This document shows positions 1 to 64,000 of a DNA stretch of 64,000 nucleotides, in pieces. The notes below the pieces were generated by a model. It searched no databases, was not told the origin of the DNA, and saw only the letters and a program-made list of their open reading frames with translations. How positions within the stretch are numbered: the stretch's first letter is position 1; the number at the start of each line of letters is the position of its first letter. The stretch is from an uncultured Chloroflexia bacterium. Its GTDB lineage: Bacteria > Chloroflexota > Dehalococcoidia > DSTF01 > WHTK01. The DNA is taken from assembly GCA_963766645.1 (NCBI GenBank), contig CAVYAY010000003.1, positions 554,926 through 618,925 of the forward strand, written 5' to 3'. The position numbers and the translations under genes were made by a program.

Positions 1-746
1 CGGCGACGACCTCTCGATCTCTTACATCGGCTTCAACGTCACGCAGCCGCCCTTCGACGACCCCAACGTGCGTCGCGCCTTCGCCATGGCAATCGACCGC
101 GAGCAGATCGTGCACGTCGTCCTCAAAGACATGCTGCCCGTGGCCAACAGCGTCATGATGCCTGGACTGCCCGGCTATAACCAGGACGCCAGCGTGCCGG
201 CGTTCGACCCCGAAGGCGCCGAAGCAGCGCTGGCCGCGTCCAAGTACAAAGACGCCGCAGGGCTCGGCCCGATCACGCTGACCGAGATCGGCGGCGGCGC
301 CAACGCCGGTATCGCGACACAGGCGATCATCGAGATGTGGCGAACCGAACCTCGGCGTCGACGTCTCGATCGCGCAGTCCGAAGCCGCGAGCTTCTACGA
401 CGACCTCGACCGCGGCCGGCTGCAGATGTTCGATATCGGCTGGATCATGGACTACCCGGACCCGGAGGACATCATCGACCTGCTGTTCTACAGCACGAGC
501 CGCCAGAACAACACGCACTACAGCAACCCGGAGTTCGACACTCTGGTCGAGCAGGCCCGCACGGAAGCTGACTCGACAAAGCGCTTGCAGCTCTACCAGC
601 ACGCCGAGCAGATCCTGTTGCAGGACCTGCCGTGGATCCCGCTCTATTTCGGCAAGGACCACTTCGTCGTCAAGCCGTACGTCAAGGGCTTCGAGCCGCT
701 GCCTATCGTTATCCCGATGCTGCGTTACCTCTCAATCGACGAGTAG
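1..746 (+). CDS. Peptide/nickel ABC transporter substrate-binding protein (family 5), 5'-truncated, one frameshift near 345
   Basis: Reads YIGFNVTQPPFDDPNVRRAFAMAIDRE...GWIMDYPDPED...RLQLYQHAEQILLQDLPWIPLY, typical SBP_bac_5 C-terminal motifs; joins ORFs 68..571 and 426..746. Confidence 0.85.
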
Positions 747-830
747 GCGCGTGGCACACCCCACGTGCGAGACTTCCACATGCCGCGGTGGCTTGTGTGC
801 TTCTAAAGGGATTTAGGTAAACTCGGCGCC

Positions 831-1842
831 ATGGAAGGCAGGCTCTCCTACATTCTTCGGCGCCTGCTGTGGGTGCCCCCCATCCTGCTCGTCGTGACGT
901 TTGCCACGTTCGCGCTGGCGCGCTATCGGCCCGGGAGACCCGGTTCGGGTCGCAGCCGGCAACTTCCGCGACGAAGAGGCCTTCGCGCGCATCCGCGCCG
1001 CCCGAGGCCTCGATAAGCCGATCTACGAGCAGTACTACATCTACATGAAGGACGTCATCACCACGCTCGACTTTGGCGAGAGCTTCCGCTACCAGGGCGT
1101 CTCGGTCAACGAGGTCCTTTTCCCGGCCATGTGGCGCTCGCTTCCAGTACAACATCGTTGCGCTGGTGATCACGATGCTCGGTTGGCATCCCGTTGGGCA
1201 TATTCGCCGCTAGACGGCAGGGCACCTGGGCGGACCCGGCGGCCATCAGCACCTTTCTCTGTGATCCAATCGGTGCCCGCCTTGATCTCGGTGCCGTTTC
1301 TCCTGCTGTTCTTTGCGTTGAAGCTGGGCATTCTGCCGGCCAGCGGCTGGCCCCAGGACTGCAACGTCAGCTGCGGCTTCCTCGGCGATAGCTACGAGTG
1401 CATCGGCGTCATCAGCAAAGAGGCGATGATCCCGCTGCTGGCGCTCTCGTTGCCGGGCATCGCGGTCTGGGGGCGCTTCACGCGCGCCTTCACGCTGGAG
1501 GTGATGAAGGAGGACTACGTCCGCACCGCGCGCTCGAAGGGCCTCAGCGAGTTCACAGTCATGACGCGGCACGTCCTGCGCAACGCTATGCTGCCCCTGA
1601 GCACGATCGTCGTCTTCTCCCTGGTTGGCGCTGCTCGAAGGCTCCTTCTTCGTCGAGACGCTGACCGGCATCCCGGGCGTCGGCCGCCTCGCCTTCGAGG
1701 CCATTCAGGGCCGTGACTACGACATGATCATGGCGATCGTGATGATCGGCGCGGTCCGTCTTCGTCTTCGCCAGCATCGTCGTCGACGTCGCTATACACC
1801 TTCATCGACCCGAGGATCAGGTATGGCGCGCGAGACGTCTGA
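831..1842 (+). CDS. Peptide ABC transporter permease (DppB/OppB-like), frameshifted
   Basis: YILRRLL start, PGDPV, DFGESFRY, EAA-like motif EDYVRTARSKGLSE, ends FIDPRIRY; several 1-nt shifts. Confidence 0.85.
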
Positions 1843-2830
1843 CCAGACGCTCGGTCAGGCTGTTCGAGGACGAGACCAGTCAGCTCGATCAGCCCGCTTC
1901 GGGCTGGCATGGCGGCGGCTGGTCAAGAAACGCATCGCCATGCTCGCGCTGGCGTACATCTGCGTCTTCTACTTCTGCGGCATCACGGCGCCGTTCCTGA
2001 CCGACGCCGGAATCATCCCGTCTTACCGCGAGCAGCACCTGGACTTGCGGCCGCTGGCCAAGGCGCCCGTCCCTGTCACCATCCCTTCGGCACCGACCGC
2101 CTGGGCCGCGACAGCTGAGCCGCGTGATCTGGGCCTCGCAGACCACGGTGATCGTCACCGCTGCTCACGCTGCTGACCGGCGGCCTCGTCCTCGCGGTCG
2201 GCCTGGGCTTGCTCTCCGGCTACGTAGGCGGCTGGGTCGATACCGCTGATCATGCGCGTCGGCGACACCTTCGCGTCCCTGCCGACCATCCTGATGCTGA
2301 TCCTGATCAATGCCACGCTGAAAGACCGCGTCAGCGACCTGGCCGGCAGACGTCGAGGACTTCACCGGCATCGGCGGCATCGTGCAGCCGGCGCGCCGGA
2401 CTACTTCCTGGTCTTCGGCGCGCTGTCAGCTGTTCAGCTGGGTGGGCGGCGCGCGCATCATCCGCTCGCAGATCCTCGCTTTGCGAGAAACCGAGTTCAT
2501 CCTCGCCGCGCGCATGCTCGGCGCTTCGACGCCGCGCATCATGTTCCGCCACCTCCTGCCCAACGTAAGCAACATCATCATCGTCAGCCTGTCGCTGGGC
2601 CTGGCGGGCATCGCCGGCTCGGAAATCGTGCTGACCTGGTTTGGTGTCGGCATCCAGCCACCGCACCCCAGCTTCGGCGCCATGATCTTCGAAGCGTCGC
2701 AGCGTCCGCACCGTCAACCAGTATCCTCACCTGCTGGTCGTTCCCGGGAGCCATCGTGGCCGGCCTGCTCTTCTCCTTCAACCTCCTCGGCGACGCCCTA
2801 ACCGACGTGTTCACGCCCAAAGCAAACTAG
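1823..2830 (+). CDS. Peptide ABC transporter permease (DppC/OppC-like), frameshifted
   Basis: HPFGTDRLGRD, EFILAARMLGAS, RHLLPNV, FNLLGDAL motifs across shifted frames. Confidence 0.85.
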
Positions 2831-2945
2831 CCCGGCCAGAGTTCGTCCGGTCAATCGCGACTTGGTATACTTCGTAATAGCGACCAACTCGCATGCGAGC
2901 TCTCATCGCATCCCGTCCTCGAACAGGTAGGAACGTAAGGACACA

Positions 2946-4310
2946 GTGAAGGTAACTACAGAAGAACTCCCAGAGCGCCAGGTCAAGCTGCAGATCGAAG
3001 TCGACGACGAGCGCCACAACAAGGCGATCGAGACGGCCTACAAGAAGCTGGCGCCGCAGGTGCAGATCCCGGGCTTCCGCGCCGGCAAAGCGCCGCGGCC
3101 GCTGATCGAGAAGCAGCTCGGCCGCCACCGCCTGCTCGACGAGGCGATGGACATCGTGGTGCCCGACGCCTATCGCGAGGCGCTGGAAGAGGAGGACATC
3201 ACGCCCGTCGCTCAGCCTTCCGTCGAGCTCGTCAGCCACGAGCCCCTGGTCTTCACTGCCACCGTGCCGCTGCAGCCCGTCGTCGAGCTCGGCGATTACC
3301 AGTCCCTGCGCGTGCCGCGCGACGAGGTCAAGATCGACGACAAGCAGGTCGATGAGGCGCTGGAAGACCTGCAGCGCCGCAACGGCACCATCGAGCCAGT
3401 CGAGCGCAAGGCGAAGAAGGGCGACGTCCTCAGCGGCAGCGTCTCCGCCCACGCCGGCGACATGAGCATCTTCTCCGCCGACGACATCGAGTTCCGCGTC
3501 ACGGAAGAGTCGCTGCAGTCGCTGCCGGGCTTCATCGACGTCGTCACCGGCCTCAAGAAGGGCGACGACGTCAGCAAGACGGTCGAGGCGCCCGCCGACT
3601 TCGAGCGACGAGAACATCGCCGGCAAGACGATGAACTACGACGGTCAAGGTCGCCGAGGTCAAAGAGGAGAAGCTGCCGCCGCTGGACGACGACTTCGCC
3701 AAGCTGATTGGCGACGGCTACGAGACGCTGCTGGCGCTGCGCGCCAAGATCCGCGAGGACATCGAGAAGGCGGAGACGGAAGCAGCCCTGCGCGCCTACG
3801 AAACCCAGGCCGTCGACGCGCTGGTCGAGCAGGCCGACGATCGAATATGCGCCGTCAGATGCTCGACCACGAAATCGACCACCTGCTGGAGGACCAGGCC
3901 AACCTCGACCCGCGCGACCCGCGGGCTCAACTGCTCTACCTGCAGCGCATGAACAAGAGCGAGGAGGAGGTCCGCGAGTCGGTTCGCGAAGAAGCTTTGC
4001 TGAGATTGAGGCGCTCACTCGTGTTGAGTGAGTTCGCTGAAGCCGAGAATATTACAGTAGAGGACTCGGACATCGACGCTGAGATCGAGACGATGGCTGG
4101 CTCGGCCGGCGAGCAGGCGGACATGCTCCGCCAGCTCTTCGGCAGCGAAGAAGCGCGAGATTCCCTGGCACGGACGCTGCACACGCGAAAGACGCTGGCC
4201 CGGCTGGTCGAGATCGCCAGCCAGGACGGCGGAGAAGGCTACGGCCAAGAAGAAGGCACGCGGCCGCGGCGAAGAAGCCAGCCGCGAAGCCCCGGAAGGC
4301 GTCGAGCTAA
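2946..4310 (+). CDS. tig: Trigger factor, frameshifted
   Basis: QIPGFRAGKAP ribosome-binding signature; DDDFAK and C-terminal chaperone region in other frames; upstream of clpP-clpX. 3' end approximate. Confidence 0.92.
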
Positions 4311-4348
4311 GGCCGAAGCACGTCGGCTGCAGAGACTCAGGAGAAGGA

Positions 4349-4961
4349 ATGAACGAACCCGTTGCGAGCCATTGTCCCCGCCGTGGTGGAAACGACACCA
4401 CGAGGCGAGCGCGTTTACGACATCTACTCAATGCTCCTCAAGGAGCGGATCATCTTCCTCGGCACGCCGATCGATGACCAGGTAGCGAACAGCATCATCG
4501 CGCAGCTCCTGCACCTCGAGCGCGAGGACCCGGACCGCGACATCTCGATCTACATCAACTCGCCCGGCGGCTCCGTGCACGCCGGCCTGGCGATCTACGA
4601 CGCGATGCAGCTCAACCGCTGCGACGTCTCGACCTACTGCGTCGGCATCTGCGCCAGCATGGCCACCGTGCTGCTCAGCTCCGGCACAGCCGGCAAGCGC
4701 TACGCCATGCCGCGCTCGACAATCCACATGCACCAGGTCATGAGCGGCGCCCGCGGCCAGGCCTCCGACATCGAAATCGAGGCGCGTGAGACGCTGCGCC
4801 TCAACGACCTGCTGCGCAACATCCTCGCGACAAACACCGGTCAGGACCCGGAGCGAATTCGCCGCGACTTTGACCGAAACTTCTATATGGACGCTCAGCA
4901 GGCCAAAGAGTACGGCATGATTGACGAGATCCTGTCGAAGGCAAACGAGAACGGAGGCTAA
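4349..4961 (+). CDS. clpP: ATP-dependent Clp protease proteolytic subunit
   Basis: [31 protein letters not shown] (Ser), HMHQ (His). ATG 4349 follows GGAGAAGG and needs one indel; the intact frame starts at 4362. Confidence 0.95.
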
Positions 4962-6278
<1,317 letters not shown>

Positions 6279-6298
6279 CGTCCACCTTGGCAATGCGG

Positions 6299-6330
6299 TC
6301 AAGGAGCCTGGCAAATGCCAGGCTCCTTGA
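6299..6330. terminator. Inverted repeat downstream of clpX (probable terminator)
   Basis: TCAAGGAGCCTGGCA-AA-TGCCAGGCTCCTTGA, 15-bp perfect arms. Confidence 0.6.
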
Positions 6331-6356
6331 TTCTTGAAGCCATATAATCAGGCACG

Positions 6357-7422
6357 ATGGAATCGGATGCAGTCCAGTACACAACTACCAGCGACGGCTT
6401 CAGCATCGCCTACGCCGTCAAAGGTGAAGGCACGCCTCTCGTGTTCATGCCGCGTCCCTTCAACCACCTGACGATTCTGTCGCAGGTTGCCAGCAACTAC
6501 GCCGCATTGACCGCGTTGGAGGCGCGCTTCCGGCTCATCCGGTACGACAGCCGCGGCCAGGGCCTCTCGACACGGGGCTTGCCTGACGAAGTCTCCATCG
6601 ACCATTACGCCCTCGATCTCGAGGCTGTTGTCCACAACCTGCGACTGGACCAATTCGTCCTCTTTGGGCCGTTGGGCTTTGGCCGCGTTGCGCTTCATTA
6701 CGCTTCCCAGCATCCCGAGCGAGTGAAGGCGCTTATCCTGTGGAACCCGCTCTCGCGCGATACAGATACTCGGTCGTCCATGCAGATTGACTTGCCACTC
6801 GAGAGCTGGGACCTCTTTTTGGAAACCCATGCACATCTTGTCTATCCGTTGGAAGACCCAGCCCTGATTAAGCCGAAGCTGGCAGAAGCGACGAATTCCG
6901 CAGACCGCGTTGCCTACGGGCGCGTGCAACGTCGCGTCGAGCCGGAGGTCACGCTTTTCGATATCCAGGCCCCAACACTCGTCCTCGCTGCGAAGTCTGG
7001 CAGTTGGGCTTTCGCGACCGGCGTTCACGGCACCTGCCGGATTGTCTACGGAGACATCGACGCCAGCCTCACGGGCGTGCCCGATCCCACAGTCTCAGGC
7101 ACGGTCACGGGTGGCCTCGCGGGTACCGTAAATGCCACCGTCCACGGCCAGGAGGAGTTGGGCAGCCAGACGATTCTCGACCTCTCACGAATTCACCACG
7201 GGTGCCGGCGCAATTGCCGTTGGCAAGCTGATGACCAAGGACGTCGGCACCTGGACGCCCGTCGCGGGCCAGGACAACATCGTCCGGATGTTCACCAAGT
7301 ACGTTATCGTGGGCGGCGAAGGCGCATTTGCCGGTGCTGGCGGAACGCTGATTAACAGCGGCACCGTCAACCTTGAGACCAGCGTCCTTGACCTCTTCTA
7401 TGGCGGCGTGGTCTGCTACTAG
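6357..7422 (+). CDS. Alpha/beta-hydrolase-fold domain lacking the nucleophile Ser, joined to a beta-rich C-terminal domain (frameshift near 7185)
   Basis: VQYTTTSDGFSIAYAVKGEG, RYDSRGQGLS, HPERVKALIL; elbow reads GPLGFG. C-terminal IVGGEGAFAGAGG resembles dirigent/AOC-like barrels. Confidence 0.6.
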
Positions 7423-7445
7423 AGGCGGAAGCGGATCGTGCTTAT

Positions 7446-7471
7446 AGGAGCCGGGCAATTGCCCGGCTCCT
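7446..7471. repeat. Perfect 26-bp palindrome, related to the 6302-6327 palindrome
   Basis: AGGAGCCGGGCAATTGCCCGGCTCCT; lies between convergent genes. Confidence 0.7.
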
Positions 7472-7573
7472 CTTCGAGTGACCGATACCAGCGTCAAGAT
7501 CCGGGTATGACTCTGCGATGCAGGATTTGCCGGGATGAGGGCCGCGGTAGAGCATCCCTCACCACTCGTCGGG

Positions 7574-8815
7574 TTACGCCGCTTTGGGTTTTGCTTTGCG
7601 TGCGGTGCGAACCCGCGCCTTCCTGGGTTCACTTGGCGGCAAAGCCGCAACCTCGCTGCCGGCCGTCGGCTCCCACAGCGCGACGCGGTTACGGCCAGCC
7701 TCTTTGGCCTCGTACATTGCCTGATCCGCAAGGTCGATGAGTTGCTCGACGTCGCTGCCGTGGTCCGGCCGAGCCGCGAGCCCTATCGAAATTGTCACCG
7801 GACCGACAGGTTCCATTCCGGCGCCGCTCAAAGGAGTCAACTCAATCGCCTTGCGTAGCCTTTCCGCCAGCGTCTCGGCTTCCTTCAAGCTCGCATCCAT
7901 GAAGACGACCACGAATTCCTCTCCGCCATAGCGGTAGATACGGTCGTCATTGCGGACGCAGTTCTGGAGAACGGAGGCGACCTTCTGCAACGTCACATCG
8001 CCGACGTGGTGGCCGTATTCATCATTCAGGCGTTTGAACTGATCGATGTCCAGCATGGCGAGAACCATTCTGTCCCCGTTCAGCCGCAAAGACGAAAGCT
8101 CACCCGCAAGGTCTTCTGCGAGCTGTAGCCGGTTTGGCAGTCCGGTCAGGGCATCGTGGTGAGCCCGTCGCTCGCTGCTCTCCGTCGTATCCGCCGCCAC
8201 CACGGCCGTCGCCACCTGCGAAGCCATCATCTCGAGAATACGCTGGTCCTCGTCGCTGAATCGATTCGGCGTAGTCGACCAGCAGTTGAGCAGTCCGACA
8301 ACCCGAGCCCCAATGATGAGAGGCACCAGGATGCCAGAGCGTAGCCCCTGGGCCTGCTGAGCCTCGGTTAGAAGGTTGATATTGTCGTTGTCTATTCGCA
8401 GAGTACGTCCGCGTTTGGCGGTGCGGCCCATGAGACCTTCGCCGAGCACCTGCACCTCCAGGCCTCTCACCGGCTTACCAGCAAAGGTCAGGCTGCCGAC
8501 TGGAACCAGTTCACCGCCGCGAATCAGCCACAACACCCCGCCATGCGCGTCCATCAGACGAAGCGTCTCGCGCAACGTGGCTTCCACCACGTAGCGAAGG
8601 CTGAGTGTTTCCGTAATCTCAGTGAAGACGTTGTACAGCGCCTGTAGCTGGCTGTTCCGATGCTGCAGCTTCTCAGTCATGGCACGCAGTGACGCGCGCT
8701 CTTGGTCCGCCTTCGACCGCCCAGCCTGGACCCGGCGGCCTACAGCGAACGCCACCGCCGCAACACCGCCCGATATTACGAGTAACTGAGGCAGCACGGT
8801 CTGCTGTCTTTTCAC
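7574..8815 (-). CDS. Membrane-anchored GAF-sensor diguanylate cyclase
   Basis: N-terminal TM segment, GAF region, HDALTGLPNR, DIDQFKRLNDEYGH, RYGGEEF active site; start GTG 8815 inferred. Confidence 0.9.
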   Translation of the reverse strand: MKRQQTVLPQLLVISGGVAAVAFAVGRRVQAGRSKADQERASLRAMTEKLQHRNSQLQALYNVFTEITETLSLRYVVEATLRETLRLMDAHGGVLWLIRGGELVPVGSLTFAGKPVRGLEVQVLGEGLMGRTAKRGRTLRIDNDNINLLTEAQQAQGLRSGILVPLIIGARVVGLLNCWSTTPNRFSDEDQRILEMMASQVATAVVAADTTESSERRAHHDALTGLPNRLQLAEDLAGELSSLRLNGDRMVLAMLDIDQFKRLNDEYGHHVGDVTLQKVASVLQNCVRNDDRIYRYGGEEFVVVFMDASLKEAETLAERLRKAIELTPLSGAGMEPVGPVTISIGLAARPDHGSDVEQLIDLADQAMYEAKEAGRNRVALWEPTAGSEVAALPPSEPRKARVRTARKAKPKAA

Positions 8816-8952
8816 ATTCTCGCTCTCATTGCGGAACTGCCGATTCTTGTCCACGCTTTCGATCCTCACGCTGGCACCTCGAACTCGAGGAGTACGCCTG
8901 CATACGTATCGGCAAAATCTCCTCCCCTGACGAGGCCTGTCTCGTTTCAGGC

Positions 8953-9110
8953 TTGTAGATTCGGCCTTGACGCCTCCTGGTACTTCGCATAGGATGCCTT
9001 CGCCCCTCCGGGGCCGGCGGTGGCGCAGCAAAGGGAAAGGCTTCTCATGAAGATGGGAATCCGTAGCCAATCGAGGAGTGAATCGGCGTAGTCCGAGCCG
9101 GCATCTACAA
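8953..9110 (+). ncRNA. Candidate 6S-like RNA (long irregular hairpin with central bubble)
   Basis: TTGTAGAT(8953-60) pairs with ATCTACAA(9103-10), followed by nested CGGC/GCCG, ACGCC/GGCGT, CTCCT/AGGAG, GCCTT..CCCT/AGGG..AAGGC; intergenic; followed by a terminator. Confidence 0.5.
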
Positions 9111-9116
9111 ATGAGC

Positions 9117-9152
9117 CGCCGCCCTGACGCAACGTCGGGGCGGCGTTTCTAT
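9117..9152 (+). terminator. Rho-independent terminator
   Basis: CGCCGCCCTGACG-CAA-CGTCGGGGCGGCG then TTTCTATT. Confidence 0.7.
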
Positions 9153-9164
9153 TCGGAGCGAATC

Positions 9165-10388
9165 ATGACCTTCGAGATACGCAATCTCAGGATCGACGAC
9201 CTCGAGGAGGCAGCACAGCTGGATGCGCATGCTTTCGGGATGTCGCTTCGCCACGACGTAACGCCGATGTTCGAGCACTGGAAGGCCCGCTTTGACACCG
9301 ATTCGTACCTTGGTGTCTTCGAGGACGGTGAGATGACCTCGATGATGCGCACGATACCGGTCGAGATGCACCTGAACGGCGGTCTTATCAAGCTCGGCGC
9401 CGTCAGCCCAGTTGCCAACTCCCCGCTGCACCGGCGCAAAGGACACACCGGCGCAATGCTCCGCCGCTCCCTGGAGCAGATGCACGACGCCGGGCAACCG
9501 CTCTCCGGCCTCTACACGCCTCACCCCGCCTTCTACCGCCGCTACGGATGGGAGGTGGCTTCGGAGTGGCGCGCCCTCAGCTTCAAGCCCAAGGACTTCA
9601 AGCTAACCCTCGAACCGTCCCAGCGCGGTCGATTCCGCTTCCTCAAGCTCGAAGACTGGGAGGCCCTGGAACCGATATTTCAGAGCTACGCCACGTCCGG
9701 TAACGGCCCGTTCAACCGCTCCGAGACGTGGTGGCGTTCTCACGTCACCGAGGTGCCGTGGCGCCAGGATACCGACATCGTCCTGTGGCAGAACGACGCT
9801 GGCCTGGCCGAAGGCTACGCAATCTACCAGCAGCCCAGCACACCCGGCCCGGAGTATCCGACGACTGACGTCAACGTACGCGAACTGATCGCGTCCTCCC
9901 GCGACGCATACCTCAACTTGCTCGCCTACTTCGGCCGCCACGACATCCATCATGAGATCACGATTGCCGCGGCGCCGCACGACCCGATTCTGACGCTCTT
10001 CGCCGATTCCGAGAAGCTGCAGATCCGGCAGGGCCCCGCCGTCCTCCTGCGCATCGTCGACTTCGAGGCGGCGATGCGGGCACGGCCCGCCGCCCGCAAC
10101 GACGACGCGGCGGAGCTAACGCTGCGCCTGGTCGACGAGAGCGCGCCGTGGAACGACGGGATATGGCGCATCGGCGTCGCCGAAGGCAGGACGTGGGCTG
10201 AGAGAGCTACCGGCGAAGCGGAGATTGCGCTCTCTGGCCGCGCCATGGCGCCCTTGTTCAACGGCTACCTGTCGCCGTCCATCGCCGCGTGGTCGGGCCT
10301 CATCGAAGCAAAGAATGATGACGCTCTCGATCGCGCAGCGCGGATCTTCGCCGTTCGCCGGCCGCCTTACTTTACGGACCACTTCTAG
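9165..10388 (+). CDS. Eis-family GNAT N-acetyltransferase with SCP2-like C-terminal domain
   Basis: VANSPLHRRKGH, LYTPHPAFYRRYGWE, LLRIVDF, DESAPWNDG, C-terminal DHF. Confidence 0.88.
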   Translation: MTFEIRNLRIDDLEEAAQLDAHAFGMSLRHDVTPMFEHWKARFDTDSYLGVFEDGEMTSMMRTIPVEMHLNGGLIKLGAVSPVANSPLHRRKGHTGAMLRRSLEQMHDAGQPLSGLYTPHPAFYRRYGWEVASEWRALSFKPKDFKLTLEPSQRGRFRFLKLEDWEALEPIFQSYATSGNGPFNRSETWWRSHVTEVPWRQDTDIVLWQNDAGLAEGYAIYQQPSTPGPEYPTTDVNVRELIASSRDAYLNLLAYFGRHDIHHEITIAAAPHDPILTLFADSEKLQIRQGPAVLLRIVDFEAAMRARPAARNDDAAELTLRLVDESAPWNDGIWRIGVAEGRTWAERATGEAEIALSGRAMAPLFNGYLSPSIAAWSGLIEAKNDDALDRAARIFAVRRPPYFTDHF

Positions 10389-10405
10389 TCAGCAGCGATT
10401 GCTGT

Positions 10406-10705
10406 CTAGCGAGTGCGGTTGTACTCGTAGTCTTCACGCGTGCCGGGACCGCCGGCGCGCAACTCAGCCATTGCCGGATTCGGTGGGCTGTTGGCGTTGG
10501 CAGCGGCATGCACGTCCAGCGCGGCCTGGTCCGCCCACAGCTCCAATAGACACAGCTTGTCCGGGTCGTTACCGCTCTGGAACGCCTCGAACTGCTCACA
10601 GCCGGGCTCCTTGCGCACTTCGACGCAGCGCTCCTCCATGGCTTTAAGAAGCTGAGCGCCTCTACCGGGCGCGGCCTTCATGTTTATGACAAGTCGAACT
10701 GACAT
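10406..10705 (-). CDS. ABM / putative quinol monooxygenase family protein
   Basis: VRKEPGCEQF, LLELWADQAALDVH; SD GAGGGAAGGAG upstream of ATG 10705. Confidence 0.85.
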   Translation of the reverse strand: MSVRLVINMKAAPGRGAQLLKAMEERCVEVRKEPGCEQFEAFQSGNDPDKLCLLELWADQAALDVHAAANANSPPNPAMAELRAGGPGTREDYEYNRTR

Positions 10706-10803
10706 TGCTAATCTCCTTCCCTCGCTCGACAAAGTAGCCGTGTCACAGGCAATCTGGCAATCGTACAGTTAGAATCGAACCGGGCCTCAGCAGGGAGGAA
10801 GCA

Positions 10804-11778
10804 ATGAAAGCGGCGGTGATCAATGAGTACGGCGACGAAGGCGTCCTCTCCTACGAAGACGCGCCCGAACCCAGCATAGGGCCCGACGAGGTCCTGATAC
10901 GTATCCGCGCCGCTTCGATCAACCGCGGTGATTTCGGCCGCCGCGCTGGTTACTTTCAGGCCGGCCAGACCCCGCTGATCATCGGCTGGGACATCGCCGG
11001 CGATATCGAGGCCTTGGGTGCAAACGTGACAGGCTTCAGCGCCGGGCAGCGCGTTGTGGCGCAGGTCATGGGCGGAGGCTACGCCGAGTTGGCCGCCGCA
11101 CCCGCCAACGCCGTCGTCGCCATGCCCGACGGCATCAGCTATGAGGCCGCCGCGAGCCTTCCCGTCGCCTGGCTGACGGCATGGATCTCGCTTCTCGACA
11201 CTGCAGCCTTACAGCCCGGTGAGACCGCGCTGATCCAGTCCGTTAGCAGCGGCGTCGGCATGGCCGGCGTCCAGATCGCCAAGCACGTCGGTGGCGCCGG
11301 CTTCGTCTTCACGACCGCCGGTACGGACGAGAAGTGCCGGCGCGGCCTCGAACTCGGCGCCGACCACGCGATCAACTACTCGACGCACGATTTCCTGGCA
11401 GAGGTCATGGCGAAGACCAACGGCCGCGGCGTCGATGTCGCGCTGGATATGATCGGCGGAGAGACGTTCAGAAAGACGCAGCAGGCGCTCGCCGAAGGCG
11501 GCCGTCTCGTCTCGGTCGGACGTGCCGGCGGCGAAGGCCCCGAGGTGGACGAAGCGTTGGCGAAGGCGAAGAACCAGACCGTCACCACCAGTTGGCTAGT
11601 CTTCACAATCAAGCCGCGCGAGGAGCTCAGCGCCGACCTGTCCAGGATCATGGCCGCCATCGTCGCCAAGAAGCTCAATCCGGTAATTGACCGAGTCTTC
11701 CCGCTCAGCGAGGCTGCAGAGGCGCACCGCTACATCGGCGGCCGAAACCAGTTCGGCAAGGTGCTGCTGCGGCCCTAG
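10804..11778 (+). CDS. NADPH:quinone oxidoreductase (MDR family)
   Basis: MKAAVINEYG, ASINRGD, GGYAE, SSGVGMAGVQIAK, FGKVLL. Confidence 0.9.
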   Translation: MKAAVINEYGDEGVLSYEDAPEPSIGPDEVLIRIRAASINRGDFGRRAGYFQAGQTPLIIGWDIAGDIEALGANVTGFSAGQRVVAQVMGGGYAELAAAPANAVVAMPDGISYEAAASLPVAWLTAWISLLDTAALQPGETALIQSVSSGVGMAGVQIAKHVGGAGFVFTTAGTDEKCRRGLELGADHAINYSTHDFLAEVMAKTNGRGVDVALDMIGGETFRKTQQALAEGGRLVSVGRAGGEGPEVDEALAKAKNQTVTTSWLVFTIKPREELSADLSRIMAAIVAKKLNPVIDRVFPLSEAAEAHRYIGGRNQFGKVLLRP

Positions 11779-11846
11779 CTCCGTTCCGCCACTTCCCCAG
11801 GCTGCGGAAAAACTGGACCGTCGCGACGATCATTGTCGCGGCACTG

Positions 11847-12185
11847 GTGCTTTATGAATCGACCCGCGAGGCCGGGGACCCGACGCTGCCGGATGTATCA
11901 ACACTGGAGGCGTATGTCGGACATTTCATGGCTTACGCCGCGCTCGCTTTCTGCGCCCAGATGGCGCCCCAGAGGCGGAGTCTGGTGATCATCCCGTTTG
12001 TAATCGCGGCAGCCGGGATCTTCGGCGGCCTGCTCGAAGCGTACCAATCAACCCTGTATGGTCGGGACGCATCGATCCTTGACGCGCTGACGAACCTGCT
12101 CGGGGCTGCAATCGGTATTGCTATCGCGGCGTTCCTCGTACCTCGATGGGAGCATTGGCGCGTCAGAGGCAATCGCCAGCGCTAG
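11847..12185 (+). CDS. VanZ-like membrane protein
   Basis: GHFMAYAAL, LEAYQ..GRDASILDALTNLLGA; start uncertain. Confidence 0.7.
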   Translation: MLYESTREAGDPTLPDVSTLEAYVGHFMAYAALAFCAQMAPQRRSLVIIPFVIAAAGIFGGLLEAYQSTLYGRDASILDALTNLLGAAIGIAIAAFLVPRWEHWRVRGNRQR

Positions 12186-12823
12186 GCCTTCACCTGCGAC
12201 ATGATGGCGAGGGGTTTCCCGTCCGGGTCGTTGAAGAACGCCATCCATTCTTCAATGCCGTCCGGGTGCTTGAAGATCATGTGCGGCGCGCCGCTGAATT
12301 CGACGCCGCGCGACGTGAGTTCTATGTGCGCGGCGTTGATGTCGGCGACCTGGAAGTAAAGCACGGAGTCGTTGTTGAGGCCCGGAACCTCGATCGTGGT
12401 CTGTTGCTCCAGGAACAGCCGCGTGCCACCGCAGTCGAAAAATGCCAGATTTCCGTACGTGTACAGGTGGGTGAGGCCCAGCACATCCCGATACCACGCC
12501 TCCGCCACCGCTATGTCCTTCACGGCCCGCGCTATCTGACCCAACGGCCCAAGTTGTAGACCACTGCCCATTTCGAACTCCCCTCGCTGCGTCGCGCTAT
12601 CAAACGGCCCGCCGCGCCATGATTTCAGCTCGGCACGTCCCGACAGACCAAACTTGGTCACGGCATTTTCAACATGGAACTTCACCGCGTCGAGGCTGAT
12701 GCCCCGCAGCCGGGCGATCTGACGGTTGCTCATGCCATGTCGCACTGCGTTGACGATGCGCCATTCCGTGGGAGTCAGCACGTCATGATGCCTTGGGCGT
12801 CCGCGTCTCGTTGTGATCGTCAC
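12182..12823 (-). CDS. LuxR-type HTH fused to a VOC/glyoxalase domain
   Basis: LTPTEWRIV..GMSNRQIA..SLDAVKFHV, then LGQIARAVKD..FFDCGGTRLFL..FFNDPDG. Confidence 0.85.
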   Translation of the reverse strand: MTITTRRGRPRHHDVLTPTEWRIVNAVRHGMSNRQIARLRGISLDAVKFHVENAVTKFGLSGRAELKSWRGGPFDSATQRGEFEMGSGLQLGPLGQIARAVKDIAVAEAWYRDVLGLTHLYTYGNLAFFDCGGTRLFLEQQTTIEVPGLNNDSVLYFQVADINAAHIELTSRGVEFSGAPHMIFKHPDGIEEWMAFFNDPDGKPLAIMSQVKA

Positions 12824-12864
12824 TGCGCCATGCTAGCGCTAACGGGAGGCGAATGACCCTCCCC

Positions 12865-13407
12865 CTACTGATTCGGCCAGTTCGGGTCGTGGCTTGCGCC
12901 AAGAATAAGGTCGCCAGGCCCCGCCATCACGAAGATCTTGTCCCCAACAATTTCAATCGGATATCGGCCCATGTCGCGTGACGACGGCCCGAATACTCGG
13001 ACTCCGTCTACGTTATAAGTGGACCCGTGACACGGCTCTCGGAACCAGCCCCTGGTGTCACGCCCCGTCTGAGGATCGCGAAACTCAAACCCCTCACGCC
13101 ACGGAATCGTGCAACCGTTGCGGGGATCGCTCCACGACAGCGCGATGAAATGACCGTCCGCCTGCTTGACCAGCCAGAACTTCCCCTCGGGGAACTTGAC
13201 CGGCAGGCCAACCTCGAACTGGTCGACCGTGCCCGCGTAGACTCTCGCCGCCGGGCTACCGACCTCGGCTTCGGGCCACGAGAACGAGACAAGGAACGCG
13301 ACGAACGCAATACCCATCGTGAGGATCAGCGCCAGGGCCGCCAACGAGGCGTAAACCTTGAGCCGACGCTCGTACTGTGGCGGCAGCCAAGAACCTTCGC
13401 GCGGCAT
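12865..13407 (-). CDS. Membrane-anchored Rieske-fold protein with non-canonical ligand motifs
   Basis: TM helix, SDPRNGCTIPW and FREPCHGSTYNVDG..GPSSRDM..YPI align with Rieske boxes; GGAGG SD before ATG 13407. Confidence 0.75.
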   Translation of the reverse strand: MPREGSWLPPQYERRLKVYASLAALALILTMGIAFVAFLVSFSWPEAEVGSPAARVYAGTVDQFEVGLPVKFPEGKFWLVKQADGHFIALSWSDPRNGCTIPWREGFEFRDPQTGRDTRGWFREPCHGSTYNVDGVRVFGPSSRDMGRYPIEIVGDKIFVMAGPGDLILGASHDPNWPNQ

Positions 13408-13459
13408 CACTTTCGCCTCCGCATCAAAATATCTGCCTGCCCGTCTCCTGGTGCAAGCA

Positions 13460-13486
13460 GAAACCGCCTCGTAACACAGACTTAAC
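13460..13486 (+). promoter_or_regulatory. GlnR-type box upstream of the amtB transcript
   Basis: GAAAC-N6-GTAAC-N6-TTAAC, 11-bp periodicity similar to the actinobacterial GlnR box (GTnAC-N6-GAAAC). Confidence 0.6.
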
Positions 13487-13547
13487 CTCCTAGTTATCTT
13501 TGAGAAATGCACCGAGCGTAGCCTTCCGAATCGAAAGGAGGTAACGC

Positions 13548-13784
13548 ATGGTCGCCTATGCAAGGCAACCGAGGGACGACGATCTGCTGTCGCCTTACAG
13601 CTTTGGTATCAATAACGGCACCCTTGGCGTTCGAGTCACAGAGGACGCCATCAACTCACTTCCCACGAATCTGAACTGCACCGCGGACTCAGGCCAGTCA
13701 TCAGACCAAGTCGTCCGGTCAGACTCTCTTTCTATGACGCTGTGGCACTCCACTGGCGCCGGGCGGAAAGGCGCCTCAACCTAG
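13548..13784 (+). CDS. Hypothetical 78-aa ORF in the amtB leader
   Basis: Strong SD AAAGGAGGT 5 nt before ATG; no recognisable domain. Confidence 0.4.
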   Translation: MVAYARQPRDDDLLSPYSFGINNGTLGVRVTEDAINSLPTNLNCTADSGQSSDQVVRSDSLSMTLWHSTGAGRKGAST

Positions 13785-13961
13785 CGATGCACGGATTGAG
13801 TGGCAGGCTCGTTTTGCATCGTGAACCTGCAAGCTAAAGGACATCGTGCGGTCGCGGCTATGGCTTCATCCATCGCGGATACGTCTGGCCTCTGACCTGG
13901 AAGGCGAAAGGAAGTGGCATTGGAAATGGTTAGCACGGAGGTTTTAGTCCAGGGACGGGGC

Positions 13962-15384
13962 ATGAGCGTTCTTCGCCGTTTGGCGAGTTGGCGTGTTTTC
14001 AGAATGACGCTCATGGGTCTCTGTGTTCTTTTAGTCGCGTCGGCGATGATGCAGGGCGTAGCCCTCGCAGACGGCGACCCGACCGGTGACGCGACGATCG
14101 AGGCCGACCCGACAGCGGCCGTCAACTTCACCTGGACGCTGATGGCAGCGTTCCTTGTCTTCTTCATGCAGGCGGGATTTGCCCTGCTGGAAGCCGGCTC
14201 CGTCCGCCAGAAGTCCGTGGCCAACGTTCTCACCAAGAACGTCATGGACTTCCTCATGTGCGGCATGGCCTTCTGGGCGTTCGGCTTCGCCATCATGTTC
14301 GGCGGCTCTGAGCTTGGCTCCGGCCTCGCCGATGGCAACAAACTCTTCGGTACGTCCGGCTGGTTCCTCACCGGTGACGCCTACGACGTGACGACGATCG
14401 AAATCTGGATGTTCCAGATGGTCTTCGCCGCCACCGCCGCGACGATCGTGTCCGGCACCATGGCCGAGCGCACCAAGATCAACGCCTACATGGCCTACAG
14501 CTTCCTGATCAGCGCGATCATCTACCCCGTCTACGGCCACTGGGTTTGGGGCGGCGGCTGGCTCGCGACGATGCAGCACACCTGCTGTCGACTTCGCCGG
14601 CTCCGGCGTCGTGCACACTGTCGGCGGCACGGCTGCCCTGGTAGGCGGCCTGATGCTGGGACCACGCATCGGCAAGTTCGGGCCGGACGGCAAGGCGCGC
14701 TTCATCCCCGGTCACAGCATGACGCTGGTGGTCCTCGGCATGCTGATCCTGTTCCTCGGCTGGTTCGGCTTTAACCCCGGCAGCACCCTGGCCGCGACCA
14801 GCCTGCGCATCTCGGTAATCGCCGTGAACACGTTCCTGGCCGGTATCGCGGGCGGCCTCGCCGCCTACTACATCCGATTCATCGAGACCGGTAAGGTCGA
14901 CATCGCGGCGACCTGCTCCGGCATCGTCGGCGGCCTCGTCGCCATCACGGCGCCCTGCGCCTTCGTGCCCTCATGGGCAGCCGTCGTCATCGGCGTCGTC
15001 GCCGGGCCGATCGTGGTTTACGGCGCTCGGTTCAACGAGGACATCCTCAAGCTGGACGACCCGGTTTGGGCCGTCCCCTGCCACATGTACTGCGGCCTCT
15101 GGGGCGTGCTATCTGTCGGCATCTTCGCCGACGGGACGTATGGCGGCATCTCCGGCCTGACTCGACGGCAACACCGACCAGATCGTTTCCCAGCTCATCA
15201 GCATGGTTGTCGGTCGTCGCCTGGACGGCGGTCACATCGGCAATCATCTTCGGCATCATCAAGATGACAATGGGCCTGCGAGTACCGGCCGAAGACGAAC
15301 TGGCAGGCGTCGACCTGACGGAGCACACTCAGATCGCTTACCCAGCAGACTCGGAGGTTGAGCTACGCCTCCGCGGGCGGGTAG
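13962..15384 (+). CDS. amtB: Ammonium transporter, frameshifted
   Basis: Signal peptide, FFMQAGFALLEAG, FQMVFAATAATIVSG..AER, HWVWGGGWL, DFAGSGVVH, GWFGFNPGS, LDDPV..H; start could be 13914. Confidence 0.93.
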
Positions 15385-15403
15385 CAGGGCTTCCACACGG
15401 AAT

Positions 15404-15445
15404 GGAGGGAGGGATGGCCGGTTGCCATCCCTCTCCTCTTCTTTG
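15404..15445 (+). terminator. amtB terminator
   Basis: GGAGGGAGGGATGGC..GCCATCCCTCTCC then TCTTCTTTGT. Confidence 0.65.
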
Positions 15446-15461
15446 TCTTCTCTTGGGTAAC

Positions 15462-15487
15462 AAAAAAGGCCGGCGCTGCCGGCCTTT
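15462..15487 (-). terminator. Terminator for the minus-strand small ORF
   Basis: AAAGGCCGGC-AGC-GCCGGCCTTTTTT on the minus strand. Confidence 0.7.
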
Positions 15488-15509
15488 CAAATTGACTGAG
15501 TCCTGGGAG

Positions 15510-15593
15510 CTAGCGCGCCTTCTTGATCATCGTCGGAACGACGGCAAAAAGCATAACCATGACGACGAAGGCACCAATGGCAACAAATTCCAA
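15510..15593 (-). CDS. 27-aa single-pass membrane peptide MEFVAIGAFVVMVMLFAVVPTMIKKAR
   Basis: SD GAGGAG 8 nt before TTG, hydrophobic helix with basic tail, own terminator and upstream repeat boxes; too short for the ORF track. Confidence 0.65.
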   Translation of the reverse strand: MEFVAIGAFVVMVMLFAVVPTMIKKAR

Positions 15594-15643
15594 CGACTTA
15601 TCTCCTCATCAGTTCTAGGTTTTAAGGAGAATAAAGGCCGTTC

Positions 15644-15681
15644 GTTACGTTTAGGTTTCGTCTGGCTTTCGTCCATGTTAA
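15644..15681 (-). promoter_or_regulatory. GlnR-type box array upstream of the 27-aa ORF
   Basis: Minus strand TTAAC-N6-GAAAG-N6-GAAAC-N6-GTAAC. Confidence 0.6.
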
Positions 15682-15707
15682 CTCTTTGAAACATGGGAAA
15701 GGTTGCG

Positions 15708-15756
15708 TTAACACGGTCTTCATCGACCGGAAACGCGCCAGTAATCGATGCGAAAT
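15708..15756 (+). promoter_or_regulatory. GlnR-type box array upstream of the winged-helix regulator
   Basis: TTAAC-N6-TTCAT-N6-GAAAC-N6-GTAAT-N6-GAAAT. Confidence 0.55.
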
Positions 15757-15797
15757 ACCATCCCGTTAGCATCGCCGTGAGCTAAGGGGAGAAGATC

Positions 15798-16130
15798 GTG
15801 GTGCGGCCGAACGAGATCCAGGATGAAGAAGAGTTGGTGCTGGGTAACGTGAAGGTCAATCTAAGGACATTCGGCGTCATGGTCCGCGACAGGGCGGTCA
15901 GCCTGACATTTCACGAGTTCGAACTGCTGCGTCTGCTTTGTCGCGAAGTCGACCGCATCGTTAACTACGACTCGCTGTGTCAGGCGCTGTGGAGCTCGAT
16001 GGGCCAGAAGGAGCGCCGTCGCCTAAGCGTCGCGATCTGCCGCCTGCGCGCCAAACTCGAGGCCTCCTGGCCGTATCGAGTTGAAACAGTACGCGGCCGA
16101 GGCTACGGCTTTATCGCCGCCGAAGCGTAA
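15798..16130 (+). CDS. Stand-alone OmpR/PhoB-type winged-helix DNA-binding protein (no receiver domain)
   Basis: VSLTFHEFELLRLL, LSVAICRLRAKL, VETVRGRGYGF; SD AAGGGGAG. Confidence 0.85.
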   Translation: MVRPNEIQDEEELVLGNVKVNLRTFGVMVRDRAVSLTFHEFELLRLLCREVDRIVNYDSLCQALWSSMGQKERRRLSVAICRLRAKLEASWPYRVETVRGRGYGFIAAEA

Positions 16131-16179
16131 CCGGCAGAGCAACGTGGTTCGCGGCTGACTGCTCTCTCCGCGGCCCGCC

Positions 16180-16227
16180 ATAGGACGAGGACGGTCCAAG
16201 CCCCGACGGGCCGTCCTCGTCCTATTT
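16180..16227. terminator. 18-bp hairpin between convergent genes
   Basis: ATAGGACGAGGACGGTCC..GGGCCGTCCTCGTCCTAT. Confidence 0.7.
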
Positions 16228-16243
16228 GCGTCGCCTCGGAATG

Positions 16244-17242
16244 CTAAGAGCCGGGGATGAGTCGTTACTTTGATCGGCCGGTCGTCCTTCGACACGGCGG
16301 CCTCGAACGCGTCCGCGACGCGGCTCAGCGGGAACTGGTGCGTCTGAAGCACCTTCAGCTCGTCCTTGAAGTGCGGCAGTATCTTCGTCGAAGCGCGGAA
16401 CTCGGGTCCGTGCTCGCTGGTGCCAAAGAACGCCGAGCCCATAATCTTCAGCTCCTTGTGGATTAGCGCGCGCATGTCCAGCGGCGGGTTCTCAGAGAAC
16501 AGGCCCAGTACCACGATGCGTCCATCCGGGCCGGCAGGCAGCCGTCGCCTGCTCCATCGTGTTGGCGTGCCCGCCGACGGTCTCGATGATGACGTCCGGA
16601 CCGTAGTCCTGCGCCCACTCGACCACCTCGCTCCTCCGGCACGGCCTCCAGGCCGAGCTTCGCCGCCGCCGCAGCCTGCGACGGGTAGCGATAGCTAATC
16701 GCAACCCGCTCAGCGGTATCGCGCGCCAGCAGACCGCTGATCAGGCCCAGGCTGCCGGCGCCCAGGATCAGGACCCGCGTGTCCATCTTCAGGTCGGCCA
16801 GGTGCACGGCTCGCGTGCAGATCCCGAACGGCTCGGTCAGCGATGCCTCGATCGGCGTTAGGGACGGGTCGCTGGGATAGACGTGCATCGCCGGCACGTC
16901 GATGAAGTCGGCCAGGCCGCCGGGCACCGACGCGCCAACAAGGCCCGCCTTGCGGCAAAGCTGTACCTTGCCGATGCGGCAGAACTCGCACTCGCCACAC
17001 CACAGCCACGGCTCTACGGCGTAGAGCTCGTCAGGCAGATCGACTGTCGACTCCATGATCGTGCCCGACATCTCGTGACCGGGTTTGCCGCCGGCGCGGA
17101 TCTTGCCGTCTTTGTAGCCATGCAGGTCGGAGCCGCAGATACCGCAGGCGTGTATCTTCAGGCGCACCCAGCCGTCCTGCAGCGCCGGCGGCTCCACGTC
17201 TTTGAGGACGATGCCCTGTTCAGTCCACAGGCTCTGCAGCAT
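16244..17242 (-). CDS. Zinc-binding alcohol dehydrogenase (threonine/sorbitol DH-like), frameshifted
   Basis: CGICGSDLH, GHE, CGECEFCRIG...C, GAGSLG. Confidence 0.88.
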
Positions 17243-17308
17243 GACGATCCTCTCTAAAGCCGGGGGAATCCACCGGAACCTTACCGAAGGCGAATCTGTA
17301 GCGTATCC

Positions 17309-18391
17309 CTAATTCAGGTTCAGGACGCTGCGGGCCACCTCGCCGCGGCCCAGGGCCGCAAAGGCTTCGTTGGCGCCGGAGAGCGGGTACTCCCTCGTGA
17401 TCAGCTCATCCAGCATCAGCTTGCCTTCCTGGTACAGCCTGAGCAGCCGCGGGAACTCGATCTGCGGCCGCGCCGAGCCGTACAACGAGCCCATAACCAT
17501 CTTCTCCTGCATCAGCGTCCGCGCGTCGATGGTCACCGGCGTATTCAGCGGTGCGTGACCAACCCAGACCGTTAGGCCGCGCTTGCGCGTGCAGTGGATG
17601 CTCTGCAGGAATGGCTCCGGCACCAGGCCGATGGCCTCGAAGGCGTAGTGCACGCCGAGACCGCCCGTGAGCCCCATGATCTGCTCGACCGGATCGCCTT
17701 TCGATGCGTTCACCAGGTCCGTGGCGCCGAACTTCTTCGACATCTCGAGCTTGTTGTCCAGCATATCGACGGCGATGATCTGGCTCGCGTTGGCAAGACG
17801 CGCGCCCTGGATCACGTTGAGGCCCACGCCGCCGCACCCGAACACTGCAACCGTCGAGCCCGGCTGGACCTTCGCCGTGTTGATCGCCGCGCCGACGCCC
17901 GTCGTGACGCCGCAGCCGACCAGCGAGGCTTGCGCGAACGGGATGTCGGGGTCAATTGGCACAGCCGCGACCTCCGGCACCAGCGCGTACTCCGCGAAAG
18001 TTCCCAGGCTACCTGCCTTGCCGAACGCCTGGTCCGTGCCGTGCTTGACGGCTTGCGTGGAGACCGTTGGCGACTTGTAGCAGAGCACCGGCCAGCCCTT
18101 CTGGCACATCTCGCAGATGCCGCAGTTGGTGCGCCAGGACAGGATGACGTGGTCGCCTGCCTTGACGTTTCGGACGCCCTCGCCGACCTGCTCGACGATT
18201 CCGGCGCCTTCGTGGCCAAGGATTAGCGGGAAGAGCTGAGTACCCCATTCGCCCTTGAGGATGTGCCAGTCCGAGTGACAAACGCCGCTGGCCATCAGCT
18301 TGACCAGCACCTCGCCCGTGGCCGGCTTAGCCAGGTCGACTTCTTCGACGACAACGTCGCCGTTGGGTTCGTACGCGATCGCAGCCTTCAT
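17309..18391 (-). CDS. Zn-dependent alcohol dehydrogenase (class III-like)
   Basis: SGVCHSD, LGHEGAG, CGICEMC, GCGVTTGVGA, GCGGVGL. Confidence 0.92.
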   Translation of the reverse strand: MKAAIAYEPNGDVVVEEVDLAKPATGEVLVKLMASGVCHSDWHILKGEWGTQLFPLILGHEGAGIVEQVGEGVRNVKAGDHVILSWRTNCGICEMCQKGWPVLCYKSPTVSTQAVKHGTDQAFGKAGSLGTFAEYALVPEVAAVPIDPDIPFAQASLVGCGVTTGVGAAINTAKVQPGSTVAVFGCGGVGLNVIQGARLANASQIIAVDMLDNKLEMSKKFGATDLVNASKGDPVEQIMGLTGGLGVHYAFEAIGLVPEPFLQSIHCTRKRGLTVWVGHAPLNTPVTIDARTLMQEKMVMGSLYGSARPQIEFPRLLRLYQEGKLMLDELITREYPLSGANEAFAALGRGEVARSVLNLN

Positions 18392-18478
18392 GTTGTTCGC
18401 CTCTATCTGAATACGAGACAGCGGGGATAGTGACTAAGACTAGCGCCAGCACGAAGCAACTAGCAATAAGACGCCCGG

Positions 18479-19391
18479 TCAGGGGTTGAGGCGCATGTCC
18501 AAGTACTCTCGGAGGCGTCGCACGTACTCGACCGGCTCAGCCTTGAACATGTCGACGTGGTCGACGCCGGGCAAGGTCCAGAGTTGACTACCTGGAGCGG
18601 CGGCTTTGAGGATACGTTCGCTGTGCGAGACCGGGATCCTGGAGTCCGCCTCGCCGTGGATCAATAGCACCGGGTAGTCCAGCCTCGCCACGTCACGTTC
18701 CGGCTTCAGGTCACCTATGTCGATGCCGTACAGCAGGTTGGCGAAAAAGCGAGGCTGCCGGCAAGAAGATAGGCGCCAGGGTTTTGGGAATGGGCGTGGT
18801 GCGTGCCGTCTCCTGCGCCAGCAAGTCGCCAACATCGGCAAAAGGGCTGTCAGCGACGACAGCCGCGATTCCTGTCTCCTCGGCGGCTGACATTATCGCC
18901 AGCCCGGCGCCGAAAGAAAAGCCTATGAGCCCGACCCGACCCGGTTCGGCGCCGTGACTCACGACAGCGTCATAGGCGCCCAGGACATCCTCCCGCTCAG
19001 AGTCGCCCGCCGTGACCCTGCCGCCACCAGACTCACCATGCGCTCGCAAGTCGAACAAGAGAACGTTATAGCCGCCGTCCTGCACCAGACGCGCAGCGAT
19101 CTCCATGGCGCCGTCCCCGGTGCGCTGACTGCCTACACCGTGCACGAAGACAAGAAACGGTCCGTCCTGGGAGCCCTCGAGCAACCAGCCTCGCAAAGAC
19201 ACATCGCCGTCTCGCGACAGGAACATGATCGGTTCGTAATTCAGGCCGTAGTCCTCAGGAATCGCCTCGAACGGCTCTCGCTCTGCCCGGGTCGCTCCGT
19301 ACACGATGGCCAACGCCACGAGAACGTAAGCGGTCAGAGCGACTCCCAGCGCCATCGAGACGCCGATTCGGACACGGAACCACGTTCGCAT
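18479..19391 (-). CDS. Membrane-anchored alpha/beta hydrolase, frameshift near 18755
   Basis: FDLRAHGES, GFSFGA elbow, HGEADSRI, VDH. Confidence 0.85.
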
Positions 19392-19472
19392 TCGGAACGA
19401 TTATGCAGAGCGTGAAAGAAAGAGGCCTTGCCAAACCATAGCAAGACCTCGTCCGGACGCCGAGGGCGTCGC

Positions 19473-19853
19473 TTAGCTCTTCGCCCAGCGCAACCAGAGC
19501 TTACCGCCGTCGGCCGTCGCGGGAGACAGCGTGTACACGGCATCGGGGTCGTTCTGGCGTTCGTAGACGGTGTTACCACCCGGGAGTGGAATGTCCGAAG
19601 AGGACGCCTCTCCGATGGCATGGAATTCACTATCTTCGAACATGCCCTCGTGCAGCTCCAGCGTCAACATGTAGCGCCGGCCTTCGAATTCAAGGAAGCG
19701 ATCGCGTGGCACGAGGCCGCCCCCGGGCGAGACGACCGGAGGGCCGTCCTCAGGTACTGATGTCCCCGGCTCGTTGCTTCCGCCGCTGCAACCTACTGCA
19801 AAGATCGCCAGTGCTGTCACTACGCCCGCGATCAGGATGTTGAGCTTGTTCAT
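19473..19853 (-). CDS. Hypothetical lipoprotein
   Basis: MNKLNILIAG..AVGC lipobox; SD AGAGGAG. Confidence 0.65.
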   Translation of the reverse strand: MNKLNILIAGVVTALAIFAVGCSGGSNEPGTSVPEDGPPVVSPGGGLVPRDRFLEFEGRRYMLTLELHEGMFEDSEFHAIGEASSSDIPLPGGNTVYERQNDPDAVYTLSPATADGGKLWLRWAKS

Positions 19854-19998
19854 CGATCTCCTCTTTGGACTTACGAATTTAGTTTCCACCTTCATGACGC
19901 CGAGAGCGGCGTTTTGGTTCCCCAGGTTCGTTGACACTCACTTGCTCGGCGGCGAGAATCCGTCTGACCCCGCGCCGGTGAACTAGAGGAGCCGTCAA

Positions 19999-21096
19999 GT
20001 GCCGGAGTACGACAGCCTGTTCGTGAGTAATGAAGAGATCGTACTCGCGGCGCGTAAGAACCTGCCCCAGGGCGCGTGGGACTACCTGGTCGGCGGCTCC
20101 GAGTCCGAAACCACGCTGCGCCGCAATCGCCTCGCCTTTGACCGCTGGGGCTTCCGGCCTCGCATCCTGGTAGACGTCTCGAACATCGACACCTCAACCA
20201 CGTTCCTCGGCGAGAAGATGCGCATCCCGGCCATGCTGGCGCCCGTCGGCTCGCTGCAGACGTTTACACCGGAGGGCGCCGTCGCTGCCGCGAGGGCTGC
20301 CACCGAGTTCGGTACGGCGCACTGCGTTAGCTCCGTGACGGAGCCGGCCTGGGAAGAGACCGCGGCCGCCGGCGCGAAGTTCTTCCAGCTCTACGTCCAG
20401 GGCGACGATGACTGGGCCCGCGACGCCGTGCAGCGCATCAAGGCTACGGGCTACAAGGCGCTCGCCCTTACGGTTGACACCGCGATCTACAGCCGCCGCG
20501 AGCGCCCCATGCTCAACCACTGGGCGCCACCGACGCGACGCGGACTTCCAGGACGGAACTTCCTCTCGGAATTGACCTGGCGCAAGCTCGACGTGATCAA
20601 GGAGGCCTGGGGCGACCTGCCGCTCATTGTCAAGGGCGTCGCCACCGTCGAGGACGCTCTGCTTTGCATCGAGCATGGCGTTCAAGTGATATGGGTCTCG
20701 AACCACGGAGGGCGCCAGCTCGACCACGGCCTCGGCAGCATGGACGTGCTCCCCGAAATCGTCCAGGCAGTCGATGGCAAGGCCGACGTCATCCTCGACG
20801 GTGGGGTTCAGCGTGGCTCCGACATCGTCAAGGCTGTCGCGCTGGGGGCGAAGTGCGTCGCCCTCGGGCGCCTACAGGCCTGGGCGCTCGGCGCTGCCGG
20901 AGAGGCGGGCTGCCTCAGGATGCTCGAGATTCTCGAGAACGAGGTCATCTCCGCGATGGGACTGATGGGCGTCACAAGCCTCGACCAGCTCAACGACCGC
21001 TACGTCTGCCGCGCCGAGCCCGTGATCCCGCCCCACGAGATGAGCATGTGGACCAACATGCCGACGCCCCAGGGTCCCGGAGGGCGGCTACTTTAG
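19999..21096 (+). CDS. FMN-dependent alpha-hydroxy acid oxidase/dehydrogenase
   Basis: RPRILVDVS, FFQLY, LTVD, IVKGV, VSNHGGRQLD, DGGVQRGSDIVKAVALGA. Confidence 0.93.
   Translation: MPEYDSLFVSNEEIVLAARKNLPQGAWDYLVGGSESETTLRRNRLAFDRWGFRPRILVDVSNIDTSTTFLGEKMRIPAMLAPVGSLQTFTPEGAVAAARAATEFGTAHCVSSVTEPAWEETAAAGAKFFQLYVQGDDDWARDAVQRIKATGYKALALTVDTAIYSRRERPMLNHWAPPTRRGLPGRNFLSELTWRKLDVIKEAWGDLPLIVKGVATVEDALLCIEHGVQVIWVSNHGGRQLDHGLGSMDVLPEIVQAVDGKADVILDGGVQRGSDIVKAVALGAKCVALGRLQAWALGAAGEAGCLRMLEILENEVISAMGLMGVTSLDQLNDRYVCRAEPVIPPHEMSMWTNMPTPQGPGGRLL
21029..21096 (+). repeat. 68-bp direct repeat, copy 1 (3' end of the oxidase gene)
   Basis: Identical to 21894-21961. Confidence 0.95.
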
Positions 21097-21235
21097 CGAG
21101 ACACCTCGCTGCTTTCGGACCCAGTCCTGGGAGTCCCCCAATGTCGACCCTGGCCGAACGGACGGGGCTTGAATGCCTTTCAGCGCCTCAGGTGGTCACT
21201 GACCGCTGACTCATTCAACTAGAATCGCTCCCACA

Positions 21236-21862
21236 ATGGACGAGTCAACTTTCCGATACTCTTGGACGAGTGACGAAGCCTTCCTTAGGTGCTCAATATT
21301 CATCTGTCTCGTAGGAATCGTCTGCGCTCTGGGCGCTGTCATTTCCCTCTACTTTGCCATCGGTCGTGAAGTCATCGCAGCGCTATTGCTCGCCTTCCTC
21401 CTCCCAATCTGTCTCGCTTGTTTGTTTTCATCCCGCCGCCGCGTGCGGGACATGCGTGAAGGGCCAAGTTATGTATCTGGAGTCGTGACAAACCTGAGCA
21501 AGAAGTTTTTCGGTTTCGGCTCGGAAATCGAGGTGTCTTTGCTCTCGGGCACAAAGCCCCAGCGTTGTAGGTTCCAGGTCGCCAACCAGGACTTCGCACA
21601 CATTCCATTTCGCGGCCAGCTCCGGCTTCTCCGCTACCCTCACTCCGGAGTAACTGTTTCCGTCCAACGTTTCAACTATGAAACGCAGGAGTTCGTCGAC
21701 ATTCGTGCAGGGGGCACCAGTGGCGGAGTTTGGATAGGCGGGACGGCCATGACTTTTACATTGATGAGACCTTGGTTTCGGCCTCGGCTTACTCCTCGCG
21801 TCGGCACCACTCTGGCTGCTCGCCTTCCTGATAGCCCGGATTGCAGTCGCCACCAGGCGTAA
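21236..21862 (+). CDS. Hypothetical two-TM membrane protein (cargo between the direct repeats)
   Basis: 208-aa ORF with two hydrophobic helices, visibly lower GC than its flanks, TAGAAT -10 shortly upstream. Confidence 0.6.
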   Translation: MDESTFRYSWTSDEAFLRCSIFICLVGIVCALGAVISLYFAIGREVIAALLLAFLLPICLACLFSSRRRVRDMREGPSYVSGVVTNLSKKFFGFGSEIEVSLLSGTKPQRCRFQVANQDFAHIPFRGQLRLLRYPHSGVTVSVQRFNYETQEFVDIRAGGTSGGVWIGGTAMTFTLMRPWFRPRLTPRVGTTLAARLPDSPDCSRHQA

Positions 21863-21893
21863 CGCCTGAAGGTCGATTTGTACTTCCAAGACG

Positions 21894-21961
21894 CGCCCCA
21901 CGAGATGAGCATGTGGACCAACATGCCGACGCCCCAGGGTCCCGGAGGGCGGCTACTTTAG
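21894..21961 (+). repeat. 68-bp direct repeat, copy 2
   Basis: CGCCCCACGAGATGAG...GGCTACTTTAG identical to 21029-21096. Confidence 0.95.
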
Positions 21962-21988
21962 GCAGCAATATTGCCGAGCGCGCCCTGA

Positions 21989-22336
21989 CTACCCGAGGGC
22001 GAACTCGGAAAGGTCCACTGAGAACTTGGAATTGTCCGTCAGAATGAGGCGGCCGATTGCCGTAGCCCGGTACTCCAGACCATCAAGATCGACGTCTCCT
22101 GGAATCAACATCATGATCTCGGTGCCAGCCGTTGCGGAAAATACACGAATTCGTTCTTCCGGCCTGCGCTCATACTTCCCCACGGCTCCAGCCACCCAGG
22201 CGTGGCCGGCGACGCGAATCAAGCCGCCCGAGGCTGCCAGGACTCGACCAATGAAATGACGCCGGAGGTCCTCATCGTAGAGACGCCGCGTAATGATCAG
22301 AATCTGGTCTCCGACCGAAAGGACTTCCTGTTGCAC
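21989..22336 (-). CDS. Hypothetical protein
   Basis: 115-aa ORF (GDQILIITRRLYDEDLRRHFIG) with protein-like composition. Confidence 0.65.
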   Translation of the reverse strand: MQQEVLSVGDQILIITRRLYDEDLRRHFIGRVLAASGGLIRVAGHAWVAGAVGKYERRPEERIRVFSATAGTEIMMLIPGDVDLDGLEYRATAIGRLILTDNSKFSVDLSEFALG

Positions 22337-22480
22337 GCCTCACACCCCCAGACGGTGTAAATCGACACCGAGCAAGTTTTCAAGTGACGCCCGCAAGCTA
22401 ATCCCCGCCTACCTGGGCGGTCAAGCGGCCCACTCATTGTCCATGGGAGCTCCGCAGTCCGTACGTCGTACCATGGGTGC

Positions 22481-24889
22481 GTGGCCCTCGAACATATCTC
22501 TACTTATCGGCTGCAATTGACGCCCGAATTCGGATTCGACTTTGCTGCGGCCATCGTCGGCTACCTGGCAGACCTCGGCGTTTCCCACGTCTACCTATCG
22601 CCGATCACTCAAGCAGCGCCGGGCAGCACGCACGGCTACGACGTCTGCGACCCCACCGCGCCGAGCGCAGACCTCGGCGGCCCTGACGCTTACGAACGCC
22701 TCTGCGACGCGATCGCCGCGGCGGGCATGGGCCAGATCGTCGACATCGTCCCCAACCACATGGCCCTCGCCGTCCCTCAGAATCGCTGGCTGGACGACGT
22801 GCTGCGCCACGGCCCCGATAGCCCCTACACCCGCTACTTCGACTTGTCCTGGAGCAAATCTTCTGATGGCACGCCTTATGTCGAGTTGCCCTTCCTCGCT
22901 GATGAATACGAAGCGACGCTGAAGAGCGGTGACATCCGTCTCGTCGCCGCGGATGACGGCTTGCGCGTGGCGTACGGGAACTTCGCCCTGCCGCTTCGCC
23001 CCGGCACTCAGCCCGCGAGCAAGGACGTCACGACCGGTGAGCTCGACGCGCTGCTGCAGCGCCAGCACTACCGGCTCGTCTACTGGCGAACGGCGGACGA
23101 CCACCTCTCCTACCGCCGCTTCTTCGACGTCACCACGCTGATCGGCTTCCGAGTCGAAGATGACGCCGCCTTCGACGACTCGCACAGCTTCCCCTTGGAC
23201 CTCCTACGCCGGGGTCGCATCGATGGCCTGCGCATCGACCACGTCGATGGCCTGCGCGACCCGGAGGGCTACCTTCATCGCCTTCGCGACCGCGCGCCGG
23301 AAGCGCGCATCGTCGTCGAGAAGATCCTGGCGCCTGATGAGGCATTGCCCGCATCATGGCCGGTCGATGGCACAACGGGTTACGACTTCCTCAACGTGCT
23401 CAACGGCCTCTTCGTCGATCCCGGAGGCGAGCAAGCGCTCACGTCGTTCTACGCCGAGTTCACCGGGCGCACCGAGACCTACGAGGCTGTACTAGACGAG
23501 TCGAAGCGCCGGGTGATGCAGCTTCTTTTCGGCGCCGAGATTTCCCAACTCAGCGGCGTGCTGCGAGACGCCACCGGCGATCGATGGACCCCGAACGACT
23601 GCGCAGCAGCGCTACGTGAAGTCCTGGCCGCGTTCCCCCGGTATCGCACCTATGTCCGACCCGGTGCAACCCTGTCTGGCCAGGACGTCCGCATCGTCGA
23701 GGACGCCACTGCCCGGGCGGCCGCAGCTCTTCGCCCCAACCTCCGACCGCTTATAGAAAACCTGCGCGACATCCTCATGCTTCGGAGCGGCGGGGAAGTG
23801 ACTACCGAGCTGGCGCTGCGCTTTCAGCAGGTGAGCGGTCCCGTCATGGCGAAAGGCGCCGAAGACACCGCTTTCTACAATTACAACCGGCTCATCTCCC
23901 TGAACGAGGTCGGCGGCGAGCCGTCGCACTTCGGTGTCTCCGTCGCCGAGTTCCACGCCTTCTGCGCCGAGACGGGACGTCGCTGGCCCCTCACTATGCT
24001 CGCCACTGGCACGCACGACACCAAACGCGGCGAGGACGGCCGGCTACGAATCAATGCGCTATCCCAGATACCGGACGAATGGGCTGCGGCCGTCAGGCGG
24101 TGGGCAGCGCTCAATAAGCCCCTGCGTAGCGACAGCCTGCCCGACCGCAACGCCGAGTACCTCTTCTATCAAGCTCTCATCGGCGCCTGGCCCCTGGACT
24201 CGGAACGCGCCTGGGCCTTCATGCGAAAAGCCGCCAGCGAGGCCAAAGTGCACACATCATGGCGCCAGCCGGACGCCGCCTACGAGACCGCGTTGCAGCG
24301 CTTTGTGGAAGGTGCGCTCGCCAACGTGCCCTTCGTCGCGGACCTTGAAGCCTTCCTGCGCCGCGTCGTCTCGCTGGCGACGCCCCCAACGCTGGCTCAA
24401 ACGCTGCTCAAGCTGACGGCGCCCGGCCTCCCCGACATCTACCAGGGCTGCGAGCTCTTCGACCTCAGCCTGGTCGACCCCGACAACCGTCGATCGGTCG
24501 ATTACACGCTGCGCCGCAGGATGCTTGATCAGGTCGAGCGTCTCGAGACCGCGGCAGACGTCCTGAGACTCAACGACCCGCGTCTGACGAAGCTCTGGCT
24601 CACGCACCGTGTGCTTCATACACGACGCCGGCACGTTGCGGCGTTTAAAGGTGACTATGAACCGCTGCACAGCGACGGTGACGATGCCCTCGTCGCCTTC
24701 ATCCGTGGCGGCTCTGTCATCAGCGTCGCGAGGACCCGTGGCGCCTCACTCGGTGCCACCCTGACGCTCCCGAACGGAACCTGGCGCAACGCCCTGACGA
24801 ACCAGACGTTAAGCGGCGGCAGGATGTCGTCAGAAGCTGTACTCGCAGAACTCAACGTCGCGATGCTGGTAAAGGAGCCGTCCTCGTGA
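22481..24889 (+). CDS. treY: Malto-oligosyltrehalose synthase
   Basis: STYRLQL, GSTHGYDV, DIVPNHM, YRRFFDV, GLRIDHVDGL, GTHDTKRGED, SLVDPDNRR. Confidence 0.96.
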   Translation: MALEHISTYRLQLTPEFGFDFAAAIVGYLADLGVSHVYLSPITQAAPGSTHGYDVCDPTAPSADLGGPDAYERLCDAIAAAGMGQIVDIVPNHMALAVPQNRWLDDVLRHGPDSPYTRYFDLSWSKSSDGTPYVELPFLADEYEATLKSGDIRLVAADDGLRVAYGNFALPLRPGTQPASKDVTTGELDALLQRQHYRLVYWRTADDHLSYRRFFDVTTLIGFRVEDDAAFDDSHSFPLDLLRRGRIDGLRIDHVDGLRDPEGYLHRLRDRAPEARIVVEKILAPDEALPASWPVDGTTGYDFLNVLNGLFVDPGGEQALTSFYAEFTGRTETYEAVLDESKRRVMQLLFGAEISQLSGVLRDATGDRWTPNDCAAALREVLAAFPRYRTYVRPGATLSGQDVRIVEDATARAAAALRPNLRPLIENLRDILMLRSGGEVTTELALRFQQVSGPVMAKGAEDTAFYNYNRLISLNEVGGEPSHFGVSVAEFHAFCAETGRRWPLTMLATGTHDTKRGEDGRLRINALSQIPDEWAAAVRRWAALNKPLRSDSLPDRNAEYLFYQALIGAWPLDSERAWAFMRKAASEAKVHTSWRQPDAAYETALQRFVEGALANVPFVADLEAFLRRVVSLATPPTLAQTLLKLTAPGLPDIYQGCELFDLSLVDPDNRRSVDYTLRRRMLDQVERLETAADVLRLNDPRLTKLWLTHRVLHTRRRHVAAFKGDYEPLHSDGDDALVAFIRGGSVISVARTRGASLGATLTLPNGTWRNALTNQTLSGGRMSSEAVLAELNVAMLVKEPSS

Positions 24890-26628
24890 CCACGTTCCGA
24901 GTCTGGGCGCCCTTCGCGCGGCGCGAGGTCAGCCTGCAACTTGGCAACGAGACGCTGCTGATGGCGCAGGACGAGCGTGGCTGGTGGCAGCTCCACGTGC
25001 CTCAAGCCGGCCACGGCGCCGACTACGGCTACCTCATCGACGGCGAAGGGCCGTTCCCCGACCCGCGATCCGCCTCGCAACCCAACGGTATCGACGGCCT
25101 GTCTCGCGTCGTCGACCATGACACGTTCGCGTGGCAGCAAGACACCTGGGACCCCACCCCGCTGAGAGAGGCTGTGCTCTACGAGCTGCATCTGGGCACG
25201 TTCACGCCGGCAGGGACGTTTGAATCCGCGATTGAGAAGCTGGATTACCTCACCGACCTCGGTGTGACGCACGTCGAGCTGATGCCCGTCGCCGAGTTCT
25301 CCGGCGACCGCGGTTGGGGCTACGACGGCGTCGACCTCTACGCGCCGCACCACGCCTACGGCGGTCCGGACGGTCTCAAGCGTCTCGTCGACGCCTGCCA
25401 CGCGCGCGGCCTCGGCGTGGTCATGGACGTCGTCTACAACCACCTCGGTCCGGCTGGCAACGACCTCGGCCGCTTCGGCCCCTACTTCACCGACAAGTAC
25501 TCGACGCCCTGGGGTCAGGCCGTCAACTTCGATGACGCTGGCAGCGATGAGCCCCGGCGCTTCTTCGTCGATAACGCCCTGATGTGGTTGCGCGACTACC
25601 GCATCGACGGCCTGCGCCTCGACGCCGTCCATGCCATCCTCGACACGTCCGCCGTTCACTTCCTCGAGCAGTTGGCAGCCGGGGTGCATGCGCTTTCGCG
25701 CCAAACGGGTCGCCACTTCGACGTCATCGCCGAAAGCTCGCTTAACGACCCGCGCCTCGTCTGGCCGGTGGAACGCGGCGGCTACGCGCTCGAGGGCACG
25801 TGGAGCGATGACTTCCACCACGCGCTGCATTGCTTGTTGACCAACGAAGGCGCCGGCTACTACGCCGACTTCGGCACCGTTGCCGACCTCGCGAAAGCAC
25901 TGCGCGACGTCTACGTCTACGACGGCCGTTTCTCGCCGTACCGCGGCCGCCGCCATGGACGCCCGAGTGTAGACGTCACGGCCGATAACTTCGTCACCTT
26001 CTCGCAGAACCACGACCAGGTCGGCAACCGCGCCCTGGGCGAGCGCCTTTCCCACCTCGTCGGAAGCGCCGGAGCCAGGGTCGCTGCCATGATCACGCTG
26101 ACCGCGCCCACCGTTCCGCTCATCTTCATGGGCGAGGAGTGGGACGCGAGCGCTCCCTTCCAGTACTTCAGCGACCACAGGGACGCGGAACTCGGTGCGG
26201 CGGTGACGCGTGGCCGGACCCACGAGTTCGAGTCGTTTGGATGGTCGGCCCGGGACGTCCCCGACCCGCAGGCGCGCGAGACGTTCGAGCGCTCTCGCCT
26301 CGACTGGGACGAGATGCAGCAGGAGCCTCACGCCTCGCTGCTCGATTTCTACCGCCGTCTCATCGCGATGCGCAAGGCGACACCAGATCTGACCGACCCT
26401 GACCTCTCGCACGTCGAGGTCGCAGTCGACGAAGCAGCGCGTTGGCTGACGATGCGGCGCAGTTCGGTCACGCTCGCGGTCAACTTCGCCGGTGAGGCTC
26501 AAACCGTGCCGTTGTCCGAGGGCGAGCGTAGTCTGATCCTTGCAACGGAGGACTCTGCTAGATTAGACGCGGCCGGCGCCCACCTTCCCCCAGTGAGCGC
26601 CGCCTTGTTCCGTAGCACGCCGGCCTAG
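24886..26628 (+). CDS. treZ: Malto-oligosyltrehalose trehalohydrolase
   Basis: FRVWAP, YELHLGTFT, WGYDGV, DVVYNHLGP, GLRLDAVHA, QNHDQVGNR, FMGEEW. Confidence 0.96.
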   Translation: MTTFRVWAPFARREVSLQLGNETLLMAQDERGWWQLHVPQAGHGADYGYLIDGEGPFPDPRSASQPNGIDGLSRVVDHDTFAWQQDTWDPTPLREAVLYELHLGTFTPAGTFESAIEKLDYLTDLGVTHVELMPVAEFSGDRGWGYDGVDLYAPHHAYGGPDGLKRLVDACHARGLGVVMDVVYNHLGPAGNDLGRFGPYFTDKYSTPWGQAVNFDDAGSDEPRRFFVDNALMWLRDYRIDGLRLDAVHAILDTSAVHFLEQLAAGVHALSRQTGRHFDVIAESSLNDPRLVWPVERGGYALEGTWSDDFHHALHCLLTNEGAGYYADFGTVADLAKALRDVYVYDGRFSPYRGRRHGRPSVDVTADNFVTFSQNHDQVGNRALGERLSHLVGSAGARVAAMITLTAPTVPLIFMGEEWDASAPFQYFSDHRDAELGAAVTRGRTHEFESFGWSARDVPDPQARETFERSRLDWDEMQQEPHASLLDFYRRLIAMRKATPDLTDPDLSHVEVAVDEAARWLTMRRSSVTLAVNFAGEAQTVPLSEGERSLILATEDSARLDAAGAHLPPVSAALFRSTPA

Positions 26629-26661
26629 CCGGCCCTTCCTCACCCTGAAGGGACGCACTGG

Positions 26662-27811
26662 ATGAACCAGTACTCAAAGACCGTGGCCATCGTTGGCGCC
26701 GCCGAATCGGACGAAATCGGCAACGTGCCCAACAAGTCGCCGTTGCAGCACCACGCCGAAGCTGCCCACAACGCCCTCGCCGATGCAGGTCTTTCGATAA
26801 AGGACGTCGACGGACTGTTCACCGCCGGCTACTCAACGCTGGCACTCGGCGAATACATCGGCATGCGGCCGAAGTACACGGACAGCACGGCAGTCGGCGG
26901 CTCCTCCTTTGTCATTCACCTCGCGCACGCCGTCGCCGCGATCAACGCCGGCTACTGCAATGTGGCGCTGGTCACGCACGGCGAGGCCGGACGCAACGGC
27001 CGCGAACGCAGCGCCGCCGGCCTCGGTGGCGCCGGACTCCCCGGACCGCAGTTCGAGACGCCGTACGGCATCATCGGGCCCCCTGTCAGCTACGCGATGG
27101 CCTGCTCCAACTACATGAGCCACTACGGCGAAGACCGCACCCGCCAGGCGCTGGCCGAGATCGCCGTCTCGACCCGCAAGTGGGCGCTCATGAACCCCAA
27201 GGCTTACATGAAGGAGCCGATGATCCTTCGACGACTACCACAGCTCGCGCTGGATCGCCTGGCCCTTCCACCTCCTCGACTGCTGCCTCGTCACCGACGC
27301 CGGCGGCGCCGTCGTCCTGACGCGCGCCGACCGCGCCCGCGACCTGCCGAAGAAGCCCGTCTACGTCCTCGGTGCCGCCGAGCACCACGACCATTCGATG
27401 ATCAGCCAGATGCCCGACCTCACCGTGACGCCTGCCCACAGCAGCGGCCCGCGAGCCCTCGAGATGGCCGGCGTCAAGCTCAGCGACATCGACCTGACGA
27501 TGATCTACGACTCGTTCACGTACACCGTGCTGATCACGCTGGAGAGCCTCGGCTACTGCGGCCCGGGCGAAGGCCCCGATTTCGTCGCCAACCAGCGCAC
27601 GGCCCCTGGCGGCGACTTCGCGCTGAACACCAGCGGCGGCGGCCTCTCCTACACGCACCCCGGCATGTACGGCATGTTCCTCACCATCGAGGCGGTGCGG
27701 CAGCTGCGCGGCGAGTGCGGCGAGCGCAACGTCAACCCGAAGATCGCGCTTGTGAACGGCACCGGCGGCGTGCTCTCGTCGACCGGCACAGCCATACTCG
27801 CGGTGGACTAG
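26662..27811 (+). CDS. Thiolase-like protein (SCP2-thiolase/Ltp2 type), frameshift near 27227
   Basis: VAIVGAAES, DCCLVTDAGGA, IYDSFT, NTSGGGLSYTHPGMYG; TAVGGSS replaces the catalytic Cys motif. Confidence 0.88.
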
Positions 27812-27823
27812 AAGGACGGAACG

Positions 27824-28247
27824 ATGACAACAAACACCTACAACCGTCCGCTGCCGGTCTCGCAGCCGGAATGGGACTTCTACTGGGAGAAGGCAAAGCC
27901 GCACGAGCTCTGGATCATGCGCTGCGACGACTGCAACAGGCCTACTTCTACCCGCGCGCCATCTGCCCCAAGTGCTTCTCGCGCAACACGCGCTGGTCGC
28001 AGTCGTCCGGCAAGGGCACCGTCCATGGCTTCTGCGATCGTGCACCGCGGCCCGACGCCCGCCTTCGCCGACAACGTGCCGTACGTCGCTTGTATCGTCG
28101 AGCTCGAGGACGGTGCGCGCTTCCCGAGCAACATCGTCGAGATTGAACCTGACACCCGAAAACATCAAAGTCGGCATGACCGTCGAGGTCGTCTTCGACG
28201 ACGTGACTGAGGAGGTGACGCTGCCCAAGTTCAGGCCGGCCTCCTGA
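27824..28247 (+). CDS. Zn-ribbon/OB-fold DUF35 protein, frameshifted
   Basis: RCDDC..YPRAICPKC, PYVACIVELEDG, VGMTVEVVF, LPKFRP. Confidence 0.88.
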
Positions 28248-28249
28248 CC

Positions 28250-29021
28250 ATGCAGACACGAAGCAAAGTCGTAGCTAGCTTCCAGGAAGCCGTCGCGGAC
28301 ATCCCGGACGGCTCCAGCATCCTGATCGGCGGATTCGGGCCCGGCACGCCGCACAACCTGATCAAGGCGCTATACGAGCAAGGCGCCGAAGGACCTCACG
28401 CTTATCCTCAACTCGGCAGGCGCGGGTAGCGGCGGCAGCGGCACGGGCAGCGTCTCGATAAACGACCTGCTGGAGAGCCCGGCGTGGCGCGAAAGGTCGT
28501 GATGGCGTTCACCGCCTCGACGCACCCCTCCCGCACAGTCGGTGCTCGAGGAACTTGCAGGAAGCCGGCGAGATCGAGGCTGAGCTCGTCCCCCAGGGCA
28601 CACTGGCGGAGCGTATCCGCGCCGGCGGCGCCGGCATCCCAGCCTTCTACACGCCCACAGCCGTCGGCACAGAGCTGGCGGAGGGCAAGGAGCACCGCGA
28701 ATTCAACGGCCGCACCTATCTGCTGGAAGAAGCGATCACGGCGGACTACGCCTTCGTCCGAGCCTGGCACGCCGACGAGTTCGGCAACCTCTACTACAAG
28801 GGGTCCGAGCGCAACTTCAACCCGATCATGGCGACTGCCGCGCGAACGCACGATCGTTGAGACGGAAGAGATCTTGCCCATCGGCGTCTTTCGAACCCGA
28901 GCAGGTGCACACTTCCGGCATCTACGTGCAACGCCTGGTCAAGATCCCTCCCGACGGCATCATCCACGTCTCCATGCCGTTCGCGCACGGCCGACGCCTG
29001 CAGAAGCCGGGAGGGAACTAG
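28250..29021 (+). CDS. 3-oxoacid CoA-transferase subunit A, frameshifted
   Basis: [52 protein letters not shown]. Confidence 0.88.
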
Positions 29022-29696
29022 TGGCTGAGAAGCTGCGCCTTACTCGCGACATGATGGCGGCCCGAATCACGGCTGAGTTCCAGGATGGCTGGATCGCCAA
29101 CCTCGGCGTCGGCATGCCGACGATGTGCTCCGACTTCCTGCCCGCCGAAAAGTTCATCGTCCTGCATTCCGAGAACGGCCTGATCGGCTACGGCCGCGGC
29201 CGCCCCGGTGGAAGAGGCGGGACCCTACGTAGTCAACGCCGGCGTCCTCCCGGTCCTCCTGCAGGACTACGCCGCCATCCTGCACCACGCCGACGCCTTC
29301 GGGGTGATCCGCGGCGGCCGCCTCGACGTTGGCGTACTTGGCGCCTACGAAGTCGCGGCAAACGGCGACTTTGCGAACTGGAAGACAGCGGTCGGCAAGC
29401 CAGGCGGCGGTATCGGCGGCGCGATGGACATCGCCGCGTGCGCTCAGCGCATCTTCATCATGATGGAGCACACGTTACGCGACGGCAGACCCCGGTTGCT
29501 CCAGCATTGCAACCTGCCGGTGACGGCGCGCGGCGTCGTCAAGCTCGTCATGACCGACCTCGGCCTCTTCGAGCCAACCGGCGACGGTTACCGCATCCTC
29601 GAAATCGCCCCCGGCTTCAGCGTCGAAGAGGTCGCGGCGCTGACCGACGCCCCGATCGAGGCGTCGCCCAATCTCCGCGAGATTCAACTCGGCTAG
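29021..29696 (+). CDS. 3-oxoacid CoA-transferase subunit B, frameshift near 29200
   Basis: ANLGVGMPT, LHSENG (catalytic Glu), IRGGRLD, GGAMD, TDLG. Confidence 0.9.
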
Positions 29697-29702
29697 GTCA
29701 CC

Positions 29703-31166
29703 ATGACCGCGCACGCGGACGACCGTCTGATTCTTGTGACCGGAGCCACCGGCTACATCGGCGGACGCCTGCTCGCAGCGCTGGAGGCGCGCGGCCTCCG
29801 CGTACGCTGCGTCGCCCGCAACCCCGCCTTCCTCGCGGGGCGCGCCGGGGAGCGCACCGAAGTCATTACCGGCGACCTCATGGACCTCGAGTCCCTGGAG
29901 GCCGCCCTCGAAGGTGTGGACGTCGCGTTCTACCTGGTCCATTCCATGGCCGCCGACACCAGCTTCCAGCAAGCAGACCGCCTGGCCGCCGAGAACTTCG
30001 CCGCGGCCGCTCGCAAAGCCGGCGTCAGCCGGATCGTCTACCTCGGAGGGCTTGGTCGCGGCGAAGACCTCTCGCCACACCTGGCCAGCCGCCATGAAGT
30101 CGGTGACGTACTGCGCGGCTCCGGCGTCCCGGTCGTCGAGCTGCGCGCGTCCATCGTCATCGGCTCCGGCAGCCTCTCCTTCGAGATGATCCGTGCCCTC
30201 GTCGACCGCCTGCCAGTGATGATCACGCCGCGCTGGGTCGGCGTCCGCGCCCAGCCAATCGGCATCGAGGACGTCATCAGCTATCTCGTTGAGGCGATCG
30301 ACGTAGAGGCGGTGGAGGGGCGCATCTTCGAGATCGGCGGCCCGGATAAGGCGTCCTACGGCGAGATCATGCTGGAGTATGCCCGCCAGCGGGGCCTGCG
30401 CCGCCTCATGATCCCGGTGCCTGTGCTGACGCCACGCCTTTCCAGCCTCTGGCTCGGGCTCATCACGCCGGTTTACGCCCGCGTCGGCCGTAAACTCGTG
30501 GACAGCATGCGAAACGAGACGACGATCAGCGACACGTCCGCGCTCGAAGCGTTCAGCGTCCGGCCCCGGAACCTGCGGCAAGCCATCCAGCGTGCCCTGG
30601 TCAACGAGGACGAGGAGTTCGCCCGTACGCGCTGGTGCGACGCCCTGTCATCTAAAGGCGACACCAGCGACTTCGGCGGCAAGCGCTTCGGCACTCGCCT
30701 CGTCGATTCACGCGTCGTCCAAGTGGACGCGGCTCCTGAAGCGACCTTCTCCGTCGTCGAAGCCATCGGTGGCGATACAGGGTGGTACCGCTACGACCTG
30801 CTCTGGCGACTGCGCGGGCTCATGGACCTCATGGTTGGCGGTCCGGGCATGCGCCGCGGTCGGCGTGATCCTCAGCACGTCAGGATCGGTGAGACTCTGG
30901 ACTTCTGGCGCGTCGAGGCGGTAGAGCCGGCGCGTCTGCTGCGTCTCTCGGCTGAAATGAAGCTGCCGGGCCGCGCCTGGCTCCAGTTCGAGGTCGAACC
31001 TCGCGAAAACGGCGCCACCTTGCGTCAGACCGCAATCTTCGATCCAGTTGGTCTGGCCGGCCTGCTGTACTGGTACGCCCTCTACCCCGTTCACAATCTC
31101 GTATTCAGGGACATGATCAAAGCGCTTGCTGATGTCGCCTCCAGGCGGGCGGTGCACACAGACTAA
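29703..31166 (+). CDS. SDR/NAD(P)-binding protein with C-terminal DUF2867
   Basis: LVTGATGYIGG, YLVHSM, IGSGSLSFEM, LDFWRVE, AEMKLPGRAWL. Confidence 0.9.
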   Translation: MTAHADDRLILVTGATGYIGGRLLAALEARGLRVRCVARNPAFLAGRAGERTEVITGDLMDLESLEAALEGVDVAFYLVHSMAADTSFQQADRLAAENFAAAARKAGVSRIVYLGGLGRGEDLSPHLASRHEVGDVLRGSGVPVVELRASIVIGSGSLSFEMIRALVDRLPVMITPRWVGVRAQPIGIEDVISYLVEAIDVEAVEGRIFEIGGPDKASYGEIMLEYARQRGLRRLMIPVPVLTPRLSSLWLGLITPVYARVGRKLVDSMRNETTISDTSALEAFSVRPRNLRQAIQRALVNEDEEFARTRWCDALSSKGDTSDFGGKRFGTRLVDSRVVQVDAAPEATFSVVEAIGGDTGWYRYDLLWRLRGLMDLMVGGPGMRRGRRDPQHVRIGETLDFWRVEAVEPARLLRLSAEMKLPGRAWLQFEVEPRENGATLRQTAIFDPVGLAGLLYWYALYPVHNLVFRDMIKALADVASRRAVHTD

Positions 31167-31217
31167 CCAGATGCTAAGGTGGCTGCGCTAGACAGAAATC
31201 ACGAGGGAGAAATCAAG

Positions 31218-32588
31218 ATGGCAATGGCTATCGCCAGCGACAATGTGGAGGAGTTCCGCAAGGGCATCCGCGGGCCCGTGATCCTGCCGGGCGACCACGA
31301 TTACGACGAGGTTCGCCAGGTCTGGAACGGCATGATCGACCGCAAACCGCCGATGATCGTCCGCTGCACCGGCAATGCCGACGTCATCCACGCCGTGGCT
31401 TTCGCGCGTGACAACGGCCTCCCCGTTTCGGTGCGCGGCGGCGGCCACAGCGCTGCCGGCAGCGCCGTCCACGACGACGCCCTGATGATCGACCTGTCTC
31501 TCATGAATGGCGTCCACGTCGACCCTAAGAACCGAACCGCGCGCGCCCAGGGCGGCGCCAAGTGGGGCGACTTCGACCGCGAAACGCAGGTCTTCGGCCT
31601 CGCTTCCACCGGCGGTGTCGTCTCCACCACCGGCGTCGGCGGTCTGACCCTGGGTGGCGGCATCGGCTGGCTCATGGGTAAGTACGGCCTCTCCGTCGAC
31701 AACTTGATCTCGGCCGACGTTGTCCTCGCCAGCGGTGAAATCGTCACTGCCAGCGAGAAGGAGAACCCGGATCTGTATTGGGCACTCCGCGGCGGCAGCG
31801 GCAACTTCGGCATCGTCACCAGCTTCGAGTTCCGCCTCCACCCGGTCGGCCCGCTGGTCACCGGCGGCCTGGCCGCCTGGCCGCTCAGCATGGCACGCGA
31901 GTGCCTCGACTTCTACGCCGAATTCACGAGCAAGGCGTCGGATGAGATGGGCTCCTTCCTGGGCTTCACCGGCGCACCTGATGGCAGCGGCAACCTGATC
32001 GTCGTCTTCATCGGCTGCCACACTGGCACCCCGGAAGCGGCGGCTGCGGAGCTCAAGGCGGTCAAAGAGTTCGGCCCGCCGATCCTCGACCTTCTCGGCC
32101 CGATCCCCTACACCGCGATGCAGTCGATGCTGGACAACCCGGCGCGGGCACAGGTCTACTGGAAATCGACCTTCCTCAAGGAATTCACGCCGGAAACGCG
32201 CGATGCTATCGCGCAATCGGCACGCAACCTCCCGACGCCGCTATCAATGCTGCTTCTGGAGCACTTCCACGGTGCGATGAGCAAGGTGCCTGTCGATGCA
32301 ACCGCCTTCAGCGACCGCACCGCGGCCTTTAACGTCGCCATCGTCGGTACAACACTCGATCCAGCCGAGAACGACCAGTGCAGAACCTGGGCGCGTCAGG
32401 TCACCGAGGACCTCAAGCCGTTCAGCACCGGTGGAGTCTACGTCAACTACCTCGGCGTCGGGGACGATGAGTCGCGTGTTCCCGAAGCCTTCGGCGGCAA
32501 CTACCAGCGTCTCCAGGAGCTCAAGCAGAAGTACGACCCGGAGAACCTGTTCCGTGCCAACCAGAACATCAAGCCGGCAGGCAGCTAG
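31218..32588 (+). CDS. FAD-binding oxidoreductase (BBE-like)
   Basis: RGGGHS covalent-FAD motif, GLTLGGGIG, WALRGGSGNFG, YVNY, KYDPENLF. Confidence 0.92.
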   Translation: MAMAIASDNVEEFRKGIRGPVILPGDHDYDEVRQVWNGMIDRKPPMIVRCTGNADVIHAVAFARDNGLPVSVRGGGHSAAGSAVHDDALMIDLSLMNGVHVDPKNRTARAQGGAKWGDFDRETQVFGLASTGGVVSTTGVGGLTLGGGIGWLMGKYGLSVDNLISADVVLASGEIVTASEKENPDLYWALRGGSGNFGIVTSFEFRLHPVGPLVTGGLAAWPLSMARECLDFYAEFTSKASDEMGSFLGFTGAPDGSGNLIVVFIGCHTGTPEAAAAELKAVKEFGPPILDLLGPIPYTAMQSMLDNPARAQVYWKSTFLKEFTPETRDAIAQSARNLPTPLSMLLLEHFHGAMSKVPVDATAFSDRTAAFNVAIVGTTLDPAENDQCRTWARQVTEDLKPFSTGGVYVNYLGVGDDESRVPEAFGGNYQRLQELKQKYDPENLFRANQNIKPAGS

Positions 32589-32593
32589 GCACG

Positions 32594-32621
32594 TTGACAA
32601 GCCGGCAGGCAGCGATATTAT
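32594..32621 (+). promoter_or_regulatory. Sigma70-type promoter for the VOC gene
   Basis: TTGACA-N16-TATTAT. Confidence 0.45.
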
Positions 32622-32650
32622 CGATCCGCTAGTAGCGGAGGTAACAAGAC

Positions 32651-33019
32651 ATGACGCTCGCAATCGACCACACCATCATCCCATCTCACGACCAGGAAAA
32701 TGCCGCGCGCTTCATCGCGAAGATGTTCGGACTAAGCTACGACGGTAAGTGGAGCCACTTCTCACCCGTCAAGGTCGGAGAGCTATCGCTCGATTTTGAC
32801 GACCGGGAGAAGTTCGAGCCGCACCACTACGCGTTCCTTGCCGCGGACGAAGACTTCGACGCCATACTGGGCCGCGTACAGGTGGAAGGCATCCCCTACG
32901 GCAGCGGACCGTTCAACCAGGACGACATGCAGATCAACCACCTCCACGGTGGCCGCGGCTTCTACTTCCGCGACTCCGACGGTCACAGCTGGGAAGTCAT
33001 CACGCACACGTACGTATAG
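32651..33019 (+). CDS. VOC family protein
   Basis: IDHTII, HYAFL, GGRGFYFRDSDGHSWEVIT; SD GGAGG. Confidence 0.9.
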   Translation: MTLAIDHTIIPSHDQENAARFIAKMFGLSYDGKWSHFSPVKVGELSLDFDDREKFEPHHYAFLAADEDFDAILGRVQVEGIPYGSGPFNQDDMQINHLHGGRGFYFRDSDGHSWEVITHTYV

Positions 33020-33083
33020 CCACCCACGCCGGGCTGCAGTCCTTGATCGTGTCCACCAGCTAGGTCTCTAACGGAGTCCGCTC

Positions 33084-33893
33084 ATGACGCAGCACGAGGA
33101 GGCGGTCAGCGGCTATAACCTTGGCGGCAGTCAGGCCGCGCAGTCCATGTTTGGCCGGCGCTCGGCCACGGATGACGCCGCGTTTCTCTTGCCTCTCCTG
33201 AAGTCTGGCATGAGTGTTGTCGATTGCGGTTGCGGCAGGGGAAACATCACCATCGGACTGGCCCAGGTTGTCACGCCTGGCGAGGTGGTTGGCTTCGACT
33301 TCCAGGAGTCGGCGATCGAAGCGGCAAAGAAATCCGCTGCGTCCGAAGGCGTCAACAACGTACGCTTCGAGGTCGCGGACGTGTACGACCCTCCTCTGCC
33401 AGACGCATCGTTCGATGTCGCTTTCTTCAGCGGCGTGCTGGCCCACCTGGAGGAGCCGGAGCGCGCTCTGGTGATCGCATTCAGACTGTTGAAGCCGGGC
33501 GGATTGATCGCGGCCGTCGAGCCGCAGAAGGGTAGCGACTGGTTCGCCGGACCGCATTCCGAGCACATGAAGAGGATCGCCGAAGCCTCGGTGAGAACAT
33601 GGCGTAGCGATCCGATGTTGGGTCTCAGGCTGCCAGCTCTGCTTCGAGAAAACGGCTTCATCCGCGTCGAGACGGCGCCGGGTTATGCGCCTGCGCTCTC
33701 TTCTCCAAAGGCCAATTTGGCGCTCATGGAGCGTTTCAGTCACGAGCCCGAGATGGTCGAGCGACTCATTCAGATGGGAATCGCCACGAGCGAAGACCTG
33801 CCGCGCCTCCTTGAGGAAATACGAGTCTGGGGCGAAAGCGAGGAGTCGGTTGTTGCCTTCGCCGAGTGCCGTGCTATCGGCTGGAAGCCCTGA
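33084..33893 (+). CDS. Class I SAM-dependent methyltransferase
   Basis: VVDCGCGRG, DASFDV, RLLKPGG. Confidence 0.88.
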   Translation: MTQHEEAVSGYNLGGSQAAQSMFGRRSATDDAAFLLPLLKSGMSVVDCGCGRGNITIGLAQVVTPGEVVGFDFQESAIEAAKKSAASEGVNNVRFEVADVYDPPLPDASFDVAFFSGVLAHLEEPERALVIAFRLLKPGGLIAAVEPQKGSDWFAGPHSEHMKRIAEASVRTWRSDPMLGLRLPALLRENGFIRVETAPGYAPALSSPKANLALMERFSHEPEMVERLIQMGIATSEDLPRLLEEIRVWGESEESVVAFAECRAIGWKP

Positions 33894-33915
33894 GACCTGC
33901 TTGAAAGAGAAAGAC

Positions 33916-33951
33916 CCGTCCGGCGCTCCCCCGCTAAAAAAGCGCCGGACG
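33916..33951. terminator. Hairpin between convergent genes
   Basis: CGTCCGGCGCT..AGCGCCGGACG with a T-rich tail on the minus strand. Confidence 0.55.
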
Positions 33952-33958
33952 AGTCCAG

Positions 33959-34750
33959 TTAAGCTTCGAGCAGGTGCTCCCGAACCCGCTCGATAACTTG
34001 CTTCGTCACGCCGCAGGCGGCCAGGAACGCCTCGACGGACCCGTAGCGCTCGTCGAAGGCGCGCAAGAAGTGCAGCATCGTGTCCGGCTTCGCCGCCAGC
34101 TTGCTACGGTCAATCGTCTCGTCGAATACGCGGCCCATCAGTTCCATGCGGCGCCGCATTCGGTCGATATCGGGCGCGCCGGACAGCGCGTAGTCTTCAA
34201 TGACCTGCTCGTCCGAAACACCCATCGCGCGTAGCAGCACCGCGCTGACCATTCCCGTGCGGTCCTTGCCGGCGGCGCAGAAGAACGCTGCCGGGTAATT
34301 CTCGTTTTCCGCCAACGCCGTGAACACGCCGTAGAAGCAGCTCTGCGCCCCCTCAGTCATCGTCATGTACTCGGCCGCGGCGACCTCGCCGGTCGCCAGC
34401 GCGACCTCGCGCATCCGGTTCGGGTCCTCGCCCAGCTTCGGCAGATACGGCATGTGATGATGCCGAGCACCGCTCTCGAACAGCGCACCGGGAGCCATGT
34501 GCGCCAGCTCCTCCGGTGTCCGCAGGTCGAACCCGGCGGCTAATTGCAGCCCTTCGGCCGCGAGCGTTTCGATGTCGCCCTCGGTGAGCCAGGTCAGCGC
34601 ATCGCTGCGGAACAGCATCCGCCAACGGACCGTCCGCCCATCTGCACCTTCATATCCGCCGAGGTCTCGAAAGTTACCGCAGCCGGCGAGGGTTAGTTTG
34701 CGTTCGTGCATCTCTGTATCAATCATATCGACTGCACTTCCTAAGCTCAC
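33959..34750 (-). CDS. Tyrosine-protein phosphatase (Y_phosphatase3 type)
   Basis: NFRDLGGY, LFRSD, DLRT, CAAGKDRTG active site. Confidence 0.92.
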   Translation of the reverse strand: MSLGSAVDMIDTEMHERKLTLAGCGNFRDLGGYEGADGRTVRWRMLFRSDALTWLTEGDIETLAAEGLQLAAGFDLRTPEELAHMAPGALFESGARHHHMPYLPKLGEDPNRMREVALATGEVAAAEYMTMTEGAQSCFYGVFTALAENENYPAAFFCAAGKDRTGMVSAVLLRAMGVSDEQVIEDYALSGAPDIDRMRRRMELMGRVFDETIDRSKLAAKPDTMLHFLRAFDERYGSVEAFLAACGVTKQVIERVREHLLEA

Positions 34751-34822
34751 GATCAGCCTAAGCGCCGGTGATTAAGGCGCCGTTAACCGGGATTAAAGAG
34801 TGGTAAACCAAACGCAGCTAAA

Positions 34823-36505
34823 ATGCATTTCGTGAACGCAGAAGAATTGCTCGCTCGCGGGCGGGAGGCGCTGGGGCGCGGCGACTGGGCTGCCGCGCGC
34901 GATGCTCTGCAGGAGGCCGTCGCGAACAGCGAATCAGCAGCAGCGCTCGAAGATCTCGGCACCGCGCTCTGGTGGCTCGACGATCAAGGCAACGTCCTGG
35001 AGACACGCGAGGCTGCTTTCCGCCTCTATCGCAGCGTCGGCGACACCCGCAGCGCCGCGCGCATGGCAACGCTCCTCGCTCTCGACTACGTCGATTACCG
35101 CAGTGACACCGCCGCCGCCAACGGCTGGATACAGCGCGCCGAGCACCTCCTGGACGGCATGCCAAATTCGGACGAGCATGCCTGGCTCCACCTCTACAAC
35201 GGGCTCAAGGCGCTCATGTTCGACGGCGACATCGAGCAGGCAAAGCAACGCCGCGATACCGCCCGCGCTCTCGCGCATGAGCTGAACAACCTCGATGTCG
35301 AGATGATGGTCGTCGGCCTCGATGCGCTGCTTCTGATCCGCGAAGGCAGGTTCACCGACGGTATGCTGCGGCTCGACGAGGCCATGACCGCGGCCACCAG
35401 CGGTGAGATGTCAGACCTACCCGCCATCGGCAACACGTGCTGCTTCCTGATTTACGCCTGCGAGGCGGTCGGCGACTATGACCGAGCGGCGCAGTGGTGC
35501 GAGCGCACCCGCGAGTTCTGCCGCCGCATGGGCATGGATGCTTTCTTCGCCATCTGCCGTAACAACTACGCCACAGTCCTGATCTGGAAGGGCGCATGGG
35601 ACGAAGCCGATGCCGAGCTGTCGGCGGCCCTGCGAGAACTACAGGTCCTCCGGCCCGCCTACGCCAAGGAGAGTCTTGCCAAGCTCGGCGAGCTGCGCCG
35701 CAAGCAGGGACGCCTTGGCGAGGCGGAAGCGCTGTTTCAGCAGGCCGACCCGCACCGGCTTTCGCTGATGGGACGCGCCGGCTTGGCCCTTGACCGCGCC
35801 GACCCACGAACCGCACTCGACTTCCTCGACCGCCAAATCCGGCGTATCGGCGACGAGGACGTCGGCGAACGCGCCTTCGCCCTTTCCCTCCGAGTTAGCG
35901 CACAGATCATGATGGGAGACACGGCATCCGCAGCAGCCAGCCTCGCCGATCTCGAGACTGCCGTCAGCCCCATCGGGACACAGCCGCTACGTGCGACGGT
36001 AAATGCTGCGCGAGGCGCCGTCGCCCGCGCCCTCGGCCAACTCGACAAGGCCAAGCTGCACTATGAGGACGCCATCGACCTCTTTGAAGCGAGCGATGCC
36101 GGGTTTGACGCGGCGCGCTTGCGCCTTGACCTGGCGGACGTCCTGCGAGAGCTTGGGCGGGCGTCGACAGCGCTGGAGCAGGCGATTCTCGCCCAGGGAG
36201 TCTTCAAGCGCCTTGGCGCCAGAACTCTCAGCGAGGCGTCCTCGAGGATTATTGAAGCCCTCGCCGCAAGTATGGGCCAGCCGCCCAGCGGCCCGTTGCC
36301 ATACGGCTTGACACCGCGGGAAGCCGAGGTCCTCTGGCTCATCGCCGCTGGCAAGACGAACCAGGAGATCGCCGAAGACCTTGTCCTCAGTATCCGCACG
36401 GTCGAAAGACACATCTCGACTGTGTACGAGAAGCTCAACCTCAACGGCCGCGCCGCACGCGCTTCCGCTGCTGCCATCGCCGTCAACCTCCGCGCCAACA
36501 CTTAG
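34823..36505 (+). CDS. TPR-like/LuxR C-terminal transcriptional regulator
   Basis: Helical repeats, then GLTPREAEVL..GKTNQEIAEDL..TVERH. Confidence 0.9.
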   Translation: MHFVNAEELLARGREALGRGDWAAARDALQEAVANSESAAALEDLGTALWWLDDQGNVLETREAAFRLYRSVGDTRSAARMATLLALDYVDYRSDTAAANGWIQRAEHLLDGMPNSDEHAWLHLYNGLKALMFDGDIEQAKQRRDTARALAHELNNLDVEMMVVGLDALLLIREGRFTDGMLRLDEAMTAATSGEMSDLPAIGNTCCFLIYACEAVGDYDRAAQWCERTREFCRRMGMDAFFAICRNNYATVLIWKGAWDEADAELSAALRELQVLRPAYAKESLAKLGELRRKQGRLGEAEALFQQADPHRLSLMGRAGLALDRADPRTALDFLDRQIRRIGDEDVGERAFALSLRVSAQIMMGDTASAAASLADLETAVSPIGTQPLRATVNAARGAVARALGQLDKAKLHYEDAIDLFEASDAGFDAARLRLDLADVLRELGRASTALEQAILAQGVFKRLGARTLSEASSRIIEALAASMGQPPSGPLPYGLTPREAEVLWLIAAGKTNQEIAEDLVLSIRTVERHISTVYEKLNLNGRAARASAAAIAVNLRANT

Positions 36506-36523
36506 GCGGCCAACACTTAGGCG
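36494..36523 (+). repeat. 15-bp tandem duplication spanning the luxR stop codon
   Basis: GCCAACACTTAGGCG twice. Confidence 0.85.
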
Positions 36524-36675
36524 ATCGAAGCCCAACTTACGTGTTCGGAAAGACACAGGTTGCGTGCCGGCACGCATGGCCCGCATCAAGCATCCGCCTA
36601 ATCTGCGGTGTCCCGTGAGTTGCCGGACGCGACAGCACCCGGCAACCACGGGAACTAGCCAACAAGGAGAGGAAG

Positions 36676-37047
36676 ATGCACAGCAAGCAGACAGACGTCC
36701 CGGTCGCCTTCGAAATGCCGGAGGGCAAGTTGCGATTTGTCGAGTGGGGTGGCATGACCATCGAAATGGGCCAGATGGCGCAGACTATGGACCCCGCCCC
36801 GCTGTTCCAGGGGCTCAAAGACGACCGCTGTCAGTGCGCGCATTGGGGCGTCGTCACGAAGGGCTCCCTGCGCTACCGCTACGCCGACCACGAAGAGGTC
36901 TATTCAGCGGGAGAGATCTACTACGCGCCTCCCGGTCATCTGCCCATCCTCGAAGCGGGCGCTGAGTACGTCGAGTTCAGTCAGACGGATGAGCTGGCAA
37001 AGACGATGGCCGTCGTCGAGCGCAACCTGGCCTCGATGGCCCCTTAG
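36676..37047 (+). CDS. Cupin-domain protein
   Basis: CQCAHWGVV..G, AGEIYYAPPGH. Confidence 0.85.
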   Translation: MHSKQTDVPVAFEMPEGKLRFVEWGGMTIEMGQMAQTMDPAPLFQGLKDDRCQCAHWGVVTKGSLRYRYADHEEVYSAGEIYYAPPGHLPILEAGAEYVEFSQTDELAKTMAVVERNLASMAP

Positions 37048-37077
37048 GCGCAGAACGAGTAAGAAAGGGAAGATCAG

Positions 37078-37407
37078 ATGGCAGGCAAGAAGTTTGGTTT
37101 TGTCCTGGCGGAGAAGGTACCCGGTTCCTACTTCGCACTCTCGGAGGCAGAGCGTGAGGAGCCCGGCAAGGCTTTCGAAGCGCTACTGACAAAGTACTCG
37201 GGCAAGGTGGACATGGTCCGTCGCTACTGGACTCGGGCATTTACGAGCGAGGTTACCGACGTGTTCGTAATGGAATGCGACGACGTGATGGACATGCACA
37301 AGCTGGTCCAGGAACTGAACCAGATGATGGGCGCCGCCGGTGGCGACCCCGAGCGCTTCGGCACGGATGTCTCGCTATGGGCCGGCGTTAACCCCGACGC
37401 GGGTTAG
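37078..37407 (+). CDS. Small darcynin/dimeric alpha-beta-barrel-like protein
   Basis: YFALSEAERE..AFTSEVTDVFVMECDD pattern resembles the darcynin/chlorite-dismutase-like fold. Confidence 0.55.
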   Translation: MAGKKFGFVLAEKVPGSYFALSEAEREEPGKAFEALLTKYSGKVDMVRRYWTRAFTSEVTDVFVMECDDVMDMHKLVQELNQMMGAAGGDPERFGTDVSLWAGVNPDAG

Positions 37408-37450
37408 CGGGTCAAAAAATCGCCGGAGAACCTCACAAAGGAGCAACGTC

Positions 37451-38815
37451 ATGAACGCAGAAGCCCTCACCGTCTTGGTCGGCCGCGTTACAGGCCGGGT
37501 GATCAGCCCGACAGACGCCTCCTTTGACGAGGCACGCCGGGTCTGGAACGGCATGATCGACAAGCGCCCCGGCCTGATCGTCCAGCCCGCCGCCGTCGAC
37601 GATGTCATCGCCGCCGTCAACTTCGCGCGAGGCGAGGGTCTGGCGATCTCCGCGCGCGGCGGCGGGCACCATGCGGCCGGCGGCGCCGTCAACGACGGCG
37701 GCCTCGTCATCGACCTCTCCCTGCTGCGCGACGTTTCCTACGATGCGTCGACCCAGACGGCCCGTGCCCATGGCGGTGCGTTGCTGAAGGACCTCGACGG
37801 CGCGACCCTGCCCCACGGGCGTGCGGTTCCTACCGGCGTCTTCGGCGAGACCGGCATCGCCGGACTCACCCTCGGCGGTGGCTACGGTTGGCAATCTCGG
37901 CTGCGTGGCCTGACCTGCGACAGTCTGATCGGCGCCGACGTCGTAACGGCAGACGGCAAGTTCCTCAGAGCCAGCCAGTCCGAGAACCCCGACCTGCTCT
38001 GGGCCCTGCGCGGCGGCGGCCAGAACCTTGGCGTCGTAACGTCTTTCGATTATCAGACCCACCCAATGCCGCCGGAGGTCTTTCTGACCTTTGTGGCTTA
38101 CCCGCTGGCCGAAGCGAAGCAGGTCCTCAAGAAGCTACAGGCCTTTACTGCCACCGGACCCCGAGAGCTCGGCCTGATCGCGGTTATCTGGACCTTTCCC
38201 TCCGGCGTGCCGTTCCCTGAGTCGATCTGGGGACATCAGTTCATCGGCATCGTCGGGCCCTACATTGGTCCTGCCAGCGATGGAGAGCGCGCGTCCCAGC
38301 CACTGCGTGAAATGGGCACGGTGCTCTTCGACGCCAGCGAAACGATGCCGTTCGGCGTGGTACAGACCTTTTTCGACGAGGAGTACCCTACCGGGCGCCG
38401 CTACTACTGGCGCTCTTCCTACCTGCGCGAGCTAAGCGATGAGGCCCTGGACAAGATCGTCGACCTCGGCGGCCGCCGCCCGTCGCCCCTCACGTCGCTC
38501 GACATCTGGGTTCTCGGCGGCGCCATCGGCGCTTTCGGGCCGGACGAAACCCCGATCGCCCACAGAGGCGCGCCATTCATGGCCGGCATCGAGTCCAACT
38601 GGGACGACCCCGCGGACGACGCCGCCAACGTCGGCTGGGCGCGAGAGGTGTTTGCGGCCCTGGAGCCGTTCTCCACCGGCGGCTCTTACGTGAATTTCGA
38701 GGACCCCAACGACCCGGTGCGAGTCGCCGCGGTCTACGGCCCCAACTACCAGCGCCTCACGGAAATCAAGCGCAAGTACGACCCCGAAAACCGCTTCGGC
38801 TCAAGACGCGGCTAG
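37451..38815 (+). CDS. FAD-binding oxidoreductase (BBE-like)
   Basis: RGGGHH, GLTLGGGYG, WALRGGG, YVNF, KYDPENRF. Confidence 0.92.
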   Translation: MNAEALTVLVGRVTGRVISPTDASFDEARRVWNGMIDKRPGLIVQPAAVDDVIAAVNFARGEGLAISARGGGHHAAGGAVNDGGLVIDLSLLRDVSYDASTQTARAHGGALLKDLDGATLPHGRAVPTGVFGETGIAGLTLGGGYGWQSRLRGLTCDSLIGADVVTADGKFLRASQSENPDLLWALRGGGQNLGVVTSFDYQTHPMPPEVFLTFVAYPLAEAKQVLKKLQAFTATGPRELGLIAVIWTFPSGVPFPESIWGHQFIGIVGPYIGPASDGERASQPLREMGTVLFDASETMPFGVVQTFFDEEYPTGRRYYWRSSYLRELSDEALDKIVDLGGRRPSPLTSLDIWVLGGAIGAFGPDETPIAHRGAPFMAGIESNWDDPADDAANVGWAREVFAALEPFSTGGSYVNFEDPNDPVRVAAVYGPNYQRLTEIKRKYDPENRFGSRRG

Positions 38816-39228
38816 CCCTCTTCGTCCTCTACCAAAACGCCGCATCGAGTCAGGCGACGTTTTGCTTTCCACAAGAATACGCATCCCCCGCCGCCTTCAG
38901 TGCGGTCTCGGGGAAGAGCCCCGGCTTCAATAATAAAGGGCCGGCGGGAGCCGCAGTCGGGGCTCGCCGCCGGCCACCGTCGAGAGCGCGCCGCTGGGGC
39001 CTGGCGGCGGGTGCTCGGTTCGTCTGTCTTCACGCTACAGCCGCTTCGTGAAGGGCTGCTTAACGGAAGTAAAGATTCCGTTAATCTCCCTACGCATTCA
39101 CCCCAACGCAACCGAGAATTCTTCTGTACACGGCATCTTTACAGCTCTTTTACTCAATTCTGGTTTCACTGCACCGCACATGGCGATACTCATTATGTTG
39201 AGGCCGCGGTAGCAGAAGGAGGCCGGTC

Positions 39229-39855
39229 ATCGCACTCGTCCTGGCTCCCGTCCTGCGGCGCAGCACGCCACTCAGTTTCGTCCGAAGCCTCTCCCTCAAT
39301 GACGCCGCATTCGTGGTCGGCTGGGAGGTTCAGTCCCAACTCTCGAACGTGATTCTCGTGTCGCTCATAGCCTTCGTCTCGATCTGGGCTGCGCTGGCCA
39401 CGATGCTCGCCTGGTCCCTCATCGCCCACGTCCTCTACCACAAGGCACGCGAGCATGGTCTACCCGACCTTGTCACGGTCCAGGCGCCCAAGCGTGGCTG
39501 CGGCCGATCTACCTTTGCGCGCCACGCCGCCGGTTCCGCTGTACGCGTCTGGTTCGTCGGTCTGCACAACCTCGTTTTCGCTCGCGTCGCCAGCACCATC
39601 CTCCGCGGCGAAAAGGGCTTCGCCACACGGGTCCGCCGCATCGGCATCCTCAGCGTCGGCATGACACTCTTCGGTGTCACGACGGCGCAACACTTGCTGC
39701 GCCGCGCTGGATTCAATGGATCCTCCGTGCTCTACCGTGGCATGATCGGCCCCTTCCTCAACGTCCCTTACCGTATCTTCCTCAGTGCGGCGGCGATGCA
39801 CGCCGTCATGAGGCTCGTGGACACTCTCTGCAGTCTCGGCGGCTGTTTGTCCTGA
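39229..39855 (+). CDS. Hypothetical membrane protein (start uncertain, 39229 or 39313)
   Basis: Several hydrophobic segments; frame open from 39202; AGGAGG precedes an in-frame ATC. Confidence 0.55.
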   Translation: MALVLAPVLRRSTPLSFVRSLSLNDAAFVVGWEVQSQLSNVILVSLIAFVSIWAALATMLAWSLIAHVLYHKAREHGLPDLVTVQAPKRGCGRSTFARHAAGSAVRVWFVGLHNLVFARVASTILRGEKGFATRVRRIGILSVGMTLFGVTTAQHLLRRAGFNGSSVLYRGMIGPFLNVPYRIFLSAAAMHAVMRLVDTLCSLGGCLS

Positions 39856-39885
39856 CACGGGGAATAGGACCAGCGCTTTGCCTTG

Positions 39886-41705
39886 CTAGGCCTCGACCAC
39901 ATCCCGAGGCGCAGGTCCGATTAGCTGGTGTTCGTAGAGCCGCGCATAGCGCCCGTTGGCTTCGATCAGCTCAGCGTGCGTGCCTTGCTCCATGACGCGA
40001 CCTTCATCGATCACGAAGACGACGTCCGCGGCCAGCACAGTCGACAGGCGATGCGCGATCGCTAGCACGGTACGGCCGCGCGTGACGCGCTCCAGCGCCT
40101 CGCGTATGGCGCGCTCCGTGATGCTGTCCACGCTGGATGTCGCCTCGTCCAGGATCAGCACTGCCGGGTCTTTCAGCAGCGCCCTGGCAATGGCGACGCG
40201 CTGCTTCTCGCCGCCCGAAAGGCGGTAGCCGCGCTCCCCGACCACCGTGTCGTAGCCGTCCGGCAGCAGGCTGATGAATTCGTGGATGTTCGCCGCCCGT
40301 GCCGCCGCCTCCACCTCATCGTCGGTCGCCTCGGGACGGGCGTAGCGCAGGTTCTCAAGGATCGACGTGTGGAACAGGTACGGTTCCTGGTCCACCATCG
40401 CCACGTTATCGCTCAGCGTGTCCAGCGTCAGGTCCCTGACGTCCTGTCCGTCGATGAGCACGGAGCCAGCGTCAGCGTCGTACAAACGCGGCACGAGGAG
40501 CGCAATCGTCGTCTTGCCGGCGCCCGTCGCGCCGACCAGGGCCGCGAACTGCCCCGCCTCGACCCGCAGCGAGACGTCGCGCAATACCGGCTGGCCGCGG
40601 ACGTAGGAGAAGTCCACGTTGCGCAGCTCGATGTCGCCGCGGGGGTTGCGTCAGCTCGACCGCGCTTGCCTTCTCCTGGATATCGGGCTCGAGGTCGAGG
40701 TAGTCGAAGATGCGCTCGAACAGGGCCAGCGAACTCAGCACCGTGATCTGGACGTTGAGCAGCGACGTGATCGGCCCAAAGAGGCGCGGCAGCAGCGCCG
40801 CCATCGCCACGACGTCCCCAGCGTCACCTCGCCGTCGATCACGCGGTGCCCGCCGTACCAGTAAACGACGGCCGGTCCCAGCGTCCCGAACAGCCCCATA
40901 CCCATCTGGAACCAGCGCCCTACCATGGCCCGCCGGATGCTGAGGCCGCGGATGCGGTCGGCGACGCCTCGGAATCGGGCGGCCTCGTCCCCCTGGCGAC
41001 CGAAGGTCTTCATCAGCAGGATGCCGCTGACGGACAGCGTCTCTTGCATCTGCGAGTTCATCGTCGCCATCTCTTCCTGCGTTTCGCTCCACAACGCTCG
41101 CTGCACGTTGCCAACTCGGCGCGCCGGGATCACGAATACCGGGATGAAGACGATGGAGAACAGCGCCAGGCGCCAGTCAAGCGCCAGCATAATCACGAAC
41201 GTGCTGACAAGCGTGACCAGGTTGCCCAGCACGCCGCCCAGCGAGTCCTGGACCACGTTCTGCACCGAGCCCACGTCGTTGTTGATACGCGAGAGCGTCT
41301 CGCCGGTGCGGTTCGCCGTGAACCAGCGCAGCGACATGGACGAAAGGTGACGGTACAGCCGGTCGCGCAGGTCGAACATCACGGTCTGGCTGATCGAGTT
41401 GCCGAGGTAGGACTGCAAGACGCCGTTAAACGATGCCAGCAGGATGATCACCACCACGCCAACGATCAGCAGGTTCAGCTCGCCGCCGTCATGCTGGGGA
41501 TCGAATCGTCGATGATGCGCCTGATAATCAGCGGCGGCGCCAATCCCATCAACGACACGAACGTAATCGCGACCAGGTAGGCGGCCATCAGCGACTTGTG
41601 CGGCGTCAGCAGCCGTACAATGCGTTTGAACGTTGGCCAGGCGGGGCGCTGTGGCTTCCGCGGCGAGCCGTCAGGCGTCCTGCGCCACGAGACGTGATCT
41701 CTCAT
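39886..41705 (-). CDS. ABC exporter, fused permease/ATPase, frameshifted
   Basis: TMD, GATGAGKTT, LSGGEKQRVAIAR, ILDEATS, IAHRLST. Confidence 0.9.
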
Positions 41706-41746
41706 ATGTTGAGCTTACGTGATTCTGGAGTGCCGCGTAGGCGAAT

Positions 41747-42712
41747 CTACGGAGCAGGCGCCGTGCCGTCGACAGGCTCTTCGTCGAAGAGCTGCACGAA
41801 CTGCCAGCCGAAGCGCCCCTTGATGCAGAGGTTGCCTTCGGTCACGTCATGGTCCAACGGCGAGGTTACCTTGACGATGCGGTCGTCCTGCACGTGCAGC
41901 TCCAGCGTGCAGCCAACGCCGCAGTAGGGACAGATCGTGTCCGTCTTCGTCTGCTTGGTCTCGTCCCAGGTGCCTGCCTGCCGCATGTCGTACTCACTCT
42001 TGAACATGAGCGACCCCGTCGGGCAGACGGCGATGCAGTTGCCGCAATAGACGCAGGCTGAATCCCCCAGCGGCAACGCGAACTCGGTCGAAACACGCGC
42101 ATCGAAGCCGCGGCCGGCAATGCCCAAGGCGAACGTGTTCTGATGGTCGTAGCCGCACGCCTCGACGCACTTGTAGCAGAGGATGCAGCGCGAATAATCG
42201 CGGACGTAGAGGTTGTTGTCGATCTTCGCCGGCTGATGCACCGTCTCCGTGCTGCCATCCGTGGGGTGGTGGTGTCCGGCCGTCGCGGCATCGCGCTCGC
42301 CTTCGGCCGCTGGCGCTGCTGTCCCGCCGAAGCGCCCCGGCCGGGCGCCGTAGCGCTCCAGATAGCCCTGCACCTCCGGCGGCGCGTACGACAGGTCCAC
42401 CGACGATGCCAGGAACTCCAGCACAAGCCGCCGGCTGTGTTCGACCCGCTCGCTGTCAGTCTTGACGACCATGCCTTTCTCTACCGGGCGCGAGCAAGCG
42501 GGCACCAGCGCGCGCGAGCCCTCCAGCTCGACGACGCAGACGCGGCAGACGTTCACCGGCGTCAGAGTCTCGAGGTAGCAGAGAGTCGGCGTGTCGATAC
42601 CTTGCTCACGGCACGCTTCGAGGATCGTCGTCCCTTCCGACACGCTGACCGGCCGGCCGTCAATCGTCAGCTCGACCTGGCGGGTGGGCGCTGCGGCACG
42701 GCTCGTCGTCAT
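41747..42712 (-). CDS. Formate dehydrogenase Fe-S subunit (NuoG/FdsA N-terminal-like)
   Basis: IDTPTLC..CRVCVVE..C, CILCYKC, CVYCGNC, TICPYCGVGC..LCIKGRFG. Confidence 0.9.
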   Translation of the reverse strand: MTTSRAAAPTRQVELTIDGRPVSVSEGTTILEACREQGIDTPTLCYLETLTPVNVCRVCVVELEGSRALVPACSRPVEKGMVVKTDSERVEHSRRLVLEFLASSVDLSYAPPEVQGYLERYGARPGRFGGTAAPAAEGERDAATAGHHHPTDGSTETVHQPAKIDNNLYVRDYSRCILCYKCVEACGYDHQNTFALGIAGRGFDARVSTEFALPLGDSACVYCGNCIAVCPTGSLMFKSEYDMRQAGTWDETKQTKTDTICPYCGVGCTLELHVQDDRIVKVTSPLDHDVTEGNLCIKGRFGWQFVQLFDEEPVDGTAPAP

Positions 42713-44601
42713 GAGGTTCTCCCGTTCTGGAACACGCCCAGTTTATCGATCGCGGACTGCACGGCGCTGGCAGCTGTCTGCCCCAGGCCGCAGATCGACG
42801 CATCACGCATCACCTGCGCGATCTCCCCGATCAGCAGGACCTCGTCGCCTGCCGTGCCCAACGGACGCCCCGCTGATTAGCCGTTGCAGCGCCTCTTCCT
42901 GCCGCTCAGTACCGACCCGACAGGGGACGCATTGGCCACACGACTCATCGCGGAAGAAGGCCCCGATGCGGGAGACGAAGCCCTGCAGGTCGGCGCTCTC
43001 AGCGATCGCCATGACGACTCCCGAGCCCAGCGACGAGCCAATGGCGCGCGTGCCTTCGAACGTCAGCGGCGTATCCAGTTCATCCGGCGTCAGGAAGCCG
43101 CCCGCCGCGCCGCCCAGCAGCACGGCTCGCAGGCTTTCGCCGGCCGGCAATCCACCCGCAAGCGTCAGCAGCTCTCGCAGCGTCATGCCAAACGGCACCT
43201 CGTACACGCCGGGGCGCTGCACCGCGCCCGAAACGCAGAACAGCTTCGTACCCTTGGAGTGCTCAGTCCCTGTTGCGGCGTACGCCGGGCCGCCTCGCAA
43301 CGACGATGTCGATCACGTTGACCAGCGTCTCAACGTTGTTGATTACGGTCGGCTTGCCGAAGAGGCCCACCTGGGTCGGGAACGGCGGCTTGTTGCGCGG
43401 CTCCCCGCGCAGTCCCTCGATCGAGTTGAATAGCGCGGTCTCTTCGCCGCAGATGTAGGCCCCGGCGCCGATGCGCAACTCGATATCGAAATCGACGCCT
43501 TCGCCCATGATGTCGTCGCCCAGGAAGCCCCGCCGCCGCGCCGTGTCGATCGCGTTCTGCAGCCGGGAGGCGCCAGCGGGTATTCGCCGCGGATGTAGAT
43601 GTAGCCCTGCTCGGCGCCAGCCGCATAACCCGCGATCGTCATCGCCTCGATCAGCGAGAACGGGTCCTCTTCCATGAGCACGCGGTTGCTGAACGTGCCG
43701 GGCTCCGACTCGTCGGCGTTGCAGACCAGGTAGTGCGGCCGTACCGGCGCCGCTGCAACGTCCTGCCACTTGCGGCCCGTGGGGAAGGCAGCACCGCCGC
43801 GGCCCTGCAGCCCGGAATCCAGCACCTCACGGATGACCGCCGCCGGCCCCATATCGAGCGCTTGCCGAAGCGCTGAGTAGCCGCCCGCGGCGCGGTACTC
43901 GTCGAGGCTCGTCGGATCGATCCGCCCGACGCGCGCCAGCAGCCGCAGTTCGTGCCTGCCCGCCTCCAGCGTTTGCGGCGCGGAGATCGATCCCTTCCGC
44001 CTTATGGGCGAATCGTCTGCCCGCCGGACGTCAACCGCGCGACGATCGCGTCCTCGCTCGCCGGCGCGAGACGGCGTCCTCGGTAGCGGCCTCACCGCCT
44101 GCTGCAAAAGGACGGCGGGAGCCAGCTCGCACAGTCCCAGGCAGGGCTGTGCTTCCAGGTCGCCTCGCCGTTCAGTGCGGGTTCGTTCATCGGCCCAAAG
44201 CGCTGTTCCAGGGCCTCGCACAGCTCCAGCCCGCCCTTCATGCGGCAGGCGAGGTCGTCACAGACGTGCGCAAGCGACGGCGGCGTCGGGTCAACGTAGA
44301 TCAGCGCGTAGAAGGTCGCCACGCCGTAGGCCTCGGCGGGCGGCACTTCCAGCCGCTGACAGATGTAGTTCAGCGCCCCCGGCGTGATGTAGCCGACGCG
44401 TCGCTGAACCGCCTCGAGGACGGGTAGCAGCAGGTGCCGCTGCTCGCGCGGCTCATGGCCGCCGCGGCCCAGGAACGAGTCCGCGTCAGCGTTCTGCCGG
44501 TTGCGCTCTCCCAGCCGCGTCTCCGGCGCGCCGATCAGCGCGTCGACCGCGGCTCGCTCGGCGTCGTCGGCTACCGCGTTAGGGATGAGATGCAGGTCCA
44601 C
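42709..44601 (-). CDS. Fused NuoE/NuoF-like NAD(H)-binding diaphorase subunit, frameshifted
   Basis: [59 protein letters not shown]. Confidence 0.88.
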
Positions 44602-44615
44602 GAAGGCAGTCTAGA

Positions 44616-46541
44616 TCAATGTCTACTCAGAGGAACAGCGCTGAGCTTTTCGATCCGGATGGCCGCCGCCTTGAACTCGGCGGTGCCCGACTTCGGGTCG
44701 GTCTCGTCGATCGTGAGGATGTTGGTCGCGACGTCGTCCTGGAAGTGGAAGGTCATGAAGGCCAGGCCCGGCCGCAACGTCGGGTCGAAGCGTACCGGCG
44801 CCTCGATGCGCGCCGCGCCGCGAGACGACACGCACGATCTCGCCATCGTCGAGCCCGAGGCGCCTGCCGTCCTCTGGGTGGATGTCGAGCGACTCGCCAC
44901 GGCGCAGCGGCGACGTGTAGCCGCCGGTCTGCACGCCCGTGTTGAACGAATCGAGCCGGCGGCCCGTCGTCAGGCGGATCGGGTACTCCTCGCTGAGCTG
45001 CTTCCACCGGCGCCTTCGTGCTGCGACGACGTTGAAGGGCGCCAGCGCGCCCTCGACGGGTTCGCCCCAGAGCCGTCCGTGCAGGAACGGGCTCCCGGGA
45101 TGGTCTTCGGTCGGGCAAGGCCAGTGCAGGCCGTTAAGCTCTTCCAGGCGCTTGTAGCTCATGCCGCCGTGCCAGGTCGAGAGGCCACGCAGCTCGTCCC
45201 AGACCGCTTCGGCGGTCGGGTGGCCCCAGTCGTAGCCCAGCGCGGCAGGCCATCTCGCAGATGATCTCCATATCGTCGCGGGCGCCCTGCGGCGGGTTCG
45301 AGCGCCTTGCGCACGCGCTGCACGCGACGCTCGGAGCTCGTGACCGTCCCTTCGGACTCGCACCAGGAGGCGGCAGCCGGGAACACGACGTCCGCCAACT
45401 CGGCCGTCGCGGTGAGGAAGATGTCCTGCACTACCAGGTGGTCGAGGCCGGACAGCAGCTCGATGGTGCGCTCCATGTCCGCCTCCGACTGCGCCGGGTT
45501 CTCGCCGATGACGTAGAGCGACTGTCATCTCGCCGTGCTCCATCGCGTCGAACATCTCGGTCAGGTTCTTGCCGCGCTTCGCCGGCAGCGGCTTGCCGTA
45601 GACGCGCTCGAATGGCGCGCGCTGCTCTTCTTTCTCCAGGTCGTTGCCGCCCGGCAGACGGTTCGGCAGCGCTCCCATGTCGCCGCCGCCCTGGACGTTG
45701 TTCTGTCCACGCAGCGGCACGAGGCCGGAGCCGTAGCGCCCGACGTGGCCGGTCAGCAGCGCCAGGTTGACAGAGCGCCAGCACGTTGTCGACAGCGTTG
45801 TGATGCTCGGTGATGCCCAGCGTCCAGCAGAGCTGGGCCCGGTCGGCGCGCGCGTAGGCGTGCGCCACCTCGCGGATGGCATCGGCCGGCACGCCGGTAA
45901 TCTCGCTCCGCGTATTCCAGCGTGTAGGGCTCGACCGCGCCTCGATACTCCTCGAAGCCCGTCGTCGCGCGCTTGATGAACGCTTCGTTTTGCAGGCCGG
46001 CGGCGATGATCTCGCGCCCGATCGCGTTGGCCAGCGCGATGTCGGAGCCGACGTCGAGGCCCAGCCAGAGATCGGCCCACTGCGCCGGAGCCGGTCCGGC
46101 GTGGGTCGACCGCGATAAGGCGCGCACCGCGGTTGATCCCTTTCATCACGTGGTGGAAGTAGATCGGATGCGTTTCGCGCGCATTCGAGCCCCAGAGGAT
46201 GATGAGGTCGGTCTCTTCAGCCTCTTTGTAGGAGCTCGTTCCGCCCCCAGCTCCGAATACTGTCGTCAGACCGACGACGCTAGGAGCGTGTCAAGTGCGG
46301 TTGCAGGAGTCGATATTGTTGGTACCGATGCACCTGCCGGGCGAACTTCTGCGCCAGGTAATTGACCTCGTTCGTGGCCTTCGAGCAGGAGAAGAGCCGA
46401 AGGTGTCGGGGCCGTGCGTTGCGACGGTATCGCGGAAACCTTCCGCGGCGCGGCAAGCGCCTCATCCCAGGTAGCGGGCCTCAGCTCTCCGGCCTCGCGG
46501 ACGAGCGGTTGGGTCAGTCGCGTGTAATGCTTCGGCATCAC
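44616..46541 (-). CDS. fdhF: Selenocysteine-containing Mo/W formate dehydrogenase catalytic subunit, frameshifted
   Basis: [12 protein letters not shown](46291-93)-[43 protein letters not shown]. Confidence 0.9.
46250..46290 (-). promoter_or_regulatory. Bacterial SECIS element of the fdh gene
   Basis: Immediately 3' of the TGA: GCTCC..GTCGTC-GGTCT-GACGAC..GGAGC hairpin. Confidence 0.75.
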
Positions 46542-46554
46542 ACCTCCTGGCCGA

Positions 46555-47464
46555 TTAGCTTACGATGGGCGTGATACGCGGTAAAGGTCTGGAGTTCGAT
46601 TTCGGCATGAGGCGGATCACGCGCTCCGGCGATGTGTATAGAGTTTATCGAGTCCGCCTTCACGAAACCGCATAGCGTTATGTTAAACGACTCCGCCAGC
46701 TCAACCGCCAGGCTGGACGGAGCCCCGACCGCCGCGACGACCGGGATGCGCGCCACCAGCGCCTTCTGCAGCAGCTCGAAGCTGGCGCGGCCGCTCAGCA
46801 TCAGGACCGATTCTGACAGCGGCAGTGCATCTTCCAGGAAGCGCTCGCCGATCAGCTTGTCGACGGCGTTGTGGCGGCCCACGTCTTCTTGCAGCGCAGA
46901 GCAGCTTGCCCTCGCGGTCGAACAGGCCGGCCGCGTGCAGCCCACCCGTCTGCTCGAACACAGCCTGTGCGGCGCGTAGCTTCTGAGGTAGCCCGCAGAC
47001 CACGTCCGACGGACACCACGAAGCCGGCCGGGACCATGTCGCAGCCCTGCACCTCGAGCGACTCCAGCGCTGCTTTACCACAGACGCCGCAGCTGGACGT
47101 CGTGTAGAAGTTGCGCTCCAGCCGCGAGGCGTCGAAGACGAGGCCGGGCCGCAACGTCACCGTGACGATGTTGAACGCCTGGTCCTCCTCCTCGTCCATG
47201 CAGTAGGAGATGTCGGCGACGTCTTCCCGCGCGCCAAGGATGCCCTCGCCGTGCAGGAATCCGGCCGCCAGTTCGAAGTCGTTGCCGGGCGTGCGCATCG
47301 TCACGCGCGATACTTCGGGTCACCGTCTTGCGGCCGTCTTTCCAGATCAGGCGTATCTCCAGCGGCTCTTCTGCCGCAAGCACGTCGTCGTCCTGAGCCC
47401 AGGCGCCGTCGCGCAGCCGTCGAACCGTGTGGCCAACGTGACTCCTGGTCTCAAGCGTAGTCAT
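46555..47464 (-). CDS. fdhD: Formate dehydrogenase accessory sulfurtransferase, frameshifted
   Basis: [55 protein letters not shown]; 3' end approximate. Confidence 0.92.
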
Positions 47465-47512
47465 CGGACCGTCGCCTCAGTTCAGCGTTATGACGATCAG
47501 CATATCAGAAAG

Positions 47513-47545
47513 GAAGAGGCCTTCCCGAGTCGCGAAGGCCTCTTC
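47513..47545 (-). terminator. Terminator after the SBP gene
   Basis: GAAGAGGCCTTC..GAAGGCCTCTTC hairpin. Confidence 0.6.
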
Positions 47546-47565
47546 GGAAGTGCAATGCGGTGAGA

Positions 47566-49500
47566 TCAGGCCAGAGGCGGCTTCGTCTCGTCAATCCACT
47601 CGTAGGTGTAGAAGCCGTCCAGTCCGTATCCGCGGAACGTCTGCCAGTTCGAGAGCGCCGGCCAGGCGAGCCGCAGGGCCGTCGCGCCGCCGGGATATCG
47701 GCTGTAGTAGAACTGCTTCGCCATGTAGCGCTGGAACTCGTGCACGATCTCGACTCGTTTCGCGTTGTCGAACTCGAACAGCACGTCCTCAACGAAGCTT
47801 GTTCAACGACGGGGTCGCCGGCCTCGCTGACGCCGCTGTCGTCGGGGTTCCAGCCGCCGAACAGGTTGCCGGTCGGGATGGAAATGCGCCTTCATGAAGG
47901 CGCCAACGTCGGGCCCGCCAAAGTCGACGGTGTTCAGCATCTCGTTGAAATTGCCGCGCCCGAAGATGTAGTCGAATATCTCCGGGATCATCATCTGCTC
48001 CTGCTTCGTCACCCGAATTCCTGCCTCGGCATCATCCCTCGATGATGTCCTGGGCCGGCTGCTGGCCGAAGCCGAGCGGGTACTGCAGGTGCTGTAATGT
48101 CGATGCCGTTCGGGAAGCCGGCGGCAGAAATCAGCTTCTTCGCCTCGGCCAGATGTTGGCGTTCGCGGCTGCCGAGCGTGAAGTACTTGGCGTTCTCGCC
48201 GAAATCGCTGCTCTGCGGGTCGAGCCACATGCCTGGGAAGAACATGTAGGAGCCGGGGCCGCCGCACGGGATCGCGGTGTTCCAGCGCCGGTTGTCAGGA
48301 ATGCCGACCGCCTCGAGCTTGTCCGTCGCAAAGAAGACGTCGATGAACAGGTCGCGGTCCCAGGAGTATTGGACGGCCTGGCGCATGCGGGCGTCCTTCC
48401 AGGGACCCTCCGCGCCCATACCGAACCATTCGGTCACCGCCGGTCGAGTCCGGAAGCGCCCACATGATCATTTCCGGGATGTCGTTCTTGATCGAAGGAT
48501 CGTTTCCGTCGCGAGGCTCATCGGCCCTGGAATATCTCGCCGGCGCGGAACTGCGTCTCCTGCTGCGCGGCGTCAGGGATGATCTGGTATCAGGACCTCA
48601 TCGGCAAATGGCCGCCAAGCCGCTCGGGATCCTCGAAGTTTGGGTTGCGCTTGAGGACAAGCACGCACGGACGGCTCGAACTCGTCGATGTAGAAAGGCC
48701 CGCCGCCGAACTGGTACTTGTTGAAGAAGTTCGCGTCCTGGTCGGCTTGCCTTCCTTCGGAATGATGTAGAAGTAGCTAACGCTGGCATTCGCCAGCTGC
48801 ACCAGCAAGCGGCGAGTACGGCTTGTCCAGCTTCATCACCACGGTGCTCGGTCCGGCGCCTCCACGAGACGACCGGCGCGTGCGGGTTGGTTTCTGACTT
48901 GGCGAACTCACCGCGCGTTGGAGCTGATCGTCTTGAACCGTTCCCATGAGATACAGCACGTCCTCGGAGTCGATTACCCGATTTCCGATCGTGTCCGGCG
49001 CGCCCGAATGGAAGGACGGCGACAGCGGCCCGAACTTCTTGTTGGGATTGAGTTTGAAGGTGTAAGTCAGCTTGTCCCCGGAGATCTCCCAGTCTGCGCA
49101 AGGTCGCCTGTCGACGTTGAACTCGCCGGGTCCTGCATGCGAGCCGGGCTTAGGTAGACCAGCTTCGTGCCAACGGTATTGGCGAAGCCTTGGGAGAACG
49201 GGTCGAAGTTGTAGAGGTCGAAGTTCTGCGGGTCGGCGTTCGCGGCTACCTTGTAGGTCCCGCCCCGCTTTGCCTGGGTGGTGGTGTCAACGGCTTCAAA
49301 GAGCTAGGCTCGGGCTGGTCCGCCGGCCGCTGCCGCTGCCGCTGCCGCCTCCACCGGCGTGAGCTGCCACCGGAGCTAGAATCATCATCTCCACCGCAGG
49401 CGGCCAGGAAGGCAGCCGCGGCAGCGGCCGTCCCCGTCGCCGTAATCGCCCGGCGGCGGCTAATCCTGCGCTCAAGAACCTTGTCCCAGTAGCGTCGCAT
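47566..49500 (-). CDS. Tat-exported lipoprotein ABC substrate-binding protein (family 5), heavily frameshifted
   Basis: ISRRRAI..FLAACGG Tat/lipobox, WEISGDKLTYTFKL, KRNPNF, WKDARMRQAV. Confidence 0.75.
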
Positions 49501-49611
49501 CCTGCCTCCCCTTCGCCCTGGCGAGCTGTCTATTTCGGGCGGGGCGCTCGATTTGCCCGGCGGCCTGAAGCCGCCCGCATGATACTTCGGAGCGACCCGA
49601 AAGATGCGCCA

Positions 49612-49640
49612 AATCTATGAGGAGGTCTTACCATTGTCAA
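49612..49640 (-). promoter_or_regulatory. Sigma70-type promoter of the SBP gene
   Basis: TTGACA-N17-TAGATT on the minus strand. Confidence 0.6.
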
Positions 49641-49751
49641 TAGCTGGGAGTCAGGCGTTGAATCTGGCTCCATTTGAGGTCTGTTTTTGCATTATAAAAC
49701 ATCCGACGAATTACATCTATTACGTTAATGAATTATTCATCTCATGACGGA

Positions 49752-50260
49752 TTACCAGGGCAGACCCTTCAGCCCCATGACGCCCTTCAGCGAAGCGATC
49801 TCGCCGGAGTGGAACGCCACGTGTACCAGCACGGTGTCGGCGATCACCCATCCCATCGACTCCTTGCGCCCGAAGAAGTCGATCGCCTTATCGAGGTCGG
49901 CGTCGGAGAGGCCGTCGAGGAAAGCGTCCGTCGCCTCCCTGACGGCCTTGCCGTAAGCCTGCAGGTCCGCCATGTGGTTCTGCGCCACCGCGTTCCAGTC
50001 GTGATCTGTGCTGTCAGGGTCGAGGCCGAGTTTGCGCAGCCCAGCCGCCCGACGTCAGGATCAAGCTCTTTGCCCTGGATCAGCTGGTTGAAGGCCCAGT
50101 CTTCGTTGCCAATCGTGTGGCCGTAGATTTCGCCAATCGGCCCCACCGTCGCGCCGGGTAGCTTCGTTCCCAGGGTCTTCGCGTCGGTCTCCTGAATCGC
50201 CGCGTCCAGGTACTGACGCGCCAGACCCAGCATCTCTTTGATTGAAGCTACGCCGTTCAT
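49752..50260 (-). CDS. DinB family protein, frameshifted
   Basis: IGEIYGH..ED, FLDGLSDADL, HVAFHSGEI metal-binding His pattern; SD GGAGGAAGG. Confidence 0.8.
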
Positions 50261-50398
50261 GCCTTCCTCCTGAGTATTCGCGATGAGCCGCATCCTAGCA
50301 GGAAACCTGCCCCATGTTTCGAAACTCCTCGGCCCGAGTTTGAGCTAACCTGTAAGCGCCGCTTTCCAGGCAGGCGGTCTAACAGAAAGACTGAGCTC

Positions 50399-51374
50399 TT
50401 GGCCGAGATCCGCATCGATAACTACCTCAACAACCACGAGTTCTTCAGCAATATGGCCGAGGACGTGCGCCAGGGCCTCACATCCAGTCCAAAACGTCTG
50501 CAACCCAAGTACCTCTACGACGAGCGCGGCTCCGACCTCTTCGAGCAGATCACCGAGCTGCCCGAGTACTACCCGATGCGTGAAGAGGGAGCGCTGCTCA
50601 ACCTGATCTCGCCGGGTCTCATCGCTTCCATGGCGCCGAGTGAGATTGTCGAGCTCGGCTCCGGCTCCTCGACCAAGACCCGGGCCCTGCTCGATGCGGG
50701 ACGCGCCAACGGCTGCCTCAAGCGCTACGTCGCATTCGACGTCAGCGAGTCGATCGTCCGCCTCGCCGCTGACCGACCTGCTCCAGCGCTACAACAGCCT
50801 CGACGTCTACGGCATCGTCGGCGACTTCCATCGCCACCTCGACAAGATCCCGTCCCATACGGGACGGCGTCTCGTCCTCTTTCTCGGCGGCACCTTGGGC
50901 AACCTCTACCGTGACGAGCGTATCGAGCTGCTGAGCCAGATTGGCGCTTTGCTCGCGCCGGACGACCGGCTCCTCGTCGGCTTCGACCTCGTGAAGGATG
51001 TCGCACTCATCGAGGCCGCCTACAACGACACGCAAGGCGTCACGGCCGAGTTCAACCGCAACATGCTCAACGTCATCAACAATGGCCTCGATGGCGACTT
51101 CGACCCCGACGCCTTCGAGCACTATGCCTACTTCAACACCGAGAACTCCCGCATCGAGATGCACCTGCGCCCGAAGTCAAAGCAGGTAGCGCATCTGATG
51201 AAGCTCGGCCTGACGGTCGAAATAGAGCCCCCGGAGACAATATGGACCGAGAGCTCCCACAAGTTCACACCTGATACGGTACGGCAGATGCTTACAGCGT
51301 CGGGCCTTTCGCTCCGGGAGTGGTACGCGGCACCCGGAGACATGTTTGCCCTCGCGCTGGCTGGCCCCGCCTGA
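50399..51374 (+). CDS. egtD: L-histidine N-alpha-methyltransferase (hercynine synthase), frameshift near 50772
   Basis: PKYLYDERGSDLFEQITELPEYY, ELGSGSSTKT, FLGGTLGN, AAYND, RIEMHL, IWTESSHKF. Confidence 0.93.
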
Positions 51375-51429
51375 CGAAGTGCCATTTGACCCTGACCCCC
51401 AAGCGGCATCTCGACTACCTTCGACCTCG

Positions 51430-51870
51430 GTGAGGTGTTCGATCCGACGAAATTTCCTGTTCGCGGCGTTTGCGATGTTTGCCCTGCTCGGACTGGCCAC
51501 AGCCTGTGGAGGCGGCGATGACGACGATGCAGCCCTCCCGACCGAAGTGCAGCTCACGGGCGCGGACGACGGCGCCGCCGTCCAACTGGCGCTTGGTGGC
51601 CAGCTGATCGTTGCGTTAGCCAGCAATCCCACGACCGGATTCAGTTGGTCGGTCGGCGAGGACTCTGACGCAGGTCTTGTCTTGCAAGGTGACCCACGAT
51701 ACGCACCGGCGGGTTCCACGAGTCCGGTCGTTGGCGCCGGAGGCACCGAGGTCTTCAGCTTCAAGGCGCAGGAGCCAGGAACGTCACACCTGATTCTGGA
51801 ATACAAACGACCGTTCGAACCGGGCGTGGCACCGGAGCAGACCTTTGGCGTCACAGTGGAGATCCGCTAG
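51430..51870 (+). CDS. Chagasin-like (I42) protease inhibitor lipoprotein
   Basis: LATAC lipobox, LASNPTTGFSW, VGAGG, YKRPFE. Confidence 0.85.
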   Translation: MRCSIRRNFLFAAFAMFALLGLATACGGGDDDDAALPTEVQLTGADDGAAVQLALGGQLIVALASNPTTGFSWSVGEDSDAGLVLQGDPRYAPAGSTSPVVGAGGTEVFSFKAQEPGTSHLILEYKRPFEPGVAPEQTFGVTVEIR

Positions 51871-51970
51871 CACCCATCCTGTAAGCATTGCGTAACCCTT
51901 GGGGCGCAGAGGCACGCTAAACTATAAAGCGGTACAGCTCTGTTCCTCTCGTAGCGCTTCAGGGGGCGTC

Positions 51971-53246
51971 ATGAGCACGATGAGACTCGGCCAGCCGGAC
52001 ACGGATCGCGCCTCGCTAATCGAGGCGTTCCGCGAGGTCAGAGCGCAGACCGAGAAGCTCTGCGAGCCTCTGGAGACCGAGGATTACGTCATCCAGTCCG
52101 TCTCCGACGTCAGCCCGCCGAAGTGGCATCTGGCGCACACAAGCTGGTTCTTCGAGCACTTTGTCCTGGCCGAAGCGCTGGCCGACTACCAGCGCTTCCA
52201 CCCCATGTACGCCTACCTTTTCAACTCCTACTACAACCTCGCCGGCGAGTATCACCCCCGCGTCAAGCGCGGCGTCCTCTCCCGCCCTACCGTCGCCGAC
52301 ATCTACAAGTTCCGCGCCCACGTCACCGACCGCATGGCAGACCTGCTCGACAGCGTCACCGACGAGGAGCTGCGTCGAATCGCGCCGACCGTCACCATCG
52401 GCCTCAACCACGAGCAGCAGCATCAGGAGCTGCTCGTCACCGACATCAAGCACATCCTCTGGTGCAACCCGCTGGAGCCGGTCTACCGCGAGCGCGACGG
52501 CACGCTCGCTTCGGAAGCGCGGCCCGATGGGCTGGCTCGAGTTCAAGGGCGGCCTGCACGAGATCGGCTTCACCGAAGGCGGCAGCTTCTGCTTCGACAA
52601 CGAGCTGCCGCGGCACCCCGTCTACATGAACGACTTTCGCATCGCCGACCGCCTCGTCACCAACGGCGAGTACATACGCTTCATAGAAGACGGCGGCTAC
52701 ACACGCTCCGACCTCTGGCTCTCGGACGGCTGGTACGCCGTGAACGAGCAGCGCTGGGAGGCCCCCCTCTACTGGGAGCAACGCGACGGCGAGTGGTGGA
52801 ACTTCACGCTGGCCGGCATGCGCAAGGTCGACCTCAACGAGCCCGTCTGCCACGTCTCGCACTACGAGGCCGATGCCTACGCGCGCTGGGCCGGCAAGCG
52901 CCTCCCTACTGAGGCCGAATGGGAGCTGGCGGCCGCGTCGCAGCCCGTCGAGGGCAACTTTGTCGAATCGGAGCGCTACCACGTCGCGGGCCTCAGCAAC
53001 GGCTCGTCGCAGTTCTTCGGCGACGTGTGGGAGTGGACCGGCAGCGCCTACCTGCCCTACCCCGGCTTCCAGCCCCTGCCCGGCGCCGTCGGCGAGTACA
53101 ACGGCAAGTTCATGTCGAGCCAGATGGTGCTGCGCGGCGGCTCCTGCGCCACGCCCGCGTCGCACATCCGTCCCACCTACCGGAACTTCTTCCAGCCCTA
53201 CCTGCGCTGGCAGTTCATGGGCCTGCGCCTCGCCGAAGACGCCTAG
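51971..53246 (+). CDS. egtB: Ergothioneine biosynthesis sulfoxide synthase, frameshift near 52520
   Basis: SPPKWHLAHTSWFFE, FNSYY, NHEQQHQELL, FDNE, RLPTEAEWE, GEYNGKFM, YRNFF. Confidence 0.93.
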
Positions 53247-53262
53247 ACACCACTAACCGCGA

Positions 53263-53525
53263 TCAACTGTCCTTCAGATAGTCCCCGTGCTCGTAGCACC
53301 AGATCCACGACTCGTCGGTCAGCGGCATGCGCCGATGATCGGGTGGCCGGTCTGCTTCCAGTGCTCCGTGTCGTGTGAGTTCATCGACTCGCAGCAGCCC
53401 ACGAATCCGCAGGTCGCGCACATCCGCGACGGCCCGTTGATGCCGCACACCTCGCACTTCTCCGTGTGAGGCGTGACGTCCGCCTTGATGAACTCCGCGG
53501 CGTGATTACATTCCGTCTTCAGCAT
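53263..53525 (-). CDS. UBP-type zinc finger protein, frameshift near 53333
   Basis: CEVC, RMCATCGFVGCCES, H..H..TGHPII, WIWCY. Confidence 0.85.
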
Positions 53526-53534
53526 TGAGTCCAC

Positions 53535-54710
53535 CTACTTCCAGAGACGCTTCGTGGCCAGCTTCGCGCCCTCGGCCATCGCCTCGAACTTGGCCCAGAC
53601 CACTGTCGGGTGGATCTCCGGGTTGTAGCCCGCCACGGATGAGAAGCCGCAGTCGGCGCCGGCGATGACGCGCTCTTTGCCAACGAGGTCCGCGTGAAGG
53701 ACGATCTGGTCCGCGATCCACTGCGGGTGCTCCACCAGCGCCGTCGCGTGGCTGATCACCCCCGGGATGATGACCTTGCCCTCCGGCAGCTTCGTCTTCT
53801 CCCAGACTCGCCATTCGTGCGCGTGCCGCGCGTTCGCGACCTCGTAGGAGTAACCCGACGCGTTGATCTTGAGCATGAGGTCGAGGAAGTCGGCCAGCGG
53901 CGCGTCGTTCACTCTCGGCCCGATATTGATGCTGTAGCACGTGTGGTAGCGCATGTTCTCGGCGGGGATATTGCGCAGCGCGTAGTTCAGTATCTCGACC
54001 TGCTGCTCGGCCTCCAGGCGGCGCTGCTCCGGCGGCGCCGTGTCGTGGCCGTACATCGTCGCAAACGTCGGGTCGTCCACCTGCAGGATCAGGCCCGAAT
54101 CGACGATCGCCTTGTACTCGACCGCCAGCGCGTCCGCGACGGCCTGCATGTACTCCTCATCCGTCGTTGTAGTACATGTTGCGGCCGGGCGCGCGCGGCG
54201 CCATTGCCGGCATGAAGCCGAAATTCGCGCCCGTCGCCGCAATCGCCGCCTTGAGATTATCGATGTCGCGCTGCAGGTCCGCCATGCCCGTGTAGGTCAC
54301 GGGGGCTGCTGCAGACCAGCGGCGTACGCTCCTCCTCGATCGGCTTGCGATCGTCGCGCTGCTTCTCGTACCACGCGTAGTACTCCGGGAACGCCAGCGT
54401 CTCGCGCGTGTCGCCCCAGCGCCCCATCGCGATTGGCGCGCCCTCGGGTGACGGCTCGAAGCCGCCAAGACGGTGCCGGATGTAGACGTTGAAGCTCGTC
54501 TTGCTGATCTCGCCGTCGCAGACGACGTCGACGCCGCACTCAACCTGCTTGCGGACGATCTCTTCGACGCGCCTTACGCAACACCGGGTTGAACGTCGCA
54601 TCGTCGACGCCATGCCCGCGGATGCGAGCCTGGATCATGTCAAGGATGTGATGCGGCCGCGCCAGGCTGCCGACGTGCGTCGTGAGGATGCGGTCCGTAT
54701 TCTCCTGCAT
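53535..54710 (-). CDS. Cobalamin-independent methionine synthase II (MetE C-terminal-like) family protein, frameshifted
   Basis: RILTTHVGSLARP, DGE, LQVDDP, HTC / E / DCGF Zn ligands. Confidence 0.88.
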
Positions 54711-54858
54711 GGCAGATGCTCCTAGCTGCTAATCCTAGCGCGAGGGTGTGAATACGCTAACGAATCCTGAACTTCAGGGCCAGTGGTACCCGTTGCATGG
54801 CAACCACTCTGCCTCACCCGTTAGTGAGGTATTGGGGTCAAACCCCCAAACCTTCAAG

Positions 54859-55920
54859 TCAAAGTTTGATTGGAGCCGTGAAGTTGCGCTTCGTGCGCTC
54901 GTCGCCCGGCGAGAAGTTTGGCAGTACGGTCGATACACCGGCATTCGGGGCGCCGGAGACGACAAGCAATATCGAGTCCGGGCCGCGGGCGCCGTGGATG
55001 AACGCGTCGTCCGCCTCGCCTTCCAGACCGAGGATCTTGCCATAGCTCGCAAGCTGCGCCTTCGTCCTGCCCCAGTTCTCCCAGAGGAACTGCTTCGCGT
55101 CAGCCTTCGACCAGCCCTTGCTCGCCACGATGTTGGCGTGCTCCGGCCCCATCAGCAACACGCAGCACGAGTTCTGGTTATACGGCGGCGCCTCGTAGAT
55201 GCCGCCCGCGTAAGACATCGAGTCCGCGATCGTCATCAATATTTCTTCCGGCGTCTGCGTGCTGCGGTGCTCCACGTGCAGGTCAGAGCGCACCATCGCG
55301 ATCGTCGCCGTGCTGACATTCGCGTCGAATCCGCGCTCGACGTGCAGCGGTTCCCACGGACTGTCTTCTTCGTTCTCGGCGATGAACAGCGCGTACTTGC
55401 ACGGCGTCCCTTGCGTGCTCTGGTCGAACTCGTGCGGCTTCACGCCGAGCACGTTCATGATGATCAGGCGCATCGCGCGACCCAGCGTCGAGTTCGCGCG
55501 GTCACCCGGCCCCAGGATGTTCTCGAGGTAGTTGATCCCCAGCGCGTTGCGCACCGGCCCGTTGACGATGACCATCGTCGCCTGGCCCGTCGTGCTCTGC
55601 AGCAGCCCGCCGCCCGAGTCGATGCCCTTCAGCGCGTCGAGCGCTGCCAGCAGCACCGGAAAGTACTCCGGCTTGCAGCCCGCCATGACCGCGTTGATCG
55701 CCGCCTGGCGGACGTTGCAGGTGCGGTTGAGATGGTGCTGCACCAGCAGCACGTCGTCCGGGCCGCGGTCCGTCTGCGCCAGCATCTCGACGACGAACTC
55801 CTCGACCGGCGGAACGACGGGCAGGCCGTCGGTCCAGCCTTGCTCGAAGTAGTACTCCATCGCCTCGCGCGCCTTGCGCACGTCTTCGAAGGTCAGGTCT
55901 TCGACGGACCACGTCGTCAC
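54859..55920 (-). CDS. Conserved hypothetical protein (UGSC partner)
   Basis: GWTDGLPVVPP, AINAVMAGCKPEYFPV, NGP, RANSTLGRA, ENEEDSPW; directly downstream of the UGSC gene. Confidence 0.85.
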   Translation of the reverse strand: MTTWSVEDLTFEDVRKAREAMEYYFEQGWTDGLPVVPPVEEFVVEMLAQTDRGPDDVLLVQHHLNRTCNVRQAAINAVMAGCKPEYFPVLLAALDALKGIDSGGGLLQSTTGQATMVIVNGPVRNALGINYLENILGPGDRANSTLGRAMRLIIMNVLGVKPHEFDQSTQGTPCKYALFIAENEEDSPWEPLHVERGFDANVSTATIAMVRSDLHVEHRSTQTPEEILMTIADSMSYAGGIYEAPPYNQNSCCVLLMGPEHANIVASKGWSKADAKQFLWENWGRTKAQLASYGKILGLEGEADDAFIHGARGPDSILLVVSGAPNAGVSTVLPNFSPGDERTKRNFTAPIKL

Positions 55921-55930
55921 AAGCGCACTC

Positions 55931-56452
55931 CTATTTGAGCCCGAGAATCTCGATCACCTGCGGCAGCACATCCAGGGCGCGCTGCTTGATCTGGTCGTCT
56001 TTGAGATTGCCGATTGGATGCGGCACCATCGCGTACTTGAAGTCGGGGTATCCGTTTCGTCTCGCCATGGCGTTGCCCGCGCGCGTGAACTGATGCGTGA
56101 TTACGCAGGCCGTCGGGATGCCGCGCTTCTCGAAGAGGGTTGCGTCGGCCACACTGGCCGCACTGCAGCTTCCTCAATCGCCGACGCCCGCCAGTACGGC
56201 GTCGCACTCCTCCACCATCTCATCCAACGTGGCGTCCGGCGCTGGCAACGAGAAGCTGGGTTTGGTGTGGTGCACGACGGCCTTGACGCCGTACCGCTCA
56301 GACAGCAGCTCGCCAATCGCGTAGAGCACGGCGTCGGCGTTGAGCTTCGAGTTGCTCAGCAGGCCAAGCGTCTTGCCGCGTAGCGTACCGGGACGCGGCG
56401 CCAGCAGCTCTCGTCCCTCCTGCGAGGAGCCCTCCGGGTTGAGCAGGATCAT
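55931..56452 (-). CDS. UGSC-family selenoprotein (Sec at TGA 56174-56176)
   Basis: ORFs 56174..56452 and 55931..56152 are in frame across one TGA, giving GVGD-U-GSCSAASVADA..EKRGIP..VPHP. Confidence 0.88.
56132..56173 (-). promoter_or_regulatory. SECIS-like hairpin of the UGSC gene
   Basis: TGCGGCCA-GTG-TGGCCGACGCA beginning about 11 nt 3' of the TGA. Confidence 0.6.
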
Positions 56453-56632
56453 CTACCGCTCCTTCTTCCGTTCATCCGCCCGCATTGTACGATGCGTCCT
56501 CTCGCCGCACGCCCCCTGAAGGGTGAACCTGCAACTGGTAAAATGTCCGGTCCGTGTCAGCCGAGGGTTTCAACCCTCAGGTTTGATATCTCACTAACGA
56601 CCCGAGACGATGGCTCTGCGCCCAAACCGCCG

Positions 56633-58004
56633 TTAACCCGCCAACGCTGCCTTGACGGCGCGCACCAGCGCCGCGTGCTCGCGGTTCGCCACGCTGCGCG
56701 GGTCCAGCAGCAGCCGCCCATCTTCAATCCGGCCCACGACCGGCGTCTCGCCCTGCCGTAGCCGCTTCGCCAGCGCCTCCAGCGCTGCGCCGCTTGCCGC
56801 CGGGATCGCGACGAGCTTCGTCGGAAGGCTCTCCTCCGGCAGGCTGCCGCCGCCGATCATCGACCGCCCATCCACCACGGTCGCGCCTTCGCCGATGCAG
56901 ACGCGCCAGCGCGCCGCGCTGTCGCCGTGATTTCCGCCAGAGGCGCGGCGATCATGCGCCAGACCGGCACCTCGCGCTCCGCTTCGCCCTTGGCGTAATG
57001 CAGCAATGTGGCGTTGAGCCCCGCGATGCTCGCCTTGTCCATGCGCAGCGCCCGCGCCAGCGGATGCCGCCGCAGCTGCGCGATCAGCTCTTTCTTGCCT
57101 ACGACGACGCCCGCCTGCGGCCCGCCCAGCAGCTTGTCGCCGGAGAACATGACCAGATCGGCGCCGGCGCGCGATGCTCGCCTGCGGCGTCGGCTCCTCG
57201 CTAAGGCCGTAAGCTCGCGTATCGAGCAGGCAGCCGCTGCCGAGGTCGTCCAGCAGCAGCACTCCGCGCTCGTGCGCCAGCATCGCCAGCGACTCCAGCG
57301 AAGCGCGCTTCCACGAAGCCGACGACGCGGAAGTTGCTGCTGTGCACTCGCATCAGCGCCGCTGTCTCTTCGCCAATCGCATCCTCATAATCGCGGACGT
57401 ACGTCCGGTTCGTCGTCCCGACCTCGATCAGTCTCGCGCCGCTCTGCGCCATGACGTCCGGTATGCGGAACCCGCCACCAATTTCCACAAGTTGGCCACG
57501 CGAGATCACGACCTCGCGGCCCTGTGCCAGCGCGGAAAGCGCCAGCAGCAGCGCCGCGGCGTTGTTGTTGACCGCGATCGCTGCCTCGGCGCCGGTGACG
57601 CGGCAGAGCAGCGCCTCCACGTGGTCGTAACGGCTGCCGCGCTCCCCGGCCTCCAGCTCAAACTCGAGGTTGCTGTAGCCACGGCCGATGGCGCTCATCG
57701 CAGCGATCGCCGCGTCCGAAAGCGGCGCACGTCCCAGGTTCGTGTGGATGATCACTCCCGTCGCGTTGATCACGGGGCGCAGGCTGGCGCGCAACGATGC
57801 GTAGGCGCGCTCGGCCGCCGCGCCCGCTATCGACGCCAGCGAAACATCGGCGCCGCCGTTCTGCAGGGCTGCCCTTCGCTCCGTCAGCTCGGCGCGAACA
57901 GCCTCCGTCGCCGCCGCACTGCCGACCTCGGCTATAGCGCGCTGCAGCGCCTCGTCCGCAAGCACGCGGTCGACGGAAGGTAGGCGGCGGTACTGGTTCG
58001 TCAT
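56633..58004 (-). CDS. selA: L-seryl-tRNA(Sec) selenium transferase, frameshifted
   Basis: [62 protein letters not shown]. Confidence 0.95.
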
Positions 58005-58101
58005 CAGGTCGATTCTACGACTTCTCGCTGCCTCAACTGAGGGGATCGCCTGATTGCGAGGATCGTTAGAGAGGCACACAGTGTGCGCGTGAGGTGACGT
58101 T

Positions 58102-58224
58102 ATGTCAGAAAGCGACTCCGAAACACGCACCGAGTCCACCCGCCGCCTGCCCCTGAAGGCGTGGCTGTTCGCGGCCCTGCTCTTCGTCTTCGGCATCCGG
58201 ATGCTGACGGCTGGGGAGCGCTGA
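58102..58224 (+). CDS. 40-aa membrane peptide
   Basis: SD GAGGTG, MSESDSETRTESTRRLPLKAWLFAALLFVFGIRMLTAGER; stop is 1 nt before the next start. Confidence 0.5.
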   Translation: MSESDSETRTESTRRLPLKAWLFAALLFVFGIRMLTAGER

Positions 58225-58225
58225 C

Positions 58226-58681
58226 GTGTGTTGCCGCACCGTCGTCAGGCCACTCAACCCCGAGCTGGTACGGGCGACATTGACGGTCGGTCAGTTCAAG
58301 CCCGTGTACTTCGCGCCTGACCGGCCCGACCTCGCGACGCGCTGGGAGCGCGACGTCCCCGAGGAGTCCGCCACCGTAACCGTCCACGTGGTCAACGACG
58401 GCATCGAGCTCAGCATCTCACCGGCCATCAGCCACTACGATCACCACATGGGCAAGCGTATCGCCGCCGGCATCTACTTCGAGATCGCAGCGCGCTACGC
58501 CGAGAAGGTGGGTGGCACGGTCATCCAGCGCGCCACCGTCGAGGGCTGCACGTCAGGCCAGGGTTCCAAAGAGCTGCTGCTGGCGTCCTATCCCGCGATG
58601 CCGCTCAGCTTCGAGCGCATCTGCAACGGCTTCCAGGACGCCATCTTCGGCGAGGAGTACGCCCACCACCACGCGGCCTGA
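58226..58681 (+). CDS. Hypothetical Cys/His-rich protein
   Basis: 151 aa, native high-GC3 codon style, SD GGGGAG, MCC start and HHH end. Confidence 0.75.
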   Translation: MCCRTVVRPLNPELVRATLTVGQFKPVYFAPDRPDLATRWERDVPEESATVTVHVVNDGIELSISPAISHYDHHMGKRIAAGIYFEIAARYAEKVGGTVIQRATVEGCTSGQGSKELLLASYPAMPLSFERICNGFQDAIFGEEYAHHHAA

Positions 58682-58683
58682 AG

Positions 58684-59088
58684 CTACTCGGCCGTTACCT
58701 CGCCAGACATCACCTGCGGACCGTAGATCGGGCAGAAGAACTGGAAGGTGCCCGGTTCTGTCAACGTAAAGCTGACGATCTTCGTCTCGCCCACCGCGAT
58801 CGGGTTGCTGTCCACGATGCTGCCGATGCGGAAGCGGTGCGCCTGCGTACCAATGTTGACCAGCCGGATCGTGAACTGCTTGCCGACTGGCACCGTAAAC
58901 TTCGCTGGAGTGAACACGTAATCGGTACCGTTCGGGCCGGTCGGACCGTCCATCGTCAGTTCGAGGTCCACGACCACGTTGGCGTCGGCATTCGAATCGT
59001 TCTTGTTATCGCCGCCGCCGCCCGTGAACAGGATCAGGAACAAGGCAATGACGGCAATGATTCCGCCGAGAACGAGCAGGTTCTTCAA
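58684..59088 (-). CDS. Membrane-anchored cupredoxin-fold protein
   Basis: YVFTPAKFTV, NIGTQAH, PGTFQFFCPIY..MSG; SD GAGGTGG. Confidence 0.8.
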   Translation of the reverse strand: MKNLLVLGGIIAVIALFLILFTGGGGDNKNDSNADANVVVDLELTMDGPTGPNGTDYVFTPAKFTVPVGKQFTIRLVNIGTQAHRFRIGSIVDSNPIAVGETKIVSFTLTEPGTFQFFCPIYGPQVMSGEVTAE

Positions 59089-59569
59089 ATTGCCACCTCA
59101 TGCCGCCAGCGGAAGCCCCACGGCCTGCGGGTCGGAGGTGGCGCAATCTTGGCCCCGACCCGCGGCGATGTCAACGTTGGCGAGAGTCCGTCTTTGACGA
59201 AAGATGATCTGTAATATCAATCCGTTCCACACCGTCTGGCCCGATCCTTTGAAGGGACCGAGTGGCATCTTCCGGACCAACGGATGCTGATCATTTGGAT
59301 CGATTTCGAATGGTGACGTACCTTGCCGTCGTCGTTGCTCTCCTCGGGCCTTTCATCCCGCTTCTCCACTGCGCGATAGTGCGACTCAAACTAAAGTGCG
59401 AATAGCGTGACATCGTAGTTGAATCTAGCCTCGCAAACGGCATCGTCAGACTGTGGAATTCGTTGGGCCGGCTGCCCCAGTGTCTGCTTTCACGACCTAC
59501 GACTCTGAGCAGTAGGAACGCGCCCAGCAGCAGGAAGCGCTACCATCCATCTCGAAAGAGAGGCAACCG

Positions 59570-60433
59570 GTGGCTTCGACGATAGAGATCCACGACGGGA
59601 TGGTGGCTGCGGCGCTGGCTCAACGGAAGCGAATCGGGCAAGCGACAGAGGAAGACCGCTGGACGGGTGCGCTGGCCGAGCGGTTCAGGAGTGACCCTCA
59701 TCGAGACCCGGAGGGCCTGCTTCAAGCGTTCCTCGATCTTGTTCGTCCCGACGATGTCGTGCTTGACGTGGGTGGTGGCGGTGGCCGCTTCACACTGCCG
59801 CTCGCGTTGCATTGCCGCGAGGTGATCAACATCGATCCCTCACCGGGAATGCACGCGGTATTCGACTCCGTGGCGAAGGACGCCGGGATCATCAATGCTC
59901 GGTATGTCGAGCAGGACTGGTTAACCACGGATGGCTTCGATTGCGACGTGAGCATCGTTTCTCACGTGACCTACTTTGTGGCCAACATCGAAACGTTCAT
60001 CCGCAAACTCGAAGCCGCGACGCGGCGTCTGATCGTCATAGACGTGACTGCCACTCCGAACCCCAACCGGGGTGCTGATGTCTTCGAGGCCGTCTGGGGT
60101 GAAGATCAGTCTCTCGTCCCAGGTTACAAGGAACTCCTGCCCGCGCTGTGGGAAATGAACATCCTGCCCGAGGTGAGCGTGCTCCCCGAAGGCAGTTTCC
60201 GGGTTCAAGGCCCCCTGGTGGCAGGCGTCTTTCCAACCCGGTTCGATGCCATCCACTCGCTGCTGCAGGGCAGTGTTGGTGGACAATCGGAAAGCGCTCG
60301 CTGGGCCGCGGCAGTCGATTCGCATTTTGACGAGCTCTTCGCGCCAACGGAGGGAGGGTTTCTGAGGCGGTACACGCCAGATCAGAGGCAGGTATTGATT
60401 AGCTGGAACCCGACGCAACGTGGTGGCGGTTGA
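59570..60433 (+). CDS. Class I SAM-dependent methyltransferase
   Basis: VVLDVGGGGGR, IDPSPGM, SHVTYFV; SD AGAGAGG. Confidence 0.85.
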   Translation: MASTIEIHDGMVAAALAQRKRIGQATEEDRWTGALAERFRSDPHRDPEGLLQAFLDLVRPDDVVLDVGGGGGRFTLPLALHCREVINIDPSPGMHAVFDSVAKDAGIINARYVEQDWLTTDGFDCDVSIVSHVTYFVANIETFIRKLEAATRRLIVIDVTATPNPNRGADVFEAVWGEDQSLVPGYKELLPALWEMNILPEVSVLPEGSFRVQGPLVAGVFPTRFDAIHSLLQGSVGGQSESARWAAAVDSHFDELFAPTEGGFLRRYTPDQRQVLISWNPTQRGGG

Positions 60434-60706
60434 GGATTCTAAGGCGACTAAGCTAAGAAGGCTACCGGGGTCTATCAATACGAAGAGACGGGCGATGTGT
60501 GCTTGACCCGTTCGCTCGTCACCGTGCCGCGATTCTGTCGTGAAGGAGTGACGGTGGCAAACACCTTCCGCGTAGCAGCTCCGAACGTCCACGCACGTCT
60601 TCCGCGGTTCTTCGGCGTTGCTGTCGCGGTTGCTGTCAATCGTTGGAGCAGAGAGCTTACGCCCTAACTTGCTTAGCCCACTTAAGGCTAAATCAGATTC
60701 GAAATT

Positions 60707-60804
60707 TGGCGGGAGTGCGAGGGAGTCGAACCCTCCTTTCAACACGCAGGTGCCGAAACAACGATTTTGAAGACCGCAGAAGCCACCGGGCCCCATCCAC
60801 TCCC
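60707..60804 (-). tRNA. selC: tRNA-Sec (anticodon UCA)
   Basis: GGGAGTGG..6-bp D stem..CT-TCA-AA..long variable arm..GGTTCGACTCC..GCCA; 98 nt; between selA and selB. Confidence 0.95.
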
Positions 60805-60849
60805 GCACGTAGCTTACTAGGCGGTTCCCTCAGACGTAACGCTTCTTCT

Positions 60850-61551
60850 TCAGCCTTCGTCGTGGTCGGCTCGCACCACCGTGTACGCGAACGCGCCGAG
60901 GATCGCGCCGATCGGCGGCGCGATGAGGTAGATCCAGTAGTCGGATAGCTCGCCGGAGATCAGCGCCGGTCCCAGGCTACGCGCCGGGTTCATCGAGCCG
61001 CCGGTAATCGGCCCGCCGATCAATACGTCCAGCCCAACCGTCGAGCCGATCGCGAGCGCGGCTCCGGCGCCAACGGCGCGCACGTCCGTGGCCACAGCCG
61101 TGATCACGAACATCAGCAGAAACGTCAGCACGATCTCCATGCCGATGCCCTGTGCGTCGCTGCCGGACGGACCGGTCACACCGCTCTTCAGCGCATCGCC
61201 GAATAGCGCCCACAGGACCGCCGCCCCGATGATCCCGCCGAGGAACTGCACAGCGATGTACGGCGCGACCTCGCGTGGCTGAAAGTGCCGGAACAGCGCG
61301 AAGGCGATTGTCACGCCGGGGTTGAAGTGCGCGCCGGAGACGTGGCCCACGGCGTAGATCAGCACCATGATGATGATGCCGTTGGCCGCGGCAATGCCCT
61401 CCAGCGTGATGGCGCCGTCCCGGTAGGACGAAATCACGGCGGAGCCGGGGCCGAAGATGACCAGGAGAGCTGTGCCGATCAGCTCGGCAGTCAGTCGCTG
61501 CGGCAACGGCACGCTCAGGAGTGGTGGCTCCCGCCGCGCGAAGAGCGTCAT
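60850..61551 (-). CDS. MIP-family channel (aquaporin/aquaglyceroporin, possible arsenite channel)
   Basis: AELIGT, SGAHFNPGVT, GGSMNPARSLGP. Confidence 0.92.
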   Translation of the reverse strand: MTLFARREPPLLSVPLPQRLTAELIGTALLVIFGPGSAVISSYRDGAITLEGIAAANGIIIMVLIYAVGHVSGAHFNPGVTIAFALFRHFQPREVAPYIAVQFLGGIIGAAVLWALFGDALKSGVTGPSGSDAQGIGMEIVLTFLLMFVITAVATDVRAVGAGAALAIGSTVGLDVLIGGPITGGSMNPARSLGPALISGELSDYWIYLIAPPIGAILGAFAYTVVRADHDEG

Positions 61552-61559
61552 GACCGAGA

Positions 61560-61850
61560 TCATATGGCTACCACCGTCTGTTTAAGCCAAGCGAGGGCTT
61601 CTTTGTCGATGCAGTAGCCGGACCGCGGACCCGGGCCGCACTGCCTTATCAGCCCTGCATCCTTGAGCACGCGCAGGTGCTCCGACACTGTTGATTGCGC
61701 CAGCCCGGCGTGCCGCGTGAAGTCCACGCAGTTCGCCTCGCCGGAATCCGAGAGTAGCTGCACGATCTCTAGCCTTACCGGATGCGACAGCGCCTTCAGC
61801 ATCGTTGCCAGCCTGTCCGCGTCGAGCCCAACAAACTTCACCTGCTCCAT
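61560..61850 (-). CDS. arsR: ArsR/SmtB metalloregulator
   Basis: LKALSHPVRLEIV, C, LAQSTVSEHLRVLKDAGLI, YC. Confidence 0.85.
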   Translation of the reverse strand: MEQVKFVGLDADRLATMLKALSHPVRLEIVQLLSDSGEANCVDFTRHAGLAQSTVSEHLRVLKDAGLIRQCGPGPRSGYCIDKEALAWLKQTVVAI

Positions 61851-61958
61851 ACCATCGCCAAATTACGATGGTCGCGCGGCGGCGGCAAGGCCTGGAGACG
61901 TGCTTTTACAAGACGTTTACGCCTCCAGTGTCGGGTACGGGGGTGTCACACTAGTCGA

Positions 61959-62603
61959 GTGAAAGTGGACGCCGCGCTCGCGGCCTTGTGGCTGACCTGT
62001 CTGATCGCCTTCGTGGCGCTCGGACTCTACGTCAGCGCCCGTGACGCGCCCGGCGTTGACCTCGACCTCGCCCGGGCAGTCCAGGACCTGCCGAACGTCC
62101 TCGGCCCGCTGTTCGACGCCGTTAACTGGCTGGGCAGCGGTTGGCCCGTGTCATTGCTGGCGCTGTGCCTGGCGGGCGTCTTTCTGACACGCGGGTTGCG
62201 CCTGGAGACGGCGCTTCTTGCCCTGAGCTTCGCCGCTCGAGGGACGCAGGCGTTGATGAAGGAGCTCTTCGCGGCGCCTCGCCCGCTGCCTAGCCAGGTC
62301 GATGTGAGCCAGACCCTGGGCTCGTTTGCCTATCCGTCCGGCCATGTTGTCGGAACCACGGTCTTGTTTATCTTGCTGCTCGTGTTCGCACCGCGTCTCC
62401 GCCTGCATAGCTTGCTAACTCGCTTGCTCCAGGCCGCGTGTGTCGTGATGGTGCTGAGTATGCCGCTGGCGCGCGTCTGGGCCGGCGCCCACTGGCCGTC
62501 CGATGTGCTCGGCGGCTATCTCTTCGCGCTGCTCTGGCTGATCCCGATCCTGCGTTTCGAACCTTCCCTGAGTAGATACCTGCATCGAGACGCTCCCCTC
62601 TAG
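61959..62603 (+). CDS. PAP2-family membrane phosphatase
   Basis: [25 protein letters not shown]. Confidence 0.9.
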
Positions 62604-62612
62604 AATGACCCT

Positions 62613-64000
62613 ATGTTCGTGATAGGCACCGCCGGCCACGTCGACCACGGCAAGTCGGCGCTGGTGCAGGCCCTCACCGGCATCGACCCGGACCGGCTCC
62701 AGGAGGAGAAGGACCGCGGTATGACCATTGACCTCGGCTTCGCCTGGATACGGCTGCCCGGAGGCACCGAGGTCAGCATCGTCGACGTGCCCGGCCACGA
62801 GCGCTTCATCAAGAACATGCTGGCCGGCGTCGGCGGCATCGACCTGGCGCTGCTCGTCATCGCGGCGGACGAGGGCGTCATGCCCCAGACGCGGGAGCAC
62901 CTCGCCATCCTCGACCTGCTCGGCGTGCAGCGCGGCGTGCTCGTCGTGACCAAGTCAGACCTCGTCGAACCCGACTTCCTCGACCTCGTTGCGGCGGACG
63001 TCGAGGACGTCGTCAAGGGCACGACGCTGGAGGGTTCGCCCCTCGTGCGCTGCTCCGCCGTCACGCGCGAAGGCCTGGACGAGCTGCTGGACGTGATCGA
63101 GCAGCGCCTCTCCGAGACGGAGCCGAAACGCGACCTCGGCCGCCCGCGCCTTCCCATCGACCGCGTCTTCACGATCGCCGGTTTCGGCACCGTAGTCACC
63201 GGCACGCTGATCGACGGCACGTTGAGCGTCGGCCAGGAGGTCGAGATTATCCCCGCGGTCGAGGGCGGCCACCTGACGACGCTGCGCAGCCGCCTGCGCG
63301 GCATCCAGACGCACCGCAGCAAGGTCGAGCAGGCGGAGCCCGGCACCCGCACCGCTGCCAACCTCGCCAACATCGAGCCCGACCAGCTATCGCGAGGCCA
63401 GGTCGTGACCACGCCGGGCTGGCTGCGCCCCTCCGAAGCCGTCGACGTACGGCTGAAGGCGCTGGAGTCGCTGGGGCGGCCCCTGCGGCACAACCTCAAC
63501 GTGACGTTCCACAGCCTCGCCGCCGAAGCCCCGGCCCGCCTGCGGCTTCTCGAAGTCGACGAGATGCTGCCCGGCGAAGAGACGTGGGCGCAGCTACGCC
63601 TCTACAAGCCCACCGCCGTGCTCAAAGGCGACCGCTTCATCATCCGCGACGCCAACGACACGCTGGGCGGCGGCGTCATCGTTGAGACGCAGGCGAAGCG
63701 CCACCCACGCCGTCGCCCCGGCGTCATCGCCGCGCTGGAGCGCCAGCAGTCCGGGGACCCCGCCGAGACCGTCTACGCCGCTATCGCCGCGTCCGAGCCC
63801 GCCGAGCTGCGAGCCGTCCTGACACGAACCGACCTCCCCGCCGGCGCCGCGGCGGAAGCCGTAGGCGCGCTGGTCAGCACAGGACGCATCGTCCTCCTCG
63901 GCGAGGGTGACACGCGCACCGCCTACACGGCAGGCGGATTCGAACGCCTGCGCCTGAAAACGCAGTCAACGGTCGAGGCGTATCTCAAGCAGAACCCACT
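62613..64000 (+). CDS. selB: Selenocysteine-specific elongation factor, 3'-truncated by the window
   Basis: [54 protein letters not shown]. Confidence 0.96.

Follow-up and report, generated by a model that had tools for sequence, protein, structure and literature searches.

The stretch of DNA that we analysed (64,000 nt, hereafter the window) comes from an uncultured Chloroflexia bacterium and carries, on its minus strand, a series of genes lying downstream of selA. The first of them (55931..56452) encodes a 173-aa protein when TGA is translated as selenocysteine (Sec, U). Its frame contains one TGA, at 56174..56176 (minus strand), which places Sec at residue 93 within the motif D-U-G-S-C (...AGVGD-U-GSCSAASVADATLFEKRGIP...). 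The protein belongs to the UGSC family, with full-length matches above the curated cut-offs of both PF24696 (201.1 bits against 25, positions 2-170 of 172) and NF041046 (151.1 bits against 125). Ten nucleotides past its stop begins a conserved 353-aa protein of an unnamed family (54859..55920), which we call the partner; it is followed by a gene resembling the MetE catalytic domain (53535..54710) and by a zf-UBP zinc-finger gene (53263..53534; PF02148, E 6e-9). All four share the minus strand. A previous reading, made from the sequence only, had described this co-oriented arrangement and the ORF of the partner, and both descriptions hold.

Three of the neighbouring genes are broken in this assembly. 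selA, which encodes L-seryl-tRNA(Sec) selenium transferase (56633..58196, minus strand), is split by four extra bases, and TIGR00474 matches both pieces; the MetE-like gene is interrupted by three single-base insertions; and the zf-UBP gene misses one base near 53332. In independent soil-metagenome contigs, the additional letters at 56898, 56911, 57172 and 57306 (selA, run X1) and at 53531, 54166, 54302 and 54569/54570 are absent and one more base is present at 53331/53332, so that the breaks in selA, the MetE-like gene and the zf-UBP gene are assembly errors. selA is read in one frame in four relatives, and its broken state here is an artefact of the assembly rather than a loss of the Sec pathway. 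The same contigs show no indel in 54859-56452, with almost no cover at the TGA codon. An intact ortholog of the MetE-like gene (L065:982-2160) scores 38.7 bits against PF01717 (cut-off 21) and 82.6 bits against NF003317 (cut-off 406), which places the protein, as far as profile scores can tell, in the MetE superfamily and, by NCBI's cut-off, not among the methionine synthases. This family has 40-43 copies in the source genome; the zf-UBP gene, whose intact 106-aa ortholog scores 52 bits, is present in a single copy. A sigma-70 promoter scan of 53100-58400 returned no sites, and terminator-like matches near the locus were at chance level and on the plus strand only, opposite to the genes.

UGSC is a selenoprotein. 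In an alignment of 23 UGSC genes from many genomes, every gene has its TGA in this one column, the residues U, G, S and C of the U93-G-S-C96 motif are invariant, and each of the 150 UGSC matches listed for the class has exactly one TGA. Cys occupies the Sec position in two fused non-Sec forms (P0122 and P0123). A SECIS-like hairpin follows; its core (56146..56160, minus strand) begins 14 nt past the UGA and consists of a 6-bp stem and a GUG loop. Folded as a single sequence, the hairpin is not significant alone (z -1.38). The stem is conserved in 22 UGSC genes, pairing bases 17-22 with bases 26-31 counted from the U of UGA around a G-U-N loop, and it carries compensatory changes: its covariation is 0.240 versus 0.074 in shuffles, a value that none of 500 shuffles reached, while slid controls stayed at or below 0.081. 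One could suppose that the TGA is a normal stop codon or arose by assembly error, and that the UGSC reading is an artefact of a poor assembly, given that single-base indels are numerous here and that the codon lies outside the cover of the independent contigs. However, the TGA column shared by 23/23 aligned genes, its recurrence in 150/150 listed matches, the conservation that goes on past it, the covarying hairpin, and the location of selA, selB and tRNA-Sec within the very window that holds UGSC make this explanation exceedingly improbable. The in-frame TGA with its hairpin had been proposed from the letters of this single locus, and the family matches, the conserved column and the covarying stem now bear it out.

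The gene corresponds to what Zhang and Gladyshev (2007/2008) named the 'UGSC-containing protein', with the same U-G-S-C motif in which Sec is far commoner than Cys; the 2008 GOS paper gives 255 Sec forms versus 21 Cys forms (PMC2398784). At the gene level it is an ordinary member of the family. The sequence-only reading took the function of this selenoprotein to be unknown, and papers from 2007, 2008, 2022 and 2026 agree on this point (PMC1976440, PMC2398784, PMC9312934, PMC13188914). In the literature that we searched, we found no functional study or biochemical data on UGSC or its partner.

The association between UGSC and the partner extends well beyond this locus. The source genome has five UGSC genes, all of them containing a TGA, and six partner copies, five of which lie directly downstream of a UGSC gene. 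One of these pairs is a natural fusion of 611 aa (L012:9338-11173). Upstream of this fused copy lies an ORF with a NifU-like CxxC motif, below the cut-off (E 0.002). Fusion is common: PF24696 is found in 49 of 60 long partner relatives (619-2000 aa), and in 36 of 57 representatives of at least 405 aa drawn from the best 150. A 'UGSC/Unknown_1' fusion was already noted in 2008 (Figure S1A in PMC2398784), where the fused part is named only 'Unknown_1'. We compared 20 UGSC loci, each from a different other genome: the partner sits next to UGSC at 16 of them, lies no more than 6 kb away at two more and was not found at two. Of 151 genomes in the class, both genes occur in 58, UGSC only in two, the partner only in none and neither in 91. 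In one genome (G074), UGSC is present and no partner was found. The indel is also joint: in one genome of the same genus (G164), the synteny of selA, the MetE-like gene and zf-UBP is kept around a 93-nt gap and both UGSC and the partner are absent. Another (G019) has the orthologous pair in a different neighbourhood. Flanking genes vary between UGSC loci and there is no third conserved gene. Among 104 ORFs surveyed at 16 of these 20 loci (L049, L052, L054 and L055 were dropped as same-genus repeats, and ORFs with a midpoint over about 4.4 kb away from the centre of the locus were left out), we found acyl-CoA dehydrogenase five times and CoA-transferase III, FAD_oxidored and MFS three times each; with no background control, this is a weak hint at acyl-CoA metabolism. 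UGSC and the partner are therefore a self-contained, widely conserved two-gene unit. Because of their adjacency, fusion, joint presence or absence and joint indel, we consider it probable that they are two subunits of one enzyme.

The sequence-only reading had gone further, to a single selenium system made of selA, UGSC, the partner, the MetE-like gene and zf-UBP, in which the Zn-thiolate MetE-fold protein would couple selenol chemistry to thiol alkyl transfer. The locus itself invites this view: the genes are co-oriented, their order is retained in three genomes of the same genus (G156, G155 and G166), and the intact MetE-like ortholog is above the PF01717 cut-off. Yet the MetE-like gene, zf-UBP and selA are all missing from the vicinity of UGSC at 20/20 other UGSC loci, and the larger system is consequently unsupported. 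Further evidence against it comes from the orthologous pair found elsewhere in G019, from G164, which keeps selA, the MetE-like gene and zf-UBP with UGSC and the partner missing genome-wide, and from the 148-nt gap between the partner and the MetE-like gene. Besides, MetE-like genes are present in at least 40 copies per genome, and in the source genome only one of the six partner copies lies within 70 kb of any of the 43 MetE-like matches. We regard this larger system as very unlikely, and on these comparative sequence data it appears largely refuted. The MetE-like and zf-UBP genes form a pair of their own beside the UGSC-partner unit, so that coupling to thiol alkyl transfer is left without comparative support; these two genes, and the position of UGSC behind selA, are local accidents.

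What kind of selenoenzyme could this unit be? The reductases of glycine, sarcosine, betaine and D-proline offer the closest comparison; in them, a pyruvoyl group and Sec both have roles. A likeness between the Sec sites of UGSC and GrdB/PrdB had been suggested on the basis of a short motif, and it stands at the profile level for GrdB-like proteins. Aligning UGSC (A2) with GrdB-like proteins including their Sec tail (A4), hhalign gives a probability of 95.35% (E 2e-8, 87 columns). The similarity is confined to UGSC residues 82-173, and the alignments behind it are shallow (Neff about 3). Sec falls on Sec, E..GIP on E..GLP and PHPIG on PHPLG. The controls remain at 0.3% (UGSC versus the Pfam part of GrdB-like proteins) and 0.64% (UGSC versus GrdE), and all 17 GrdB-like genes of the class have a TGA and the motifs of the Sec module. 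On the PrdB side, one PrdB-like sequence from just outside the window gave a non-significant 1%. Neither UGSC nor the partner matches PF07355 at E<=10. UGSC has the elements of the Sec-bearing C-terminal module of GrdB/GrdF/GrdH (PF07355), namely a beta strand leading straight into U-G-[ST]-x with its Sec, and then E..G[IL]P and [IV]PHPxG. Profile similarity thus indicates that the Sec-bearing half of UGSC is homologous to the GrdB-type Sec module. The gene arrangement is also comparable, since the gene of the Sec subunit sits beside that of a larger partner subunit in GrdB/GrdE and PrdB/PrdA as in our pair. However, UGSC lacks the GrdB body of about 340 aa, and its partner is unrelated to GrdE (PF09338) or PrdA. 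We considered the partner as a GrdE/PrdA-type proprotein and as a GrdB body, and rejected both: it has no Pfam match to PF09338, and hhalign gives 0.09% against GrdE-like and 0.15% against GrdB-like proteins. The pyruvoyl chemistry of those enzymes is therefore not transferable to it.

The partner itself has 4542 cluster representatives among its relatives at E<=1e-3. It matches no Pfam or NCBIfam family even at E<=10, and its profile finds no PDB sequence at E<=1. An ESM Atlas search gave unnamed clusters only, or clusters in which a minority of the members carries PF24696 (16% and 41%). The structure model of the partner has a pLDDT of 91.3. Foldseek gives class I fumarate hydratase as its top match (E 6e-4, TM 0.24), and among 48161 chains VIA finds none at Z>=5, the best being chorismate mutase (Z 4.5, 89 residues) and the next 7xky_A (Z 4.3, 190 residues). 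The partner appears to represent a new family, for which these searches of solved structures gave no clear relative. Its Cys82 (codon 55675-55677) is invariant within the motif NAVMAGC+PE (alignment A1), and in the model it sits at the start of a helix.

The model of UGSC (pLDDT 93.1) contains five beta-alpha units. By Foldseek and VIA it most resembles flavodoxin-like or generic alpha/beta domains (Z reaches 10.9, and 1905 chains in VIA have Z>=5), and a PDB sequence search yielded chance matches only (E 0.004 and above). This flavodoxin-like model differs from the thioredoxin-like fold proposed for UGSC in 2008 (PMC2398784), although UGSC and the thioredoxin-type U/C-x-x-C proteins do share a U-x-x-C centre at a helix start. 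That resemblance bears on the role of the protein. UGSC could be a dedicated selenol/thiol redox carrier, used as thioredoxins are, with Cys82 of the partner doing the chemistry, becoming oxidised and being re-reduced by UGSC. Redox carriers typically show a U-x-x-C motif, the partner has its invariant Cys82 at a helix start, and in some fusions a redoxin/thioredoxin or a flavoprotein reductase replaces UGSC (P0130, P0125), as if the donors were interchangeable. Such fusions are a small minority, as among the 60 long forms three have FAD/pyridine-nucleotide oxidoreductases and one a redoxin/thioredoxin domain. Against a carrier role, the relative that can be detected for UGSC, the GrdB Sec module, belongs to a substrate-specific enzyme subunit and not to a general carrier, and there is no thioredoxin among the fold matches listed by Foldseek and VIA. 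We see it as the less likely role, if one to be taken seriously. A thioredoxin reductase gene lies less than 8 kb from four of the six partner copies in the source genome, and within 6 kb at one of the 20 other UGSC loci.

Our preferred reading, which we hold to be probable, is that UGSC and the 353-aa partner are two parts of one autonomous selenoenzyme, often made as a single fused chain. UGSC would be a small flavodoxin-like alpha/beta domain presenting, at a helix start, a Sec93-x-x-Cys96 centre that shares its ancestry with the C-terminal Sec module of GrdB-type 'protein B' reductases. The partner would give the substrate pocket, with the invariant Cys82 and conserved Asp, Asn, Arg and Glu. 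The selenolate would then attack the substrate held by the partner and drive a two-electron reductive cleavage or reduction, leaving a Se-S bond with Cys96 (or Cys82) that a thioredoxin-type system may reduce. The sequence comparisons establish the selenoprotein status, the pairing and the GrdB-like Sec module; what we infer is that UGSC and the partner touch, which reaction they carry out, and what serves as electron donor and as substrate. Of the two-subunit selenol-dependent reductase or lyase put forward in the sequence-only reading, the two-subunit behaviour is thus borne out by adjacency, fusion, co-occurrence and joint indel, and the selenol chemistry keeps its conditional status. More speculatively, and with rather low probability, the unit might be a minimal, pyruvoyl-independent counterpart of 'protein B', in which a GrdB-type Sec module is set on a catalytic subunit whose fold is new to the solved structures, for the reductive cleavage of C-X bonds in small organic acids or CoA esters by aerobic bacteria of soil and water. 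In a bolder variant, the invariant Gly81-Cys82 of the partner would be where the protein processes itself and so generates a new prosthetic group.

UGSC has been an orphan selenoprotein, with no function assigned, for nearly twenty years. Our analysis makes it approachable by experiment: it gives UGSC an obligate partner (though two of the 151 genomes have UGSC only), it finds in that partner an invariant Cys within a fold that appears to have no solved relatives, and it points to the Sec module of UGSC being that of a GrdB-type reductase.

The UGSC gene of the window (55931-56452, minus strand) is a typical representative of an already known orphan family of small selenoproteins, its 173-residue product, with a single TGA read as selenocysteine (U93, in AGVGD-U-GSCSAASVADATLFEKRGIP), matching PF24696 (201 bits) and NF041046 (151 bits, cut-off 125) over the full length. 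Comparison with relatives shows that it is a selenoprotein. The family was matched in 60 of 151 genomes of the class, with exactly one TGA in 150 of the 150 matches listed; in 23 aligned genes nothing varies at the TGA column, Gly94, Ser95, Cys96, Asp103 or Pro146, and the sequence stays conserved past the TGA as far as the C-terminus. Non-Sec relatives have Cys at this position (GDCGSC in P0122 and P0123, CSTC in P0136, CGLC in P0138), so that homologues keep Sec or Cys where the sequence-only reading had placed its Sec site. The hairpin that follows the TGA is not significant when the window sequence is folded alone (z -1.38). Over 22 UGSC genes, a 6-bp stem pairs bases 17-22 with 26-31, counted from the U of UGA, around a G-U-N loop, with compensatory changes at one pair (UA/GC/AU) and at two more (GC/CG). 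Its covariation (0.240, versus 0.074 when shuffled, 0/500 as high, and at most 0.081 with slid partners) supports a putative hairpin, short of proof in sequences that are related and coding.

Ten nucleotides past the UGSC stop begins the ORF of a 353-aa partner (54859-55920, minus strand), and our survey shows that the two are obligately paired or fused. In G000, the genome carrying the window, all five UGSC copies contain a TGA; of its six partner copies, five stand immediately downstream of UGSC on the same strand, and one of the pairs is a natural fusion of 611 aa with UGSC N-terminal (L012:9338-11173). The partner profile matches 58 of the 151 genomes, all 58 with UGSC as well; two have UGSC only (G074, and G146 with a match below cut-off), none the partner only and 91 neither, in a set that is partly related rather than independent (by genus, 39 of 110 for UGSC and 38 for the partner). 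The co-occurrence expected of a two-subunit enzyme is thus borne out. We also surveyed 12.5 kb round the best UGSC match in 20 of the 59 other matching genomes; these loci were hand-picked, one for each genome, and a single genus supplied five of them. The partner adjoins UGSC in 16, lies 2.2-2.5 kb off in two, and was not found within 6 kb in two (L044 from G048, L045 from G109). Judged from profile matches, the partner family is very large: 7645 of 8000 candidates scored match, every named one being a 'hypothetical protein', and representatives of 50%-identity clusters number 4542 at E<=1e-3, 2962 at E<=1e-10 and 934 at E<=1e-30. PF24696 is present in 49 of 60 relatives of 619-2000 aa and in 36 of 57 representatives of at least 405 aa drawn from the best 150. 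The 60 long relatives further include FAD or pyridine-nucleotide oxidoreductase domains (3), a redoxin/thioredoxin domain (1), AMP-binding, glyoxalase, methyltransferase, fn3 and zf-CDGSH domains (1 each), and two with no domain. Several long relatives (P0183, P0124) start just past the Sec position and are therefore Sec-type fusions, cut at the TGA by gene callers.

The pair sits in a selenium-utilisation neighbourhood, directly behind selA (56633-58196, minus), with tRNA-Sec at 60707-60804 (ARAGORN; Rfam RF01852, 64.8 bits) and selB at 62613-63998 (plus), extending past the window end. Downstream, 148 nt separate the partner from a MetE-catalytic-domain-like gene (53535-54710, minus), which is followed by a zf-UBP gene (53263-53534, minus). 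This is the arrangement behind selA that the sequence-only reading had described, in-frame TGA included. A PrdB-like selenoprotein gene (PF07355 E 4e-11) lies 2.4 kb past the window end, at G000:C3:621358-621720 and upstream of it (L076 about 1099-1863, minus). It carries an in-frame TGA (...ILIPV-U-PQC-TRA...), and two U-x-x-C selenoprotein genes thus flank the Sec machinery locus. Divergent from selA is a 151-aa ORF (58226-58681, plus) with no Pfam match and 77-91% identity in three same-genus genomes, adjoined by a cupredoxin-like gene (58684-59088).

Inclusion of the MetE-like and zf-UBP genes in the system did not hold. Three genomes of the genus (G156, G155, G166) keep the window's order of selA, UGSC, partner, MetE-like and zf-UBP, followed by egtB and egtD on the opposite strand. 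Their congener G164 (92% complete, 8 contigs) keeps this order for egtD, egtB, zf-UBP, MetE-like and selA, but has only 93 nt between selA and MetE-like and no match to the UGSC or partner profile anywhere; G019 carries the orthologous pair among unrelated genes, with 71% DNA identity over 54910-56372. As compared here, UGSC and its partner are therefore a two-gene cassette, and MetE-like and zf-UBP a separate pair. The zf-UBP gene stands behind the four closest MetE-like orthologs and behind none of five more distant paralogs. Neither of the two genes, nor selA, was found in any of the 20 other UGSC loci, and among the six partner copies of G000 only the window's lies within 70 kb of a MetE-like copy. 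The reading as a probable two-subunit selenoenzyme with a GrdB-like Sec site stands, without MetE-like and zf-UBP and without the proposed link to selA. The MetE-like family itself has 40-43 copies in G000 and about 40 per genome in the genus, where it occurs in 15 of 17 other genomes (1 of 23 outside it); an intact ortholog matches PF01717 (38.7 bits, cut-off 21) and falls far under the methionine synthase equivalog cut-offs (82.6 versus 406).

In the window, selA, MetE-like and zf-UBP (53263-54710 and 56633-58196, minus) are out of frame, as are egtB and egtD upstream (50399-53246, plus). Alignment to an ortholog of 87% identity shows three single-base insertions in the MetE-like gene and one deletion in zf-UBP. 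Four runs of a single soil-metagenome study, the best match among which may be the sample behind the window's own assembly, gave independent contigs that are without the surplus bases at 53531, 54166, 54302 and 54569/54570 and, in selA, at 56898, 56911, 57172 and 57306, and that add one at 53331/53332; selA is a single frame in four same-genus genomes. We therefore reject pseudogenes for selA, MetE-like and zf-UBP and conclude that the broken frames are consensus indels, of which this assembly (4 contigs, 67% marker completeness) carries many. The same contigs have no indel over 54859-56452, but the bin of the TGA codon has almost no contig cover, so these runs do not re-confirm the TGA.

In GrdB and PrdB, Sec and pyruvoyl have known roles. 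Of 101 genomes of the class, 12 have canonical pairs of GrdE-like (PF09338) and GrdB-like (PF07355) genes (L075/L074, at G000:C2:11034-13380 and also indel-split, and L077-L094). All 17 GrdB-like genes have a TGA exactly where the Pfam match stops, reported by the search as the frame end, and G-[TS]-x-T-R-[CS]-G-A...E..G[IL]P...[IV]PHPxG follows it. Profile-profile comparison pairs UGSC 82-173 with 337-426 of GrdB-like proteins bearing this tail, Sec on Sec (95.35%, E 2e-8, 87 columns), in alignments that are shallow (Neff about 3) with Sec written as C in both, so the evidence that the UGSC Sec module is homologous to that of GrdB is good, not final. As controls, UGSC gave 0.3% with GrdB cut down to its Pfam part, 0.64% with GrdE-like proteins and 1% with one PrdB-like sequence. 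The partner is unrelated to GrdE-like (0.09%) or to the GrdB body (0.15%). UGSC would thus work like the Sec module of protein B, yet it lies outside PF07355, and its partner is no pyruvoyl proprotein of known kind; the pair is a protein-B-type selenoenzyme variant in which the partner is unrelated.

The UGSC model (pLDDT 93.1) has five beta-alpha units, with Sec93 opening the helix after strand 85-91, and its structural matches belong to generic domains of the flavodoxin-like or Rossmann-like kind (best Foldseek E 2.6e-4, TM 0.43; VIA Z up to 10.9, 1905 chains at Z>=5). The thioredoxin-like fold once guessed for UGSC (PMC2398784) is not borne out by these matches. For the partner (pLDDT 91.3, pTM 0.91), Pfam and NCBIfam gave no match even at E<=10, PDB sequences none at E<=1, and exhaustive VIA against 48161 chains none at Z>=5, the top being chorismate mutase (Z 4.5, residues 209-338) and 7xky_A (Z 4.3, 190 residues). 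Foldseek placed class I fumarate hydratases first (E 6e-4, TM 0.24-0.28), then cyanuric acid hydrolase or barbiturase (E about 5e-3, TM about 0.2). The modelled partner thus seems to have no clear solved relative among those searched, which is not proof of a new fold. Over 57 sequences P34, A74, G81, C82, G121, N143, R148 and G323 are invariant, and D31, N76, R141, E182 and W189 are among the near-invariant residues; Cys82, part of the motif NAVMAGC+PE, lies between two helices.

The partner would bind the substrate, which Sec93 would attack, unless it reduces Cys82 of the partner; a Se-S bond with Cys96 could then form and be reduced by a thioredoxin-type donor. Such a donor is suggested by the minority of partners fused to a flavoprotein reductase or a redoxin domain, and by the thioredoxin reductase and DUF255 thioredoxin-domain genes of a 17-kb cluster in G000 (L012, G000:C1:552000-571900); thioredoxin reductase occurs in 1 of the 20 other loci. 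Of the four partner copies in this cluster, one stands alone and three go with UGSC (one fused); the cluster also has two family-III CoA-transferase genes, an enoyl-CoA hydratase, an HpcH/CitE-like lyase, an alpha/beta hydrolase and a LysR regulator. Neighbours of UGSC loci vary, and hint weakly, without a control, at acyl-CoA metabolism. Just upstream of the fused gene is a small CxxC ORF (L012:9061-9303, minus; NifU-like E 0.002, below cut-off), and by eye a similar stretch forms the N-terminus of the Cys-type fusions P0122 and P0123; this module may be an electron donor.

UGSC was reported as a selenoprotein of unknown function in 2007 (PMC1976440) and in 2008 among the major GOS families, with 255 Sec and 21 Cys forms and mention of a UGSC/Unknown_1 fusion (PMC2398784); it is listed as uncharacterised in 2022 (PMC9312934) and 2026 (PMC13188914). 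The literature searched yielded no functional study, and the pair of UGSC and its partner is still worth experiments.
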